DNA of 64,000 nt from Gammaproteobacteria bacterium. Its GTDB lineage: Bacteria > Pseudomonadota > Gammaproteobacteria > SZUA-229. Positions 1 to 64,000 of the stretch are shown here, piece after piece. The stretch lies in NCBI GenBank assembly GCA_041589455.1, contig JBFHVQ010000004.1:2191-66190 (forward strand). The letters run 5' to 3'. The notes beneath the pieces are model-generated. The model ran no database searches. It was given only the letters and a program-made list of their open reading frames with translations, and was not told where the DNA came from. How positions within the stretch are numbered: the first letter of the stretch is position 1; each line of letters begins with the position of its first letter. Both the position numbers and the translations under genes were made by a program.

Positions 1-762
1 AAATGAGATATTTAATTCAGCGGCAACAGCGTTCATCGACTGATCAGTGTTGCTTTCGTGTAGCCAGAGTAAATTTCCGCCTTGCTGAATGTAATTCACG
101 ATGCTTCTGATTTCGTTTTCATGCAGCGCATTATCTGCTGAAGAAATCACCAGTACGTCTCTTCCAGGGCTTAGCGTATGCTGGAGCAGATTAATGTGTC
201 TGCTAATGAAACCTTTCTGTGATAATTGTTGTGCCAGCAGGGCGTAGCCGCGAGGAGAGCTATCGGTAATGCTTATATCATTGTGCTGAGTCAGAAACAA
301 TAAGCTGGCTTGTTCCCCTCGATACAAGCGCAGCAGTGCATTGGTGATGCTTTCTTCGCTTAATGAATCGATGCGCTCCTGCTGCCCGTTGTATTCAATG
401 ATTGTCTGGCCATACTTTTCAATGTGGTCGGCTTTTGCCTGGGCAATATGCAGGTCCGGATTAATAACCTGAAAATTGAAGTTGCTGTTATTGTATTTAT
501 AACGGTTGAGGATTTCTGTGATTGCCTTAATTAATGTGGCATCGTCAGCCTGATAGCTGCGTATGCTTACCGGTTGATTTATTTCTGCTAGTAACTGAAG
601 GGTATCCTGACTGAGTGAATGACGGGCGCCGGCTGTCCAGTCGCTACGAATATTATATTCATTGCTGAGCCAGCCGGCGCTGAAAATGCACGACAGTAGT
701 AGAATGACATAGATGATGTGCTGTATACGGAAGTTAATGCGTGTTGCGCTGGTGACTTTCAT
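1..762 (-). CDS. GldG-like auxiliary component of an ABC-2 transport system (partial; C-terminus lies beyond the window start)
   Basis: Manual translation of the minus strand from ATG at 762-760 gives MKVTSATRINFRIQHIIYVILLLSCIFSAGWLSNEYNIRSDWTAGARHSLSQDTL..., open to position 1. The start overlaps the stop of the upstream ABC-2 permease (ATGA). An N-terminal TM anchor followed by a soluble domain downstream of an ATPase and ABC-2 permease is the GldG-type arrangement. Not in the ORF track because it is truncated. Confidence 0.6.
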   Translation of the reverse strand, partial: MKVTSATRINFRIQHIIYVILLLSCIFSAGWLSNEYNIRSDWTAGARHSLSQDTLQLLAEINQPVSIRSYQADDATLIKAITEILNRYKYNNSNFNFQVINPDLHIAQAKADHIEKYGQTIIEYNGQQERIDSLSEESITNALLRLYRGEQASLLFLTQHNDISITDSSPRGYALLAQQLSQKGFISRHINLLQHTLSPGRDVLVISSADNALHENEIRSIVNYIQQGGNLLWLHESNTDQSMNAVAAELNISF

Positions 763-1511
763 TGTTGTAGCCTCTGCGCATCAAGCTGACGGATGCTAAG
801 TAAAATAAAGCCAAGGCTAAATAATATAAAATAGGCAACATCAGCGGTGTTCACGATGCCACGAAGCATTTGTATGCTGTGGTGAGTGATCGATAGATAG
901 TTGAAAAAATTACTGTCTTCGCCACCGCTATTTCCCGCAATATTAATAATCCAGAACAGAATAAGCAGGCCATAGGTGCTAATCGCTGCAATGCCTGGTT
1001 GTCTGGTCAGACTGGACATATAAAGACCCAGTGCAACAAAAGCTAACACATTAAGAAATACACCCAGTAACCCGGAAGCGAGTTTGCCGTAATCTAATGA
1101 CGTGGCAAAGGACAGGGAAAGCGGCATCAGACTGCAGAGTAAAATAATAATCAGGAAAAATATCAGAGCGCCAAGGTATTTTCCCAGAATAATCTGGCTC
1201 ATTGATACCGGCGAAGATAATAAAAGTTTCAGTGTGCCTGACTGACGTTCTTCGCTTAATAAACGCATGGTAATTAATGGGGTAACGATTAACAGCAGAA
1301 GTTTCAGGAAATCCAGCAGTGGTGCAACCACCAGATCCGTTACACCTGGTGCATTTCGAATTTTTATCAGTTCTGCCTGGAGGCTGAAAAAAATGTCGAT
1401 ATTGGAAAGGAACTTCCAGCTTAATAATATCTGTACTATTGCCAGTATGATCCACGCGAGGGGTGAATAAAAGAGGCTGCGCAGTTCTCGAAGTGCAATA
1501 TTAAAAATCAT
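759..1511 (-). CDS. ABC-2 type transporter permease
   Basis: 250-aa polytopic membrane protein (about 6 hydrophobic segments). It overlaps the upstream ABC ATPase gene and the downstream GldG-like gene. Confidence 0.8.
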   Translation of the reverse strand: MIFNIALRELRSLFYSPLAWIILAIVQILLSWKFLSNIDIFFSLQAELIKIRNAPGVTDLVVAPLLDFLKLLLLIVTPLITMRLLSEERQSGTLKLLLSSPVSMSQIILGKYLGALIFFLIIILLCSLMPLSLSFATSLDYGKLASGLLGVFLNVLAFVALGLYMSSLTRQPGIAAISTYGLLILFWIINIAGNSGGEDSNFFNYLSITHHSIQMLRGIVNTADVAYFILFSLGFILLSIRQLDAQRLQQ

Positions 1512-2445
1512 CTGCCGCTCCTTCAGCTAGCCCTTGCTCGCCGCTGGTAAACTGCATAAAAAGCTGTTCCAGAGTATTTCTTTGAGGACTGATCTCAGAT
1601 AGTTGCCAGCCATTTTCAACACATAGCTGACTGATCTCCGAGGTGTGTTGCAAAATATCTTCGCCATCCAGTAGATAATGTCCGGGTTCAATTTCGGTGA
1701 CAGATGATACAGAGTCAATGTTTTGTAAGTTCTGTAATTCTGGTGGGTGCTTAAGTCGCAGTCTGATTTGTGAGTTTTTTTGAAGCTGGTCCATATCGCT
1801 GTTAAAAACCGATTTACCCTGATAAATAATTTGTACCCGGTTACACACAGCCTGTACTTCAGGCAGGATATGGGTTGAAAGTATAATGCCGTGTTGTTTG
1901 CCGAGCTCACAGATGAGTTTACGAATTTCCTGCATCTGTATCGGGTCCAGGCCAACGGTTGGTTCATCAAGAATAATCACTTTTGGTTGATGAATAATTG
2001 CCTGAGCTATGCCGACACGTTGTTGATAACCCTTTGACAGATTGCTAATCAGGCGACGACTAAATTCACCCAGGCCACAACGTTGCTTGGCCTGTTCGCG
2101 AAGTGAGTGAATTTCACTTTTGGGGATGCGTCTTAAACGAGCCGCATAGTCGAGGTATTCATCGACGGTTAGCTCCTCGTAGAGTGGCGGCTTGTCTGGC
2201 AGGTAGCCAATATGGCGACGTGCTTCATTGGGTTGTTCCAGTAAATCGAAGCCATTGATAATGATTTCACCGGCACTCGGTGCCAGTGTGCCACTCAGCA
2301 TTTGCATACAGCTGGATTTGCCAGCGCCATTGGGGCCCAGTAAGCCGAGTATATCGCCCTGCTGTAAATCAATAGACAGGTCGTTTACCGCGTGGGTGTC
2401 GGCATAATAGCGATGCAGGTTTGAGGCATTTATCAGTTGTGGCAT
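1501..2445 (-). CDS. ABC transporter ATP-binding protein
   Basis: Walker A GPNGAGKSS, ABC signature LSKGYQQRV and Walker B VIILDEPTVGLD are visible in the 314-aa translation. Confidence 0.9.
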   Translation of the reverse strand: MPQLINASNLHRYYADTHAVNDLSIDLQQGDILGLLGPNGAGKSSCMQMLSGTLAPSAGEIIINGFDLLEQPNEARRHIGYLPDKPPLYEELTVDEYLDYAARLRRIPKSEIHSLREQAKQRCGLGEFSRRLISNLSKGYQQRVGIAQAIIHQPKVIILDEPTVGLDPIQMQEIRKLICELGKQHGIILSTHILPEVQAVCNRVQIIYQGKSVFNSDMDQLQKNSQIRLRLKHPPELQNLQNIDSVSSVTEIEPGHYLLDGEDILQHTSEISQLCVENGWQLSEISPQRNTLEQLFMQFTSGEQGLAEGAADDF

Positions 2446-2562
2446 GGAGCAAAATAGTATCAGGAAAATAGGTGCTTACAACCACTGAAAGAAAAGTTTG
2501 CAGGATATTTTCACAGTGCGCCTGGCATTGGGTATGATTGAGCATTCTACAATAAGATTTCC

Positions 2563-4596
2563 ATGCAGTTTGATATGAGCAAAATACATTGGCTTGGTGT
2601 TGATACCGGCGGTACATTTACTGACTTTGTTTACTTTGATGGTCAGTCGGTTCGGGTGCACAAAGTGCTATCGACCCCGAGTTCCCCTGAGCGAGCGATT
2701 CTTCAGGGTATTCAGGAGATGCGGCTGGACACTCAGAATTTACACCTTGTCCATGGCTCGACGGTTGCGACCAATGCTGTGCTGGAAGCGAAAGGTGTTA
2801 AAACAGTTTATATCACTAATCAGGGGTTTACGGATGTGCTGAGTATTGGTCGCCAGGCCAGGCAGCAGTTGTATAACCTGTCGCCGGTTCCGAGGCCTGA
2901 GCTTATCCAGCCAGAGCATTGCCTGTCGTTAAATGTCCGTGTCAATGCTCAGGGTAAAGAATTGAGTACGCTGCATGACGCGCAGCTTGAGCAATTGCTG
3001 GCGCAGCTGCAGCAGATATCGCCGAGCTCTGTAGCAGTAAATTTTTTATTTTCTTTTTTAAATTCACAGCATGAGCAACAGCTTAAGACGTTTTTAAAGA
3101 AAAAATTGCCAGAGCTTTTTATTAGCTGCTCCAGTGATGTGCTGGCGGAATACCGTGAATATGAACGAGGCATGGCCACCGCATTAAATGCCTATGTTGG
3201 GCCATTGATGCAAGGTTATTTAAATCGTCTGGGTAAGGCCTTACAGTCATTCGTAGAACACCAGCAACAGGCGGCTGTGCTGTCAGTAATGCAAAGTAGT
3301 GGTGGAACCATTAGTGCAGAGCAGGCAGGGCAGCATGCGGTTAGTCTGTTACTGTCAGGCCCTGCTGGTGGTTTAAAGGGTGCGCAGTATATTGCTTCGT
3401 TAAGTGGACAACAGCAGCTGATGAGTTTTGATATGGGAGGCACCTCAACCGATGTGGCGCTCATGGATGGCAATATCCGCCTGACTTCTGAAGGTATGAT
3501 TGGTGACTATCCGGTGGCAGTTCCCATGGTGGATATGCATACCATTGGTGCTGGCGGTGGTTCAATCGCCTTTGTAGATTCTGGTGGTTTATTAAATGTC
3601 GGGCCAAAATCAGCCGGCGCCAGTCCGGGGCCAGCCTGTTACGGCGCGGGTGGTAAAGATGCGACGGTGACGGATGCTAATCTTATTCTTGGTCGATTAC
3701 GTTCGGATGGCTTTCTGGGTAAAGGCATGTCGCTGGATATAGCTGCCGCTCAACAGGCGATGCAGTCGATTGCCGATACCCTGCAACTGACACTGGAGCA
3801 GGCGGCTGAAGGTGTTATTCGTATTGCTAATGAGCATATGGCGAGAGCGTTGAGAACCATTTCAGTCCAACGGGGATTTGACCCGCAGAATTTTACCCTG
3901 ATTAGCTTTGGTGGAGCTGGTGGCTTGCATGTGTGTGCGCTGGCCGATGCATTGTCAATGAAGCGCGCACTGGTGCCAGTTTATGGGGGGGTTTTATCTG
4001 CGCTGGGGATGCTGGTTTCACCGCCAGGTCGTGAACTTTCGGTATCGGCGATACAGTTGCTGTCTTCACTGGAAATAGACGGACTGTCACAAATGTTTGC
4101 CGAGCTTGAAGTGAAGGGTGTCGCAGAAATGCAGGCAGAACTGGCAGGTGACTTACCGCGCTTGCAGCGGTCACTGGATTTGCGTTATCAGGGGCAGAGT
4201 TTTACCCTGAATATTGCTATTAATGATGGAGAAGAGATAACTATTCAGTCATTGCAGCAACAGTTTCATCAGCTTCACCGCCAAACGTATGGGCACGAAT
4301 TACAGCTGCCGGTAGAGCTGGTCAATATTCGATTAAGTCTACGAGGAATGGCGTCGCCATTTTCTTTACCTGAGGTGCAATCTCAAAACGTCGAGATGAA
4401 TTCAGCGTCTAGCATTGAATGTTATGGTTATCCTGAAGGTGTGCAGTTGTATCAACGTGAACAATTACAGGCGGGACAGTTAATTGAGGGGCCGGCACTG
4501 GTGTTGGAGAAAGTATCTACTACTTTAATCGATCGTAACTGGAACTGTCGAGTGGATGCGGTTGGGAACTTACAGCTGACGCGTGAGGCGGATTAG
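2563..4596 (+). CDS. Hydantoinase/oxoprolinase family protein (HyuA-type, ATP-dependent A subunit)
   Basis: 677 aa. N-terminal GVDTGGTFTD and later FDMGGTSTD sugar-kinase/actin-fold phosphate motifs are typical of N-methylhydantoinase A / 5-oxoprolinase. The true start may be the internal MSKIHW. Confidence 0.85.
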   Translation: MQFDMSKIHWLGVDTGGTFTDFVYFDGQSVRVHKVLSTPSSPERAILQGIQEMRLDTQNLHLVHGSTVATNAVLEAKGVKTVYITNQGFTDVLSIGRQARQQLYNLSPVPRPELIQPEHCLSLNVRVNAQGKELSTLHDAQLEQLLAQLQQISPSSVAVNFLFSFLNSQHEQQLKTFLKKKLPELFISCSSDVLAEYREYERGMATALNAYVGPLMQGYLNRLGKALQSFVEHQQQAAVLSVMQSSGGTISAEQAGQHAVSLLLSGPAGGLKGAQYIASLSGQQQLMSFDMGGTSTDVALMDGNIRLTSEGMIGDYPVAVPMVDMHTIGAGGGSIAFVDSGGLLNVGPKSAGASPGPACYGAGGKDATVTDANLILGRLRSDGFLGKGMSLDIAAAQQAMQSIADTLQLTLEQAAEGVIRIANEHMARALRTISVQRGFDPQNFTLISFGGAGGLHVCALADALSMKRALVPVYGGVLSALGMLVSPPGRELSVSAIQLLSSLEIDGLSQMFAELEVKGVAEMQAELAGDLPRLQRSLDLRYQGQSFTLNIAINDGEEITIQSLQQQFHQLHRQTYGHELQLPVELVNIRLSLRGMASPFSLPEVQSQNVEMNSASSIECYGYPEGVQLYQREQLQAGQLIEGPALVLEKVSTTLIDRNWNCRVDAVGNLQLTREAD

Positions 4597-5798
4597 CGAA
4601 TTGACTGGGTGACGCCTTCTGCCCATTGATCTGCCTGTAGATACAGATTTGAAAGCTCGGCTTTGCTGATGCCCTTGATATTCACCTGATCGGCAGCGGA
4701 AGTCTCAAGCAGCTTACTGCACTTTACTAATACGCCAATATTGCCTTTGTGTTCGAGAATGCCGCGCTTGACACTGTCAGCCAGGGGTAAGGGTTCTATC
4801 AGGGTTTCGATGGGGCGTTCCATTAAAATATCCAGCGCCGAAAACATGCCCGCGGTAAAGAACTGATCTTCATCTTTCAGTTTAAATCGTAGAGCGATAA
4901 GTTCACATACCTTGGCGCGAACCATGCCAAGTTTAATCAGAGATGCTGGCTGGTCGCCGACACTGCTAAGTGCTAGCAGTGAGGCCCAGCTAATCAGTTT
5001 TTTTCTTCCCAGAAATACCACGGCGCGTTTTATGGAATCGACATCGGTCGTCAGGTTAAAGAAAGCGGAATTAATTAGCTTAAGTAACTTGTAACTAAGG
5101 GTCAGGTCTGAGCTGATAACGTCTTCGACTTCATTAATTTCTGACTTACTGTTATGCAGAGTGGATAGCAGCTGCATAATAGAGAGTTTGTTGCTCTCCA
5201 GTGTTTTGCCTTTGATAATGCGTGGTCGGCTTAGGAAGTATCCCTGGAAGTAGTCGAAGCCCATGTCCGCATAAGTATCGTATTCGTCAAGAGATTCAAC
5301 CTTGTCAGCAAGAAATTTTACATTGAACTTTTTTAGTCCTTTGAGTCTTGCGGCCATTGTTTCTTTGGAATGTTCGCGAATATTGAGTTTATAAATATCG
5401 GTTAACTTAATGATCGTATTGAAATCAGGAATATCCCTGAGGTCTTCCACAGCAAGTGTAAAACCGGCCTGTTTCAGGTTTTTAAGCGCCTTAATGGTTG
5501 ATGGGTTAACGGAAATATCCGCATGAATGTCGAGTATCACGCGTTCAGCTGGTATGGGAAGCGCGTCTTCCTCAATCAAAAATCGCTCAGAAAGGTTAAT
5601 GCAGGCGAGGGCATTGCCTACCAGGTTGTCCAGGCCCATATCCAGAAAAGTATTGATGACGACTTGCGAAGTTGCGCTATCCTGGCTTTGTATATCACCA
5701 GCGGTATTTTTTTTGCCGGTTCTAAAGAGCATTTCGTAGGCGTAGATACCCAGCTGTTTATTATAGATGGGCTGGCGGCCGACGAAAATATCCTTCAT
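4593..5798 (-). CDS. EAL domain + HDOD domain protein (degenerate EAL)
   Basis: N-terminus FVGRQPIYNKQLGIYAYEMLFR and QGYFLSRP bracket an EAL fold. The C-terminal half has the HDOD pattern (VISSDLTLSYKLLKLINSAFF...VVFLGRKKL). Confidence 0.8.
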   Translation of the reverse strand: MKDIFVGRQPIYNKQLGIYAYEMLFRTGKKNTAGDIQSQDSATSQVVINTFLDMGLDNLVGNALACINLSERFLIEEDALPIPAERVILDIHADISVNPSTIKALKNLKQAGFTLAVEDLRDIPDFNTIIKLTDIYKLNIREHSKETMAARLKGLKKFNVKFLADKVESLDEYDTYADMGFDYFQGYFLSRPRIIKGKTLESNKLSIMQLLSTLHNSKSEINEVEDVISSDLTLSYKLLKLINSAFFNLTTDVDSIKRAVVFLGRKKLISWASLLALSSVGDQPASLIKLGMVRAKVCELIALRFKLKDEDQFFTAGMFSALDILMERPIETLIEPLPLADSVKRGILEHKGNIGVLVKCSKLLETSAADQVNIKGISKAELSNLYLQADQWAEGVTQSIR

Positions 5799-5845
5799 GT
5801 ATTTGTGTGCTCGTTTGTTATCAGAAATTAAGGTTGAGTCTAATA

Positions 5846-7045
5846 CTAAATGCTGCTCAGTACATCCTCTGCCCAGTTAATTGCCTCGATATTAATATCT
5901 GACAAGTCATCCGGGCTTAAATTGGCAAAGCGAATATTCACCCAGTCACCCTGCTCTTGTGCTAGTGCGCAGTTTAATGCATCGCCGAGTTCACCTTCGC
6001 GGTTGAGTAGTGCGGCGATGACGTTATCGGCGAGCGGCAATGGGGAGATGAGCTCTTCCAAGCTGCGATCCATTAATAGATCGAGTGATGAGAACATGCC
6101 AACGGTAAAGAAAATATCTGCCTGCTTGAGGCTGGCCTTTTCAGCCATGAGTTCACAGCTACGAGCGCGAATCATTGAAATGCGTACTTGCTCTATTGGT
6201 TTATTATCCATGCCGCTGAGTGCCATCATCGAGGCCCATGTGCAGAGTTGTTTGCGACCAAGCATAACCGTTGCATGTTGGATTGATTCAATTTTTGTGG
6301 AGCGAGAGAAGAAAGCTGAATTCATTAATTGCAGCAGTTTATAGCTCAGTGCGACATCTTTAGTGATGATGTCGACAATGGTGTCGGTATCGGTTTCCGG
6401 GTTGTGTAAGGTCGAAAGTAGATTGATTACACTCATCTGGTTGGAGTCGAGCGATTCGCCGCTCACTATACGAGGCCGGTTGAGGAAATAGCCCTGAATA
6501 TAGTCGACCCCTACATCTCTGCAGGTTTCATATTCCTCGTGGGTTTTGACATGATCCGCGAGGATAATGGGATGAAGCTTTTTCAGGATCTTAAGATGGG
6601 CGCGAATTTCAGCGGCTTTCAGGTTTTCGATATTGATGTCGATAACGCTTGCCAGGCTGGCCAGAGGTTGTAATTGGGGGTGTTGTAAGTAGTTATCCAG
6701 CGCCAGCTTGAAGCCCAGGCTGGCAAGGCGCTTTACCCCGGTAATCACCTCGGAGGTGACATTGATGTAGTCTGGTATTTTTAAAATGACGCGGTCAGTG
6801 GGTAGGGGGAGTTCGTAATCGCTCTGTAAAAAGTGTTCTGTGAGTGTGAGAAAGGCGATTTTATCCCTGACGAGCTTATCTATACCTATTTCCATAAAGG
6901 CGTTAATAATGACTTGTGATGTAGCCTTGTCGGCAGCAAAAGATTCGTTTTCATCTGCCTCGGTACCATGAGGCATGAGCTCATAGGCATATACATCGAG
7001 GTCTCGAGTGTAGATGGGTTGGCGCCCTACAAAAATCTCGGCCAT
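5846..7045 (-). CDS. EAL domain + HDOD domain protein (paralog of the adjacent gene, degenerate EAL)
   Basis: Same architecture and collinear similarity to 4593-5798 (FVGRQPIY..YAYE, QGYFLNRPRI, LSTLHN, ALSYKLLQLMNSAFF). Confidence 0.8.
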   Translation of the reverse strand: MAEIFVGRQPIYTRDLDVYAYELMPHGTEADENESFAADKATSQVIINAFMEIGIDKLVRDKIAFLTLTEHFLQSDYELPLPTDRVILKIPDYINVTSEVITGVKRLASLGFKLALDNYLQHPQLQPLASLASVIDINIENLKAAEIRAHLKILKKLHPIILADHVKTHEEYETCRDVGVDYIQGYFLNRPRIVSGESLDSNQMSVINLLSTLHNPETDTDTIVDIITKDVALSYKLLQLMNSAFFSRSTKIESIQHATVMLGRKQLCTWASMMALSGMDNKPIEQVRISMIRARSCELMAEKASLKQADIFFTVGMFSSLDLLMDRSLEELISPLPLADNVIAALLNREGELGDALNCALAQEQGDWVNIRFANLSPDDLSDINIEAINWAEDVLSSI

Positions 7046-7136
7046 TAGTTATCCATTTTTTATAATCTGCGGTTGATTTGTAAGTTATTAATATAGTTTA
7101 TCTGAAATCAGTTTATAGTAGAGTTTTTTTCAGGCA

Positions 7137-7165
7137 TAAAAAAACCCGCGTGAGGCGGGTTTTTC
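7137..7165 (-). terminator. Rho-independent terminator downstream of rpmG
   Basis: GC stem cccgc/gcggg with a 5-nt loop. It is flanked by an A8 run on the plus strand, which is the U-tract on the minus strand, 16 nt after the rpmG stop. Confidence 0.7.
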
Positions 7166-7180
7166 TGAGCTGCAAGAAGC

Positions 7181-7336
7181 TTACTTGATTTTAGCTTCTT
7201 TGTAGATCACATACTTGCGAATGGTAGGATCAAACTTCTTGATCTCCATTTTTTCAGGCATGTTTTTCTTGTTCTTGTCTGTGGTGTAGAAGTGACCTGT
7301 ACCCGCAGATGAAACCAGTCTGATTTTTTCACGCAT
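7181..7336 (-). CDS. rpmG: 50S ribosomal protein L33
   Basis: Manual translation gives [51 protein letters not shown] (51 aa), directly downstream of rpmB. It is below the ORF-track length cutoff. Confidence 0.9.
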
Positions 7337-7347
7337 TGTTCGGCTCC

Positions 7348-7584
7348 TTATACTTTTTCGCCACGAGCACGCATTTCAGTTAATACTGAATCGATGCCTT
7401 TCTTGTCAATAATGCGCATACCAGCTGTTGAAACACGCAGTCTTACATAACGCTTTTCACTTTCCACCCAGAAACGGTGGTTGTGCAGGTTAGGCAAAAA
7501 ACGACGACGCGTCTTGTTATGCGCGTGTGATACATTGTTACCTGTCATCGGCTTCTTACCGGTGACCTGACATACTCTAGCCAT
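7348..7584 (-). CDS. rpmB: 50S ribosomal protein L28
   Basis: [33 protein letters not shown]... is the canonical L28 sequence, in the conserved rpmB-rpmG pair. Confidence 0.95.
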
Positions 7585-7851
7585 GGATGACTCCAGTCAA
7601 AACTTAATTATAGAGCCCGCTGCCTATGGCCAGCAAACTCTGGAAATCTGAAAGGGGCGTGATAATAACGGATTCGAGGCCCTGAAACAAGCTCTTATGC
7701 TGCTTTAGTATTAAATTTGCTGACTAAACTTCCGAGCGGCTGGCGAGAAAATCGGCTTGGATGTATAGTGTGTCTTGATTTTAGCATGCGGCTAGCTGCT
7801 AAGGCATTGAAATTGATAGAAATAAGGTGATTCCCCTCCGGAAAGCAGAAG

Positions 7852-8208
7852 ATGATGGATAAAGTATATATAAGAGACCTACGCATCGAGACAGTGATTG
7901 GTATTTACGACTGGGAGAGGGAGATCCGTCAGATAGTGAGTCTGGATCTGGAAATGGGGACAGATATTCGTCGCGCTGGCGAAACTGACCATATTGATGA
8001 TACCTTGGACTATAAGTCAGTGGCTAAACGACTCATCGACTTTGTGGAGCAGTCAGAATTCCAGCTGGTGGAAGCACTGGCCGAGAATTGTGCACAGATC
8101 GTGCTCAATGAGTTCAATGTGCCCTGGATGAAGTTGCGCCTGAGCAAGCCCGGTGCTGTTACTGGTTCCCAGGATGTTGGCGTGATTATCGAGCGCAGCA
8201 AGGCTTAA
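7852..8208 (+). CDS. folB: Dihydroneopterin aldolase
   Basis: 118 aa. The IRDLRIETVIGIYDWEREIRQ...DYKSV pattern and its position directly upstream of folK support the call. Confidence 0.85.
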   Translation: MMDKVYIRDLRIETVIGIYDWEREIRQIVSLDLEMGTDIRRAGETDHIDDTLDYKSVAKRLIDFVEQSEFQLVEALAENCAQIVLNEFNVPWMKLRLSKPGAVTGSQDVGVIIERSKA

Positions 8209-8214
8209 CATAGC

Positions 8215-8712
8215 ATGGCATGGGTCTACATTAGTTTAGGCAGTAATATTGACCGTGATGTACTGACACGTGCCGGTGTTGCCTCACTGCGTGAGCATTA
8301 CGGTGAGCTGGTGTTATCATCGGTATATGAGAGCGAGGCAGTGGGTTTTGTCGGTGAAGACTTCTATAACATGGTTATTGGCCTGCAAACGGACGAAGAT
8401 GTGCTGACAGTTGCTGATAGATTGCATCAGATAGAAGACGCCCATGGCAGGGATCGTAGTGGCCCACGCTTTTCATCGAGAACCCTGGATCTGGATCTGC
8501 TGCTGTATGATGACCTGATATTGAAGCAGGGCAAGCTGGAGATCCCTCGGGATGAGATCCTGGAGCGAGCCTTTGTGCTTTGGCCGCTTGCCGAAATTGC
8601 ACCTGAACTGAAACACCCGGTTGAGCAGAAAAGCTATGCTGAGTTGTGGCAGGCATTTGATCAGAGCAAGGAAAAACTGCGCCCTATTGCATTTGATTTT
8701 GCAGCTAGCTAG
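8215..8712 (+). CDS. folK: 2-amino-4-hydroxy-6-hydroxymethyldihydropteridine diphosphokinase
   Basis: 165 aa. VYISLGSNI start, RTLDLDLLLY and ILERAFVLWPLAEIAP motifs are typical of HPPK. Confidence 0.9.
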   Translation: MAWVYISLGSNIDRDVLTRAGVASLREHYGELVLSSVYESEAVGFVGEDFYNMVIGLQTDEDVLTVADRLHQIEDAHGRDRSGPRFSSRTLDLDLLLYDDLILKQGKLEIPRDEILERAFVLWPLAEIAPELKHPVEQKSYAELWQAFDQSKEKLRPIAFDFAAS

Positions 8713-8728
8713 TGAGCACTTCAGATAA

Positions 8729-9487
8729 CTAGATATTAATACTGCGCCCACCACACACCGGTATCACCTGGCCGGTAATATAATCCGCCTCAAGCGCCAG
8801 AAATCTCACTGTTTTAGCAATATCCTCAGGGCTGCCCTGGCGTTTTAATGCGGTGCGGTCAAGTATTGAGTCCTGAACCTCAGGGTCCAGCTCACTGCTG
8901 GGCCACATAATTGCTCCCGGAGCCACACCATTAACGCGAATCTCTGGCCCCAGCTCTTTAGCCAGTGACTGAGTTAGCATGGCTAGGCCGGCTTTTGCAG
9001 CACAGTAGACCGGATGGGCTTTCATAGGGCGGTAAGCGTGTATGTCGACTATATTGATGATATTACCCTGGGTCTTTTTCAAATAAGGGGTTGCGGCCTG
9101 AGAGAGAAAGATTGGCGCCTTGAGGTTGCTGCCCATCAGGTCTTCCCAGTGATCCTCGGTGATCTCACCGACCGGGGTTGGGTAAAAGCTGGAGGCATTG
9201 TTCACCAGCAGGTCGAGTCGTCCCCAGAATGCCGCGGCCTGTTCTACTAGTGAGATCAGGGAAGGGGTGTCCAGTAAATCGGTTTTCACGCAGTGAGCGG
9301 AGTTGTCTCGGATCTGGTTGAGGCTGGCCGCCAGTTCTTCAGCAGCGCCAGCTGAGCTGCGATAGTGAATAATGATATTCATGCCGGCTTCATGCAGGGT
9401 GCGAGCAATATGCGCGCCAATACGGGCTGCAGCACCGGTGATTAAGGCGGTTTTGATCTCTGGTTTTATCTGTGTGAGTTGTGTCAT
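8729..9487 (-). CDS. Short-chain dehydrogenase/reductase, pteridine reductase-like
   Basis: TGAAARIG Rossmann motif, NNAS, and YCAAK catalytic Tyr/Lys. Convergent with folBK, a common context for FolM-like pteridine reductases. Confidence 0.7.
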   Translation of the reverse strand: MTQLTQIKPEIKTALITGAAARIGAHIARTLHEAGMNIIIHYRSSAGAAEELAASLNQIRDNSAHCVKTDLLDTPSLISLVEQAAAFWGRLDLLVNNASSFYPTPVGEITEDHWEDLMGSNLKAPIFLSQAATPYLKKTQGNIINIVDIHAYRPMKAHPVYCAAKAGLAMLTQSLAKELGPEIRVNGVAPGAIMWPSSELDPEVQDSILDRTALKRQGSPEDIAKTVRFLALEADYITGQVIPVCGGRSINI

Positions 9488-9537
9488 AGAATGCAGCTAT
9501 AAATAATTACTTTAACATTCCCTGAATTGTATCATTA

Positions 9538-10707
9538 ATGCAGAACCTCGACTTGCCTGAACCCTCTGAAGCAGAGAAGCAGCATAGTGAAAAACTATGT
9601 CAGCTGATTAAGCAGACTATTGATGAAGCTGGTGGTTGGATTGGTTTTGATCAGTATATGCAACAGGCGCTTTATGCAGCAGGCCTTGGTTACTACAGTG
9701 CCGGTGCGCAAAAGTTTGGAGAGCAGGGAGACTTTATTACAGCGCCAGAACTGAGTCCGTTATTTGCAAGAACTCTGGCCAGACCCGTCGCAAATTTACT
9801 CGAAGATATTGAAGATTCGGTCATTATTGAGTTTGGCGCCGGCTCTGGACAGCTGGCGGTTGATCTGCTCGGTGAGTTGAATGATTTAAGTAGACTGCCT
9901 CAGGCCTACTGGATTATAGAATTGAGCGCTGAGCTTAAACAACGTCAGTATGAAAAAATTAAGCAGGCACATCCTGAATTGCTAACGCGAGTACAATGGC
10001 TAACAGTGCTTCCTGAAAAAGCAATTAATGCTATTGTGATTGCAAACGAAGTGTTAGATGCCATGCCGGTTAAACGGTTTCAGATAAATCATGGGCTGTG
10101 TACCGAGCTTGGAGTGACTGTAGAAAATGATGATTTGGTTCTTCAATCTCGTCCTGCCGATGCCGCTTTACAACAGCAGATTAAAGAAACAGGAATCAAT
10201 TTAGATGCTGTCGAATACCAGAGTGAAATTAATTTATATATTAAACCCTGGGTAACGGCGTTAGCGCAAAGTACAAATAAGTGTGCAGTTTATCTAATTG
10301 ATTATGGATATCCTCGCAGCGAATATTATTCAGCGGAACGTAGTATGGGTACATGCATGGGCTACTATCGGCATCGTACACTGGATGCACCTTTATGGTA
10401 TCCCGGTTTGCAGGATCTGACAGCCTTTGTGGACTTTACAGCAGTAGCCGAATCCGCATTACAAAGTGGTTTTGATGTAGATGGATTTACCTCGCAGGGA
10501 ATTTTTTTATTAAACTGCGGATTATCTGAAGTGGTAGAGCAGTCGGTTTCTGAAAATGACATGCAGAGAATACAGCTGCATCAACAAATGAAGTCACTGA
10601 GTTTGCCAAGTGAAATGGGAGAGCGTTTTAAGGTAATGGGTTTGTCGAAAGGTCTGGAACAAAATATTCCCGGTTTCGAGGTGCGAGATTTTCGTTATCG
10701 GCTTTAA
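9538..10707 (+). CDS. Class I SAM-dependent methyltransferase, DUF185/MidA (NDUFAF7-like) family
   Basis: 389 aa with FITAPELSPLF and EFGAGSGQLA motifs characteristic of the family. Confidence 0.7.
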   Translation: MQNLDLPEPSEAEKQHSEKLCQLIKQTIDEAGGWIGFDQYMQQALYAAGLGYYSAGAQKFGEQGDFITAPELSPLFARTLARPVANLLEDIEDSVIIEFGAGSGQLAVDLLGELNDLSRLPQAYWIIELSAELKQRQYEKIKQAHPELLTRVQWLTVLPEKAINAIVIANEVLDAMPVKRFQINHGLCTELGVTVENDDLVLQSRPADAALQQQIKETGINLDAVEYQSEINLYIKPWVTALAQSTNKCAVYLIDYGYPRSEYYSAERSMGTCMGYYRHRTLDAPLWYPGLQDLTAFVDFTAVAESALQSGFDVDGFTSQGIFLLNCGLSEVVEQSVSENDMQRIQLHQQMKSLSLPSEMGERFKVMGLSKGLEQNIPGFEVRDFRYRL

Positions 10708-10738
10708 GTAATTAAATTAAAACAAAAAAGAGTTATCA

Positions 10739-11545
10739 ATGGATTTTATTCAAATATTGATTCTTGCGCTCGTGCAGGGAATAACAGAGTTTTTACCGGT
10801 ATCTAGTTCCGCGCACCTGATACTGGTGCCGGTATTAACCGGGTGGCAGGATCAGGGGCTGGCTTTTGATGTAGCAGTACATGTTGGCACCTTGAGTGCG
10901 GTGGTTATTTATTTTCGCCAGGAACTTAAGCGAATGTTTTTTTCCTGGCTTGCATCGGTTGCAGGAAAAGGGCTTGACGATGATGCAAAACTGGCCTGGG
11001 CTGTTTTGCTTGGTACTATCCCTGTTGGTCTGGCGGGTCTGTTTTTAAAGGATTTTATTGAGGCCTATTTACGCAGCCCGTTAGTGTTGGCGACATCGAC
11101 TTTAGTGTTTGCTCTACTGTTATGGTGGGCTGATGCCAGAGCACGAGGCAATCGTAATGAATATTCTATCGGCTGGGTGGATGTTTTGTTTATTGGTCTG
11201 GCGCAAGCTTTGGCTTTAATCCCTGGGACTTCTCGTTCAGGTGCAACGATGACAGCGGGACTGTTTCTTGGGCTAACTCGAGAAGCAGCAGCAAGATTTT
11301 CATTTTTACTTTCCATTCCTGTTATTGTGCTGGCAGGTGGCCTGGAAACAAAAGAATATCTGGAGCATGCCAATATTGATGACATGCAGCCTCTGATGCT
11401 GGGGGCGTTGTTGTCGGGTGTGAGTGCCTATTTCTGTATTCATTATTTCCTTAAGTTGCTGGAAAAAATTGGCATGTTGCCATTTGTGATTTATCGAATT
11501 GTGCTCGCCTTATTCCTATTTATAATGTTTGTTGATATTTCCTGA
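10739..11545 (+). CDS. uppP: Undecaprenyl-diphosphate phosphatase
   Basis: 268-aa polytopic protein with GITEFLPVSSSAHL and PGTSRSGATM BacA/UppP signatures. Confidence 0.9.
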   Translation: MDFIQILILALVQGITEFLPVSSSAHLILVPVLTGWQDQGLAFDVAVHVGTLSAVVIYFRQELKRMFFSWLASVAGKGLDDDAKLAWAVLLGTIPVGLAGLFLKDFIEAYLRSPLVLATSTLVFALLLWWADARARGNRNEYSIGWVDVLFIGLAQALALIPGTSRSGATMTAGLFLGLTREAAARFSFLLSIPVIVLAGGLETKEYLEHANIDDMQPLMLGALLSGVSAYFCIHYFLKLLEKIGMLPFVIYRIVLALFLFIMFVDIS

Positions 11546-11934
11546 TGAGAAGTAAATTAAAATATAAATGGTTGTGGCTATCAATAGGTTATCTAATGAT
11601 TGCTTATGTGATTCATGCATCGTTAGATACAACACCGATAGACCTGGATTTCTCTCAGTCAGACAAAATAATGCATATTGCAGCTTACTTTGCTTTAATG
11701 GGTTGGTTTGTTCAAATTTATCAAAAAAACAGAACAAGGATCGTTCTCGGTATAGCTTTTATAGTAATGGGTGTATCACTTGAGTTTCTTCAGGATATGG
11801 GTGGCGTAAGATACTTTGACTTGTCTGATATGTTGGCGAACACGACAGGTGTTTTGCTTGGTTGGTTGACTGTCTTTAGTCCTTTTTCAAAAATTTTGTT
11901 TTCCATTGAGGATATTGTTAGAAAGCGAAGTTAA
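11545..11934 (+). CDS. VanZ-like family membrane protein
   Basis: 129 aa, 4 TM. The DKIMHIAAYFAL and D(M)LANTTGVLLGW pattern is typical of VanZ-like proteins. The start overlaps the uppP stop (TGATG). Confidence 0.6.
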   Translation: MRSKLKYKWLWLSIGYLMIAYVIHASLDTTPIDLDFSQSDKIMHIAAYFALMGWFVQIYQKNRTRIVLGIAFIVMGVSLEFLQDMGGVRYFDLSDMLANTTGVLLGWLTVFSPFSKILFSIEDIVRKRS

Positions 11935-11978
11935 ATGCTTCATAACAACTTCTGATGTTGATGTAATGATGTGTGTCA

Positions 11979-12007
11979 CTTGAATCTTTTTGTTGGATTC
12001 AAGTTTT
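11979..12007 (+). terminator. Intrinsic terminator after the uppP-vanZ-like pair
   Basis: 8-bp stem cttgaatc/gattcaag with a 9-nt loop, followed by TTTT. It lies between convergent genes. Confidence 0.5.
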
Positions 12008-12026
12008 ATAAACTAATTCCTTTTTT

Positions 12027-13244
12027 CTAAGTAAGCTGTTTTTCCAGTGCAGAAAGTCTGGCGGTATGAATCGCATCGGCCATGGCTTTGCCTTCAAGGC
12101 CGGCTTCTTTTAAGGGGCTAATGTCCAGTTGACTAATTATGCTGAGTGCTTCCCTGTATCGATCAGCCTGAGGATAGTCATTCTCTTCGTAGCCTGTGCG
12201 GCCTCGGCTATCAGCGGTGCAGGCTAGCAGGAACTGTTCATAGCGTTGCGGTTTTCTAATGCCGTCCAGTTTCTCTATGGTGTTAAGTAGTGTGCTGGTT
12301 TTTAATTCGTAAGCGCGATGTACATGCAGGTGGTATTTAGCGGTGATGCTTGCCAGTTCACGGTATTCTTTGGGAATACGTAGGCGTTTACACATTTGTT
12401 GCACCGGTTTAACGCCTTTAGCTTCGTGCCCATGGTGACTTGGCCATTTATCTTTCGGGGTAAGCCCTTTTCCCAGGTCATGACATAATGCAGCAAATCG
12501 TGTAACCGGGTTATCGGTAAGTCTACAGGCCTGTTGTAAAACCATTAGAGTGTGAATACCGGTATCAATTTCGGGATGGTGTTCAATGGGTTGTGGGACG
12601 CCAAACAGGGCATCTATCTCCGGGAAAATAATCGCCAGGGCGCCACATTCTCTCAGAGTTTGCAGAAAGACTTCAGGGTTGCGCTCACACAATGATTTAT
12701 AAAATTCCTGCCATACCCGTTCTGCAACCAGTGCATCGACTTCACCAGCATTAACCATGGATTGCATGAGTTGCATGGTTTCACTGGCAACGCTAAAGCC
12801 TAAGTGTGCATAACGTGCTGCAAATCGGGCGACTCGGAGAATGCGTACTGGGTCTTCGCTAAATGCCTGGGACACATGGCGTAATAATTTGTCCTGTAAG
12901 TCCTGTTGCCCGTTATAAGGATCAATGATGTTTCCATTGGCATCCTGGGCAATCGCATTTATTGTCAGGTCACGGCGTTGTAAATCTTCTTCAAGGGTAA
13001 TCTCTGGCGAGGCATGAACTGCAAAGCCAGTATAACCTGGTGCGGTTTTACGTTCGGTGCGGGCAAGGGCGTGTTCTTCACGGCTTTTGGGGTGAAGGAA
13101 AACAGGAAAATCTTTACCGACCTGTTGATAACCCTGTTCGAGCATTTGCTCGACTGTTGCGCCGACAACGAGCCAGTCTTTCTCTTTGACCGGGTAATTT
13201 AGAAGCTGGTCACGGACTGCGCCACCGACGAGGTATATTTGCAT
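12027..13244 (-). CDS. cca: Multifunctional CCA-adding enzyme / 2'-nucleotidase / phosphatase
   Basis: MQIYLVGGAVRDQLL...RRDLTINA polymerase head and a C-terminal HD domain (ALCHDLGK); 405 aa. Confidence 0.9.
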   Translation of the reverse strand: MQIYLVGGAVRDQLLNYPVKEKDWLVVGATVEQMLEQGYQQVGKDFPVFLHPKSREEHALARTERKTAPGYTGFAVHASPEITLEEDLQRRDLTINAIAQDANGNIIDPYNGQQDLQDKLLRHVSQAFSEDPVRILRVARFAARYAHLGFSVASETMQLMQSMVNAGEVDALVAERVWQEFYKSLCERNPEVFLQTLRECGALAIIFPEIDALFGVPQPIEHHPEIDTGIHTLMVLQQACRLTDNPVTRFAALCHDLGKGLTPKDKWPSHHGHEAKGVKPVQQMCKRLRIPKEYRELASITAKYHLHVHRAYELKTSTLLNTIEKLDGIRKPQRYEQFLLACTADSRGRTGYEENDYPQADRYREALSIISQLDISPLKEAGLEGKAMADAIHTARLSALEKQLT

Positions 13245-13328
13245 AATTAAGGTTATTTGCTTAGGGATAGGGCAGTATAAAACGAGGTGCTATGAAAGGA
13301 AACTCTGCAAGAGGTTAGTTGGCACACG

Positions 13329-13356
13329 AAAAAACAGAGGCTGCTAGCAGCCTCTG
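13329..13356 (-). terminator. Rho-independent terminator downstream of the aminotransferase gene
   Basis: 9-bp stem cagaggctg/cagcctctg with an A6 run on the plus strand (U-tract on the minus strand), about 20 nt after the stop at 13378. Confidence 0.7.
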
Positions 13357-13377
13357 ATCTGCAAAGTGTGGGCCGCT

Positions 13378-14550
13378 TTATTTTACGAGAACTTGCTGTG
13401 CAGCTGGAATCGCAACGCCCTGCTTAATGCTGTCACCAAGAGCCGCCTCTAATGCGCTCAGACACAGCATAATGTTTTCTGCACGGCTACTATGCCCCAT
13501 CAGACCGATGCGCCAGACTTTACCAGCCAGTGCCCCCAGGCCCGCACCGATTTCCAGATTGAATTCATTCAGCAGCAGTCCGCGAACTGCCGCATCATCT
13601 ACACCTTCAGGTATGGTAACGGAATTAAGTTGTGGTAAACGGTTAGCTTCATCAACGACAAAGCTTAGACCCATGGCTTCGATGCCTGCACGAAGTGCCA
13701 GGTGGTTGTCCATATGACGTTTCCAGGCATTTTCAAGGCCTTCTTCCTGCAGCATAACCAATGCTTCGTGTAATGAGTAAAGCGCATTAATTGGTGCGGT
13801 ATGGTGATACGCGCGTTTTGTGCTGCCACCCCAGTAACCCATAACCAGGTTCATATCGAGGAACCAGCTTTGAACTTTTGATTGACGGTTTTTAATAATT
13901 TCAGTCGCGCGTTCGCTAAAGCTTACGGGTGAAATGCCCGGTGTGCAGGAAAGGCATTTCTGGGTACCTGAGTAGATGGCATCTATGCCCCACTCATCGA
14001 CGCGTAATTCGCTGCCGCCGAGGGAGGTAACTGCATCGACCAGTGTCAGGCAGTCATATTTTCTAGCGAGTTCGCACAGGGTTTTTGCATCTGATGAGGC
14101 ACCGGTTGAGGTTTCGGCGTGAACAAAGGCGAGGATCTTTGCATCCGGGTTGGCTTTTAGTGCGTCTTCAACCTTATTGCAGTCGATGGCCTGACCCCAT
14201 TCATCCTCTACCATAACGGCTGTGGCGCCAGAGCGTTCCACATTTTCTTTCATGCGTCCGCCGAATACACCATTCTGGCAGATGATGACCTTGTCGCCAG
14301 GCTCAATCAGGTTGACGAAACAGGTCTCCATGCCCGCTGAGCCGGGGGCTGAGACTGGAATAGTGAGTGCGTTTTCAGTCTGGAAGGCATATTGAAGCAT
14401 GCTCTTGATCTGCTCCATCATTTCCACAAATAGTGGATCCAGGTGGCCGATTGTCGGTCTGCCAAGGGCACTTAGAATACGTGGGTGTACATCAGAAGGG
14501 CCGGGGCCCATCAGGGTACGAACGGGTGGTAGAAACGAAGAAATGCTCAT
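13378..14550 (-). CDS. Class V aminotransferase (serine/alanine--glyoxylate or serine--pyruvate type)
   Basis: 390 aa. LMGPGPS start, DAVTSLGG, and PLP-lysine context SGTQKCL. Confidence 0.85.
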   Translation of the reverse strand: MSISSFLPPVRTLMGPGPSDVHPRILSALGRPTIGHLDPLFVEMMEQIKSMLQYAFQTENALTIPVSAPGSAGMETCFVNLIEPGDKVIICQNGVFGGRMKENVERSGATAVMVEDEWGQAIDCNKVEDALKANPDAKILAFVHAETSTGASSDAKTLCELARKYDCLTLVDAVTSLGGSELRVDEWGIDAIYSGTQKCLSCTPGISPVSFSERATEIIKNRQSKVQSWFLDMNLVMGYWGGSTKRAYHHTAPINALYSLHEALVMLQEEGLENAWKRHMDNHLALRAGIEAMGLSFVVDEANRLPQLNSVTIPEGVDDAAVRGLLLNEFNLEIGAGLGALAGKVWRIGLMGHSSRAENIMLCLSALEAALGDSIKQGVAIPAAQQVLVK

Positions 14551-14648
14551 ATCAATATTCCTGAGTATACGGGGAGTGTGTCGTAAAAAAATCAGAAAGC
14601 GGATGTTGCCATAAATTTCACTAAAATGCCCCCTATAAAGAGAATGGA

Positions 14649-16649
14649 TTAATTAGTGTACTGCTGTAATACGCTTTTCAGGTGTGCTTCACTCACCGGT
14701 TTAGTTAGAAAACTGTCCATACCTGCCTCCAGGCAGTGCTCCCGATCTTCGGAGGTCGCTTTAGCAGTCAGGGCAATGATTGGTAGATGTTTCTGTCCTT
14801 TTTCCAGCCTACGCCATTGTCGAGTCGCTTCAAAGCCATCCATATTCGGCATATTGAGATCCATTAGAACTATGTTGTAATGGTGCTTGTTCATGGCATA
14901 TAGCGCGGTGGTGCCATCAGTGGCGATGTCTACATTATGCCCCAGTTCGGTCAGGTAGCCATAAACAACGCTGGCATTTATTTCATTGTCTTCAGCAAGC
15001 AGGATATTTAGGGGTGTTTCTGCATGTGCAGCTTCAGAAGGTTCCTTGTCCGTTTCAGGTTTTAAAATTTTAGTCAGTGCTGAGTTTAGCGTTTCCAGTG
15101 AGACGGGCTTTATTGTCGTGCCTTGTATATCTCTATAATTATCGGCTGCTACATGTTCTATGCTATGCATGTAGGTAGCATAGAGTATAGGTGTGCGGCT
15201 CTTTGCTTCATTTCGAATGCGTGAAATCAGCTCGCTGCAATTTCTTTTTTTGCGGTCTTCGCTAAGCAGAATAGCATCGAATGGCGTTTTCTTTTCATGG
15301 CTCCAGATAATGTGGGCAATCAGGTTGTCGCTGCCGGAGGTTGTATATACCTGCATTCCTAGTTGCTGGCAGTAGTCATCCAGTACCTGCCTGCTCAATT
15401 TGTTGCTGTCATAAATCAGTATGCGTTTGTCTGTCAGAAGAGGTGAATGGTTGTTTACTGGCTGATAAATTTGCTTCCAGTTGAAATGCAGGCTAAAGGT
15501 GATTTTATCTTTGTTATAGTGTATTTCAAACAGGCCATTCATTAGTCGTGTTAACTGATAGCCAATTCTTAATGGCAGGGCTTCATTGGTGTCCGGAATG
15601 TTGGCTGAATGCAGATGTGGTAATTCAGTATTCTGTTCAAACTCTATATCTATACATGCATTAAGCTGTTTGGATGGGGTAATGCTGCTGCTATGGGTGT
15701 TGATGAAGACGCCCTTTGTAGTGCTGTGTTCAATTGCATAGCGTATCAGGTTTGATACTAACTGCCGGAAGCGTTGAGAGTCGATGTGTACGTCATGTGG
15801 AAAAGATTCGTCGATATAGCAGGTCAGCTCAAGGTCTTTTTCATAACCTAAAGGAGCAAGGCTATGGACCAGGCTGTCAATGAGTGTACGTGGGTTTGTG
15901 GTGTTCTGGTTAAGTGTAATATTGCCATTCTCAATGCTCGAGAAGTCGACAATATCTTCAATTATTTCCTGCAGTGAATTACTCGATTGGCTTAGTGACT
16001 GTAGGCACTGTTTTTGTTGTACGTCCAGCTCGGTTTTGCTAAGTAGGTCAATCATGCCGACTATGCCGCCGATTGGGGTTCGAATCTGATGTGTCATATT
16101 TGACAGGAACTCAGATTTGGCAATACTTGCAGCCTGTGCTTTTTCGGCGGTTCGTATGAGTCTTTTCTGTAGTGAATAAAGATAAATTGGTAGTGCAATA
16201 ATTAGCATCAGGAATGCAATGGCTTCCAGGGTGAGCAGGTGCCATGCATCTTCAGTAAGTAATAGTACATTGTAGCCAATCAGTGTAAAGATTACGGCAG
16301 TGCTCAAGAAACGTAAGCCATAACGTGTGCCGTAACCAATATAAATCCACAGGTAAACCAGCACATAGGCACTATTGATGCCGCCTGTTAAAAACGATGA
16401 AAAGGTCGTGCTGGCGACATCAAAAGCAAGCGCGAAGTAGCGCCTGGGCGTGGATGCAGGACGATGAAGAATACTTAGAATATTAACAAAGCTGTAACAG
16501 AAAAAAATGGCAGTAAAGTTATTAAGTACCTGATAGTCGGTGTTAAAGTAATTGCTATCAATTCCTGCAGAAATATAAATATACGTCAGTGCGCCAATAG
16601 TAAGACGAATCATGGACTGTATTAATTCTACATTTTTTAGCTTTTCCAT
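14649..16649 (-). CDS. Membrane-bound hybrid sensor histidine kinase-like protein with degenerate ATPase domain, degenerate receiver and intact C-terminal receiver
   Basis: About 5-6 N-terminal TM segments. H-box SEFLSNMTHQIRTPIGG. The HATPase-like region lacks the N-box Asn (NLIRYAIEH), G1 and G2. The C-terminal REC is ILLAEDNEIN...VLMDLNMPNMDG...ALTAKA. Confidence 0.8.
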   Translation of the reverse strand: MEKLKNVELIQSMIRLTIGALTYIYISAGIDSNYFNTDYQVLNNFTAIFFCYSFVNILSILHRPASTPRRYFALAFDVASTTFSSFLTGGINSAYVLVYLWIYIGYGTRYGLRFLSTAVIFTLIGYNVLLLTEDAWHLLTLEAIAFLMLIIALPIYLYSLQKRLIRTAEKAQAASIAKSEFLSNMTHQIRTPIGGIVGMIDLLSKTELDVQQKQCLQSLSQSSNSLQEIIEDIVDFSSIENGNITLNQNTTNPRTLIDSLVHSLAPLGYEKDLELTCYIDESFPHDVHIDSQRFRQLVSNLIRYAIEHSTTKGVFINTHSSSITPSKQLNACIDIEFEQNTELPHLHSANIPDTNEALPLRIGYQLTRLMNGLFEIHYNKDKITFSLHFNWKQIYQPVNNHSPLLTDKRILIYDSNKLSRQVLDDYCQQLGMQVYTTSGSDNLIAHIIWSHEKKTPFDAILLSEDRKKRNCSELISRIRNEAKSRTPILYATYMHSIEHVAADNYRDIQGTTIKPVSLETLNSALTKILKPETDKEPSEAAHAETPLNILLAEDNEINASVVYGYLTELGHNVDIATDGTTALYAMNKHHYNIVLMDLNMPNMDGFEATRQWRRLEKGQKHLPIIALTAKATSEDREHCLEAGMDSFLTKPVSEAHLKSVLQQYTN

Positions 16650-16698
16650 AGCTTCTCTTTAAGTTTTCTTGAATATTGTAGCCGTTTCTCGTGGTGTG

Positions 16699-17661
16699 TC
16701 AGGATCTACGAGAACAGCGTCTAAACTGGTCGTCACGGTATTGTTGAGATTTATTGCCGAGATACCATGGAACAATCGTTTCAGGGGTGTGTAATAGTTC
16801 ACAAGGTGGTTTTACACTGTTTTCATTACAAATGCTATCGAGTTCCAGGGAATGATAGTTGTCAATTGAAAAAGGCTTGCCCGGGAAGTACTCAAGGATA
16901 ATGGCCTGTAGCTGCGCGATAAAATCAGGTAGTGCTATGATCCAGTGTTTTTGCCCCAGTTGCTTGCTGGTAAATTGTACGAGCTCTTTGAGGGTGTAAG
17001 TGTCAGGGCCGCATAAGTCATATCGCTTGCCATAAGTTTCGGGGTTGTTAATTGCGCTAACAAAACAGTTGGCGACATCACCTACATAGACAGGTGCAAA
17101 TTTCGCACCTGCACATGCCAGAGGGAAAATCAGTGGACTAAGTTTGAGCAGGCCTGCAAATCGGTTGAAAAAGCTGTCGTCAGCACCAAAAATAACCGAA
17201 GGTCGGAATGATGTGACCTGGGTGTTGCCTGAAAAAGAATGTACCAGGTTTTCTGCTTCACCTTTGCTGCGCAAATAATGGCTGGTGCCCTGGGTTGAAT
17301 CAGCGTTGAGGGCGCTCATATGCAGCAGTCTGTTAATCTTGTTGTGATGGCAGGCATTAAGTACTTTTCTAGTTAATTCAACATGCGCTTGACGAAAGCC
17401 ATCTCCATTATGCTCTCGTTCATTAAGAATGCCGACAAGGTTGATGACTACATCGGTATTAGCTAGTTGAGCATCTAACTGAGACTGCTCGTGGATATTG
17501 GTTTCTATGATCTCAGTATTGGGTAAAACCGCTACGGACTCGCAACGAGACTTGCGTCGAGTGAGAACTTTAATCTGGTAGCCCTGCTGTGCAAGCAGGC
17601 TACATATCTGGCTGCCAACAAAGCCGCTACCACCCAGTATGCAAACTGTTTTTCTTGTCAT
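16699..17661 (-). CDS. NAD(P)H-binding epimerase/dehydratase-like protein (NDUFA9/complex I 39 kDa-like family)
   Basis: N-terminal ILGGSGFVGSQI Rossmann motif and YLRSK catalytic pair; 320 aa. Confidence 0.75.
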   Translation of the reverse strand: MTRKTVCILGGSGFVGSQICSLLAQQGYQIKVLTRRKSRCESVAVLPNTEIIETNIHEQSQLDAQLANTDVVINLVGILNEREHNGDGFRQAHVELTRKVLNACHHNKINRLLHMSALNADSTQGTSHYLRSKGEAENLVHSFSGNTQVTSFRPSVIFGADDSFFNRFAGLLKLSPLIFPLACAGAKFAPVYVGDVANCFVSAINNPETYGKRYDLCGPDTYTLKELVQFTSKQLGQKHWIIALPDFIAQLQAIILEYFPGKPFSIDNYHSLELDSICNENSVKPPCELLHTPETIVPWYLGNKSQQYRDDQFRRCSRRS

Positions 17662-17871
17662 AGAGTTTAGTGTCCAAATTGATAATAGGATTAACAGGAA
17701 AATTTCGTATGATTATATCTTGACATACACCAAAATTTAACACAATCTCACTCTATGATAATGCAAAAAGAAAAGCTAAAGCGAACCAAATGGTGTCGAC
17801 GAGTCGTCGGAGGTAACCGTGTTGTTTGTGTGCTGAATTAATTATCAGAATAGTAATTTCGAATTATCGAA

Positions 17872-17903
17872 AGCCACAGACGAAAAAAGTCTGTGGCTTT
17901 TTT
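17872..17903 (+). terminator. Strong intrinsic-terminator hairpin with no upstream plus-strand gene (orphan)
   Basis: Perfect 10-bp stem agccacagac/gtctgtggct with loop gaaaaaa, followed by a T-run. It ends 26 nt before the EamA start codon, inside a divergent intergenic region. Confidence 0.65.
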
Positions 17904-17929
17904 CGTTAAGGGGCACAATAAAGGAACTA

Positions 17930-18868
17930 ATGATGTCGTCTTCACAGCTTAAATCGATGGAAAAATTAATAATTACGTTAGCTTACCTGGCAGTGATCAT
18001 CATCTGGTCGACTACGCCCCTGACAATTAAGTGGAGTAGTGAGGGTGTGGGGTATCTACCCGGTCTGATGTTTCGCATGATGATTGGTGCCTGTATGTCA
18101 GTGCTTCTAGTTGTTGTGATTTACAGAAAGTTGTCCTTTAGTGCATCGTCATGCAAAGCCTATACAGCAGTTGCTCTGGCATTGTATGGAGGAATGATTC
18201 CTGTTTATTGGGCGTCCCAGTATATCTCATCTGGATTGATTTCAGTGATTTTTGGTATATCACCAATAGTGGTGGGTTATCTGAGTTATCAGTTTATTCA
18301 GGAGCGCTCATTCAGTGCGATGAAAGTCCTCGGGTCATTATCAGGTGTGATAGGACTTGGCGTGATATTTCTTGAAGATATGTCACTAAATAGTGAATAT
18401 ACCTATGGTATTTTAGCGACACTGTTGGCCGTGCTATTACATGCAACAAGTGCGATCTGGGTAAAAGGGCTAAAGATAGAAATGCCACCATTGTCGCTGG
18501 TGTCGGGTGGGTTATTATTTACCATGCCATTATTTCTGTTAAGCTTTGCATTTACAAAACCGGAAATTCCAGTTGAAATACCTGCCAGGACAATCTGGTC
18601 TATTCTTTACCTGGGTGTGGTGGGCTCAATACTGGGTTTTGTGTGTTATTACTATCTATTGAAGCGTCTGGCTGCATCGACGGTTGCGTTGATTACATTA
18701 ATTACACCGGTAATTGCATTATTTATTGGTAAAATTTTTAATAATGAAGCAATTGGTTATGCTGTATTCATGGGCACACTTTTTGTATTGCTTGGCCTAG
18801 CGTTATATCAATGGGGCGATTTATTGTTAGAGAAGGTATGGCGAAAGCGAAACTTTTTTTGTGGTTAG
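17930..18868 (+). CDS. EamA/DMT family transporter
   Basis: 312 aa, about 10 TM segments arranged as two EamA-like halves. Confidence 0.85.
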   Translation: MMSSSQLKSMEKLIITLAYLAVIIIWSTTPLTIKWSSEGVGYLPGLMFRMMIGACMSVLLVVVIYRKLSFSASSCKAYTAVALALYGGMIPVYWASQYISSGLISVIFGISPIVVGYLSYQFIQERSFSAMKVLGSLSGVIGLGVIFLEDMSLNSEYTYGILATLLAVLLHATSAIWVKGLKIEMPPLSLVSGGLLFTMPLFLLSFAFTKPEIPVEIPARTIWSILYLGVVGSILGFVCYYYLLKRLAASTVALITLITPVIALFIGKIFNNEAIGYAVFMGTLFVLLGLALYQWGDLLLEKVWRKRNFFCG

Positions 18869-20121
18869 CAGGCTTAATGTTGAGTAGTCTTTCGATTGAG
18901 GCTGCCAATATTATTAATGAAATTAATTTTGAAGGGAATGAGACTACGGAGGAGTCTATTCTCATAAGAGAGATTTTTGTTGCCGAAGGTGATGTGCTTG
19001 AGACAGAGCTGCTTGATAAATCTCGACAGGCAATTATGGATCTGGGCCTGTTTAAAAATGTCAGTTATTACCTGCGGGAAGTGATTACTGCCAATGATGC
19101 TGAATTAAGTGCTCGAGTTGATGTCGTTTTTGTGGTTGAGGAGAAGCTCTATCTTTTGGTCTTGCCACGCATAAGAACCAATGAAGATGAAACGCACTAT
19201 GGAATCCAGGTAAGATGGGATAATGTCTGGGGTTTAAACCATGAAATGAGATTGTTACTGGAAGATCGTGGTAGTACGCAAGGTGTTGATGAGCAGCGTG
19301 AATCTATTGAATATACCTATCCTAATGTCAATGGCACACCTTTTAATATCGAGTTTGAGATTCAGGCGATTAATAGTGTAGACGAGTTGATAGAGAGTGA
19401 GACGTTTGTTGATCGGCAGGATAATGAGTTTAGGCTATCTCTTTCTCGCTGGTTAAATAATCTAGGTAGAAATCGAGGCTGGTTACTGGGTGGTGAACTC
19501 AAATTTCAGCAACGCTTAAATGAGGTGTTTTATGGTGAGGGCGTTTCAGAGAAGCTGGACGCGCTTATTTTAGGGTTTACTCTTTCCTATAACAGTGTCA
19601 ATAACTATGAATATAATCGTGGCGGGAAATTATACTCATATAATTTTCAGATATCTGATGAGCGTCTGGGAAGTGACAGTGAATATACGCGCCATCTTTT
19701 TATCTATCGGAGCTATTATCGAATTGATGGTAGCCCGTTATCTAATCTAAATGTGCAAACTAGACTGGGTCACTCTAATAACCTGGTTCTCGATAAAACT
19801 GCTTTTAGTCTTGGTAGTAGCTCAGATTTGAGAGGATATGAAAAGAGTCGTTTCACGGGCAATACAATGTTGCTGACCAATGTAGAGTATATGTTTCCCC
19901 ATCCAGACTATCCTGTAGTGCGTTATGTGTGTTTTATGGATCTAGGTAACACCTATGATCAATTCGAAGATATTTTACATAAGCCATTAAATGTCGGTGT
20001 GGGTTTTGGTGTCCGCTGGAAAATACCCGCCTTAGTCAGGGTCGATCTAAGAGTTGATATAGGTTATGGCGTTACTGATGAAGATTACCGTGTAAGCTTT
20101 GGAACAAGGCATGCTTTTTAA
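18838..20121 (+). CDS. Omp85/BamA-TamA family outer membrane protein (single POTRA + surface antigen barrel)
   Basis: Start chosen at MAKAKLFLWLAGLMLSSLSIEA (signal peptide). POTRA-like NFEGNETTEESILIREI...GLFKNV, an alternating beta-barrel pattern, and a terminal aromatic residue (..GTRHAF). Confidence 0.75.
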   Translation: MAKAKLFLWLAGLMLSSLSIEAANIINEINFEGNETTEESILIREIFVAEGDVLETELLDKSRQAIMDLGLFKNVSYYLREVITANDAELSARVDVVFVVEEKLYLLVLPRIRTNEDETHYGIQVRWDNVWGLNHEMRLLLEDRGSTQGVDEQRESIEYTYPNVNGTPFNIEFEIQAINSVDELIESETFVDRQDNEFRLSLSRWLNNLGRNRGWLLGGELKFQQRLNEVFYGEGVSEKLDALILGFTLSYNSVNNYEYNRGGKLYSYNFQISDERLGSDSEYTRHLFIYRSYYRIDGSPLSNLNVQTRLGHSNNLVLDKTAFSLGSSSDLRGYEKSRFTGNTMLLTNVEYMFPHPDYPVVRYVCFMDLGNTYDQFEDILHKPLNVGVGFGVRWKIPALVRVDLRVDIGYGVTDEDYRVSFGTRHAF

Positions 20122-20243
20122 ATGTCTGGTATTTAATGGTTTGAGTTAGAAGAATAGCAAAGCCAATAAAAGTTTCTAATAGCGAGAAGTTTGTGCGCAT
20201 AAATGAATATTTATACGCCAATGTTACGGTTCTCTATGAATGT

Positions 20244-22403
20244 TTATTGAGCAGAATGGGCTCGCTGTCGAAGTCGTCTTCTCCGCCTATTGGGGCGGGG
20301 TTGTTGATCATAAATTGGTTCGTCATGTGTGAGTTGATGGATTCTTGTGCTGCCACCATCGTAAAAGTCGATAGTGAATTGTCCCATAATGTTATCGAGT
20401 TTAATCGCCTGCTCTTCCATCTCTTTGGCAGTAGCTGTTGCTTCTTCAACCAGCGCGGCATTTTGCTGTGTGCTTTCATCAAGTTGTATTACTGTATGAT
20501 TAATTTGTTCTATTCCGGTGGACTGGCTGTGTGCTGCTTCAGCAATATCAGACATCAGGTTATTTACTTTTATAACAGCCTCAATGATGTCACTCAGTGT
20601 TTCGCCTGATTGATCAGCTAATTTACTACCTTCATGTGCTTTTTCAACACTATCATTAATTAACTGTTTAATTTCTTTTGCAGCGCTAGCGCTACGTTGT
20701 GCAAGGTTTCTTACTTCTGTAGCGACAACTGCAAATCCTTTGCCCTGGTCTCCGGCACGTGCTGCTTCAACAGCGGCATTTAGTGCAAGTAAATTAGTTT
20801 GGAAAGCAATTTCATCAATTGTGCTAATAATATCAGCAATGTTTTTGCTGGATGAGTTAATTTCTGCCATTGAATTGATCAAGTTACTTATTATATAGCC
20901 ACCTGATTCGGCTTGAGCTCGGGCGTTGGCTGCAAATTGAGCCGCTTGCTGAGCATTTATTGAGTTCTTTTTGACAAAGGTTGTCATTTCTTCCATGGTT
21001 GCCGTGGTCTCTTCAAGAGCTACTGCTTGCTGATCTGTTCGACGACTTAAATCTATATTGCCTTCAGAGATTTCAATCGCGGTGTTCTTAACGCTGCTCG
21101 ATGAGATATGGATTTCAGATATGACCTTGACCAGGTTATCAATTAAAGAGTTAATAGAGTCGCCTAGTATTTTAAAGTCACCTTCAAACTCATTTTCCAG
21201 TTTTCGGCTTAAATCCCCTTCGGATACTGATAGAAATAGATCTTTTATTGTATTGATCGTGGTTTTACGAAAAGTAATATCTGTTGCGTATTTAACGACC
21301 TTGACAGGTCTCTGGTTCAGGTCGAATATGGGGTTATAGGTGGCCTGAATCCAGATTTCTTTACCATTCTTGCCCAGGCGTTTATATTCGGCCGCCTGAA
21401 ATTCACCCTGATTTAATTTATCCCAAAACTGTTTGTATTCCAGGCTGTTTTTATAATCAGGTTCCACAAACATACTGTGATGTTGTCCTTTTACTTCATC
21501 AAGGGTGTATCCCATTGCTGATAGAAAATTATCATTGGCAGAGATAATCGTGCCATCCATATTAAACTCAATCACTGCCTGGGATTTGCTAATGGCCTCG
21601 ATTTGCCCGGAGAAGTCTGCAGCCTGTAATTTCTGCGCCGTCACATTGGTGGCATATTTGACGACCTTAAAAGGCTTGCCGTTTAAATCAAAGATGGGGT
21701 TGTAAGTGGCCTGGATCCAGACTTCCCTGCCATTTTTGCCAAGGCGCTTATATTCTGCGGTCTGAAATGCACCCTGATTCAGGTTTTGCCAGAATTGAGC
21801 GTATTCGGCACTTTGTTTATAGCCTGGTTCAACAAACATGCTGTGGTGTTGCCCTTTTACTTCATCAAGGGTATATCCCATTGCCGATAGAAAATTATCA
21901 TTGGCAGAGATAATCGTGCCATCCATATTAAACTCAATCACCGCCTGGGATTTGCTAATGGCCTCGATTTGTCCCTTGTAATTGGCATCTATTAGCTTCT
22001 GCTGTGTTACGTCAGTGGCAAATTTTATGACTTTATAGGCTTTGCCATTTTCATCCAGAATAGGGTTGTAACTGGCATGAATCCAGACGATCTTGCTATT
22101 TTTACCCAGCCGTTTAAATTCCGCTGTCTGGTGTTTTCCCTGGCTTAATGACTCCCAGAACTGTATGTACTCAGGATCATGCTTGTATGAGGGTTCAACA
22201 AAGATGCTATGGTGTTTTCCCTGAATCTCCTCAAGTTGATAACCCATAACATCAAGAAATAATGAATTTGCTGAAATGATTGTGCCATCGATATTAAATT
22301 CTATAACGGCCTGTGATTTATCCAGAGCATCGAGTACAGATTGCATTTCCTCAAGCTTGCTATTTTCATCAGCAATGTTGTGATTCATATGTGATTCCGT
22401 CAA
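20244..22403 (-). CDS. Soluble methyl-accepting chemotaxis protein with three tandem PAS domains
   Basis: Three units of about 122 aa (AVIEFN.DGTII.AN..FL...GY...E..G.HHS.FVEP...[18 protein letters not shown]...KVVK.ATD.T). These are followed by a HAMP-like linker and the MCP signalling hairpin ([21 protein letters not shown]). No TM segments. Confidence 0.9.
21286..22340 (-). repeat. Three tandem repeat units of about 366 bp (PAS-coding) inside the MCP gene
   Basis: By-eye alignment. Units at about 21286-21652, 21652-22020 and 22020-22340. The cores 21474-21610 and 21841-21975 differ at only about 6 positions. Confidence 0.7.
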
Positions 22404-22707
22404 AAAATGGGTTTTTCATATTTATGATTGATTAAACTAATGGTAGCGTAAAATATAGAATAAATTGAGATTATAGCTGCTTGCCTGAAATTTGCTGTGA
22501 TGGCTAGTGGTGAAGTATATCTTCAAATAAATTAAATTCTGTGGATTTGTATAATAAAGAGAGAGAATACAAGAAGCGTGTTACGAAGCTTAATGAACTG
22601 TCAGTGTCTGTTCACCAAGCTTCAGTTGTTAAGCGGTTCTGCTTTTATAGACTGTTTAATGATGGTTGAAGTGATTTATCACTAAACAGGTTGAATGGCA
22701 TTAAGAG

Positions 22708-23052
22708 TTATTTGTTCTCAAGTACCTGTGTCTTAAAGTCGATACCACCCCAGCCGGTTTTCATAAAGTTACGGATATTCTGGTGATCTTCTGCATCAGG
22801 GTGCTGCAATACATCTTCTCTATAATATTTTCCAAAACAATGAAGCGTATTGTCTTCGCTGATATTATTCAGCTTTGCAAAAGCAAAAATTTTACATGAA
22901 CCATTGTTCTGATCAGCTGCATTGGTGAGGTCACCATTGCTGAATTCTCCCGGTGTAAATGTGTAGTTCTCATCAATGGTGATGATGGATTCTTCAAAGC
23001 TTATTTGCTCTGGTGTGTTATTTAGCTTTTCAATAAAACTGTCTAATTTCAT
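22708..23052 (-). CDS. HopJ type III effector family protein
   Basis: 114 aa. The pattern F.P..F.NG...N..GQNNGSCKIFAFAKL...TL.CFGKYYREDVL..P...DH.NIRNF...GW.GI.F matches my recollection of the HopJ (PF08888) family. Confidence 0.7.
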   Translation of the reverse strand: MKLDSFIEKLNNTPEQISFEESIITIDENYTFTPGEFSNGDLTNAADQNNGSCKIFAFAKLNNISEDNTLHCFGKYYREDVLQHPDAEDHQNIRNFMKTGWGGIDFKTQVLENK

Positions 23053-23062
23053 AATTTAATAT

Positions 23063-23533
23063 TTACCTGTTAAATGATAGTGTCTGGTTTATCTGTAGGG
23101 TGCCGCCGTTAAGGATTTGTGCACGCAGGCCGGCTTTTCCTGTCAGGCTGGGCAATACCTGTGGTGTTAATAGCGCTGCAAGATGAGGGCAGGGCTCACA
23201 CAGTTTGATGCCGAGCAGTTCGACATCGCCAATATAAAAAGTTTTATCGACCAGTTGATTCAGCTCGATTCTTTCGGTAATTAGGTTTCTGCGAAATTCT
23301 GCATAGGAAAAATCAAAATGAAACTGCTGATTAAATTCATCAACGCGTTCTTTTGCAATCAGCGTTAGTTCGCTGAGGGGTTTGCCAGCAAGCATTTCAG
23401 AAAATGTGCCAGTACCTTTGTAGTAACGATCTCCCTTTATGCCCTTGCCGGCAATTAGTTCTGCCTTAGTTAAACTTATCGGTTTACTATTAGCTGAATC
23501 GGCAATAAAAATTTTATGTATACGTCCTTGCAT
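23063..23533 (-). CDS. MOSC domain-containing protein
   Basis: 156 aa beta-barrel-type sequence with GIKGDRY and the conserved Cys context LCEPC near the C-terminal third. Confidence 0.75.
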   Translation of the reverse strand: MQGRIHKIFIADSANSKPISLTKAELIAGKGIKGDRYYKGTGTFSEMLAGKPLSELTLIAKERVDEFNQQFHFDFSYAEFRRNLITERIELNQLVDKTFYIGDVELLGIKLCEPCPHLAALLTPQVLPSLTGKAGLRAQILNGGTLQINQTLSFNR

Positions 23534-23543
23534 ATGTATTTCC

Positions 23544-24170
23544 TTATATAAGAGGGATAATATTCCTTAGGTCTTTATCTTCTATCACAATAGTTGCGGC
23601 TTCACGTAATACGGGTTTTGCGCAAAATGCGATACGTGTGTCGGCATGTTTAAACATACTCAGATCGTTTGCACCATCACCACAGACCAGTGTGTTTTCT
23701 GGGCCTATGCCCATTAGCCCCTGAAGGCGTTGCAGTAGTTCTCCTTTGGAAGTGTCGAACATCATTTCGCCGCCAACCAGTCCACTGAGTACACCATCTT
23801 CTGAATGAAGCGTATTACTGAACTCAGCATCGTAGCCGACGATGTCTTTGAAGTGGCGTGTTGCATTACGAAAGCCGCCGCTGAAAATAGCAACCATATA
23901 ACCTTTTTCTTTCAATGCACTGACAAGCTCCTGTGCGCCGGGCATTAGAGGCAGGTTGTGGCAGATTTCGTTGAGGCGAGATTCTTTCAGGCCTTTTAAT
24001 AATTTAACGCGCTGTTGTAGGGCGCCAAAAAAATCCATCTCACCACGCATTGCGGCTTCGGTGAGTTTTGCAACGGCGGCCTCCTGACCGGTTTCCCGCG
24101 CCAGAAAATCAATGGTTTCTCCATCCATTACGGTGGAGTCAAAATCCAGTACTGCTAGTTTCATATTCAA
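23544..24170 (-). CDS. HAD-family phosphoserine phosphatase (short SerB-type)
   Basis: DxDST motif (VLDFDSTVM), SGGF, K, and GDGANDL motifs of HAD subfamily IB; 208 aa. Confidence 0.8.
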   Translation of the reverse strand: MNMKLAVLDFDSTVMDGETIDFLARETGQEAAVAKLTEAAMRGEMDFFGALQQRVKLLKGLKESRLNEICHNLPLMPGAQELVSALKEKGYMVAIFSGGFRNATRHFKDIVGYDAEFSNTLHSEDGVLSGLVGGEMMFDTSKGELLQRLQGLMGIGPENTLVCGDGANDLSMFKHADTRIAFCAKPVLREAATIVIEDKDLRNIIPLI

Positions 24171-24183
24171 TATTCTTTAAAAT

Positions 24184-25527
24184 TTATGTGTAAATAGGTG
24201 AGTCTATGTAGCGTGCAATCAAACCGCGCTGCGCCATATTCTCATCCAGTGGAATGCGAATTTTGTAGCCGCCACCTTTGGCTTCCTGCATGTCATTACC
24301 ATTCATGTCCTGCATGCTGGTAAGCACAATATCTTCATTGCCAGAAGGCTTAATCAGTTCGAGTTTGTCGCCAACAGTAATTTTATTTTTTACGTCTATT
24401 TCTGCCATGCCAGTGGCTTTATCGTAGCCAATGACTTCACCAACAAACTGTTGCTGGCGACTAACTGAATTTCCCTGAATATAGTTCTGGTATTCATGGG
24501 TATGGTGGCGTTTGTAAAAGCCATCGGTGTATCCGCGATTCGCCAGGTTTTCCAGAATACCGAGTAATTCCGGGTTAAACTCGCGGCCCGCCTGGGCATC
24601 TAGAATAGCCTGTTTGTAGCTTTGCGCGGTGCGAGCCACATAGTAGTGTGACTTGGTGCGGCCTTCTATTTTTAAACTGTCTACACCAATCTCAACCAGC
24701 TGCTTGACGTGTTCAACGGCGCGCAGGTCTTTTGAATTCATAATGTAAGTGCCGTGTTCATCTTCTTCAACGGGCATCTGTTCGCCTGGGCGATTGCCTT
24801 CTTCAAGGAACATGATTTCATCGGCTTTCGGGTGGCGCGCATCGCCCATGTCTGAAAGTTTTACGCTTTCTTCTTCTGCGGGTTTATATACCCCTTCAGC
24901 ATTTTCAGTGGCGGGCGTTGATTTGTAATCCCAACGGCAGGCATTGGTACAGGTACCCTGATTGGGGTCTCTATGATTGAAGTAGCCAGATAGCAGGCAG
25001 CGTCCCGAGTAGGCAATACATAAGGCACCGTGCACAAAAACTTCCAGTTCCATGTCCGGACATTGCTGACGAATTTCTTTTATTTCATCGAGCGACAGTT
25101 CTCGTGACAGGATAATGCGCTCTACACCCACAGATTGCCAGAATTTAACTGCCGCATAATTAACCGTATTGGCCTGCACAGAGAGGTGAACTGGCATTTC
25201 GGGCCAGGTTTCCCTGACCATCATGATCAGCCCGGGGTCCGCCATAATTAGTGCATCTGGCCGCATTTCGATAATGGGACGCATGTCGTCGATATAGGTT
25301 TTGATCTTGCTGTTGTGTGGCATCAGGTTAGATGTCAGGTAGAACTTTTTCCCGAGATCATGGGCTTCTTTAATACCGATTGCCAGATTGTCTTCTAGAA
25401 AATCATTATTACGTACCCGTAGGCTGTATCGTGGCTGGCCCGCGTACACGGCGTCTGCGCCATAAGCAAAGGCATAACGCATATTTTTCAGGGTTCCTGC
25501 AGGGGATAGTAATTCAGTCTGTTTCAT
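24184..25527 (-). CDS. trhP: U32 family peptidase-like protein, YegQ/TrhP-type (tRNA U34 hydroxylation factor)
   Basis: The N-terminus ELLSPAGTLKNMRYAFAYGADAVYAGQPRYSLRVRNN and SGRCLLSGY...RDPNQGTCTNACRW closely match what I recall of E. coli YegQ; 447 aa. Confidence 0.8.
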   Translation of the reverse strand: MKQTELLSPAGTLKNMRYAFAYGADAVYAGQPRYSLRVRNNDFLEDNLAIGIKEAHDLGKKFYLTSNLMPHNSKIKTYIDDMRPIIEMRPDALIMADPGLIMMVRETWPEMPVHLSVQANTVNYAAVKFWQSVGVERIILSRELSLDEIKEIRQQCPDMELEVFVHGALCIAYSGRCLLSGYFNHRDPNQGTCTNACRWDYKSTPATENAEGVYKPAEEESVKLSDMGDARHPKADEIMFLEEGNRPGEQMPVEEDEHGTYIMNSKDLRAVEHVKQLVEIGVDSLKIEGRTKSHYYVARTAQSYKQAILDAQAGREFNPELLGILENLANRGYTDGFYKRHHTHEYQNYIQGNSVSRQQQFVGEVIGYDKATGMAEIDVKNKITVGDKLELIKPSGNEDIVLTSMQDMNGNDMQEAKGGGYKIRIPLDENMAQRGLIARYIDSPIYT

Positions 25528-25608
25528 GTCAATCTGCCCTCTGGACGACTCGGTAAGGCTAAGCCGGCCATTTTACATGATTTATTACATCGGGTTGAAG
25601 TAATCGGA

Positions 25609-25999
25609 ATGATCGAGCTTATCAATAACATCAGGCTGGTTTACCTGGATACCGCTATATGGCTGCTGCTTGGGCTCTTCTTTGTGGGTCTGGTTAAGGC
25701 TTATATCAAAGCCATGCAGCGCTGGCTGGGAGGTCGCGGCGTCGGGCTGTTAGCGGGGTGGCATTGTTTGGTGCGCTGTGTTCATGCGGTCTTATACTGG
25801 CGGCACCGGGGCTAAGGCGTGCAGTAGTTTCGCAGGTGCGGTATTGGTATTTCTGTTGGTGGGGCCTGCAACAAACATTGCCAGTTTGATGCTGATTCGT
25901 AAAAAGCTCGGTGAGAAAGTAACGTTTATTTATCTGGCGGGTATATCTATGGTCAGTATTATCATGGGTTTGTTGCTAGCGTGGTTTCTTGAGTATTAG
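25609..25999 (+). pseudogene. Decayed COG0701/DUF318-type permease (CSCG-motif family), at least two frameshifts
   Basis: Three frames must be joined. Frame 1: ...LLLGLFFVGLVKAYI..RWLGG. Frame 0: SGVALFGALCSCGLILAAPGLRRA. Frame 2: GAVLVFLLVGPATNIASLMLIRKKLGEK... Confidence 0.55.
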
Positions 26000-26220
26000 C
26001 AGAAGCAGGTCAGTTTAAACCTTGATGATCAGGAAGAGTTGTTTCCCTGTTCTGTAAGCCTGGTTTGTGCAGTCGCACTGTTATTGCTGGCGGTACCTGC
26101 GCTACGTAATCGCTTATTGTTTTTCTTTAATTAAGATGGCCTGAAAACTGTAAAATGTCGATGAGAATCAACTAATTCAGGTAAAAAACTAAAATAATCA
26201 TAGATATAGCGTCAATTTAC

Positions 26221-26250
26221 TTTACATGTCGGGTTTTGCTGGTATAAATA
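26221..26250 (+). promoter_or_regulatory. Candidate sigma70 promoter for the small secreted-protein gene
   Basis: TTTACA, then 16-17 nt, then TATAAA(T). It lies about 25-50 nt upstream of the GAGG RBS and the ATG at 26274. Confidence 0.35.
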
Positions 26251-26273
26251 ATCTAACAAAACTAGAGGTGTGT

Positions 26274-26675
26274 ATGACGCAATTAACCACTCTTTTCAAA
26301 ATAGGCTTTGCAGGATCGCTTTCCTTTTTAATATTTCCACTATGTATTGTTTCTGCTCAAGTGACGGCAGCAGAAGGAATTTTTATCAGCAAAAATAAAT
26401 CACAGCACAACCTGACGGGTGTTGAGCTTAATCGTATTAAGGCGGAGCACCAGATTAAGTTTGGAAGTAAGGAGTCTTCGGCTCACTTCAGTACGAATAA
26501 TCCCTGGGAAAAGAAAAAACAAAAAACCCAGACAGCAGGTAAAAATAGTACTTGGGGTGATTGTCGTGATTATGCGTTGCACAAGAGGAACCGTTGCTAT
26601 CGTGAAGGGCGAGATGCCTATCGTTGTGAGCAACTCTATGAGACACGCGTCACTTTATGTGATTCTAGTCTTTAG
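26274..26675 (+). CDS. Hypothetical small secreted protein, basic, with a 4-Cys C-terminal module
   Basis: Start chosen at the ATG preceded by AGAGG. Signal peptide MTQLTTLFKIGFAGSLSFLIFPLCIVSAQVTAAEG. The C-terminal Cys spacing is C-x11-C-x9-C-x11-C. No family recognised. Confidence 0.5.
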   Translation: MTQLTTLFKIGFAGSLSFLIFPLCIVSAQVTAAEGIFISKNKSQHNLTGVELNRIKAEHQIKFGSKESSAHFSTNNPWEKKKQKTQTAGKNSTWGDCRDYALHKRNRCYREGRDAYRCEQLYETRVTLCDSSL

Positions 26676-26701
26676 TTTGTTTTTATCAGCTTTTAATTGA
26701 G

Positions 26702-27364
26702 CTACATAGCCTGACGGATCAGATACTGAGATAACTCGAGTGCACTTGACTGCTCCTCAGTTAGTTCAGCATCAGCTTCACTGGCATGTCCTTGATTACT
26801 ACTTAACAGGTTTTCCAGTACGGCTGAAAGTGCATGGATTCTTTCCTGAGCTGTGATCATCTCCAGCATTCTTGAGTAGGGTTTTAATAGGTCCAGATAA
26901 AGTATGGCATCATGTAGTTTGAGGCTATAGAAATGCTGCTTGTCCAGTGTGTAATGTAGTGCATGATTAGGGTCACACTGGAAATTTTCCTGATCCAGTT
27001 CGGCTAATTTTTCCTGCGTCTGTTGCATGCAGCTAAGTAAACTACTTAAGCAGGATTCAATTTCACGGCGTTCGTTATAACTTGTGCGTTGGATAAACTG
27101 GTTTCTATTTGCGGTAATGGTCAGAAATTGTATAGCAAGATTGTCAATTGAGTACATCAGTGTTTTTACGGAATACTCGTGCTCTTCACCGAGAGAGAGA
27201 TTTGTGTTGAAGCCGTGTTGTTGAAGATTAAGCAGTAGTGAGCTGCTAACGGTTTTCAAGCCAACTAATAATGAGTTTATCGATGCTATCGATCTGGCCA
27301 TTTTTTGATCAGGTCCCTTGGTTTTATTTGCAGAAACAATTTTGTAGTCATTTTTTGCGGCCAT
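26702..27364 (-). CDS. Hypothetical protein (predicted all-helical, no recognised domain)
   Basis: 220-aa ORF in an AT-rich patch. Coding status is supported only by length and the absence of competing ORFs. Confidence 0.45.
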   Translation of the reverse strand: MAAKNDYKIVSANKTKGPDQKMARSIASINSLLVGLKTVSSSLLLNLQQHGFNTNLSLGEEHEYSVKTLMYSIDNLAIQFLTITANRNQFIQRTSYNERREIESCLSSLLSCMQQTQEKLAELDQENFQCDPNHALHYTLDKQHFYSLKLHDAILYLDLLKPYSRMLEMITAQERIHALSAVLENLLSSNQGHASEADAELTEEQSSALELSQYLIRQAM

Positions 27365-27662
27365 TAAGGAGTGGCCTAAATAGTGTTTCCTGTGCCTGCG
27401 GAAAGAAAATAACGATTTCAGGCAGTTGATACTTTATTTTTTAAAGCATACAGATGATGCTTTATTTTTTTCAAAACACTATATATTGGGGTGTGAAATT
27501 GGTCAACAACAAATTGCTGTGGATAAGTCTGTGGGTAATGCAGGTATAGCCTGTGTGTATTGTCTAGAAATGCTATTCCCTGTGGTTTACAAGTTGATTA
27601 CTGTGTTTTGAGATTGTCGGTGATTTGTAATGTATCAGACTAGCGGTAGCAGTTTAACAGTT

Positions 27663-28088
27663 TCATATTGAAAAAACTTTTGCGAGCAGATAAATAGCAT
27701 AGCCTGCTCCGGCTATTTGCAGAATGTGCATGATATTTTGCAGACTGCGCATGGATTGATAGGTTCGAATATTAACAGGTTCAAGTTGCTCATTGCAGGC
27801 TTTCTGCAGACCTTTAAGAATATGTGCGTGATTAAATACATAACTAACCGCCAGTATCGTTAGCATTAAAGCCGCAGGCTGATTGTTGACTAAAGCCGCA
27901 CACAGGCCCGCGAGTAAACACAGTACTGAATTTAGACGGTATAAACGTCGGTATATATAGAGTTGACTGTTCAGTGTGCTTGTCGATTTAAGTAATGCGT
28001 GATAGAGCAGGCTGGTTAATAGCATGCTGCCTATACTGGCACCAACAAAACATGCTGAAATAAGAGAAAAAAGTACAAATAAATTCAT
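27663..28088 (-). CDS. Hypothetical 4-TM membrane protein
   Basis: 141 aa with four clear hydrophobic helices. No family assigned with confidence. Confidence 0.55.
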   Translation of the reverse strand: MNLFVLFSLISACFVGASIGSMLLTSLLYHALLKSTSTLNSQLYIYRRLYRLNSVLCLLAGLCAALVNNQPAALMLTILAVSYVFNHAHILKGLQKACNEQLEPVNIRTYQSMRSLQNIMHILQIAGAGYAIYLLAKVFSI

Positions 28089-28483
28089 GCCGAGGATTGT
28101 AGCATTGTCAGGTGGGAAATTTCATCTGGCAAAAAGCTGTGGGTATTTCTTAAAGCTTTTGTTTTTAGTGTTGATGATTGTAATTAGAAGATGGTGTAAA
28201 TAGACGCAAATTTAAAGGCATTTTGATACGTCACTAAAACGTCGTTGCATCGTCATGCTGGTAAGCTTCTGGCAGGATCCACTGTGTGTAAAGCGATGGA
28301 TCTCTGTTATAAGTATACGGGGATGAGGTCTGTTTGGAGAGCTGAGCGTTATCTATTTAACGATAGGAATGATATCGGCTTAACGGAGGGAATGGTGCTG
28401 ACCTGGTGTTCAGGTGTGATATTTACCTGGCCTGGTGGCTTAACCCTAAACTGGAAATTTTTCTGTGTCGGTGCTATTTAAAC

Positions 28484-28518
28484 AAAAAAGCCTCAGTCCA
28501 TTCAGGGGTGAGGCTTTT
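28484..28518 (-). terminator. Rho-independent terminator downstream of the YeeE/YedE gene (bidirectional shape)
   Basis: Stem agcctca/tgaggct. A6 on the plus-strand side gives the U-tract on the minus strand, about 75 nt after the stop at 28594. Confidence 0.65.
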
Positions 28519-28593
28519 AGTGTTTATTGGTAAAGTATTAAGTGGGTGGCGCAATGCCTTGTATGATGTCCCGGTTTTTTCTAGATCACTTGT

Positions 28594-29796
28594 CTAGTAG
28601 TTTTCCAGTTTTCTCATGCTTGATGGCAGAAGTTTAAAATCAACCAGAGAGCTTAATAGTGCTTTAATAAAGGTTGCATCTGATTCATGCACTAGCTTGT
28701 AGTACTGAATTTTCATGGTCAGTGCGCTGCCAAAAATAATTGATATCAGCACCATGAATGAGCCTAGTGAAAGCGTAGAAACACCAGTTACTCCCTGGCC
28801 AATAGTACAGCCCATTGCAAGAACGCCACCTATGCCCATTAGTACGGCACCAATTATATGTTGTGTGGCATCTTGAACAGATGAAAACCATTCAATACGG
28901 AAGCTGCCTGTAATGATTGAGTAAATGAATGACCCCACAATGACACCGGCTAATGCCGCTACACCAAAACTGATTAGGGACGTGTCAGTCGGTGACATGG
29001 CATAGAAAAAGGTTTCACCCATTGGGTTAATAAACGTGTAGGACTGTGAGGCAACACCAACTGGAATGACATCCATAAATTCTGCAGTTTCTTTCCACAC
29101 TTCACCCATAGGACCAGCGGTGAAATACCAGCCGGCAATAACAGCAAGGCCGATTACCGTACCACCGAGAATGTTATCGACGCTTTTTCTGAAGTCGGCC
29201 GATTTGAAAATAACAACCAACATGATCAGTGCGAGAATTGAGCCGATAAGAGTACGACTTTGTTCAACTTCGCTGCCAGTAATCGATGATGCAAGGGCAC
29301 CCAGGTCTTGTGCAGGGATGTCGCTTGAAGCTAGACTGATGGTGGTAGCGCTTACCCAGGGGTGGAACAGTACTTCATAGAATGATGTTTTGGTCATGAA
29401 GTAGGCAAACATACCGGCAATGAAAAGCACCACAATGGATTTGATGTTACCGCCACCAATACGGATCAGGGTTTTGTTACCGCAGCCAGAGGCCAGTGTC
29501 ATGCCGATACCGAACGTAGCGCCGCCAATGATATAGCGTAACCATGAAAAGCCTTCAGAGCGATAAGGAGGTAAAGATGAATCTACATTGGCGATTCCAA
29601 GGTATTCGATGCCAACAACGCCAATCAGGGCGACGGCGACGGCCAGCATCCAGGATCTAAGGCGGCCTGTGTCGCCCATATTAACCCAGTCTGATACAGC
29701 ACCCATGGTGCAAAAGTTCGTTTTATTGGCAATTGCACCCATTACGGCGGCAATACCAAAGCCAATTAACAAAATAGTCGTGGTGATTTCCATCAA
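28594..29796 (-). CDS. YeeE/YedE family sulfur-compound (thiosulfate-type) transporter
   Basis: 400 aa polytopic protein. Duplicated halves each have the conserved Cys loop (LASGCGNKTL; LAMGCTIGQG). Confidence 0.85.
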   Translation of the reverse strand: MMEITTTILLIGFGIAAVMGAIANKTNFCTMGAVSDWVNMGDTGRLRSWMLAVAVALIGVVGIEYLGIANVDSSLPPYRSEGFSWLRYIIGGATFGIGMTLASGCGNKTLIRIGGGNIKSIVVLFIAGMFAYFMTKTSFYEVLFHPWVSATTISLASSDIPAQDLGALASSITGSEVEQSRTLIGSILALIMLVVIFKSADFRKSVDNILGGTVIGLAVIAGWYFTAGPMGEVWKETAEFMDVIPVGVASQSYTFINPMGETFFYAMSPTDTSLISFGVAALAGVIVGSFIYSIITGSFRIEWFSSVQDATQHIIGAVLMGIGGVLAMGCTIGQGVTGVSTLSLGSFMVLISIIFGSALTMKIQYYKLVHESDATFIKALLSSLVDFKLLPSSMRKLENY

Positions 29797-30107
29797 TTTT
29801 CCTCTGTAACAACTGCGAACCTGCTGATGGCGACTGCATTTCCCCAGCCTATTGGCTGAGATTACCTTGCATAATGAATACTATAGTTATTATATAGTAC
29901 ATTAGGAGTGGCTGATCTACGTCAGCTCTGTCTTTGTGGCGCAGATAATACTCGGTTTAAGGGTTTCAATGCAAGTTCCCCCATTGTTTATAATGTAAAA
30001 ATGTCTGTATTCCGCCTGGCTTGGTAACGGTCGGCTATAGCGCTCTAAGATCAGGTGTCTTTTGATATGATGTGAACTTATTGAGTTGCGTGAGCAGAAG
30101 GGCAATT

Positions 30108-30887
30108 ATGCAAAAATTGATTGAAATTATGAAGGCATTAAGGGACCCGGAAAAAGGCTGCCCCTGGGATCAGAAGCAAAGTTTTGCCAGTATTGTGCCC
30201 TATACACTGGAAGAGGCCTATGAGGTTGCCGATGCTATCGAGCAAGGGGATATGCAGGAGTTAAAGTCTGAGCTGGGAGACCTGCTTTTCCAGGTGGTAT
30301 TTTATGCCGAAATGGCCAGTGAGCAGGGTGATTTTGACTTTCATGATGTGGTCGAGGGCATCAGTGGAAAGCTGATTCGGCGTCACCCTCATGTTTTTGA
30401 TAATGCGAAATACCAGGACGAGTCCAGTTTGCATGAGGCCTGGGAGGCATCTAAAGCCAGTGAAAGAGATCAGCAGGCAGAAGCTGAGAAAGCTCGCATA
30501 CTGGATGGTGTTGCAAAGGCTCTGCCTGCATTGAAGCGAGCACAAAAATTACAGAAACGAGCCGCCCGTGTCGGTTTTGACTGGCCAGATGTTGCGCCAG
30601 TTCTGGATAAAATTGAAGAAGAAATTGCTGAGCTAAGGCAGGCCATGCAGCAGAATAATCAGCAGGAAATTTTAATGGAGATGGGTGATCTATTTTTTAG
30701 TTGCGTCAACCTGTCACGTCATCTTCGAGTTGATGCTGAAGAGGCTTTGCGTGCCTGTAACCAGAAATTTGAAAACCGTTTTGGGTTTATTGAGGATGAA
30801 TTAAAGCAGCAGAAAAAGGCTTTTAAAGATTGCACCCTGAATGAACTGGAAGCATTGTGGCAACTATCAAAACAACAGGGTGAATAG
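30108..30887 (+). CDS. mazG: Nucleoside triphosphate pyrophosphohydrolase MazG
   Basis: LRDPEKGCPWDQKQSF...EEAYEVADAIE and a second EEIAEL...EMGDLFF repeat. Start set at the internal ATG (MQKLIEIM). Confidence 0.9.
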   Translation: MQKLIEIMKALRDPEKGCPWDQKQSFASIVPYTLEEAYEVADAIEQGDMQELKSELGDLLFQVVFYAEMASEQGDFDFHDVVEGISGKLIRRHPHVFDNAKYQDESSLHEAWEASKASERDQQAEAEKARILDGVAKALPALKRAQKLQKRAARVGFDWPDVAPVLDKIEEEIAELRQAMQQNNQQEILMEMGDLFFSCVNLSRHLRVDAEEALRACNQKFENRFGFIEDELKQQKKAFKDCTLNELEALWQLSKQQGE

Positions 30888-30945
30888 ATTTTTGGACAAT
30901 ATGTTTCCTCGCATATGATATTTAGCCGGAGAGTAGGAAGTCTGA

Positions 30946-33045
30946 TTACTCGATTTGCAGGTAAGCGTGGTATCGGTTACGAATATTTCTAACGTAATTA
31001 ACCGGCTCGCTCCCACGCACATATCCATATCGGGCCTGTTTTGCATATTTACGTTTTGCCAGAAGTAGCATGGCATTTTCCACATTATCAAACCAGCGGT
31101 TCGGGTTTAACCCCAGTTTTGCAGCAAGTCTGCGTGCATCTTTTACATGGCCTGCCCCCGCATTGTAGGCGGCGAGAGTGAACCACATACGATCTTTGAC
31201 GCTAAGCTCGGTTTCAAAACGCTTTCGTACCCAGTCCATATATTTTACACCAGCATGTATGCCGCTATCGGGCTTATGTAAATCCTCAATGCCGAGTTCT
31301 TTAGCGGTGCGAGGCATAACCTGCATCAGGCCTTTTGCGCCAGCCCAGGACTTTGCATCAGGGTCAAAGCGACTTTCCTGATACATTTGTGCAGTTAGCA
31401 GACGCCAGTCAAACTGATACTGGTCAGCATACCGCTTAATAATTTTATCGAAAGGCGAAAGTGTGCTGTTAGAATTGATATCAATTCGATGATCTCGATA
31501 TTCCTTAATCTTGTGAGGATTAAGGAAATATTTTTTATAGGTGATATTGTAAATAAGCGACTTATACTGTTGCTTTAGGAACTGATTAATCGCCGCCAGT
31601 AGTCTGGGATTTTCAGGGCGTACCGCCCATGCATGATGTTTTTCATCGGGTAATTCGTAGGCCGCCTGAATATCATCTCTCCAGGTCAGTTCAATATCCA
31701 GCAGGTGTTGGTCCGCTAGTGTCAGATCAAATTCACCGCTGGCTACTTTTGCAATGATTTCTTCCGTTTCCATGTCTTCTGCAACGGTAACCAGCTTGAA
31801 TGTATAACCCTGTTGTTGCAGTGTTTTTAATGTGTCCCAATAGGCGCTTGATTGTCGAACATATATGCTGCGACCATTTAACTGGTTCAGATTTTCGAAG
31901 AGTTTCTCAGCCGAGCGACTGATAATAACTTCAGGGGCCTTGTGATAAAAACGTGAAAAAGTGACGCCCTGCTGTTTTCTTCTTTCAGTTACTGACATAA
32001 AGCTGGCGATAATATCGCCTTTACCTTCCAGTAACATAGGGATTTGTGCGTCATGAGAAGGCGCGGCAATGATTTCAATTCGAAGTCCGTGCTGTTTGGC
32101 AAAGACTTTAATGAGTTCGTATTCAAAACCCAGTAATTCTCCTTTCCAGAGAAAATAGGAAGCTGCATTGTTGCGTGTGATGACGCGCAGTGTTTTGCGT
32201 TTGATGATCTGTTCAAGGTCACCTTTTTCAAGACTGTGTTTTCGCAGGCTTAACTGATGGCTGTTAAGAAACTGGTTTGCCGCCTTGAGTAGTTGAGGGT
32301 TATCAGGTCGCATGGCCCAGGCAATACCTCTTTCGCCTGTGAGTGTCGGGCCGCTTTTGAAATCATCTCTATACGCTTCAAGTATGTTGATTCGGTTGCT
32401 GTCGAGAATGGTCAGATCGATTTGCTGCTTGTTGAGTAAGTCCAGAATTTGGTCTTCCGTGAGTTCACCTGGCAGGATTTGTGTCTGTATGTTTTTATAG
32501 TTCTGGCGAAGCTGGTTAATGGTTTCTTCGAATGAAGAGCTTGCCTGATAGGCGATGCGCCGTCCGGGGAGGTCCTGAAGTTGCGATAGCGTATCGCTTT
32601 TGCGAAGTACCAGGGTTTCTCGACTGTGTGCAAGTGGCACACTAAATGCCAGTTGCTTTTTGCGCGCTGGCGTAATCGTTAGATTGCTGGAAATCAGATC
32701 CCCTTTGCCAGTAATAAGAGCTGGTATCAGGTCTTCAAACTTTTCCACGGAGACTAACACCGCTTCCAGATCTAGTTCATTGGCAAAAGCAGTAGCGAGT
32801 TCAAGTTCTTCATAAAACGAAGGACCATTTCTGGGTAGCCATTGTTGATCAAGAGGTGTAGTTAAAATACGCAGTTCTTTATGCTGTTTAATTGTAACCA
32901 GGTCACCCTGATGAATATATTGATTGTCAGAGTGAACTGTCGTTTTAGGTAACTGTGATACAGATTCCGTTGAGTCGCTACAGGCTGCTAAAAATAGCAG
33001 GTAGATAATGATAGCAAAGGCGTGTTTACAGGCAGTAAAAAACAT
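30946..33045 (-). CDS. MltF-like membrane-bound lytic murein transglycosylase with two tandem periplasmic substrate-binding-like modules (lipoprotein)
   Basis: Lipobox LFLAAC. Two SBP_bac_3-like modules (LRILTT...GKGDLISSNLTIT and LRVITR...GKGDIIASFMSVT). C-terminal SLT domain with the catalytic-Glu context AQMYQESRFDPDAKSWAGAKGLMQVMP. 699 aa. Confidence 0.8.
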   Translation of the reverse strand: MFFTACKHAFAIIIYLLFLAACSDSTESVSQLPKTTVHSDNQYIHQGDLVTIKQHKELRILTTPLDQQWLPRNGPSFYEELELATAFANELDLEAVLVSVEKFEDLIPALITGKGDLISSNLTITPARKKQLAFSVPLAHSRETLVLRKSDTLSQLQDLPGRRIAYQASSSFEETINQLRQNYKNIQTQILPGELTEDQILDLLNKQQIDLTILDSNRINILEAYRDDFKSGPTLTGERGIAWAMRPDNPQLLKAANQFLNSHQLSLRKHSLEKGDLEQIIKRKTLRVITRNNAASYFLWKGELLGFEYELIKVFAKQHGLRIEIIAAPSHDAQIPMLLEGKGDIIASFMSVTERRKQQGVTFSRFYHKAPEVIISRSAEKLFENLNQLNGRSIYVRQSSAYWDTLKTLQQQGYTFKLVTVAEDMETEEIIAKVASGEFDLTLADQHLLDIELTWRDDIQAAYELPDEKHHAWAVRPENPRLLAAINQFLKQQYKSLIYNITYKKYFLNPHKIKEYRDHRIDINSNSTLSPFDKIIKRYADQYQFDWRLLTAQMYQESRFDPDAKSWAGAKGLMQVMPRTAKELGIEDLHKPDSGIHAGVKYMDWVRKRFETELSVKDRMWFTLAAYNAGAGHVKDARRLAAKLGLNPNRWFDNVENAMLLLAKRKYAKQARYGYVRGSEPVNYVRNIRNRYHAYLQIE

Positions 33046-33165
33046 TTATGATTCGCTCAACTTGGATGTTGTCAAGCATAGCGTAAGGCTGGACTGGGGT
33101 ACAGGTATCTGCATGCCGAGCTAGAGGTATTAGGCATAGTCAATGGCTTTGATTATAATGGCGCC

Positions 33166-34875
33166 ATGTATCAGGAATATTTCGGATTATTGGAGCAGCC
33201 ATTTTCAATTGCACCAGATCCTCGCTATCTATATATGAGTGAACGCCACCGAGAGGCTCTGGCGCATCTATTGTATGGGCTGGATTCGGATGGGGCATTT
33301 ATACTGCTGAGTGGAGATGTTGGAACGGGCAAAACCACGGTCAGTCGCTGCCTGCTAGATCAGGTGCCCGAACAGACTAATCTGGCGCTGGTGCTTAATC
33401 CGAAACTTAGTTCAATGGAACTATTGCAGGTAATATGCGACGAGCTTGGTATAAGCTATGAAAGCCATCAGATTAACTGTAAGAACCTGGTTGACCTGAT
33501 TAATCGCTACTTGCTGGAAATGCATGCCAGCGGCAAAAAAACGGTTGTGCTGATAGAAGAATCACAAAACCTGCAGCTGGATGTGCTTGAACAATTGCGT
33601 TTGCTGACTAATCTGGAAACAAATGAACGTAAGCTGCTACAGGTGATTCTGTTAGGGCAGCCAGAGCTGCTGGAAATTCTGGATCGACCGGAACTTTCGC
33701 AATTAGCTCAGCGAATTACCGCACGTTTTCACCTTTCGCCACTCAATCAAAAAGAAGTATCAGAATATATTGCGCACCGTCTTGCGGTGGCGGGCTGTCG
33801 TCGCCCCCTGTTTAGTGCTGGGGTGAGCCGCTTGATTTATCGATACAGTAAAGGTGTGCCCAGATTAATTAACGTTATCTGTGATCGAGCCCTGTTAGGC
33901 TGCTTTGTGCAGAATCAGCATCAAGTGACGCCAAAGATCGTTCGTCAGGCGGCGACCGAGGTGTTAGGAGAAAACCGTGCTGATCAGATAACCCATGGTG
34001 TGCTCAAGAGGCGTCTGTGGCAAATCATGGCAGCTGCTGTATTGTTGATTTCGGTATTTGCTTTGGGTATGTATTTTTCTCCGCAGTCTGCTTCAAAACA
34101 CCCCTTCTTGGTTGAGCTGCATAACAGTCTGCTTAATCCGGTACCGCAGAGTGATTCTATAAAACCGATTGAAGAGGTAATGCCTGATGAAATCGACGAG
34201 CCTGTGGTGCTTGAAGGAAAACCTTTGTTAGAGATGGTTTCAAGCGAGGAAATTATCTGGACAGCAGAAGATTCACTGAGGCTGAGAAGTAATCTACTGT
34301 CATACCAGGCACTATTTGCACAATGGGGTCTTAAATATCAACAGGTAGATGGTACGCCCTGTTTTTATGCGCAAACTCAGGGACTGGCCTGCCATCATGA
34401 ACGTACAGACCTGAATGGGCTGCGCAATATTAATCGACCAGTGATTCTCAAATTATATGACGATTATAATCAGCCGCAGTATGTCGCTTTGCTGAGTATG
34501 GATAATGACTTTGCAGAACTTGATGTTGTTGGTCGCCGGCAAAATGTTTCCTTGGCGCAGTTGAAGTCATCCTGGCGAGGCGAGTTATCCATGCTGTGGC
34601 GGCCACCAGCAGGTTATTCAGAGTTGGTTAAGCCAGGTAGTGAGGGGCCATTTATTATCTGGCTAAGCAAGACGATGAATCGCATTAATAATACACCACA
34701 GCTTGCAATCAGCAGTTATTATCGTGGTGATCTGGTGAAAAGGGTCAAGCAGTTCCAGTTAAGTCGGGGCCTGATAGATGATGGTGTGGTGGGCGTGCGA
34801 ACACTAATTGAAATTAACCGTGCGCTGGGACTGGAATCGACAGTCGATGAACCCGCGCTGGAAAAGGGTTCCTGA
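33166..34875 (+). CDS. exeA: ExeA/GspA-type AAA ATPase with C-terminal peptidoglycan-binding domain
   Basis: Walker A GDVGTGKT and Walker B VVLIEESQ, one TM segment (about aa 285-305), and C-terminal PG_binding_1-like VKQFQLSRGLIDDGVVGVRTLIEI. Confidence 0.8.
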   Translation: MYQEYFGLLEQPFSIAPDPRYLYMSERHREALAHLLYGLDSDGAFILLSGDVGTGKTTVSRCLLDQVPEQTNLALVLNPKLSSMELLQVICDELGISYESHQINCKNLVDLINRYLLEMHASGKKTVVLIEESQNLQLDVLEQLRLLTNLETNERKLLQVILLGQPELLEILDRPELSQLAQRITARFHLSPLNQKEVSEYIAHRLAVAGCRRPLFSAGVSRLIYRYSKGVPRLINVICDRALLGCFVQNQHQVTPKIVRQAATEVLGENRADQITHGVLKRRLWQIMAAAVLLISVFALGMYFSPQSASKHPFLVELHNSLLNPVPQSDSIKPIEEVMPDEIDEPVVLEGKPLLEMVSSEEIIWTAEDSLRLRSNLLSYQALFAQWGLKYQQVDGTPCFYAQTQGLACHHERTDLNGLRNINRPVILKLYDDYNQPQYVALLSMDNDFAELDVVGRRQNVSLAQLKSSWRGELSMLWRPPAGYSELVKPGSEGPFIIWLSKTMNRINNTPQLAISSYYRGDLVKRVKQFQLSRGLIDDGVVGVRTLIEINRALGLESTVDEPALEKGS

Positions 34876-35549
34876 TGTCATATATTCTCGAAGCATTAAA
34901 GAAATCTGACCAGGAGCGAAAGCGCGGTGATGTGCCCGGGCTACAAACAGTGCATATTCCCCTTGCAGTGGAATCAAAATCTCATCGCTTGCTGTATGTT
35001 TTTATCGCCGTGCTTTTACTTGCCCTGGCCTTTGTGCTGGGTTTACTGTTGTCTGGTAACAATGAGCAGCTAGCGACTGAGGTCATTCAATATGATGAAG
35101 AGAAAAGTGATGTGTCGCGCTCAATGCCATTGCATCAGCCAGCTAATAAAGAGTCATTATCTGAACAGACAGTATTAAAAACAGCGCAGGTGATAGCAAA
35201 TCCTGGGCTTCCGGTAAAAGAAACCTCTCCATCAGTCGCTTTATCTGAGTCGGCAGAAAATGTCGGCAAGGTAATCCATAGTCAGCTGCATGATGAAATG
35301 GATATTCCCTATCTGCATGAATTACCTGAGCATATACAGCAGGCAGTTCCACATATGGGGTTTGCAGGACATGTCTTTTCGTCGACTCCTTCAAACCGTT
35401 CAGTCATAATTAATGGAGCTTCAATGTCAGAGGGCGATACAATTATTGCTGGACTGGCCGTTGAACAGATTACTGCTTCTGGCGTGATTTTTAAGCGCAA
35501 TGGCGAGCTCTTTAGAGTTGATATATTGCAAGACTGGTCTTTTGACTGA
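34875..35549 (+). CDS. exeB: ExeB/GspB-type general secretion pathway protein B
   Basis: MSYILEALKKSDQER start, a single TM, and a C-terminal VIINGASMSEGDTI..GLAVEQIT..GVIFKRNG motif. The start overlaps the exeA stop. Confidence 0.65.
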   Translation: MSYILEALKKSDQERKRGDVPGLQTVHIPLAVESKSHRLLYVFIAVLLLALAFVLGLLLSGNNEQLATEVIQYDEEKSDVSRSMPLHQPANKESLSEQTVLKTAQVIANPGLPVKETSPSVALSESAENVGKVIHSQLHDEMDIPYLHELPEHIQQAVPHMGFAGHVFSSTPSNRSVIINGASMSEGDTIIAGLAVEQITASGVIFKRNGELFRVDILQDWSFD

Positions 35550-35678
35550 TCCTGTGAAGCGCTAAGTTATTCTTTTTTTTAGTTTATTTTTTCTGAAAAT
35601 AGTCTAATCTACAGTGAAAGGCGTCATTGAGAACGCCTTATCATAATTCATTGTTTGATTAGGCTTGTGGACAGTTAC

Positions 35679-36038
35679 ATGGCAAAAATACTTGTAGTCG
35701 ATGACTCTCAAACCCAGGTGCAGGGCATCATAAAAATTTTAACAAAACATGGCCACCAGACCATATCGGCTGAGGATGGCGATGCGGCGGTGAGCGTTGC
35801 CAGAGCTGAGATGCCAGATCTGATATTAATGGATGTGGTAATGCCAGGCCTGAATGGTTTTCAGGCGACACGGCATATCACTAAAAATGAAGGCACCCAA
35901 CATATTCCCGTTATTATGCTGAGCAGTAAAGATCAAGAAACAGATAAGGTCTGGGCTGAGCGACAGGGAGCAAGTGGTTATCTGATCAAGCCAGCGTCTG
36001 AAGAAGACCTAATGGCAGCTATTAATAAATTAATTTAA
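35679..36038 (+). CDS. Stand-alone CheY-like response regulator receiver protein
   Basis: KILVVDDS...DLILMDVVMPGLNG...SSKD...GYLIKP. Start set at the ATG (MAKILVVDD). Confidence 0.85.
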   Translation: MAKILVVDDSQTQVQGIIKILTKHGHQTISAEDGDAAVSVARAEMPDLILMDVVMPGLNGFQATRHITKNEGTQHIPVIMLSSKDQETDKVWAERQGASGYLIKPASEEDLMAAINKLI

Positions 36039-36090
36039 GTTTTTACCGGCAGTGATGCTGGTTTGTTGAGTTGTAGAGCAGGGGATTAGA

Positions 36091-36687
36091 ATGTCTACCG
36101 GAACGATGATTACACTGGGCATAATTGCCGCACTTATTTTTTACCTGATCGTTATTTACAACAGCCTGGTTGCTTATCGTAATAAATTTAAGAATGGTTT
36201 TGCCAATATCGATAACCAGTTGCAGCTGCGTTATGACCTGATTCCCAACCTGGTTGAAACTGCACAGGCTTACATGAGCCATGAGAAGGAAACCCTGACA
36301 CGGGTTATTGAAGCGCGTAACAAAGCATCATCGGCGTCGAAAGAAGCAGCAATACATCCTGAAGATGCAGCAGCCATGAAAAAACTGGTGGCAGCGGAGA
36401 CTGCATTATCAGGGTCAATGCTTCAGTTTTTTGCATTAACTGAAAACTATCCGGATATTAAAGCCAATCAGACGATGGAAAAACTGATGGAAGAGCTTTC
36501 AACAACGGAAAATAAAGTTGCTTTCGCCAGGCAGCGTTATAATGATGATGTCATGCAATACAATACCTACAGAGAACAGTTCCCTAATTTTCTGGTTGCC
36601 AATAACGCAGGTTTTAAAGAAGCTGCATTATTTGAAATTGAAAACGAGGAATATAAAAAGCCCGTCAAAGTCAGTTTTAATAATTAG
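36091..36687 (+). CDS. LemA family protein
   Basis: N-terminal TM then YNSLV..RN....FANIDNQLQLRYDLIPNLVETA..Y..HEKETL, the canonical LemA pattern. Confidence 0.9.
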   Translation: MSTGTMITLGIIAALIFYLIVIYNSLVAYRNKFKNGFANIDNQLQLRYDLIPNLVETAQAYMSHEKETLTRVIEARNKASSASKEAAIHPEDAAAMKKLVAAETALSGSMLQFFALTENYPDIKANQTMEKLMEELSTTENKVAFARQRYNDDVMQYNTYREQFPNFLVANNAGFKEAALFEIENEEYKKPVKVSFNN

Positions 36688-36717
36688 TTTTGACGAGTCT
36701 GGTCACAGATACTCTCC

Positions 36718-38619
36718 GTGGACTTTTATTCACAACAGGATAAGGCAAGACGATATACGGCCATTCTGCTGCTGTATTTTGTGTTGGCTATTATATTAAT
36801 CGTTGCGGCTGTCAATGTCGTTGTCTATTATTTTTTTATTGTCTTCGAATATTATCCGTATACGCCTGAAGGTGGATATGGTGGCCTGTTTTATTATTTG
36901 TCAGCGGTCATAATTTTACTGATTGCATGTGGTAGCCTGTTTCGCTGGATTAAATTAAGAAAAGGCGGAGCAGCAGTTGCAGAAATGGTTGGTGCGGAGC
37001 TACTTGAACTGAATACCAGTGACCTGCAGGAACGACAGTTAATCAATGTGGTCGAAGAAATGTCAATTGCTTCTGGCGTGCCATTGCCCAGCATTTATAT
37101 TATGCGTGATGAGCCGGGCATTAATGCATTCGTTGCAGGGTATCAATCAACAGAAGCGGTTATTACGGTTACTCAAGGCGCGCTAGAGCAATTAAGTCGT
37201 GCTGAACTACAGGGTGTTGTAGCTCATGAGTTTAGTCATATCCTGAATGGGGATATGAAAATCAATATCCGCTTGATAGCCGTGCTTGCGGGTATTGTGA
37301 TGATTAGTACGATTGGGCGTGCCATGATGATGGGCAATCGTCGCTCTCACTACTCTCGCCGAACGACTAATTCCTCTGGTGGTATTGTTTTGCTTGGTTT
37401 GGCTTTATTAGTTGTTGGCTATCTGGGAGTGTTGTCAGGTCGAATAATTAAGGCGGCGGTTTCGCGACAACGAGAATATCTGGCAGATGCAGCAGCAGTA
37501 CAGTTTACCCGAAATCCTCAGGGTATTGCTTCGGCGCTCAATACAATTCAAAAATTTTCCTACCAATCAACATTGAAAAATGCACATGCAGAAGATATGA
37601 GTCACATGTGTTTTTCCAGTGCATTATTTCAACGATTCACCGGGTGGTTAGCGACGCACCCGCCATTACTGGAAAGAATTCGACAGATTGATCCAGCTTT
37701 TATTGCAAGAATAAAGGCGCAAGACCTAACAGATAAAAAGCGGGCGCAAGAAACGGTTGAAACGGTTTCATCAAATGCGAATGCATCACCTGTTACGTCT
37801 GGTTTTGTTGCGTCATCAGGAGAGGTTCTGGCAGGCACGGCGGGTCAGGTGGAGTCATCGCACTTTGCTTATGCTGCAATGATCTATCATTCATTTAGTC
37901 AGAAACTGCTGGACTCGCTACATTCGATTGATGATAGTCAATTAATTATTTTTGGGCTTATTCTGGTAAAGACAAAAAGCCAATCTGCACATGATGTTCT
38001 GGATAAACAGATCGGGCCAACGGCGTTGCAGAAACTGGATAAAATATGTAGTGAGTTAAAATCATTAGGTGATGATGCGCGTTTACCACTGCTAGATCTG
38101 GCGGTACCTTCATTAAAGAAACTTACACGGTCACAGAAAGTGGAATTCATAAATAATTGTAAACGCTTAATTAAAAGTGACAATCGATATTCGTTGCATG
38201 AATTTGTGTTATTAAGTTTGCTTGAAAAACATTTGCATCAGAATGCAGAGATGAATATTAGAGTTAAATATTTTTCATTGAGTCAGGTAGCAGAAGAAGT
38301 TCAGTTATTGCTATCATTAATGGTCTACGCGACTGATTATAATAGAAAGAATGCAGGGGCTATTTTTAACGAAATCACACAAGGGATGTATGGCAGTGAT
38401 TATAGATTGTTAGAAGTCGGTGCTATCAAAACAGAGCTGATAGGACGTGCATTGACAGAACTGTCAGCATTGAGTCCTCTATTGAAGAAAACACTTATTC
38501 AGGCAGTTGCAGATATTGCGTTGCATGATGCTCAGCTAGAATCAATAGAACTTGAGCTGGTCAGGCTGGTTGCTGAAAGTCTTGATTGTCCGTTGCCACC
38601 AGTCATTTCACAGCAATAA
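36718..38619 (+). CDS. M48 family metallopeptidase (HtpX-like) with a C-terminal extension of about 300 aa
   Basis: TM helices flank HEFSHILNGD (HExxH) with a downstream EYLADAAAVQFT glutamate. The C-terminal half is helical and possibly TerB-like. Confidence 0.8.
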   Translation: MDFYSQQDKARRYTAILLLYFVLAIILIVAAVNVVVYYFFIVFEYYPYTPEGGYGGLFYYLSAVIILLIACGSLFRWIKLRKGGAAVAEMVGAELLELNTSDLQERQLINVVEEMSIASGVPLPSIYIMRDEPGINAFVAGYQSTEAVITVTQGALEQLSRAELQGVVAHEFSHILNGDMKINIRLIAVLAGIVMISTIGRAMMMGNRRSHYSRRTTNSSGGIVLLGLALLVVGYLGVLSGRIIKAAVSRQREYLADAAAVQFTRNPQGIASALNTIQKFSYQSTLKNAHAEDMSHMCFSSALFQRFTGWLATHPPLLERIRQIDPAFIARIKAQDLTDKKRAQETVETVSSNANASPVTSGFVASSGEVLAGTAGQVESSHFAYAAMIYHSFSQKLLDSLHSIDDSQLIIFGLILVKTKSQSAHDVLDKQIGPTALQKLDKICSELKSLGDDARLPLLDLAVPSLKKLTRSQKVEFINNCKRLIKSDNRYSLHEFVLLSLLEKHLHQNAEMNIRVKYFSLSQVAEEVQLLLSLMVYATDYNRKNAGAIFNEITQGMYGSDYRLLEVGAIKTELIGRALTELSALSPLLKKTLIQAVADIALHDAQLESIELELVRLVAESLDCPLPPVISQQ

Positions 38620-38683
38620 TATATCCAGGTCGAATGCTGGTTTTTGTTATAATTAACACTCATTAACTCCGGGTTTAATTAAT

Positions 38684-39646
38684 GTGATCAATCGAGCGTT
38701 CTCAGTAGCTCCTATGCTTGACTGGACAGACAGGCACGAGCGATATTTTCTTCGCCTGATTTCAAGGCATGCCTTGTTATATAGCGAAATGATTACCACT
38801 GGTGCGATTATTCATGGAGATCGTGAGCGATTTCTAATGTTTAGCGAGCAGGAGCATCCGTTAGCAATTCAGCTAGGCGGAAGTGATCCTGCGGACCTCG
38901 TGCGTTGTGCAAAAATAGCCGAGGATTCTGGTTATGATGAAATCAATTTGAATGTAGGTTGCCCGAGTAACCGAGTTCAGTCAGGTATGTTTGGTGCCTG
39001 TCTTATGGCAAAGCCTGAGCTGGTCGCTGATTGTGTTTCAGCGATGAACGCTGTGGTTGATATTCCGGTGACGGTTAAGAATCGTATTGGAATTGATGAA
39101 AATGAAAGCATTGATGAACTATTTGAGTTTGTCGAAAAAGTCGCCGAAGCCGGTTGTGAAACATTTATAGTGCATGCTAGAAAAGCCTGGTTAAAAGGGT
39201 TAAGTCCTAAAGAAAATCGTGATATCCCGCCATTGCGTTATGACATGGTGTATGAGCTAAAACGTGCGATGCCGCAACTGGAAATTATTATTAATGGCGG
39301 TATTTGTGATTTACACGTGGCCAGTCAGCAAATACCTTCTGTGGATGGAGTAATGATGGGGCGAGAGATTTATCATAATCCCTATATCCTGGCTGAAGTT
39401 GATTGTCTGTTTTTTGAAGATGATCGTCCCTCACTAAGCAGACAGCAAATTATCGAATCATTCTACCCTTATGTTGAAAAGGAATTGTCGGAGGGTACAC
39501 GCCTTCATGCAATGACGCGTCATATACTGGGTTTGTTTAATGGTTTGCCGGGGGCTCGGAAATGGCGTCGACATATTTCAGAAAATGCCACCAGAGAAGG
39601 GGCGGGACTGGATGTGCTAAAAGACGCGGTTAAATTCGTTAGTTGA
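38684..39646 (+). CDS. dusA: tRNA-dihydrouridine(20/20a) synthase
   Basis: FSVAPMLDWTDRHERYFLR, EINLNVGCPS and HARKAWL motifs. GTG start. Confidence 0.9.
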   Translation: MINRAFSVAPMLDWTDRHERYFLRLISRHALLYSEMITTGAIIHGDRERFLMFSEQEHPLAIQLGGSDPADLVRCAKIAEDSGYDEINLNVGCPSNRVQSGMFGACLMAKPELVADCVSAMNAVVDIPVTVKNRIGIDENESIDELFEFVEKVAEAGCETFIVHARKAWLKGLSPKENRDIPPLRYDMVYELKRAMPQLEIIINGGICDLHVASQQIPSVDGVMMGREIYHNPYILAEVDCLFFEDDRPSLSRQQIIESFYPYVEKELSEGTRLHAMTRHILGLFNGLPGARKWRRHISENATREGAGLDVLKDAVKFVS

Positions 39647-39670
39647 CCTGGCAGAATTTTAAGCGCAATT

Positions 39671-40738
39671 ATGCGAAAAATTATTCACATCGATATGGAT
39701 GCATTTTTTGCCGCCGTTGAGCAGCGAGATTTTCCCGAGCTTAAAGGTCGACCGGTTGTTGTCGGTGGTGATCCACAGAGCCGAGGTGTCGTTGCTACCT
39801 GTAGTTATGAGGCTCGACGGTTTGGTATTCACTCTGCAATGCCAGCATCACATGCTTATCGACTATGCCCGCAGGCAGCTTTTGTGAGGCCTCGCTTTGA
39901 AGTATATAAAGAGGCCTCTAAAAACATTCATTGTGTGTTTAATGAATACACAGATCTCATTGAGCCATTATCACTGGATGAGGCCTATCTGGATGTCAGT
40001 GATTCAGATCAGTGTCAGGGTTCGGCGACACTTATTGCAGAACAAATACGCAAACAGATTTATAATCAGACCGGATTAACTGCATCAGCCGGTATTTCCT
40101 ATAATAAATTTCTGGCGAAGCTGGCTTCAGATCAGAATAAACCCGATGGTCAGTTTGTGGTTAAGCCGGGCGAAGCTGAAGCCTTTCTTGCTGTCTTACC
40201 GATTGGTAAGTTTTATGGTGTGGGGAAAGTTACCGAGGCTAAAATGCAGAGGTTGGGTATTTATACTGGCGGAGATTTGCAGAAAAAAAACTTGCTGGAA
40301 TTACAGCAGTTATTTGGTAATTCGGCTGAGTATTATTATGATATTTCACGGGGTATAGATCATCGTCCGGTAATTAACGAGCGCACTCGAAAATCAATCG
40401 GTTCAGAAACCACATTTGCAGAAGATATTGCGGATCGCTCACAGATGCTTGAGCAGCTTCTGCAGTTGGCATGTGAGCTAATTGACGATTTGCAGGCCAG
40501 GGAATTACTGGCCTATACCATTACCATAAAAATTAAGTATGTGGACTTCACGCAGATAACCAGAAGTCATACCACAACACATGCGATTTCTGATTACAGT
40601 AAAGTTATGGCGTTGATTCCATTTTTACTTCATAAAACTGAGGCGGGTGAAAGGTCGGTTCGCTTATTAGGTGTTAGCTTTTCCAGTCTGCTTGGTGTCG
40701 ACGAGCAAACGGCGTATTCACAAATGGAACTGTTTTAG
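39671..40738 (+). CDS. dinB: DNA polymerase IV
   Basis: MRKIIHIDMDAFFAAVEQRD...SLDEAYLDV...SAGISYNKFLAKLASD; 355 aa. Confidence 0.95.
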   Translation: MRKIIHIDMDAFFAAVEQRDFPELKGRPVVVGGDPQSRGVVATCSYEARRFGIHSAMPASHAYRLCPQAAFVRPRFEVYKEASKNIHCVFNEYTDLIEPLSLDEAYLDVSDSDQCQGSATLIAEQIRKQIYNQTGLTASAGISYNKFLAKLASDQNKPDGQFVVKPGEAEAFLAVLPIGKFYGVGKVTEAKMQRLGIYTGGDLQKKNLLELQQLFGNSAEYYYDISRGIDHRPVINERTRKSIGSETTFAEDIADRSQMLEQLLQLACELIDDLQARELLAYTITIKIKYVDFTQITRSHTTTHAISDYSKVMALIPFLLHKTEAGERSVRLLGVSFSSLLGVDEQTAYSQMELF

Positions 40739-41730
40739 AAGGTTGAATGCAGGGCAAACTGAAAAAGAATGTCTGGTGCTCTGCCGTGAACAATGTCTTC
40801 AGATATTACAAAGTCAAATTGTTGTGCATTGTTGATGGGATAGCTTGCGCCAACACTTAACTGGCTAGAGTTTCCGAGAAAGCGTAATTGCGAATCGTAA
40901 AGGGCGCTATGCAGATCAAGTTGAGCTTTAAGTTCAAGCTTATCCCAGGCGATGAAGCCAACTCCCAGATTGCCAAAAGCAGCCCAGTTATTGTGCCGTT
41001 CAGGGAGGACGTCTGTGTCGCTCATATAAAGTAATCCCGCCTGAGTGAAAACTGTAACATTCGAAAACAGGTGTCGAGTGGAGAGCCAGCCTGCTAGATC
41101 GAGGTGGCCACTACCCTGTAATCGGGAAGCATCACCAGTGGGTAATTTTATGCTGAACCACAGGCTCTGGCTTGCTAGCGCAGTGTTCAGGAGCTGTCTG
41201 GCAAACTGGATCGAAAAGTCACCTATGGCCTGACTGCGCTGCGCGAATAGAACGTTCGTGCCCTGGCTGTCCTGATAGCTTACCTCTAGCTGATCCTGTG
41301 GTAGTTGAGGTCGCGCCCCTTCGTTAAGGCCCAGTGCCTGGTGGTAATCATCGATAGGGGAGTCCAGCAGGCCAGGTGTGTGAGCATAATAGGAAAGGTG
41401 CGCTCGAAGCATCCAGTTGTCATTCAGGGAATAATCATAAAACAGGTTAACTGACCAGGTTTCAATATCAGTTTTAAGGTCTTCATCTTGCGTACCCTGT
41501 ATTAAAGCGGTACTTTGTATATCGAGGGTACTGATTAAGCGGCTCACTGTGACATCAGTTAGCCTGGCAGGGCTGGCGAAAGGGATGCCGTATATTGCTG
41601 CAAAAGTGCCATTATTTCGGGTTAATAGTGGTGTGCCGGGATAGGCAAAGTTATGGGGGGAGTAAACTATACAGGCATAAAAAAACCCACTGATAAATTT
41701 ATCAGCAGGTTTTTTAAAGCAAAGCTTCAA
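40735..41730 (-). CDS. DUF3187-like outer-membrane beta-barrel protein (start codon uncertain)
   Basis: Alternating beta-strand pattern ending in Phe (..ALHSTF). A signal-peptide-like KKPADKFISGFFYACIVYSPHNFA is only included if a TTG at 41730 (or the ATG at 41805, which overlaps the cytochrome gene) is used. Confidence 0.5.
   Translation of the reverse strand: MKLCFKKPADKFISGFFYACIVYSPHNFAYPGTPLLTRNNGTFAAIYGIPFASPARLTDVTVSRLISTLDIQSTALIQGTQDEDLKTDIETWSVNLFYDYSLNDNWMLRAHLSYYAHTPGLLDSPIDDYHQALGLNEGARPQLPQDQLEVSYQDSQGTNVLFAQRSQAIGDFSIQFARQLLNTALASQSLWFSIKLPTGDASRLQGSGHLDLAGWLSTRHLFSNVTVFTQAGLLYMSDTDVLPERHNNWAAFGNLGVGFIAWDKLELKAQLDLHSALYDSQLRFLGNSSQLSVGASYPINNAQQFDFVISEDIVHGRAPDILFQFALHSTF
41679..41709 (-). 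terminator. Intrinsic terminator-like hairpin 28 nt after the cytochrome c stop
   Basis: On the minus strand: cctgctgat-aaattt-atcagtggg (9 bp including 2 G-U pairs) followed by U7. Confidence 0.55.
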
Positions 41731-41737
41731 AGCTTGT

Positions 41738-42043
41738 TTACAGGCTTTCGTAGAAAGCTGCAATATTAGCCATGTCTGCATCAGACAGAGGCTTAGCCAT
41801 TGCATTCATAGTAGCGTCTTTACGATCGCCGGTTTTGAATGCTTTCAGCTGCTTAACGACGTACTGTGCTTTCTGGCCTTTCAGGTTAGGGTACATAGGT
41901 ACCGCACTGATACCAGTTGCACCGTGACAAGCGGCACAGCTAGCTGCTTTTGCTTTACCAGCAGCGGCGTCGCCTGCTACTGCAGAAGTAGCTGATACTG
42001 CTAAAGCAGAAGCTGCCAGCAGAGATAGTACTTGCTTTTTCAT
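41738..42043 (-). CDS. Monohaem class I c-type cytochrome (periplasmic)
   Basis: Signal peptide [29 protein letters not shown] haem-binding motif, and a distal Met region (PMYPNLKGQ); 101 aa. Confidence 0.85.
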
Positions 42044-42419
42044 TGATTTCTCCTGGTCGTGTTGTTCACACGATTGTTAATTTAGCATCGGAATTTTGGC
42101 AGAGCCGGCGCTTGATGTAAATGCAGATTTTCTGATGTTTCCCTATGAAGCTTTTATGCTGAGAAATAAGTCAAATAATTCAACATGTTACAGAGTTTCT
42201 GGCTCTGGGTAATGATATAGACACTAGATTATAGACGGAGTTCAGCCGCCAAATGTTAAAGAATGTCAGGTCATAGAACGTTGAAAAGCACCGTTATTGC
42301 TGAAAAACTTCCCAGTATCGGGTAAAGTGTGCGGCTTATTGAAATTTATGGCATCAGTCACGTGTCGCCCTGTAAAGGTGCGAGCGGGCTGTTTTACTTG
42401 AATCGCTGAGGATTTACAC

Positions 42420-43112
42420 ATGGCTGATTTTAAAATCGCACCCTCTATTCTGTCTGCAGACTTTGCTAAGTTAGGTGAAGAAGTCGACAATGTTATTAAA
42501 TCTGGTGCGGATATCGTGCACTTCGACGTAATGGATAACCACTATGTGCCTAACCTGACAATCGGTCCGCTGGTGTGTGACGCACTGCGTAAGCACGGTG
42601 TTACTGCTGAGATTGATGTGCACCTGATGGTGAAGCCGGTTGATCGTATTATTCCTGATTTTGCCGAAGCTGGCGCAAGCTACATTACTTTCCACCCAGA
42701 AGGTTCAGAGCATATTGACCGCAGCCTGCAGATGATCCGTGAGCTGGGTTGTAAGTCTGGTCTGGTATTTAATCCTGCTACACCGCTGGATTGCCTGAAA
42801 TACGTGATGGATAAAGTAGATATGATTCTGCTGATGTCTGTTAACCCAGGTTTCGGTGGTCAGTCATTTATTCCTGCAACTCTCGACAAGCTACGCGAAG
42901 CACGCAAGCTGATTGATGAGTCAGGTTATGATATCCGTCTGGAAATCGATGGTGGTGTAAAAGTAGACAATATCCGTGAAATCGCCGAAGCCGGTGCAGA
43001 CACTTTCGTTGCAGGTTCTGCCATTTTTGGTGCAAAGAACGAAGCGGATGCCAATGTTTATGACACAGTTGTTGGCAAGATGCGCGAAGAACTGGCTAAC
43101 GCTAAGGTTTAA
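42420..43112 (+). CDS. rpe: Ribulose-phosphate 3-epimerase
   Basis: [17 protein letters not shown]...[12 protein letters not shown]...VNPGFGGQ. Confidence 0.95.
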
Positions 43113-43176
43113 TTCGTGAGTCAATCACTGGCAGCCTGGCTGTCAGTGATTATGATTACCCCCAGGTAAAAGTAGA

Positions 43177-43851
43177 ATGTTAAACAAACCTGAAATGGTG
43201 CTGATCGATGTTGATGGCACCCTGGTAGATAGTGTCCCAGATCTGGCTTACTGCGTCGATGAAATGATGAAGCAGCTTGGTATGGCAGAACATGGTGAAG
43301 AAAAAGTGCGTAACTGGGTCGGTAATGGTGTTGAACGCCTGACACGCCGTGCACTAATCGGTCAGCTGGATGGTGAACCAGATGATGAGCTGTTTGATAA
43401 GGCTTATCCAATCTTCCTGGATCTATACGATAAGAATGTGTGTGAACGCAGCTGTTTGTATGACGGTGTGCGTGAGGCGCTGGATTTTCTTAAGTCGACC
43501 GATGTGAAAATTGGTTGTGTTACTAATAAAAACGCACAGTTCACATTACCGATTCTTGAAAAACTGGGTATAAAAGACGACTTTGAGATCATTATTTGCG
43601 GTGATACGCTAAGCAAGAAAAAGCCTGATCCAGAGCCTTTGTTGCATGCAGCGAGAGAACTGGGTAGCACGCCAGAGCACTCATTAATGCTCGGTGACTC
43701 GATGAGTGATGTGAAGGCGGCTAAAGCCGCAAACTTTAAGATCATCTGTATGAGCTATGGGTATAATCATGGCGAAGATATCCGCGATTACCATCCGGAT
43801 GCCGTGGTTGATTCAATGGCGGAAATAAAGGGTCTGATTAACTGGTCCTGA
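43177..43851 (+). CDS. gph: Phosphoglycolate phosphatase (HAD)
   Basis: LIDVDGTLVDS motif I, VTNK, and GDSMSDV. Conserved rpe-gph adjacency. Confidence 0.85.
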   Translation: MLNKPEMVLIDVDGTLVDSVPDLAYCVDEMMKQLGMAEHGEEKVRNWVGNGVERLTRRALIGQLDGEPDDELFDKAYPIFLDLYDKNVCERSCLYDGVREALDFLKSTDVKIGCVTNKNAQFTLPILEKLGIKDDFEIIICGDTLSKKKPDPEPLLHAARELGSTPEHSLMLGDSMSDVKAAKAANFKIICMSYGYNHGEDIRDYHPDAVVDSMAEIKGLINWS

Positions 43852-43904
43852 ATTAAAGAGTTTAGGTTATGACATTTTCCAGACAGGGTAATAGAAGGGT
43901 AGAC

Positions 43905-43934
43905 ATGCGTTTATTCAAACATTGGCGATGGTAA
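43905..43934 (+). promoter_or_regulatory. Candidate trp leader peptide ORF (MRLFKHWRW)
   Basis: 9-codon ORF with AAGGG 5 nt upstream of the ATG. Two of its last three codons are Trp, and it lies 57 nt upstream of trpE. It is enclosed by complementary arms at 43874-43887 and 43971-43984. Confidence 0.5.
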
Positions 43935-43990
43935 ACATCACGACCGCCTGTAATTCCGTGTGTGTTTAAACCTGTCTGGAAAATTGAAAA

Positions 43991-45496
43991 ATGACTGCTT
44001 TGAAAATATCTAAACAAGAATTTGCCAAGCTGGCAAAACAAAACTACAGCCATATTCCCCTGGTACACGAAGTGCTGGCGGATCTGGATACGCCTTTAAG
44101 TGCCTATCTCAAGCTGGCAAACTTGCCTTATTCTTATCTGTTCGAATCTGTTCATGGTGGTGAGAAGTGGGGGCGTTACTCTATTATCGGTCTGCCCTGT
44201 GAAACGCGCATCAAAGTGTTTGCAAAACAGGTTCATATTGAAGTAGAAGGTCAATCTACCGAAGTACATGAGGTTGAAGACCCACTGAGCTGGATCGAAG
44301 ACTATCAACAGCAGTTTAATGTGCCGGATATTGAAGGCTTGCCTCGATTTATGGGTGGCCTGGTGGGTTACTTTGGTTACGACACCATACGCTATATCGA
44401 ACCCAAGCTGGCGAGTGAAGATAAGCCGGATGCATTACAGACACCCGATATTTTATTGATGCTCTCAAAAGAAGTTGTGGTGTTCGATAACCTCAGTGGC
44501 AAACTGTATTTTATCGTTATGCTGGAACCTTCCCAGGAAGATGCTTATCAGCAGGGTGAGGCGCGTTTATTGCAGCTGGAAACACAGCTGCGTCAGTCAG
44601 TGCCAACCTACCAGCCTTCTGAGAAAAGTGTCAAGGTTAAGGAAGATGACTTTGTTTCGGGCTTTACCGAACAAGGCTTTATGGATGCGGTTAGAAAAGC
44701 CAAGCAGTATATTGTCGATGGCGATGTGATGCAGGTTGTGCTGTCGCAACGTATGTCGATACCATTTGCGGCGCAGCCACTGGATTTATATCGATCGCTG
44801 CGTAGCCTGAACCCGTCGCCTTATATGTACTACCTGAACCTGGATGATCATTATGTGGTGGGTTCATCCCCTGAAATACTTGTGCGCCTCGAAGATGATG
44901 AGGTGACGGTCAGACCGATTGCCGGTACACGCCCCAGAGGTTCAACAGAAGCTGAAGATCAGGCCTTAGAGAAGGATCTGCTGGCAGATCCTAAGGAACT
45001 GGCTGAGCATTTAATGCTGATTGATCTTGGGCGAAATGATGCGGGCAGGGTTAGTAAAATTGGTACCGTTGAGCTCACTGATAAAATGATTATCGAACGT
45101 TATTCTCATGTAATGCATATCGTCTCGAATGTGACTGGTGAACTAAACGAAAACATGTCGGCGATGGATGTTCTGCGTGCAACTTTCCCAGCTGGTACAG
45201 TGAGTGGTGCACCAAAAATTCGAGCCATGGAAATCATCGACGAGCTGGAACCGGTTAAACGGGGTATTTATTCTGGCGCCGTTGGTTATCTGTCCTGGAA
45301 TGGCAATATGGATACGGCGATAGCGATTCGTACGGCAGTAATTAAGGATGGTACGCTGAATATTCAGGCAGGTGCAGGGATTGTCTATGACTCTGTGCCA
45401 GAGAATGAGTGGGCAGAAACAATGAACAAGGGACGTGCTGTATTTCGTGCAGTAGCCATGGCGGAAGCCGGACTTGATGGTTCTACTGCTAAATGA
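43991..45496 (+). CDS. trpE: Anthranilate synthase component I
   Basis: 501 aa. LFESV, GYFGYD, and the chorismate-binding C-terminal GAVGYLS..G..D.AIAIRT motifs. Confidence 0.95.
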
Positions 45497-45540
45497 TTCT
45501 GATTGCCACCTGGCAAAAATGCTTTTTGGAGCTGTATTAA

Positions 45541-46344
45541 ATGAAAGCCTTTTGCGAAAAAATTGTAGAACATACCTTATTTGAAAAGGTCATTATTGGC
45601 CTGATTATTTTGAATGGTGTGATTCTTGGATTAGAAACATCCAGTGACATCATGCAGCAGTATGGAAGCCTGTTAGAGAAGGCCAGTGATCTTATACTGC
45701 TGGTGTTTATACTGGAAGCCGTAATGAAAATAACGGCAGTGGCGCCTAAATTCAGTCGCTATTTCGGTTCTGGATGGAATCTGTTCGACTTTAGTGTTGT
45801 GGTGTTGTCACTGGTGCCAAGCACCGGTGAGTTTGCCATGATCGCTCGACTGGCGCGTTTGCTACGAGTGATGCGACTGATTTCGACGATTCCGGAATTA
45901 CGCCTGATTGTCACCACGCTGGTACGCTCACTACCCGGCATGATGCATGTTGTGCTGCTGATGGGTGTGATTTTTTATATTTATGCGGTAGCGGGCTTTC
46001 ATTTATATCACCAGCATGATCCGGAATTATGGGGAACCCTTGGGTTGTCATTATTGACGCTGTTTAGAGTGGTGACCCTGGAAGACTGGACCGATGTAAT
46101 GTATACCGCGATGGAAATGCATCCATTGAGCTGGATTTATTTTGTTAGTTTTGTGGTGGTTGGTACCTTTGTTATTATCAATCTGTTTATTGCGGTTGTA
46201 TTAAACAATCTGGAAGAAGCCAAGCAGGAAAGGCTGGAAGAATTACGTAAGCCAGTTAATCGAGATGAGCTATTAAAAGAGCTCAGACAAACACAGGAAA
46301 TGCTGCAGAAATTGCAGGTCAAAGTTGAGAATACGTCGTTATGA
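45541..46344 (+). CDS. Voltage-gated ion channel of the bacterial NaChBac/BacNav type (6TM, single domain)
   Basis: S1-S6 hydrophobic pattern, S4 [11 protein letters not shown] (Arg every third residue), pore [14 protein letters not shown], and a C-terminal coiled-coil-like tail. A GGAG RBS precedes the start; the stop overlaps the trpG ATG. Confidence 0.85.
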
Positions 46345-46919
46345 TGTTAATGATAGATAACTATGATTCATTCACCTATAACCTGGTGCAGTACCTGGGA
46401 GAGCTGGGTGCGGATGTGGTGGTACATCGTAATGACCAGATTAGCCTTGAAGAAATAGAAGCGCTAAATCCAGAGCGCATTATGATTTCACCAGGACCCT
46501 GTACACCCAACGAGGCAGGAGTATCGATGAAAACCATAGAGTACTTTGCAGGTAAGCTGCCGATTTTGGGTGTGTGCCTCGGGCATCAGAGTATTGGTCA
46601 GGTATTTGGTGGAAAGATTATTCATGCAAAAGAAATTATGCATGGAAAAACCTCGATGATTCATCACAATAACAGTGGTGTATTCACTGGTTTGAATAAT
46701 CCTTATGAGGCGACACGATATCATTCATTGGTCATTGAAAAATCGAGTATACCTGATTGCCTGGAAATTACGGCATGGACAGAAAATGAAGATGGCAGCA
46801 TGGATGAAATTATGGGTGTGCGTCATAAAGAGTATGCCATTGAGGGTGTGCAATTTCACCCGGAGTCAATACTGACTCAGCACGGTCATGACTTACTAAA
46901 GAATTTTTTAAAGATGTAA
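46341..46919 (+). CDS. trpG: Anthranilate synthase component II (glutamine amidotransferase)
   Basis: [23 protein letters not shown] catalytic Cys, and QFHPES. Confidence 0.95.
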
Positions 46920-47055
46920 AATCCCGGGCACAGTCAGGTAATGTAATGTTTGCATGATCTTCTGGCTTTGTGTAAAGCAATCACCCAGATGGTTAATTTA
47001 ATTATTAATAATCGACACTGAACCGATATAACTCTGCATCAAAAAGGTGTTCAAC

Positions 47056-48072
47056 ATGGATATGCAATCTGCAATAAAAGCGGTCACAGAAAAACAGAAT
47101 TTAAGCCGTGAGCAAATGACGCAAGTCATGAATCTGATTATGACAGGTCAGGCAACAGATTCTCAGATTGGCGGGTTTCTGATTGGTTTACGTATGAAAG
47201 GCGAGACAGTTGATGAAGTAGCTGCTGCCGCATCAGTCATGCGAGAGCTATCGACTAAAGTCGATGCGCCAGATAGTAATCTGGTGGATACCTGTGGCAC
47301 GGGCGGAGATGCTTCCGGAAGTTTTAATATTTCAACTGCGTCTGTATTTGTCACCGCAGCAGCCGGTGCTCATGTTGCAAAGCACGGTAACCGCTCTGTT
47401 TCGAGTAAGTCAGGAAGTGCAGATGTTCTGGAAACCGCGGGTGTTAATCTTGATATTACGCCACAGCAGGTTGCTGAGTGTATAGAGAAAATAGGTTGTG
47501 GTTTTTTGTTTGCGATTAAACATCATGGCGCGATGAAACACGCGATTGGCCCAAGAAAGGAAATGGGCGTACGCACTATCTTTAATGTGCTAGGTCCATT
47601 AACTAATCCCGCGGGTGCGCCTAACCAGGTTATAGGTGTGTTTAGTAAAGACTGGCTGGTGCCACTTGCTGAAGTACTTAAGCAGCTGGGAAGTCGTCAT
47701 GTGATGATCGTGCATGCCGATGATGGTATGGACGAAATTAGTATTGGTAGTGCAACCTCGGTGGCAGAATTAAAAGATGGTGAAATTAATACCTACACGA
47801 TCCAGCCTGAAGATTTCGCGATGGATACATCCGATCTTGCGGAAATTCGCGCAGCTGATTCAGCAGCCAGTCTGAAAATCATAAATTCGGTGCTAGACAA
47901 TGTTGAAGGCCCTGCCAGAGATATAGTCTGCTTAAATGCAGGTGCGGCAATTTATGTTTCCGGTCTGACAGACTCCTTGCAGTCAGGTATTGAGAAAGCA
48001 CGGACTGTGATTGCAGATGGTAGTGCCAAAGAAAAATTTGATAGCCTGATAGAATACACAAACCAATTTTAA
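47056..48072 (+). CDS. trpD: Anthranilate phosphoribosyltransferase
   Basis: [35 protein letters not shown]. Start set at the ATG preceded by AAAAAGG. Confidence 0.95.
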
Positions 48073-48093
48073 TGTGACCCTAAAAGTGATCTC

Positions 48094-48891
48094 ATGAGTA
48101 AGCAACCTGATATCCTGCAGAAAATTCTGAAACGAAAAGTTGAAGAAATTACAGAAGCCTCAGCAAAAGAATCGCTACAGGCATTAAGTCAGCGTGCCGA
48201 GTCGGCATTACCTGTGCGCGGTTTTATTAAAGCGATTGAAAATAAAATTGCAGCAGGGCAGTCAGGTGTTATTGCAGAAATAAAAAAAGCTTCACCAAGC
48301 AAAGGTGTAATGCGTGAAAATTTTATACCTGCTGATATTGCCAGAAGTTATGAAGGTGGTGGCGCGGCCTGTTTGTCTATTCTGACCGACCGTGATTTTT
48401 TTCAGGGCGCACCTGAGTTTCTCATGCAGGCCAGAGAAGCGGTTAGCCTGCCGGTGATTCGTAAAGATTTTATTATTGATCCTTACCAGGTGTATGAAGC
48501 AAGAGCCATGAATGCAGACTGTATTTTACTGATTGTCTCTGCACTAGGTGACGCCATGCTTAATGAGCTGTTAGGGCTGGCACATCATCTACAGATGGAT
48601 GTATTGATGGAAGTGCATGATAGAGATGAAATGGCACGGGCGATACAGACAGGTGCCCGATTAATTGGTGTTAATAACCGTAATTTACGCACATTTGAAG
48701 TTAGTCTTCAGAATACCCTGGACATGCTTGATTTGTTGCCAGATGACAGAGTGCTGGTAACAGAAAGTGGCATACATGCACCCGAAGATGTGAAGCTGAT
48801 GCGCGATCATAATGTGAATGCGTTTCTGGTGGGCGAGGCCTTTATGCGAGCCGAAGAACCTGGGGAAAAACTGGCGGAATTATTTGCCTAA
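48094..48891 (+). CDS. trpC: Indole-3-glycerol phosphate synthase
   Basis: [34 protein letters not shown]. Confidence 0.95.
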
Positions 48892-48956
48892 TTTCTAAGT
48901 CAGGGATAAATCCCTAAGAACTAGGTGAAGCTATCAGCCAGGGCTATTAATACAAG

Positions 48957-49604
48957 TTATCGAGCATCGTGTACTACGATAGTCTTACCATGGGCAGAAA
49001 TGAGCCCGTCTTCTTCTAGTTCTTTAAGTACTCTACCGGCCATTTCACGTGAACAACCGACGATTTTTGCAATATCCTGACGAGTTATCTTTATTTGCAT
49101 ACCATCAGGGTGAGTCATTGCGTCAGGTTGCTGACTAAGCTCCAGTAATGTGCGGGCAATACGTCCTGAGACATCCAGGAATATCAGGTCGCGTACTTTC
49201 TGGCTGGTTTTAATCAGACGGTCGAAGATCTGCCCGGATAGCAGGAATAATATTTCAGGGTCTTCCTTTACCAGCTTACGAAACTGTACATAGGAAATTT
49301 CAGCAATTTCACAGGGTGATTTTGCGATAATCTGGGCGCTACGGTCCAGCTTCTCCTTGAACAGGCCGGCTTCACCGAAAAAGTCACCGCTATTCAGGTA
49401 GGCAAGGATAATTTCTGAACCTTCATCATTCTCAGTCTGTACGCTGACCGAGCCCTTGATGATATAGTACAGGCTATGTGGTTCGTCCCCTTCGTGGATG
49501 ATATTTTTCTTTGCTGGATAGGTCTTGCGATGACAATGATTCAGCAATAATTCCAGTGAAGGGTTAGAATTGTCTACTTTAGGTAACAGGCTCATAGGTT
49601 CCAT
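48957..49604 (-). CDS. crp: cAMP receptor protein (CRP/Vfr family transcription factor)
   Basis: cNMP-binding FFGEAGLF...RSA.. and a C-terminal HTH ([25 protein letters not shown]). Conserved position after trpC, as for Pseudomonas vfr. Confidence 0.9.
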
Positions 49605-49712
49605 TTCATGCTTGATGGGCTAATTATAGTTAATTTTATCAGTTGCCCAAGTATATTTAGTTAATTAACGCAAATTTTAAAAAATTGGGCAAGTAGTTTT
49701 TAGGTGAAATGT

Positions 49713-50129
49713 ATGAAAGTCAGGGTTAAATGGTTGGATCATATGTCCTTCGTCGGTGAAACCGAGAGTGGGCACTCGGTTGTAATGGATGGGGCACCGG
49801 ATGCGGGTGGCAGAAATCTGGCAGCCAGGCCAATGGAAATGGTACTCGTAGGCATGGGTGGCTGCACCGCATTTGATGTGGTCATGATCTTGCAGAAGTC
49901 ACGACAGCCAATTGACGATTGCATCGTCGAGATTACAGCCGAGCGCGCTGAAGAAATACCGAAGGTATTTACCAAAATCCATGCACATTATATTGTTAAA
50001 GGTACTGGGTTGAGTGAAAAACAGGTTGAAAAAGCGGTTAATCTGACGGCAGAAAAATACTGTTCAGTGTCGATTATGCTGGCAGCAAGTGCAGAAGTAA
50101 CTCACGATTTTGAAATAGTCGAAGACTAA
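49713..50129 (+). CDS. OsmC family protein
   Basis: About 138 aa. ARPMEMVLVGMGGCTAFDV and AEKYCSV conserved Cys contexts. Start set at the ATG after AGGTGA. Confidence 0.8.
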   Translation: MKVRVKWLDHMSFVGETESGHSVVMDGAPDAGGRNLAARPMEMVLVGMGGCTAFDVVMILQKSRQPIDDCIVEITAERAEEIPKVFTKIHAHYIVKGTGLSEKQVEKAVNLTAEKYCSVSIMLAASAEVTHDFEIVED

Positions 50130-50151
50130 TATTATAAAGACGAAATAAGTA

Positions 50152-51813
50152 ATGACAAATAATGCGACTCAGGATGCTTTCAATAGCCTGCTGGAAAATC
50201 ACTATAGTGCTTGGTTTCGCTATCATCCAGAAAAAGCGGTTCATGCGGGAGTCAATGGATATGAAGAGCAATTAACGCCGTTCAGTGAAGAAGATATTGG
50301 TGCGCTGGTTTCCCTTAACCAGAAAACTATATCTGCACTGGAGGAGCTGGAAGTTAATCAACTAACAATCTCGCAGCAGCTGGATTTTACCATTTTATAT
50401 AATGCAGTAAATATTGAGCTGCACCAGCTTCTTGAGGCCGACTGGCGCTACCTGAAGCCGCAAAATTATTTACCGACTGATGCCATGCACCAGCTAATCA
50501 TACGCCCTGTAGATAATTTACATGCTGCGCTCAAACATCGTTTACAACAGGTACCTGAATATCTGCGTGCTTCCAGAAATTATCTTAATCAGCAGCCTCA
50601 GGATATTCCTCTAGAGTGGGTGGAAGATGCAATTCAGGGAGCGAACTCTGGGGCTGCTTATATTCGTAGTCTAAGTAGTCACCCTGAAGTCGTTAAAAAG
50701 TTTCAAAACCCAGCCAGGTTGCAAATTGTTTGTGAAGATGCAGCATTGTCATTAACCGATTTTTCAAAGTTTCTTTCTGATAATATTTTGCCCAAAGCAG
50801 CAGGGCATTTCGGTTGCGGTGAAGCGCATTTTAATCGTTTGTTAAGGGACTGGCATGCACTTGAAATAGATGTTCATCAGTTACATCGCTTTGGTGAAAA
50901 ATTATTTAGAGAAACCAAACAGCAGTTACTCGAACTTTGTGAGGTTATGGGTTCGAATGATGATATTGAGTCACAACTGGCGATAATCAGGGAGCAGCAC
51001 CCAGCTTATGATAATGACCAGTTGATGGTGATTTATCGTGACAGAATGAAAGCGGCCTATGAATTTGTCTTGCAGAATAATCTGGTTACGGTGCCACCAT
51101 CTGAACCATTAAAGGTTGTGAAAACGCCGGTGTTTTTACAGCATGAAATTCCTTTTGCGGCATATGAAGAGCCTTCTTATAAAGATGAAAATCAGCAGGG
51201 TTACTATTATGTTACACCGGTACCCTCTGAGGGGCACCTGCTGGAACATAACTGGACTTCAATTGATCTAACCTGTGTTCATGAAGCCTATCCCGGGCAT
51301 CATCTACAGTTTGTGACGGCCAATAAGAATCCGCAAAACAGTTTACCTAAAATGCTCAATGCTTCAGCTACCTTTTATGAAGGCTGGGCATTGTACTGTG
51401 AAGACCTGATGCAGGAACAGGGTTTTCTGGATAAGCCTGAACACCAGTTTATTATGCTGCGTGATCGTTTGTGGCGGGCCATGAGAGTCATGCTGGATGT
51501 TGAGCTGCATACAGAAGGCTTAACCTTCGATGAGGCTGCGCAGCGTATGTGTGATGAGCTCGGTTTTTCGATTGATCAGGCAAAAGCTGATTTAAACTGG
51601 TATTCACAGTCACCAACAGTGCCAATGGGTTACGCCACAGGTTGGGCATTAATCAGGGCGCTTCGAGATGAAGAGTCGAAAAAGCCAGACTTTGATCTTA
51701 AGGCATTCCATGATCGTTTATTATCCGTTGGCTCCTGTGCCTTGCCGTTGGTTATTAAATATGAGTTTGGAGAGGAAGTCTGGCAGCGAATTAAATCAAA
51801 AGTTTTTGAGTAA
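50152..51813 (+). CDS. DUF885 family protein (putative metallopeptidase-like)
   Basis: 553 aa with the HEAYPGHHLQ motif and overall DUF885 length and pattern. Confidence 0.8.
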   Translation: MTNNATQDAFNSLLENHYSAWFRYHPEKAVHAGVNGYEEQLTPFSEEDIGALVSLNQKTISALEELEVNQLTISQQLDFTILYNAVNIELHQLLEADWRYLKPQNYLPTDAMHQLIIRPVDNLHAALKHRLQQVPEYLRASRNYLNQQPQDIPLEWVEDAIQGANSGAAYIRSLSSHPEVVKKFQNPARLQIVCEDAALSLTDFSKFLSDNILPKAAGHFGCGEAHFNRLLRDWHALEIDVHQLHRFGEKLFRETKQQLLELCEVMGSNDDIESQLAIIREQHPAYDNDQLMVIYRDRMKAAYEFVLQNNLVTVPPSEPLKVVKTPVFLQHEIPFAAYEEPSYKDENQQGYYYVTPVPSEGHLLEHNWTSIDLTCVHEAYPGHHLQFVTANKNPQNSLPKMLNASATFYEGWALYCEDLMQEQGFLDKPEHQFIMLRDRLWRAMRVMLDVELHTEGLTFDEAAQRMCDELGFSIDQAKADLNWYSQSPTVPMGYATGWALIRALRDEESKKPDFDLKAFHDRLLSVGSCALPLVIKYEFGEEVWQRIKSKVFE

Positions 51814-52077
51814 GCTATAGTTGGCTTGATTAGCTTCATCGTTATTGTATTGTTCGAATATTCTTTTCTCTGGTTGTTGTAATAGCGATTGTGCTGTTAC
51901 ATCAATCAGCAATCCCTGTGTTATCTAAAGTCATTACACAGCTGTCATTGTTCTGTAATGATCTGTTCATGATTTCGACATTTTTCGTGAATAAATCTGT
52001 AATAAACAGATGTTAATGTTCTGCGCATTCAAAATTTATGCAAACCCCTTTTTGATTATTTACAGGAATATTAGTTC

Positions 52078-53065
52078 ATGAAATCGTTCACAAAAAAAAC
52101 AACTCTGATTACACTGGCTGCTACAGTGGCTGTACCTGGTGTTGCTGCAGCTGAGGCAACTCTGTTTGGTAAGGCGCATCTGTCATTTGGTTTCGTTTCA
52201 CAGGATGATGGTATCGCAAACACAACTTCAAACTCTGTAACATCGCACGCTTCACGCGTCGGCATTAAAGGTAAGATCGACACAGATGGTGATACGAAAG
52301 TGATCTATCGATTCGTATGGCAGGTGGATATGTCAGATAAGGCAAAAGCATCTGATGATAATCTTAAATCTCGTGAGCAGTATGTTGGTCTTAAAGGTGA
52401 CTGGGGTCAGCTACGAATTGGTCGTGACGATTCGCCATATAAAAAAAGCGGGAAAGAAAAATGTTGAGCACCTGAGCGACACCTGGGCAGACTTCAATAA
52501 CATCATCGATAAAGGTCAGGATACGCGTAACGACGACTCTGTGAGTTACTGGGGTAAGATTGGTCCAGGTAAACTGGCTATCCAGTATGCGGCAGGTGAT
52601 GACAAAGCAGTTGCTGAAAATGCCGGTGAATCTTTAAGTCTGGCTTACGATGTAAAAATGGGTGCCATTGGTTTTGCCATTGCGCATCAGAATATTGAAA
52701 AATCAGCTACCAATGATGAAACCGGTTTAAAGTTGTCTTTTGGTTACAAGATGGGATCAACAAAACTGGGTCTGATGTGCGAGATAGTTGAAGATGATGA
52801 TAAAACAGTTGATGATAATAATACTTACTTCAGTGTTAAGCATGGTTTAAGTAAAACAGATAGCATCGTATTTGCATATGGTGTTAAGGATCAGGATCTG
52901 ACAGATGACGCGACGATGACGGCACTGGCTTACCAGCATATGATGAGCAAGAAAGTAACCACTTATGTATTGTGGGCTGACGGTGCTGATAATGGCCTGA
53001 AAGATGCGTCGAAACTGAATGGTGATGCTTCAGCATTAGTGGCAGGTATATCTGCCAAGTTCTAA
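52078..53065 (+). pseudogene. General Gram-negative porin interrupted by a +1 frameshift in an A7 tract
   Basis: ORF 52078-52467 has a signal peptide and the pattern LFGKAHLSFG...EQYVGLKGDWGQLRIGRDDSPYKK. ORF 52355-53065 is in the +1 frame and continues AGKKNVEHLSDTWADFN...ISAKF (C-terminal Phe). The junction is at aaaaaaa, 52441-52447. Confidence 0.7.
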
Positions 53066-53280
53066 AGCGCTTCACTAGTGAGCTGAAATCAGGAGGCCGC
53101 TGTGTCTCCTGATGGCATTATAACCATAATAATATTTAGATTCCTACAGATTGTGGTTATCTGCCTTGCACCTGATTCTTCAGGTGCCTGTTTGCTCTTG
53201 GGAAAGCAAATAATCCAGGGTGCATTTTGAATTTCATATCGTTAGAATGTATCGAATAATTCAGCGCAGGCGGTTATTCC

Positions 53281-53739
53281 ATGCTTAAAAAAATTCAACT
53301 ATTTTTTGAATCACACTTTTCTATGACAGAGACATCGACAGCTGATATTTCTCACCAGCTCAATCTTGCAGCGGCCGCATTACTGGTGGAAATGACCTTG
53401 CAGGATGACCAGGTAGATACAGCAGAAACGCAGGCAGTGAAAGCGGCGTTAAACTCGGTGTTGGGTCTGTCGGTTGATGAGGCTAATGAACTGTATGAGT
53501 TGGCAGAAGAGGAAAAACACAAGGCAACAGATTACCATCAGTTTACCAAACTGATTGCTGAGCATTATAGCCAACCGCAAAAAATACAATTGATTGAATC
53601 ACTATGGCGCATAGCCTATGCAGATAATGTGCTGGATAGTTACGAAGAGCATATGGTGCGTCGTATCTGTGACCTGATCTATGTGCCTCATAAGGAATTT
53701 ATACAGGCCAAGCACCGGGTTCAGGAAGAGAACAGCTAA
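53281..53739 (+). CDS. TerB family (tellurite-resistance TerB-like) protein
   Basis: 152 aa, helical. AAAALLVEMTLQD..VD..E and WRIAYADNVLD.YEEHMVRRI repeats are typical of small TerB-like proteins. Confidence 0.65.
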   Translation: MLKKIQLFFESHFSMTETSTADISHQLNLAAAALLVEMTLQDDQVDTAETQAVKAALNSVLGLSVDEANELYELAEEEKHKATDYHQFTKLIAEHYSQPQKIQLIESLWRIAYADNVLDSYEEHMVRRICDLIYVPHKEFIQAKHRVQEENS

Positions 53740-53946
53740 AGGTGGCATTATCCACTAATGCACGAAAATTAACGTAAATAGTCTGATAGAGGCTACTCGG
53801 GATGTTGGGTATAAAACGCCAGATATTCTCAGTAGGCTTTCAACACTGTATGGATTGCAGGGTTACTACTCATACATAAAAAAAATGTGTTTATTCGGGG
53901 TCATTTACGGACTACTGCTTGTGCTTTTGTTTGTTGTAGGCAGAAT

Positions 53947-53979
53947 AAAAAAAGCCACCCCAAAATGGAGTGGCTTTTT
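53947..53979. terminator. Bidirectional intrinsic terminator
   Basis: agccac....gtggct stem flanked by A7 (upstream) and T5 (downstream). It lies 36 nt from the stop of the minus-strand 65-aa gene. Confidence 0.6.
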
Positions 53980-54014
53980 AAATTCACGGGGAGGTGAATT
54001 CTTTAACTAAGCGA

Positions 54015-54212
54015 TTAACGTAAAATCGATTGCTTAGTTTCACGATTGGCATCCCAGGCAGCATGTACCTGATCAATCGCATTTTTAATGTGAGTTTCAG
54101 TGATCTGCACAACGTCACCGTTGTCATCAACAATCATACCGCCCTTAAAGCCGGTTTGTGTGATGGCGTACGCGTACTTGCCGCAGTCCTGATCTTTAGC
54201 TGAGTTAGACAT
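54015..54212 (-). CDS. Hypothetical small protein (65 aa)
   Basis: An ORF followed by a terminator. No family recognised and the RBS is not obvious. Confidence 0.4.
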   Translation of the reverse strand: MSNSAKDQDCGKYAYAITQTGFKGGMIVDDNGDVVQITETHIKNAIDQVHAAWDANRETKQSILR

Positions 54213-54572
54213 ATTTATATTTCCTGAAAAAAGTAAAAAATTCTGTATTTCTAAGCACCCTTTTTCGTTTTAATTTTATGGATGTTTACAGATATAGAAT
54301 TTTCCATGGATAGACTCAATTTGATCTATCTCAATGGTGCGCGGATTATATAGTATGTTTATGACGGAATTAAACCCCTGGATGCATGAATTTGTGAATA
54401 AATTCAGCTTATTTTAGAGATTTATAATGCAGTCTCGGTATGCTGCTTGCAAGCAGTTGATTTTAAATGGAATAATAGGCCTGTCATGGGTTGCTGAAAA
54501 AGCCCCGCTAATCAGTTAATTTTTGGGTAGTGGGCCTAATGAATGCTCATTAGGCCTGATAGAGAGGATAAG

Positions 54573-55349
54573 ATGGCAGAAAAGCAGAAGGTTGAACGTC
54601 GTAATCTGGCCTTTAAGGGCTATATGGGGAATCAGCTGGCTGCCAGTCTGGACTACCCGACAGCTCGGGAGCCCCAGTGTTATGCCATTATGTGTCATTG
54701 TTTTACCTGTACCCGACAGACCTTGACCACCGCACGGGTAAGCCGAGGACTGGCAGAAGCTGGTATTGCGGTATTGCGCTTTGATTTTAGTGGCCTGGGT
54801 GAGAGTGGCGGCGATTTCGCAGAAACGCACTTTCGAAGCATGCTGGCAGATATTCAGGCAGCAGCGGAGCTATTGCAGCAATACTATCAGCCGGTAAGTG
54901 TCTTGCTGGGCCACAGTATGGGGGGGACAGCTTGTCTGGCGGCCTCACAGTTGCCTGAACAGTGTTTTTCGCAGCTTGACAAGCTGGTGACGCTGGCGTC
55001 CCCAGCAACCCCTGATCACGTCTTGCGTCACTTTGGCCTGGCTATGCCCCAGTTAGAACAGGGGCAATCATCATTTATTTCTGTTGCCGGTAAGGATTAC
55101 CCGGTAAAGCCCGCATTGGTAGAGGATGTGCGTTCTTTTGATATGCAACAGCAAATGGCGAATTGTGAGCTGCCCATTATGGCCGTGCGGGCGGGACATG
55201 ATGACATGGTGGGAGCTGAGCAGGCAGATCATATTCTGCAATATACCCAGGGGGAGCAGCAACTCTGTGAAATTGCAGAAGCTGACCATCTGTTTAGTGA
55301 GCGTAAACACACCCAACAGCTAATAGAAAAAATAGTGAACTGGTTATAG
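54573..55349 (+). CDS. Alpha/beta hydrolase
   Basis: Nucleophile elbow GHSMGG and late D/H residues. Start set at MAEKQK after GAGAGG. Confidence 0.75.
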   Translation: MAEKQKVERRNLAFKGYMGNQLAASLDYPTAREPQCYAIMCHCFTCTRQTLTTARVSRGLAEAGIAVLRFDFSGLGESGGDFAETHFRSMLADIQAAAELLQQYYQPVSVLLGHSMGGTACLAASQLPEQCFSQLDKLVTLASPATPDHVLRHFGLAMPQLEQGQSSFISVAGKDYPVKPALVEDVRSFDMQQQMANCELPIMAVRAGHDDMVGAEQADHILQYTQGEQQLCEIAEADHLFSERKHTQQLIEKIVNWL

Positions 55350-55452
55350 CAAAAAAGGCTTTAATGCCATCAGGTTAATAAAATTGTTATTCCTGTCTAT
55401 ACTCCTATTAAATTGAGTAGTACGGGCCGCTAACTGTTTTGGGAAAAATACA

Positions 55453-56310
55453 ATGGTAGAAGTAAAAAGCTTTTTTGATGAACAGACCTTTACACTGACA
55501 CATCTGGTGTACGATCCACAATCAAAAGATGCGGTGGTGTTCGATCCTGTGCTGGATCTGGATACGATTGGTTGGCGAACCCAGACTAAAAATCTGCAAA
55601 CACTGGACGGCTTTATCGAAGAGCATCAGTTAAAACTGCAGTATGTGCTTGATACACATATTCATGCAGATCATCTCACAGGTATGCAGCACCTTAAAGA
55701 AAAATATAAAGTACCTCTGGTGATTAATCAGGCAATCAAGGTGGTGCAATCCACCTTTAAAGAAGTGTTTAATTTTGCCGAAGACTTCGATACATCCGGC
55801 TCAGATTTTGATGTGCTGGTAAAAGATGGTGATACATTAACTGCTGGAACGCTTACGATTGAAGTGCTTCATACGCCTGGGCATACACCCGCCTGTACAA
55901 CCTATAAAATTGACGACAACCTGTTTACAGGAGATGCGTTGTTTGTTCCCAGTATCGGCACAGGGCGTTGTGATTTTCCCAAGGGCAGTGCCAGGGATCT
56001 TTACCAGTCAGTAACACAAAAACTTTATACTCTGCCGGATGACACTAAAGTTTATCCGGGGCATGACTATCCGGGGAATAGAGAATTGCAGACTTTTTCT
56101 ACCATTGGTGAAAGCAAAGCGTCTAATGTGGATTTGCCTGCTACGCGTAGCGAAGAAGATTACGTTAGTTTTATGGAAACACGGGATGCAAAATTACCCT
56201 TACCTCGATTAATTTATCAGGGGGTTCAGGTGAATTTAACGGCCGGTAAACTGCCAAAAGAAGAAAGTAATGGTCAGCATTATCTAAAAATCCCGATCTA
56301 TAACGATTGA
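55453..56310 (+). CDS. MBL-fold metallo-hydrolase (glyoxalase II / persulfide dioxygenase-like)
   Basis: THIHADH metal motif, HTPGHTP, and GDALF; 285 aa. Confidence 0.8.
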   Translation: MVEVKSFFDEQTFTLTHLVYDPQSKDAVVFDPVLDLDTIGWRTQTKNLQTLDGFIEEHQLKLQYVLDTHIHADHLTGMQHLKEKYKVPLVINQAIKVVQSTFKEVFNFAEDFDTSGSDFDVLVKDGDTLTAGTLTIEVLHTPGHTPACTTYKIDDNLFTGDALFVPSIGTGRCDFPKGSARDLYQSVTQKLYTLPDDTKVYPGHDYPGNRELQTFSTIGESKASNVDLPATRSEEDYVSFMETRDAKLPLPRLIYQGVQVNLTAGKLPKEESNGQHYLKIPIYND

Positions 56311-56317
56311 TCAATTA

Positions 56318-56346
56318 TCTGGTGATCTGGTTCCCAGATCACCAGA
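56318..56346. terminator. Perfect 13-bp hairpin between convergent genes (possible bidirectional terminator; no U-tract)
   Basis: tctggtgatctgg-ttc-ccagatcaccaga, 8 nt after the MBL stop and 10 nt before the deaminase stop. Confidence 0.45.
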
Positions 56347-56355
56347 ATCTTATGC

Positions 56356-56832
56356 CTAATATTCTATTTTCTTTGTATTTTTCTGCCAGGCAATAAAGCT
56401 GTCAGTCGCCTTTGGGTGCTCGAAATGTAGAGTCTCTAAAGAGCGTTCATTACTGTCTAATTTAAGTTGTCGCAAAATAAACTGGTCATCAAAACCTGCC
56501 TGTGCTGCCTGTTCTGCAGTCGCTGCATAGACCAGCCTTGGAATACGTGCCCAGTAAATTGCGGAAAGACACATAGGGCAAGGTTCGCAACTCGAGTAAA
56601 TGGTACAGTCGTGCAGCTGAAAGTCATTTATGTTTTTACAGGCATTACGAATGGCAACCATTTCCGCATGAGCGGTTGGGTCGCATGAATCGGTCACACG
56701 GTTACTTCCTCTGCCAATTACTTCACCATTTTTGATAATTATGGCACCAAATGGGCCGCCGTTGTCTGATGTGGAAGAGATAGCTAACTGAATCGCTTGT
56801 GATAAAAAAACTTCATCTTCTGACTTTGGCAT
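56356..56832 (-). CDS. Nucleoside/nucleotide (CDA-fold) deaminase
   Basis: HAEMVAIR and SCEPCPMC zinc-binding motifs; 158 aa. Confidence 0.85.
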   Translation of the reverse strand: MPKSEDEVFLSQAIQLAISSTSDNGGPFGAIIIKNGEVIGRGSNRVTDSCDPTAHAEMVAIRNACKNINDFQLHDCTIYSSCEPCPMCLSAIYWARIPRLVYAATAEQAAQAGFDDQFILRQLKLDSNERSLETLHFEHPKATDSFIAWQKNTKKIEY

Positions 56833-57027
56833 GAGTGGCGGCTGTCCTTTATTGAAGTTGCGGTCGTAAATATCAGGTGTAAGAAATGCCTGTTATCGTT
56901 TCTAGCTTAAACTGAGGATTATGGTATTGCAATATATGCCGCTGCAGACTGACCAGTTCCATATTATCAAGGGAAGGTTGAGCAGCTTTATATTGTTTTG
57001 TAAAAGCCAGCGAGTCCAATTAACCGC

Positions 57028-57921
57028 CTAATGATGTGTGCTCGGTGTATCCGGTTTTGAAGAGTCAGAAAATAACTGCTCAACATCGATAGAATCAAAA
57101 CTATAGTGTGCGTTGCAGAATTCACAGTCTACCTGAATGGAGCCTTGTTCCTTGATGATGCTTTGTGCTTCCTGTTTGCCCAGTGAAATAATCATCTGTG
57201 AAATTCGTTCATTGGAACAGCTGCAGCGAAAACTCATCGGTTCTGCTTCAAACAGTCTAACGTCGTCTTCGTGAAACAGTCTATGTAATATCGTTTCAGT
57301 AGATAATGAAAGTAGCTCTTCTTTGCTTAAGGTGGCAGCCAGTTGTTCGGCATGTTCCCAGTCGTTATGCTCTTCAAAGAGCTGCGCGTTTTTTTCTTCT
57401 TCTGAAGCGGGTAGTTCCTGCAGTAAAAAACCAACGCAGAGTGAATCATTGGAGGCGAGCCAGAGGCGTGTATTTAACTGTTCGGATTGTTTAAAGTAAT
57501 TTTCAATCGCATCCTTAATATGCTCGCCCTGTAATGCGATGATGCCCTGGTAGGGCTCTCCTTCAGGTGGTTCGATCGTCATTACCATTTGTCCATTACC
57601 GAAGATGGTCTGTAAGTTTTCTGCGGGCACCTCGTTATTCCAGCGAGCCAGCCCACGTAAGGTGCCATCAGATGTGGCCTGAACCACTAGCAGGTGTAAT
57701 GGACCGTCGCCACGAATTTGTAAAATTAGCGAGCCTTCATATTTAATGGTGGCTGACAGCAGGGCGCAGGCGGCAAACGCTTCACCCAGAATCGATTTTA
57801 CATTTTCGGGGTATTCGTAACGCTCCAGTACGGCTTGCCAGGTTGCGGAGAGGTGAACCATTTCGCCTCTAACGCGGGTTTTATCGATAATGAATCGATG
57901 CAATAAATCATTATCAGCCAT
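57028..57921 (-). CDS. hslO: Hsp33 redox-regulated chaperone
   Basis: RFIIDKTRVRGEMVHL start region and the C-terminal zinc centre CSCS...CEFC. ATG start chosen 6 nt after the gatB stop. Confidence 0.9.
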   Translation of the reverse strand: MADNDLLHRFIIDKTRVRGEMVHLSATWQAVLERYEYPENVKSILGEAFAACALLSATIKYEGSLILQIRGDGPLHLLVVQATSDGTLRGLARWNNEVPAENLQTIFGNGQMVMTIEPPEGEPYQGIIALQGEHIKDAIENYFKQSEQLNTRLWLASNDSLCVGFLLQELPASEEEKNAQLFEEHNDWEHAEQLAATLSKEELLSLSTETILHRLFHEDDVRLFEAEPMSFRCSCSNERISQMIISLGKQEAQSIIKEQGSIQVDCEFCNAHYSFDSIDVEQLFSDSSKPDTPSTHH

Positions 57922-57927
57922 GCTCAA

Positions 57928-59361
57928 TTAACCGTTTAATTTGTCTTGCAGAATTTTGTTAACCTGCGCCGGGTTGGCTTTACCCTGAGAGGCTTTCATA
58001 ACCTGACCAACAAAATAACCAAACAGTTTGTCTTTTCCAGAACGATATTGCTCAAGCTGATTTGGGCTATTGGCAATGACTTCGTCAATCATTGCTTCGA
58101 TTGCTGAGTCATCAGTGATTTGTTTTAAGCCTTTCTTTTCAATGACGCTATCTGCATCGCCTTCTCCATCCCACATGCTATTGAAAACATCTTTAGCAAT
58201 TTTTCCAGAGATGGTGTTGTCTTCAATTCGCTTAAGCATACCAGCGAGATTGCCTGCGCTTACTGGGCAGTCATTAATGCTCAAGTCATCCTTGTTCAGA
58301 CTAGCGGCAACTTCGCCATTCATCCAGTTGGCGGCCAGTTTTGCATCGACTGATTCATTTACAACGGATTCAAAATAGTCTGCAATTTCTCTTGAGGCGG
58401 TTAAAATACTGGCGTCGTAGTCACTAAGGCCGAGATCGTTAACAAATCGTGCAGCTTTTTCAGCGGGTAACTCTGGTAGTGTACTGCGAACGTTTTCCAG
58501 GTAAGCGTCATCGATTTCTACTGGCAGTAGATCGGGATCAGGAAAGTAGCGGTAATCATTGGCTTCTTCCTTGGAGCGCATAGAGCGAGTTTCGTTTTTG
58601 TCTGCATCATACAGTCGTGTTTCCTGAATGATCTCGCCACCGTCTTCCAGAATATCAATCTGGCGTTCGACCTCGATGTTAATCGCACGCTCTACAAAAC
58701 GGAATGAGTTAATGTTTTTAAGCTCGGTACGTGTGCCAAATTCTTGTTGACCTTTCGGACGAATTGAAACATTGGCATCACAGCGGAAAGAGCCTTCTGC
58801 CATATTGCCATCACAGATTTCCAGGTACTGGACCAGTGAATGAATTTTTTTCATGTAGGCAACAGCTTCCTTGGCCGAACGCATATCGGGTTCAGAAACA
58901 ATTTCCAGTAACGGGGTGCCGGCACGGTTGAGGTCGATGCCGGTCATGCCATGAAAATCTTCGTGTAATGATTTGCCTGCGTCTTCTTCCAGGTGTGCAC
59001 GAGTAATGCCAACGGTTTTTTTGCTACCGTCTTCCAGTTCGATATCAATATTGCCCTCGGCAACAATGGGTAATTCCATCTGTGAAATCTGGTAGCCTTT
59101 AGGCAGGTCAGGATAAAAATAATTTTTACGGGCAAATACCGAGTGTTTGCTAACTCTTGAGCCAGTTGCCAGACCAAATTTTGCAGCCATGCGTATGGCT
59201 TCTGCATTGACGACGGGTAATACGCCGGGCAAGCCGAGGTCGACTGCGCAGGCCTGTGTATTAGGTTCGGCACCATAGGCTGTCGATGCAGATGAAAAAA
59301 TCTTACTCTTGGTTCGCAGTTGTGCGTGTATCTCTAAACCGATTACGGTTTCCCATTCCAT
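57928..59361 (-). CDS. gatB: Asp-tRNA(Asn)/Glu-tRNA(Gln) amidotransferase subunit B
   Basis: [15 protein letters not shown]...CDANVS; 477 aa. gatCAB order. Confidence 0.95.
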
Positions 59362-59467
59362 AAAGAATGCCTCTTAACTATTTTCTGAATCTGAGTTCTA
59401 GAAACGCATGGTAATAGTAATGAATAGTTCTATAGCGTCTCATATCTCATATTTCTATGGTGCGCGT

Positions 59468-60925
59468 TTATTTAAATGCTTTCGGTATCTGTTTGTGCCA
59501 GTCTGTTTGTAGCTGATACTGATGAGCAACATTGAGGAGTCGACTTTCCTCAAAGTGGCCGGCAATAATCTGTAAACCAACAGGCATGTCTTTACTAAAG
59601 CCGGCAGGAATGCTCATGCCAGGTAGGCCCGCCAGATTAACCGCTATGGTATAAATGTCTGACAGATACATTGAGATCGGGTCGTCTGTCTTTTCGCCAA
59701 TATTAAATGCGGTTTCTGGTGCAGCTGGTCCCATAATGACATCAACCTGTTCAAAAGCCTTGCTGAAGTCTTCAGAAATCATGCGACGTAGTTGCTGCGC
59801 CTTAATATAATAAGCGTCGTAGTAGCCTGCAGATAATGCATAGGCGCCAACCATAATGCGACGTTTCACTTCATCTCCAAAACCTTCACCTCTGGACCGT
59901 TTATAAAGGTCTTCAAGATCTTTCGGGTCCTCACAGCGATGGCCAAAGCGAACACCGTCAAAGCGAGACAGGTTCGATGAGCATTCTGCGGGTGCGACTA
60001 CATAATAAACCGGTACAGCAAGATGGGTATTCGGCAGACTGATTTCAATGATTTCAGCCCCCATCGATTTATAAGTATCAATGGCCTGTTGCACTATCTG
60101 ATTAATTTCGTCACTTAAGCCCTCGCCAAAATATTCTTTTGGCAGGCCGATTCTGAGACCATCCAGTGGCTTGTTGAGTTCTGCAGTGTAGTCGGGAACG
60201 GCTTCATCAAGTGAGGTGGAATCTTTAGGATCAAAGCCAGCCATAGCATTCATCAACAGCGCGCAGTCTTCTGCGCTCTGGGCCATGGGACCGGCCTGAT
60301 CAAGACTCGAGGCAAAGGCAATCATGCCATAGCGTGAAATGCGGCCATATGTGGGTTTTAGTCCGGTAATTCCACAGAATGATGCGGGCTGACGTATTGA
60401 GCCACCGGTATCGGTGCCGGTAGAGGCTGGGGCTATGCGCGCAGCGACGGATGCAGCTGAGCCACCAGAAGAACCGCCGGGAACGGCTTTTGTATTCCAG
60501 GGGTTTTTAACGGCACCATAAAAACTGGTTTCATTGGATGAGCCCATGGCAAATTCATCCATATTGGTTTTGCCAAGCATCACCACACCGGCCTGTTGCA
60601 TTTTTTCAACGACCGTTGCGTCATAAGGCGAAATAAAGTTATCCAGCATTTTAGAACCACAGGAAGTTTTCACACCTTTCGTACAGAAAATATCCTTGTG
60701 AGCGATGGGGACACCGGTAAGTGGGCCTGCATTACCCGCCTTCCGGCGCTTATCGGCCTCAGCTGCTGTTTTGAGAGCGGCTTCTTCTGTTATCGTAATA
60801 AAGCTGTTGAGTTCGCTATCATGTTGTTTGATGCGTTGTAAAAAATGCTCGGTTAATTGCACTGAGGTTACCTCGCCAGCTTCTAGCATGGCCGATAGTT
60901 CACTCAGTGTTTTTGTATGATACAT
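59468..60925 (-). CDS. gatA: Asp-tRNA(Asn)/Glu-tRNA(Gln) amidotransferase subunit A
   Basis: Amidase signature GGSSGGSAA...[12 protein letters not shown]; 485 aa. Confidence 0.95.
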
Positions 60926-60987
60926 GGTCGGTTCTCTTTAAAAACTTAATGTCTTGGGCTCGAAAGGTATGAGTGTTTCTGAGGGTG

Positions 60988-61275
60988 TCACTCAATAACC
61001 TTGGGCACCAGGTAAAGGCCGTTTTCAGTTTTCGGTGCGATGGATTGGAAAGTCTCACGTTGGTTCTGTTCCAGCACTTCATCTTCTCGAAGGCGTTGTG
61101 AAACATCCATCGGGTGCGCCATTGGCTTTACCGAGCTGGTATCCACCGCATTCATCTGTTCAACCAGATCAAGTATGCTGGATAGACTAGAGGCGTAAGC
61201 ATCGATATTGCTTTCGTCGATTTCGAGGCGCGCCAGGTGCGCGATATTTTTTACATCATCGGGTCCCAATGACAT
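60988..61275 (-). CDS. gatC: Asp-tRNA(Asn)/Glu-tRNA(Gln) amidotransferase subunit C
   Basis: 95 aa, VKNIAHLARLEI...LREDEV pattern, upstream of gatA. Confidence 0.9.
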   Translation of the reverse strand: MSLGPDDVKNIAHLARLEIDESNIDAYASSLSSILDLVEQMNAVDTSSVKPMAHPMDVSQRLREDEVLEQNQRETFQSIAPKTENGLYLVPKVIE

Positions 61276-61540
61276 TGATTTCTCCGTGAGTGTTTAAGCC
61301 GGATAGTGGCACCGGGTTTTGTCTTGGTCTGGTTTTTAGTGTGCCATCACTGTGAAGCGAATCACAGGAACTTTGCCAAAATAGCTAATTGCACTAAAAA
61401 CCGCGCAAAATTAGCACATTATCGCGTATGAAACCACCATGCATGCTTGCCCAAAGGCGTCTGCATTGATAGAGTACCGCTAGTTTCCTGTTACGGTCTA
61501 TAAAAGTCCGTAATCTCTTCAACTGATAATACAAATATAA

Positions 61541-62605
<1,065 letters not shown>

Positions 62606-62647
62606 AGACGCATCTTTACCTTAAATATGTGGGCTTGAGGTTCACCT

Positions 62648-63553
62648 ATGCAGCCGTTATTTCTACAGGGTCCCTCTGTAACCTTGCGTGCCATTTTGCT
62701 GGTACTGCTTTCGGTTGCATTTATGGTTGCCGATCATCGGTGGCAGCATTTGCAATCCTTGCGCGGCTTCATGGAAAGCTATGTTGTCTACCCTCTGCGT
62801 TACATCGTCAATATGCCTTCTCAGCTGGTCAGCTGGGGAGACGAATCATTTAGTTCGCACCAGGATTTACTTGAGGAAAATCGCAAGCTCAAGGAGCAGC
62901 AATTGCGGGCTCAGGTGAGCTTGCAGAAACTCAATGTGCTGGAAAAAGAGAACGAGCGACTCAGGCAGATGCTCAGTGCGCAGCCCAAAGTAGGTGAGCT
63001 GGTACTGGTTGCTGAAATTCTTTCGGTCGACCTTGACCCCTATAAACAGCAGGTGGTGTTAAATAAGGGGCAGAGTAATCAACTGTATCATGGTCAGGCG
63101 GTGATCGATGCCTGGGGCGTCATGGGGCAGGTTGTTCATCTGGGTAACCACTCGGCGACGGCGCTGCTGATTTCAGATCCAAGTCATGCGATACCGGTGC
63201 AGGTGAACCGAAATGGGCTGCGTGGTACGGCTTATGGTACAGGTAATTCCCATTTGCTGGAGCTTAGATACATTCCTCATAATGCGGATATGGAGGTAGG
63301 TGATCAGCTGGTCTCCTCTGGATTAGGTGGCCGTTTTCCACCGAATTATCCGGTAGGGCGAATTATTTCGATTGAGCGTCCTGCAGGTGAGTCCTTTGCA
63401 ACAGTACTGGCAGAGCCAACGGCGCATCTGGATCGAAGTCGCGAAGTGCTTCTGGTGTGGCATAATCCACCACAAAATGAAGATGAAGTGGTTGACGAAG
63501 TCGAGCTGGAAAAGCCGGTGGCTTCTGAGGAGACGGTCGTTGATCACCAGTAA
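62648..63553 (+). CDS. mreC: Rod shape-determining protein MreC
   Basis: N-terminal TM, coiled coil (LLEENRKLKEQQL), and the beta-domain GLGGRFPPNYPVG. Located between mreB and mreD. Confidence 0.9.
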   Translation: MQPLFLQGPSVTLRAILLVLLSVAFMVADHRWQHLQSLRGFMESYVVYPLRYIVNMPSQLVSWGDESFSSHQDLLEENRKLKEQQLRAQVSLQKLNVLEKENERLRQMLSAQPKVGELVLVAEILSVDLDPYKQQVVLNKGQSNQLYHGQAVIDAWGVMGQVVHLGNHSATALLISDPSHAIPVQVNRNGLRGTAYGTGNSHLLELRYIPHNADMEVGDQLVSSGLGGRFPPNYPVGRIISIERPAGESFATVLAEPTAHLDRSREVLLVWHNPPQNEDEVVDEVELEKPVASEETVVDHQ

Positions 63554-64000
63554 ATGTTATCGAGTGGTATTACCGACTTTGCTGCTGGCTTTAATGCTGC
63601 AGTTGTGGCCAATACCCGATGGTCTGGGCTTTCTGCGTATTGAGTGGATGTCGCTGGTACTGATTTACTGGGCACTGGCGATACCTGAACAGATTGGCGT
63701 AACCATGGCTTTTGTAATGGGCTTGCTAATGGATGTGGCGCTGGGTTCGATTCTCGGTCAGCATGCTCTTGGACTGGTGCTGGTGGTGTATATTATCCAG
63801 CTAGAGTATCAGCGAGTACGGGTCTTCTCTTTAGCGCAGCAGGCTCTGGTGGTACTGGTGCTGCTGCTGGCCAAACAGGTATTGATGCTCTGGGTTAGTG
63901 GTATGGTTGGACAGGCGCCCGCACTGGGTAGTTATTTTTTACCGAGCCTGCTTGGCGCGGTGGTTTGGCCCTGGCTGTTTCTATTGTTGCGCGACTTGCG
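63540..64000 (+). CDS. mreD: Rod shape-determining protein MreD (partial; runs off the window end; start uncertain, TTG 63540 or GTG 63564)
   Basis: Manual translation gives ...VVLPTLLLALMLQLWPIPDGLGFLRIEWMSLVLIYWALAIPE...LLGAVVWPWLFLLLRDL, collinear with MreD (WP.PD, LG.HAL, WPWLF). Confidence 0.75.
   Translation, partial: MITSKCYRVVLPTLLLALMLQLWPIPDGLGFLRIEWMSLVLIYWALAIPEQIGVTMAFVMGLLMDVALGSILGQHALGLVLVVYIIQLEYQRVRVFSLAQQALVVLVLLLAKQVLMLWVSGMVGQAPALGSYFLPSLLGAVVWPWLFLLLRDL

Follow-up and report, generated by a model that had tools for sequence, protein, structure and literature searches.

Almost nothing is known of what bacterial voltage-gated Na+/Ca2+ channels do for the cells that make them, and the sole BacNav with a documented role that we know of is NaVBP of the alkaliphilic Bacillus pseudofirmus, which Ito and colleagues (2004, cited in PMC7041947) are said to have linked to motility, chemotaxis and pH homeostasis. 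We know of no linkage of NaVBP to an amino-acid operon. The AnclNav group is made up of ancestor-like BacNavs, and the selectivity filter predicted for the ancestral BacNav, TLEDWTD, is also that of NavPp (Shimomura et al., 2020; PMC7041947). NavPp itself selects for Na+ and is blocked by Ca2+, whereas nearly the same filter set in NavAb or NaChBac backgrounds gives Ca2+-selective channels (PMC7041947). The group also holds homologues from Mariprofundus and Nitrosococcus, which are uncharacterised, and the same study gives no electrophysiological recording for any member of this compact AnclNav subgroup (Shimomura et al., 2020).

Bacterial trp operons, for their part, are known to admit strangers. 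Non-trp genes have been recorded within them, as in the order trpF-B-X-A of Burkholderia (Xie et al., 2003, as quoted in PMC2395257), and have been discussed as possible “morons” (Kagan et al., 2008; PMC2395257). At the trpE/trpG junction itself, the R/F-pyocin cluster of P. aeruginosa is well documented in the literature, in agreement with what a preliminary description of the present DNA had stated. That description, made from the nucleotide sequence of a 64,000-nt stretch of a gammaproteobacterial contig (hereafter, the window), drew attention to a voltage-gated channel gene lodged between trpE and trpG. We examine here the identity of this channel, its junctions, its distribution and descent in relatives, and the signals that may govern its expression. 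The operon context is an undescribed one for a known channel group, though it is not unprecedented in kind.

Organisation of the locus

The channel gene follows a conserved cluster, rpe-gph-trpE, which begins with rpe as judged by synteny in relatives. The features of the region, in window coordinates, are these:

42420-43112, plus strand: rpe, ribulose-phosphate 3-epimerase (Pfam Ribul_P_3_epim, 1.7e-90; syntenic in relatives)
43177-43851, plus strand: gph-like HAD phosphatase (Pfam HAD_2, 1.4e-36; syntenic in relatives)
43869-43935, plus strand: putative trp leader peptide ORF, MTFSRQGNRRVDMRLFKHWRW followed by a stop (alternative start at 43906, encoding MRLFKHWRW and a stop)
43873-43986, plus strand: predicted leader RNA helix, with arms at 43873-43887 and 43971-43986, directly 5' of the trpE ATG
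43991-45496, plus strand: trpE, anthranilate synthase component I (TIGR00564, 3.9e-177, above cut-off; Pfam Chorismate_bind), with its TGA stop at 45494-45496
45497-45540, plus strand: trpE-channel spacer of 44 nt, with GGAG at 45528-45531, 9 nt ahead of the channel ATG, and a weak hairpin at 45503-45516
45541-46344, plus strand: gene for an AnclNav-type single-domain voltage-gated cation channel of 267 aa (Ion_trans, PDB matches, tree, dN/dS)
45847-45876, plus strand: predicted S4 voltage sensor with R103, R106, R109 and R112 (invariant in 22 homologues)
46075-46095, plus strand: predicted selectivity filter T179-L-E-D-W-T-D185 (invariant in 22 homologues)
46261-46341, plus strand: predicted C-terminal helix with 3-4 heptad spacing (L244, L248, T251, L255, L258, V262; from the alignment)
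46341-46344, plus strand: ATGA, the channel stop overlapping the trpG start (from the sequence; conserved in relatives)
46341-46919, plus strand: trpG, glutamine amidotransferase of anthranilate synthase (TIGR00566, 1.2e-85, above cut-off)
47047-48072, plus strand: trpD (Pfam Glycos_transf_3, 1.6e-92)
48094-48891, plus strand: trpC (Pfam IGPS, 1.9e-94)
48957-49604, minus strand: crp-like gene, convergent and next after trpC (by position)

The preliminary description had a 267-aa ORF starting 44 nt past trpE behind a GGAG and ending in a TGA that overlaps the trpG ATG, and these coordinates are confirmed: the TGA occupies 46342-46344 and the trpG ATG 46341-46343 (a gap of -4 nt), with further in-frame trpG ATG candidates at 46344 and 46350. 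The overlap is kept in all relatives of the overlapping type. Embedding in the style of an operon is upheld as well, the genes lying on the same strand with gaps of 44 and -4 nt and their synteny being kept in relatives. At the other end of the gene set, a terminator scan marks a weak terminator-like site at 48873-48888, in the 3' end of trpC.

A compact channel of the AnclNav group

Judged by its sequence, the ORF is intact and encodes, at full length, a single-domain voltage-gated cation channel that belongs to the AnclNav group. The Pfam profile Ion_trans (PF00520) matches residues 11-230 at 1.5e-46 over profile positions 1-239 of 241, and NaChBac (6vwx) is a PDB sequence match at 1e-53 over residues 5-236 of the channel, with further full-length PDB sequence matches to NavMs (5hvx), NavAb (4ekw) and NavRh (E 1e-53 to 1e-50 across NaChBac, NavAb and NavMs). 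In an alignment of 22 homologues, the four S4 arginines, one at every third position, are invariant, and so are the acidic residues E32, E59 and D83 of S1-S3, N25, the filter from T179 to D185 and the S6 asparagine; the filter aligns with TLESW of NaChBac and NavAb, and the tail residues at 244, 248, 251, 255, 258 and 262 show the 3-4 hydrophobic spacing. An AF2 monomer model built on the 22-sequence alignment is of low confidence (pLDDT 55, pTM 0.34) and has the expected order of helices, S1-S6, P1/P2 and a C-terminal helix (241-265).

Neighbour-joining analysis with the reference sequences from the source data of PMC7041947 places the channel on the AnclNav side, against the canonical BacNavs, in 264 of 300 bootstraps (88%), and within it in a group with Mariprofundus ferrooxydans PV-1 (67% identity), Nitrosococcus halophilus Nc4 (62%) and a Pseudomonadales MAG (60%) in 282 of 300 (94%). 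The BacNav-type identity proposed in the preliminary description thus stands and can be narrowed to AnclNav, while “BacNav-type” holds at the level of the family only and implies neither Na+ nor Ca2+ preference. Position 7 of the filter is acidic (TLEDWTD, of the TLExWxD type), and because NavPp differs from the NavAb and NaChBac backgrounds in what such a filter selects, the selectivity of the channel is unreadable from this motif. Close relatives of the channel are found with another filter, TLEGWVD.

Distribution among relatives

The comparison set amounts to about 160 related loci in total, gathered in two ways. Searching a single genome for each species yielded 79 loci with close homologues of the channel, in nine of which it lies immediately after trpE. 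Five of these nine are close relatives (L001-L005, 82-87% identity) and the other four are of an Arenicellales type (59-67% identity), two of which, L046 and L061, keep the order trpE-channel-trpG, while in L050 and L065 the channel sits 3-5 nt behind trpE, the next gene is convergent and trpG is not downstream. No trp gene was found within about 5 kb in about 70 of the 79 loci, whose hosts are Nitrospirales, Zetaproteobacteria, Dehalococcoidia and other gammaproteobacteria. In most of these non-trp loci 100-400 nt separate the channel from the gene upstream, a convergent gene often lies downstream, and the neighbours, 86 in number, fall into 72 different Pfam families. The sole recurrent neighbour is a CBS-domain gene upstream of the channel in Nitrospirales.

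A metagenome scan seeded with TrpG yielded 80 related loci. The order trpE-channel-trpG occurs in 18, which belong to the window's clade, trpE is joined directly to trpG in at least 42, and something else occupies the trpE/trpG junction in six. The cargo seen at this junction in relatives comprises a PDDEXK_3 (GxxExxY) gene and a gene for a protein of 336-408 aa, whose N-terminus resembles a signal peptide and which matches no Pfam family; the trpG/trpD gap, too, may house a PDDEXK_3 gene, an MFS transporter gene, or both.

Junctions, overlap and a deletion scar

In 21 of the 22 trp-embedded loci, 3-60 nt separate the channel from trpE, and in L003 the distance is 101 nt. Where the channel is missing, the trpE stop is in most relatives followed by the trpG start within 0-5 nt, typically as cacaggTAAtcgatATGATG or as abutting codons, which makes tight trpE-trpG coupling the likely default state and puts the junction inside the operon in this clade. 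On the trpG side, the ATGA overlap is present in at least 14 loci (the window, L001-L005, L080, L081, L084, L085, L091, L113, L119 and L132), whereas the basal members of the window's clade and the Arenicellales-type loci have 18-39 nt from the channel stop to trpG. The overlap group consists of the window's subgroup plus L119, with 93% bootstrap. Relatives of the spacer type end their channel at the homologous position (LQEKMERMTG and stop), and from this we conclude that the overlap arose by loss of the spacer.

Loss of the gene has left a trace in one lineage. The channel-less L092 keeps the last 27-30 nt or so of the channel ORF, 31 of 34 positions being identical to L084, with a local alignment score of 21, which none of 200 shuffles attained (their highest was 13); the remnant still closes in the ATGA overlap and is thus a deletion scar. 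L095 and L097 were considered as further scars, having 21-codon ORFs with an ATGA overlap, and were set aside since their DNA alignment does not rise above shuffles; the resemblance of their peptides to the N- and C-termini of the channel is suggestive.

Age, selection and descent

In a tree of TrpE plus TrpG, lineages with and without the channel are interspersed. The trp-embedded channels themselves fall into two clades, A with the window (85% bootstrap) and B of the Arenicellales type (99%), which are exclusive sisters in only 6% of neighbour-joining bootstraps. The window comes from a gammaproteobacterial MAG clade that is akin to Arenicellales without being part of them. The branching of the clade A channels mirrors that of TrpE plus TrpG. 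Channel and trpE dN run in parallel (0.088 versus 0.080 and 0.120 versus 0.113, for example), and the channel dN/dS of 0.03-0.06 in unsaturated pairs is the same as that of trpE, trpG and trpD. Between the window and its nearest relatives dS is saturated, and the arrangement must on this account be ancient. Together these findings indicate a gene that is old at its site, inherited with the operon and functional.

These data bear directly on whether the channel could be recent cargo, brought in by a mobile element or otherwise acquired horizontally, in the manner of the P. aeruginosa pyocin cluster. Its presence/absence polymorphism among relatives, the other cargo at the same junctions and the standing of trpE/trpG as a known landing site in Pseudomonas would all fit such an origin. 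Against it stand the congruence of the channel and Trp trees with the parallel dN values, the saturated dS, a channel composition that is normal (GC 0.42-0.47, like the flanks), and the outcome of searches that found no repeats bounding the channel gene and no phage relatives, and only plasmid relatives below 45% identity. A recent acquisition is thereby largely refuted, and we regard it as highly improbable. The preliminary description had set its proposal against a recent, strain-specific insertion, which the comparison of the trpE-trpG junction in relatives does not bear out.

A Trp-codon leader and the expression of the channel

Upstream of trpE, the leader ORF ends in H-W-R-W-stop, and W-R-W-stop recurs in 34 of 52 loci examined, both with and without the channel; a few further leaders, including those of Arenicellales-type loci, end in WW-stop or similar. 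The leader region has a minimum free energy of -37.2 kcal/mol (z -3.18 versus shuffles), and both helix arms are conserved in 16 relatives, with a compensatory change in only one pair; given this near-absence of covariation, we make no claim for a leader structure beyond conservation of sequence. No U-tract terminator was found in the leader and Rfam Trp_leader gave no match, the whole window having nothing at the gathering threshold and positions 43700-47100 chance-level hits only. A Trp-sensing leader upstream of trpE is likely on these grounds, and its mechanism, if any, may be translational. The conserved Trp codons make Trp-responsive co-expression of the channel plausible, and control by the leader would reach the channel if it is co-transcribed with trpE, as we infer.

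The channel could instead be expressed independently, from a promoter in the 3' part of trpE that would drive it and perhaps trpGDC, with or without a spacer hairpin that acts as a partial terminator, and the trp leader would then have little influence on its level. Such a scheme would fit the situation in Pseudomonas, where trpE forms one unit and trpGDC another. The window offers a promoter-like site at 45060-45087 within trpE and, in the spacer, the weak hairpin at 45503-45516 with a T-run 7 nt later, and the long L003 spacer has a strong hairpin (-38 kcal/mol). In scans and folds, which by their nature fall short of proving absence, neither kind of signal exceeds background: a sigma-70 scan of the region found 13 promoter-like matches where shuffles lead one to expect 15.2, so no promoter is assigned, and the fold predicted for the spacer is no more stable than those of shuffles (z -0.31). 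A hairpin with T-tract is not conserved across the 22 related spacers. The preliminary description had stated that no terminator-like hairpin flanks the channel; this has to be qualified to the extent that a small hairpin with a 5-bp stem does exist, and otherwise agrees with the unremarkable fold and the lack of conservation. Since, moreover, the 0-5 nt trpE-trpG gap of channel-less relatives places the junction inside the operon, we think independent expression rather improbable.

An old passenger or a Trp-regulated channel?

The account that we consider probable, though well short of certain, is that the channel is an old, selected accessory passenger in the trpE-G-D-C operon, with a function of its own that is unrelated to Trp. 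Having no promoter-sized spacer of its own, it would be transcribed by read-through from the rpe-gph-leader-trpE unit, its mRNA level tracking whatever effect the Trp-codon leader has, and would be translated from its own GGAG. Ribosomes ending at the channel TGA would restart on the overlapping trpG ATG, and would so re-create the tight trpE-trpG coupling (0-5 nt gap) of channel-less relatives. Historically, an ancient capture at the junction, with a short spacer before trpG, would have been followed by loss of that spacer to give the ATGA overlap, then by vertical inheritance with the operon and by repeated deletion. The trp operon would serve mainly as an expression platform, and the channel, presumably homotetrameric, would do its own membrane job, voltage-dependent entry of Na+ and/or Ca2+, useful to the cell but dispensable. 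Co-transcription, translational coupling, Trp responsiveness and ion selectivity are here properties that we infer.

Two observations sit uneasily with a mere passenger. The same channel family is found right after trpE in two supported clades, although many lineages without the channel lie between their hosts, and, if this reflects two independent captures at trpE, the choice of site would look non-random. Also, persistence past dS saturation, purifying selection and the strict overlap exceed what is typical of a transient “moron”. The L050 and L065 loci, with the channel 3-5 nt from trpE and without trpG, hint in addition at a specific trpE-channel link.

Such observations invite the adaptive reading of the preliminary description, in which the channel is kept in the operon so that it rises when charged tRNA-Trp falls. 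Amino-acid starvation, or else anthranilate/indole metabolism, would in this way be tied to cation entry or membrane potential. The Trp-codon leader conserved upstream of trpE, the lack on both flanks of the channel of any gap large enough for a promoter or any conserved terminator, its deep-time retention under strong purifying selection, the presence of the arrangement in two clades and a trpE-channel adjacency that outlasts trpG in L050 and L065 are all consistent with this. They have to be set against the clean and frequent loss of the gene in close relatives, some of them from the same samples, the unrelated cargo at the same junctions, the stand-alone position of most close homologues beside unrelated neighbours, and the literature covered here, in which we came across no report that connects BacNav channels with trp operons or, biochemically, with Trp. 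We hold adaptive co-regulation to be unlikely.

The preliminary description took the embedding itself to imply that membrane excitability or ion entry is co-regulated with Trp limitation. The comparison does not support that step. The channel is dispensable at its site, with direct trpE-trpG joining in at least 42 related loci and one significant scar; other, unrelated genes are housed at the same junctions in relatives; close homologues stand alone among mixed neighbours in Nitrospirales, Zetaproteobacteria, Dehalococcoidia and other gammaproteobacteria; and insertion of unrelated genes into trp operons is already on record.

What the locus would mean depends on which account holds. In its boldest form, the channel was placed, possibly twice independently, behind trpE and under a Trp-codon leader, and two marine gammaproteobacterial lineages would make cation influx or membrane potential part of their response to Trp starvation. 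We think this distinctly improbable, but, if true, the link to Trp starvation would reveal what naturally regulates the enigmatic AnclNav channels and so give them a role in physiology. A channel hard-wired into an amino-acid operon carries a concrete prediction, namely that its expression should follow Trp supply. If it is a mere passenger, the locus amounts to a tidy evolutionary anecdote and not to new physiology. The locus also illustrates, cleanly and in nature, the steps by which an operon takes in a passenger gene: capture together with a spacer, compaction to a stop/start overlap that restores the ancestral trpE-trpG coupling, long vertical inheritance under purifying selection, and repeated deletion that has left one scar or more. 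A further gain is a set of compact AnclNav members, as yet uncharacterised, that have the “ancestral” TLEDWTD filter and whose TLEGWVD relatives should be useful for studies of selectivity.

Comparison with known systems

The nearest counterparts of the protein are the AnclNav homologues of Mariprofundus PV-1 and N. halophilus Nc4, with which it has in common the compact length of about 267 aa and the filter TLEDWTD. NavPp of Plesiocystis pacifica has the identical filter at 36% identity, and with NavPp and CavMr of Meiothermus ruber (36-38% identity) the channel shares the 6TM architecture and membership of the AnclNav group, but not the long P2-S6 extracellular insert of those two. Homology to NaChBac, NavAb and NavMs is full-length at 35-39% identity. 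With these canonical BacNavs the channel has in common the arginines of S4, four in number, the T-L-E-x-W pattern of the filter and, as predicted from sequence, a coiled-coil-like C-terminal tail; it has TLEDWTD where they have TLESW(A/S)x, and lies outside both canonical clades. NaVBP, which belongs to a different subgroup (the Bacillus BacNavs), is a template for roles that the channel might have.

As regards the operon, insertions of the trpF-B-X-A type resemble the present one in that an unrelated gene, on the same strand and conserved in a lineage, lies between trp genes. Here, in contrast, the passenger is identifiable as a voltage-gated channel, is placed between the subunits of one enzyme (TrpE/TrpG) and is, from the overlap of its stop with the trpG start, assumed to be translationally coupled to trpG. 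The R/F-pyocin cluster of P. aeruginosa shares with it the trpE/trpG junction as a landing site for non-trp cargo. That cluster, however, is a large, separately regulated, phage-derived island, whereas the embedded channel is a single gene with a stop/start overlap and spacers mostly no longer than about 60 nt, and shows no sign of an origin in a mobile element.

Possible translational signals in the trp operon

The trpE gene is preceded by a conserved trp leader peptide ending ...HWRW and a stop codon (window 43869-43986), where a long-range helix is predicted to pair the leader ORF start with the sequence immediately 5' of the trpE ATG. Because this leader region holds neither a U-tract terminator nor an Rfam match, it may act as a translational attenuator rather than a classical transcriptional one. 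Directly 5' of the channel ATG, in the window (45520-45533) and in homologous spacers, lies the conserved motif GCTTTTT(N)GGAGC, which can fold into a 4-6 bp hairpin covering the channel Shine-Dalgarno sequence and might keep the channel translated at a lower level than the Trp enzymes. Among related loci, L003 has a trpE-channel spacer of 101 nt (L003:299-399). The long hairpin in it, which folds at about -38 kcal/mol (z -2.6), occurs in no other locus and could represent a REP-like insertion or a terminator.

At trpE/trpG junctions of relatives that lack the channel, mini-ORFs end in the same ATGA overlap with trpG as the window channel:

L092: 10 codons, with trpE stop and trpG start 44 nt apart
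L095 and L097: 21 codons each, in trpE-trpG gaps of 102 and 86 nt

Statistics support the L092 mini-ORF as what is left of the channel's 3' end; for L095 and L097, the similarity to the channel N- and C-termini does not reach significance. By keeping a translated mini-ORF, these loci may maintain the coupling to trpG.

Other genes in the trp operons of relatives

Three further kinds of gene occupy trp-operon junctions in related loci:

334-408 aa protein: L147:2723-3733, L153:2748-3752, L158:2935-3993, L157:693-1919
small PDDEXK_3 (GxxExxY-type) genes: L129:3566-3943, L150:742-1137, L092:2454-2828, L093:4616-4996, L138:4642-5019, L088:4627-4836
~405-aa MFS_1 transporter: L111:4638-5858, L115:4626-5837, L114:2584-3801, L096:1180-2418, L124:1504-2718

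The first, a conserved protein whose N-terminus is signal-peptide-like and which matches no Pfam family, replaces the channel between trpE and trpG in some relatives. The PDDEXK_3 genes lie at trpE/trpG or trpG/trpD depending on the relative, a scatter pointing to an element that is mobile or has been inserted repeatedly. The MFS_1 gene stands between trpG and trpD in the lineage whose channel and trpG are separated by a spacer, and the trp operon of that lineage therefore carries two membrane-protein passengers.

Channels of other clades and selectivity filters

In two Arenicellales-type loci (L050:2817-3626 and L065:5001-5813) the channel starts 3-5 nt after trpE and is followed by a convergent gene, with no trpG downstream; the linkage conserved there is that of trpE to the channel, not of the channel to trpG. 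In the Nitrospirales loci (L009-L042), a same-strand gene for a CBS-domain protein (~145 aa) is consistently found 5' of the channel, about 136 nt upstream (17 of 86 neighbours scanned), and its product is a possible functional partner of that channel.

Within the closely related subgroup of the window channel, represented by the window (46075-46095), locus L066 and a Pseudomonadales sequence in the source data of PMC7041947, the filter varies among TLEDWTD, TLEGWVD and TLEGWTV. These natural variants offer useful material for selectivity studies: TLEDWTD is NavPp-like, and TLEGWVD resembles the Ca2+-selective type of CavMr.
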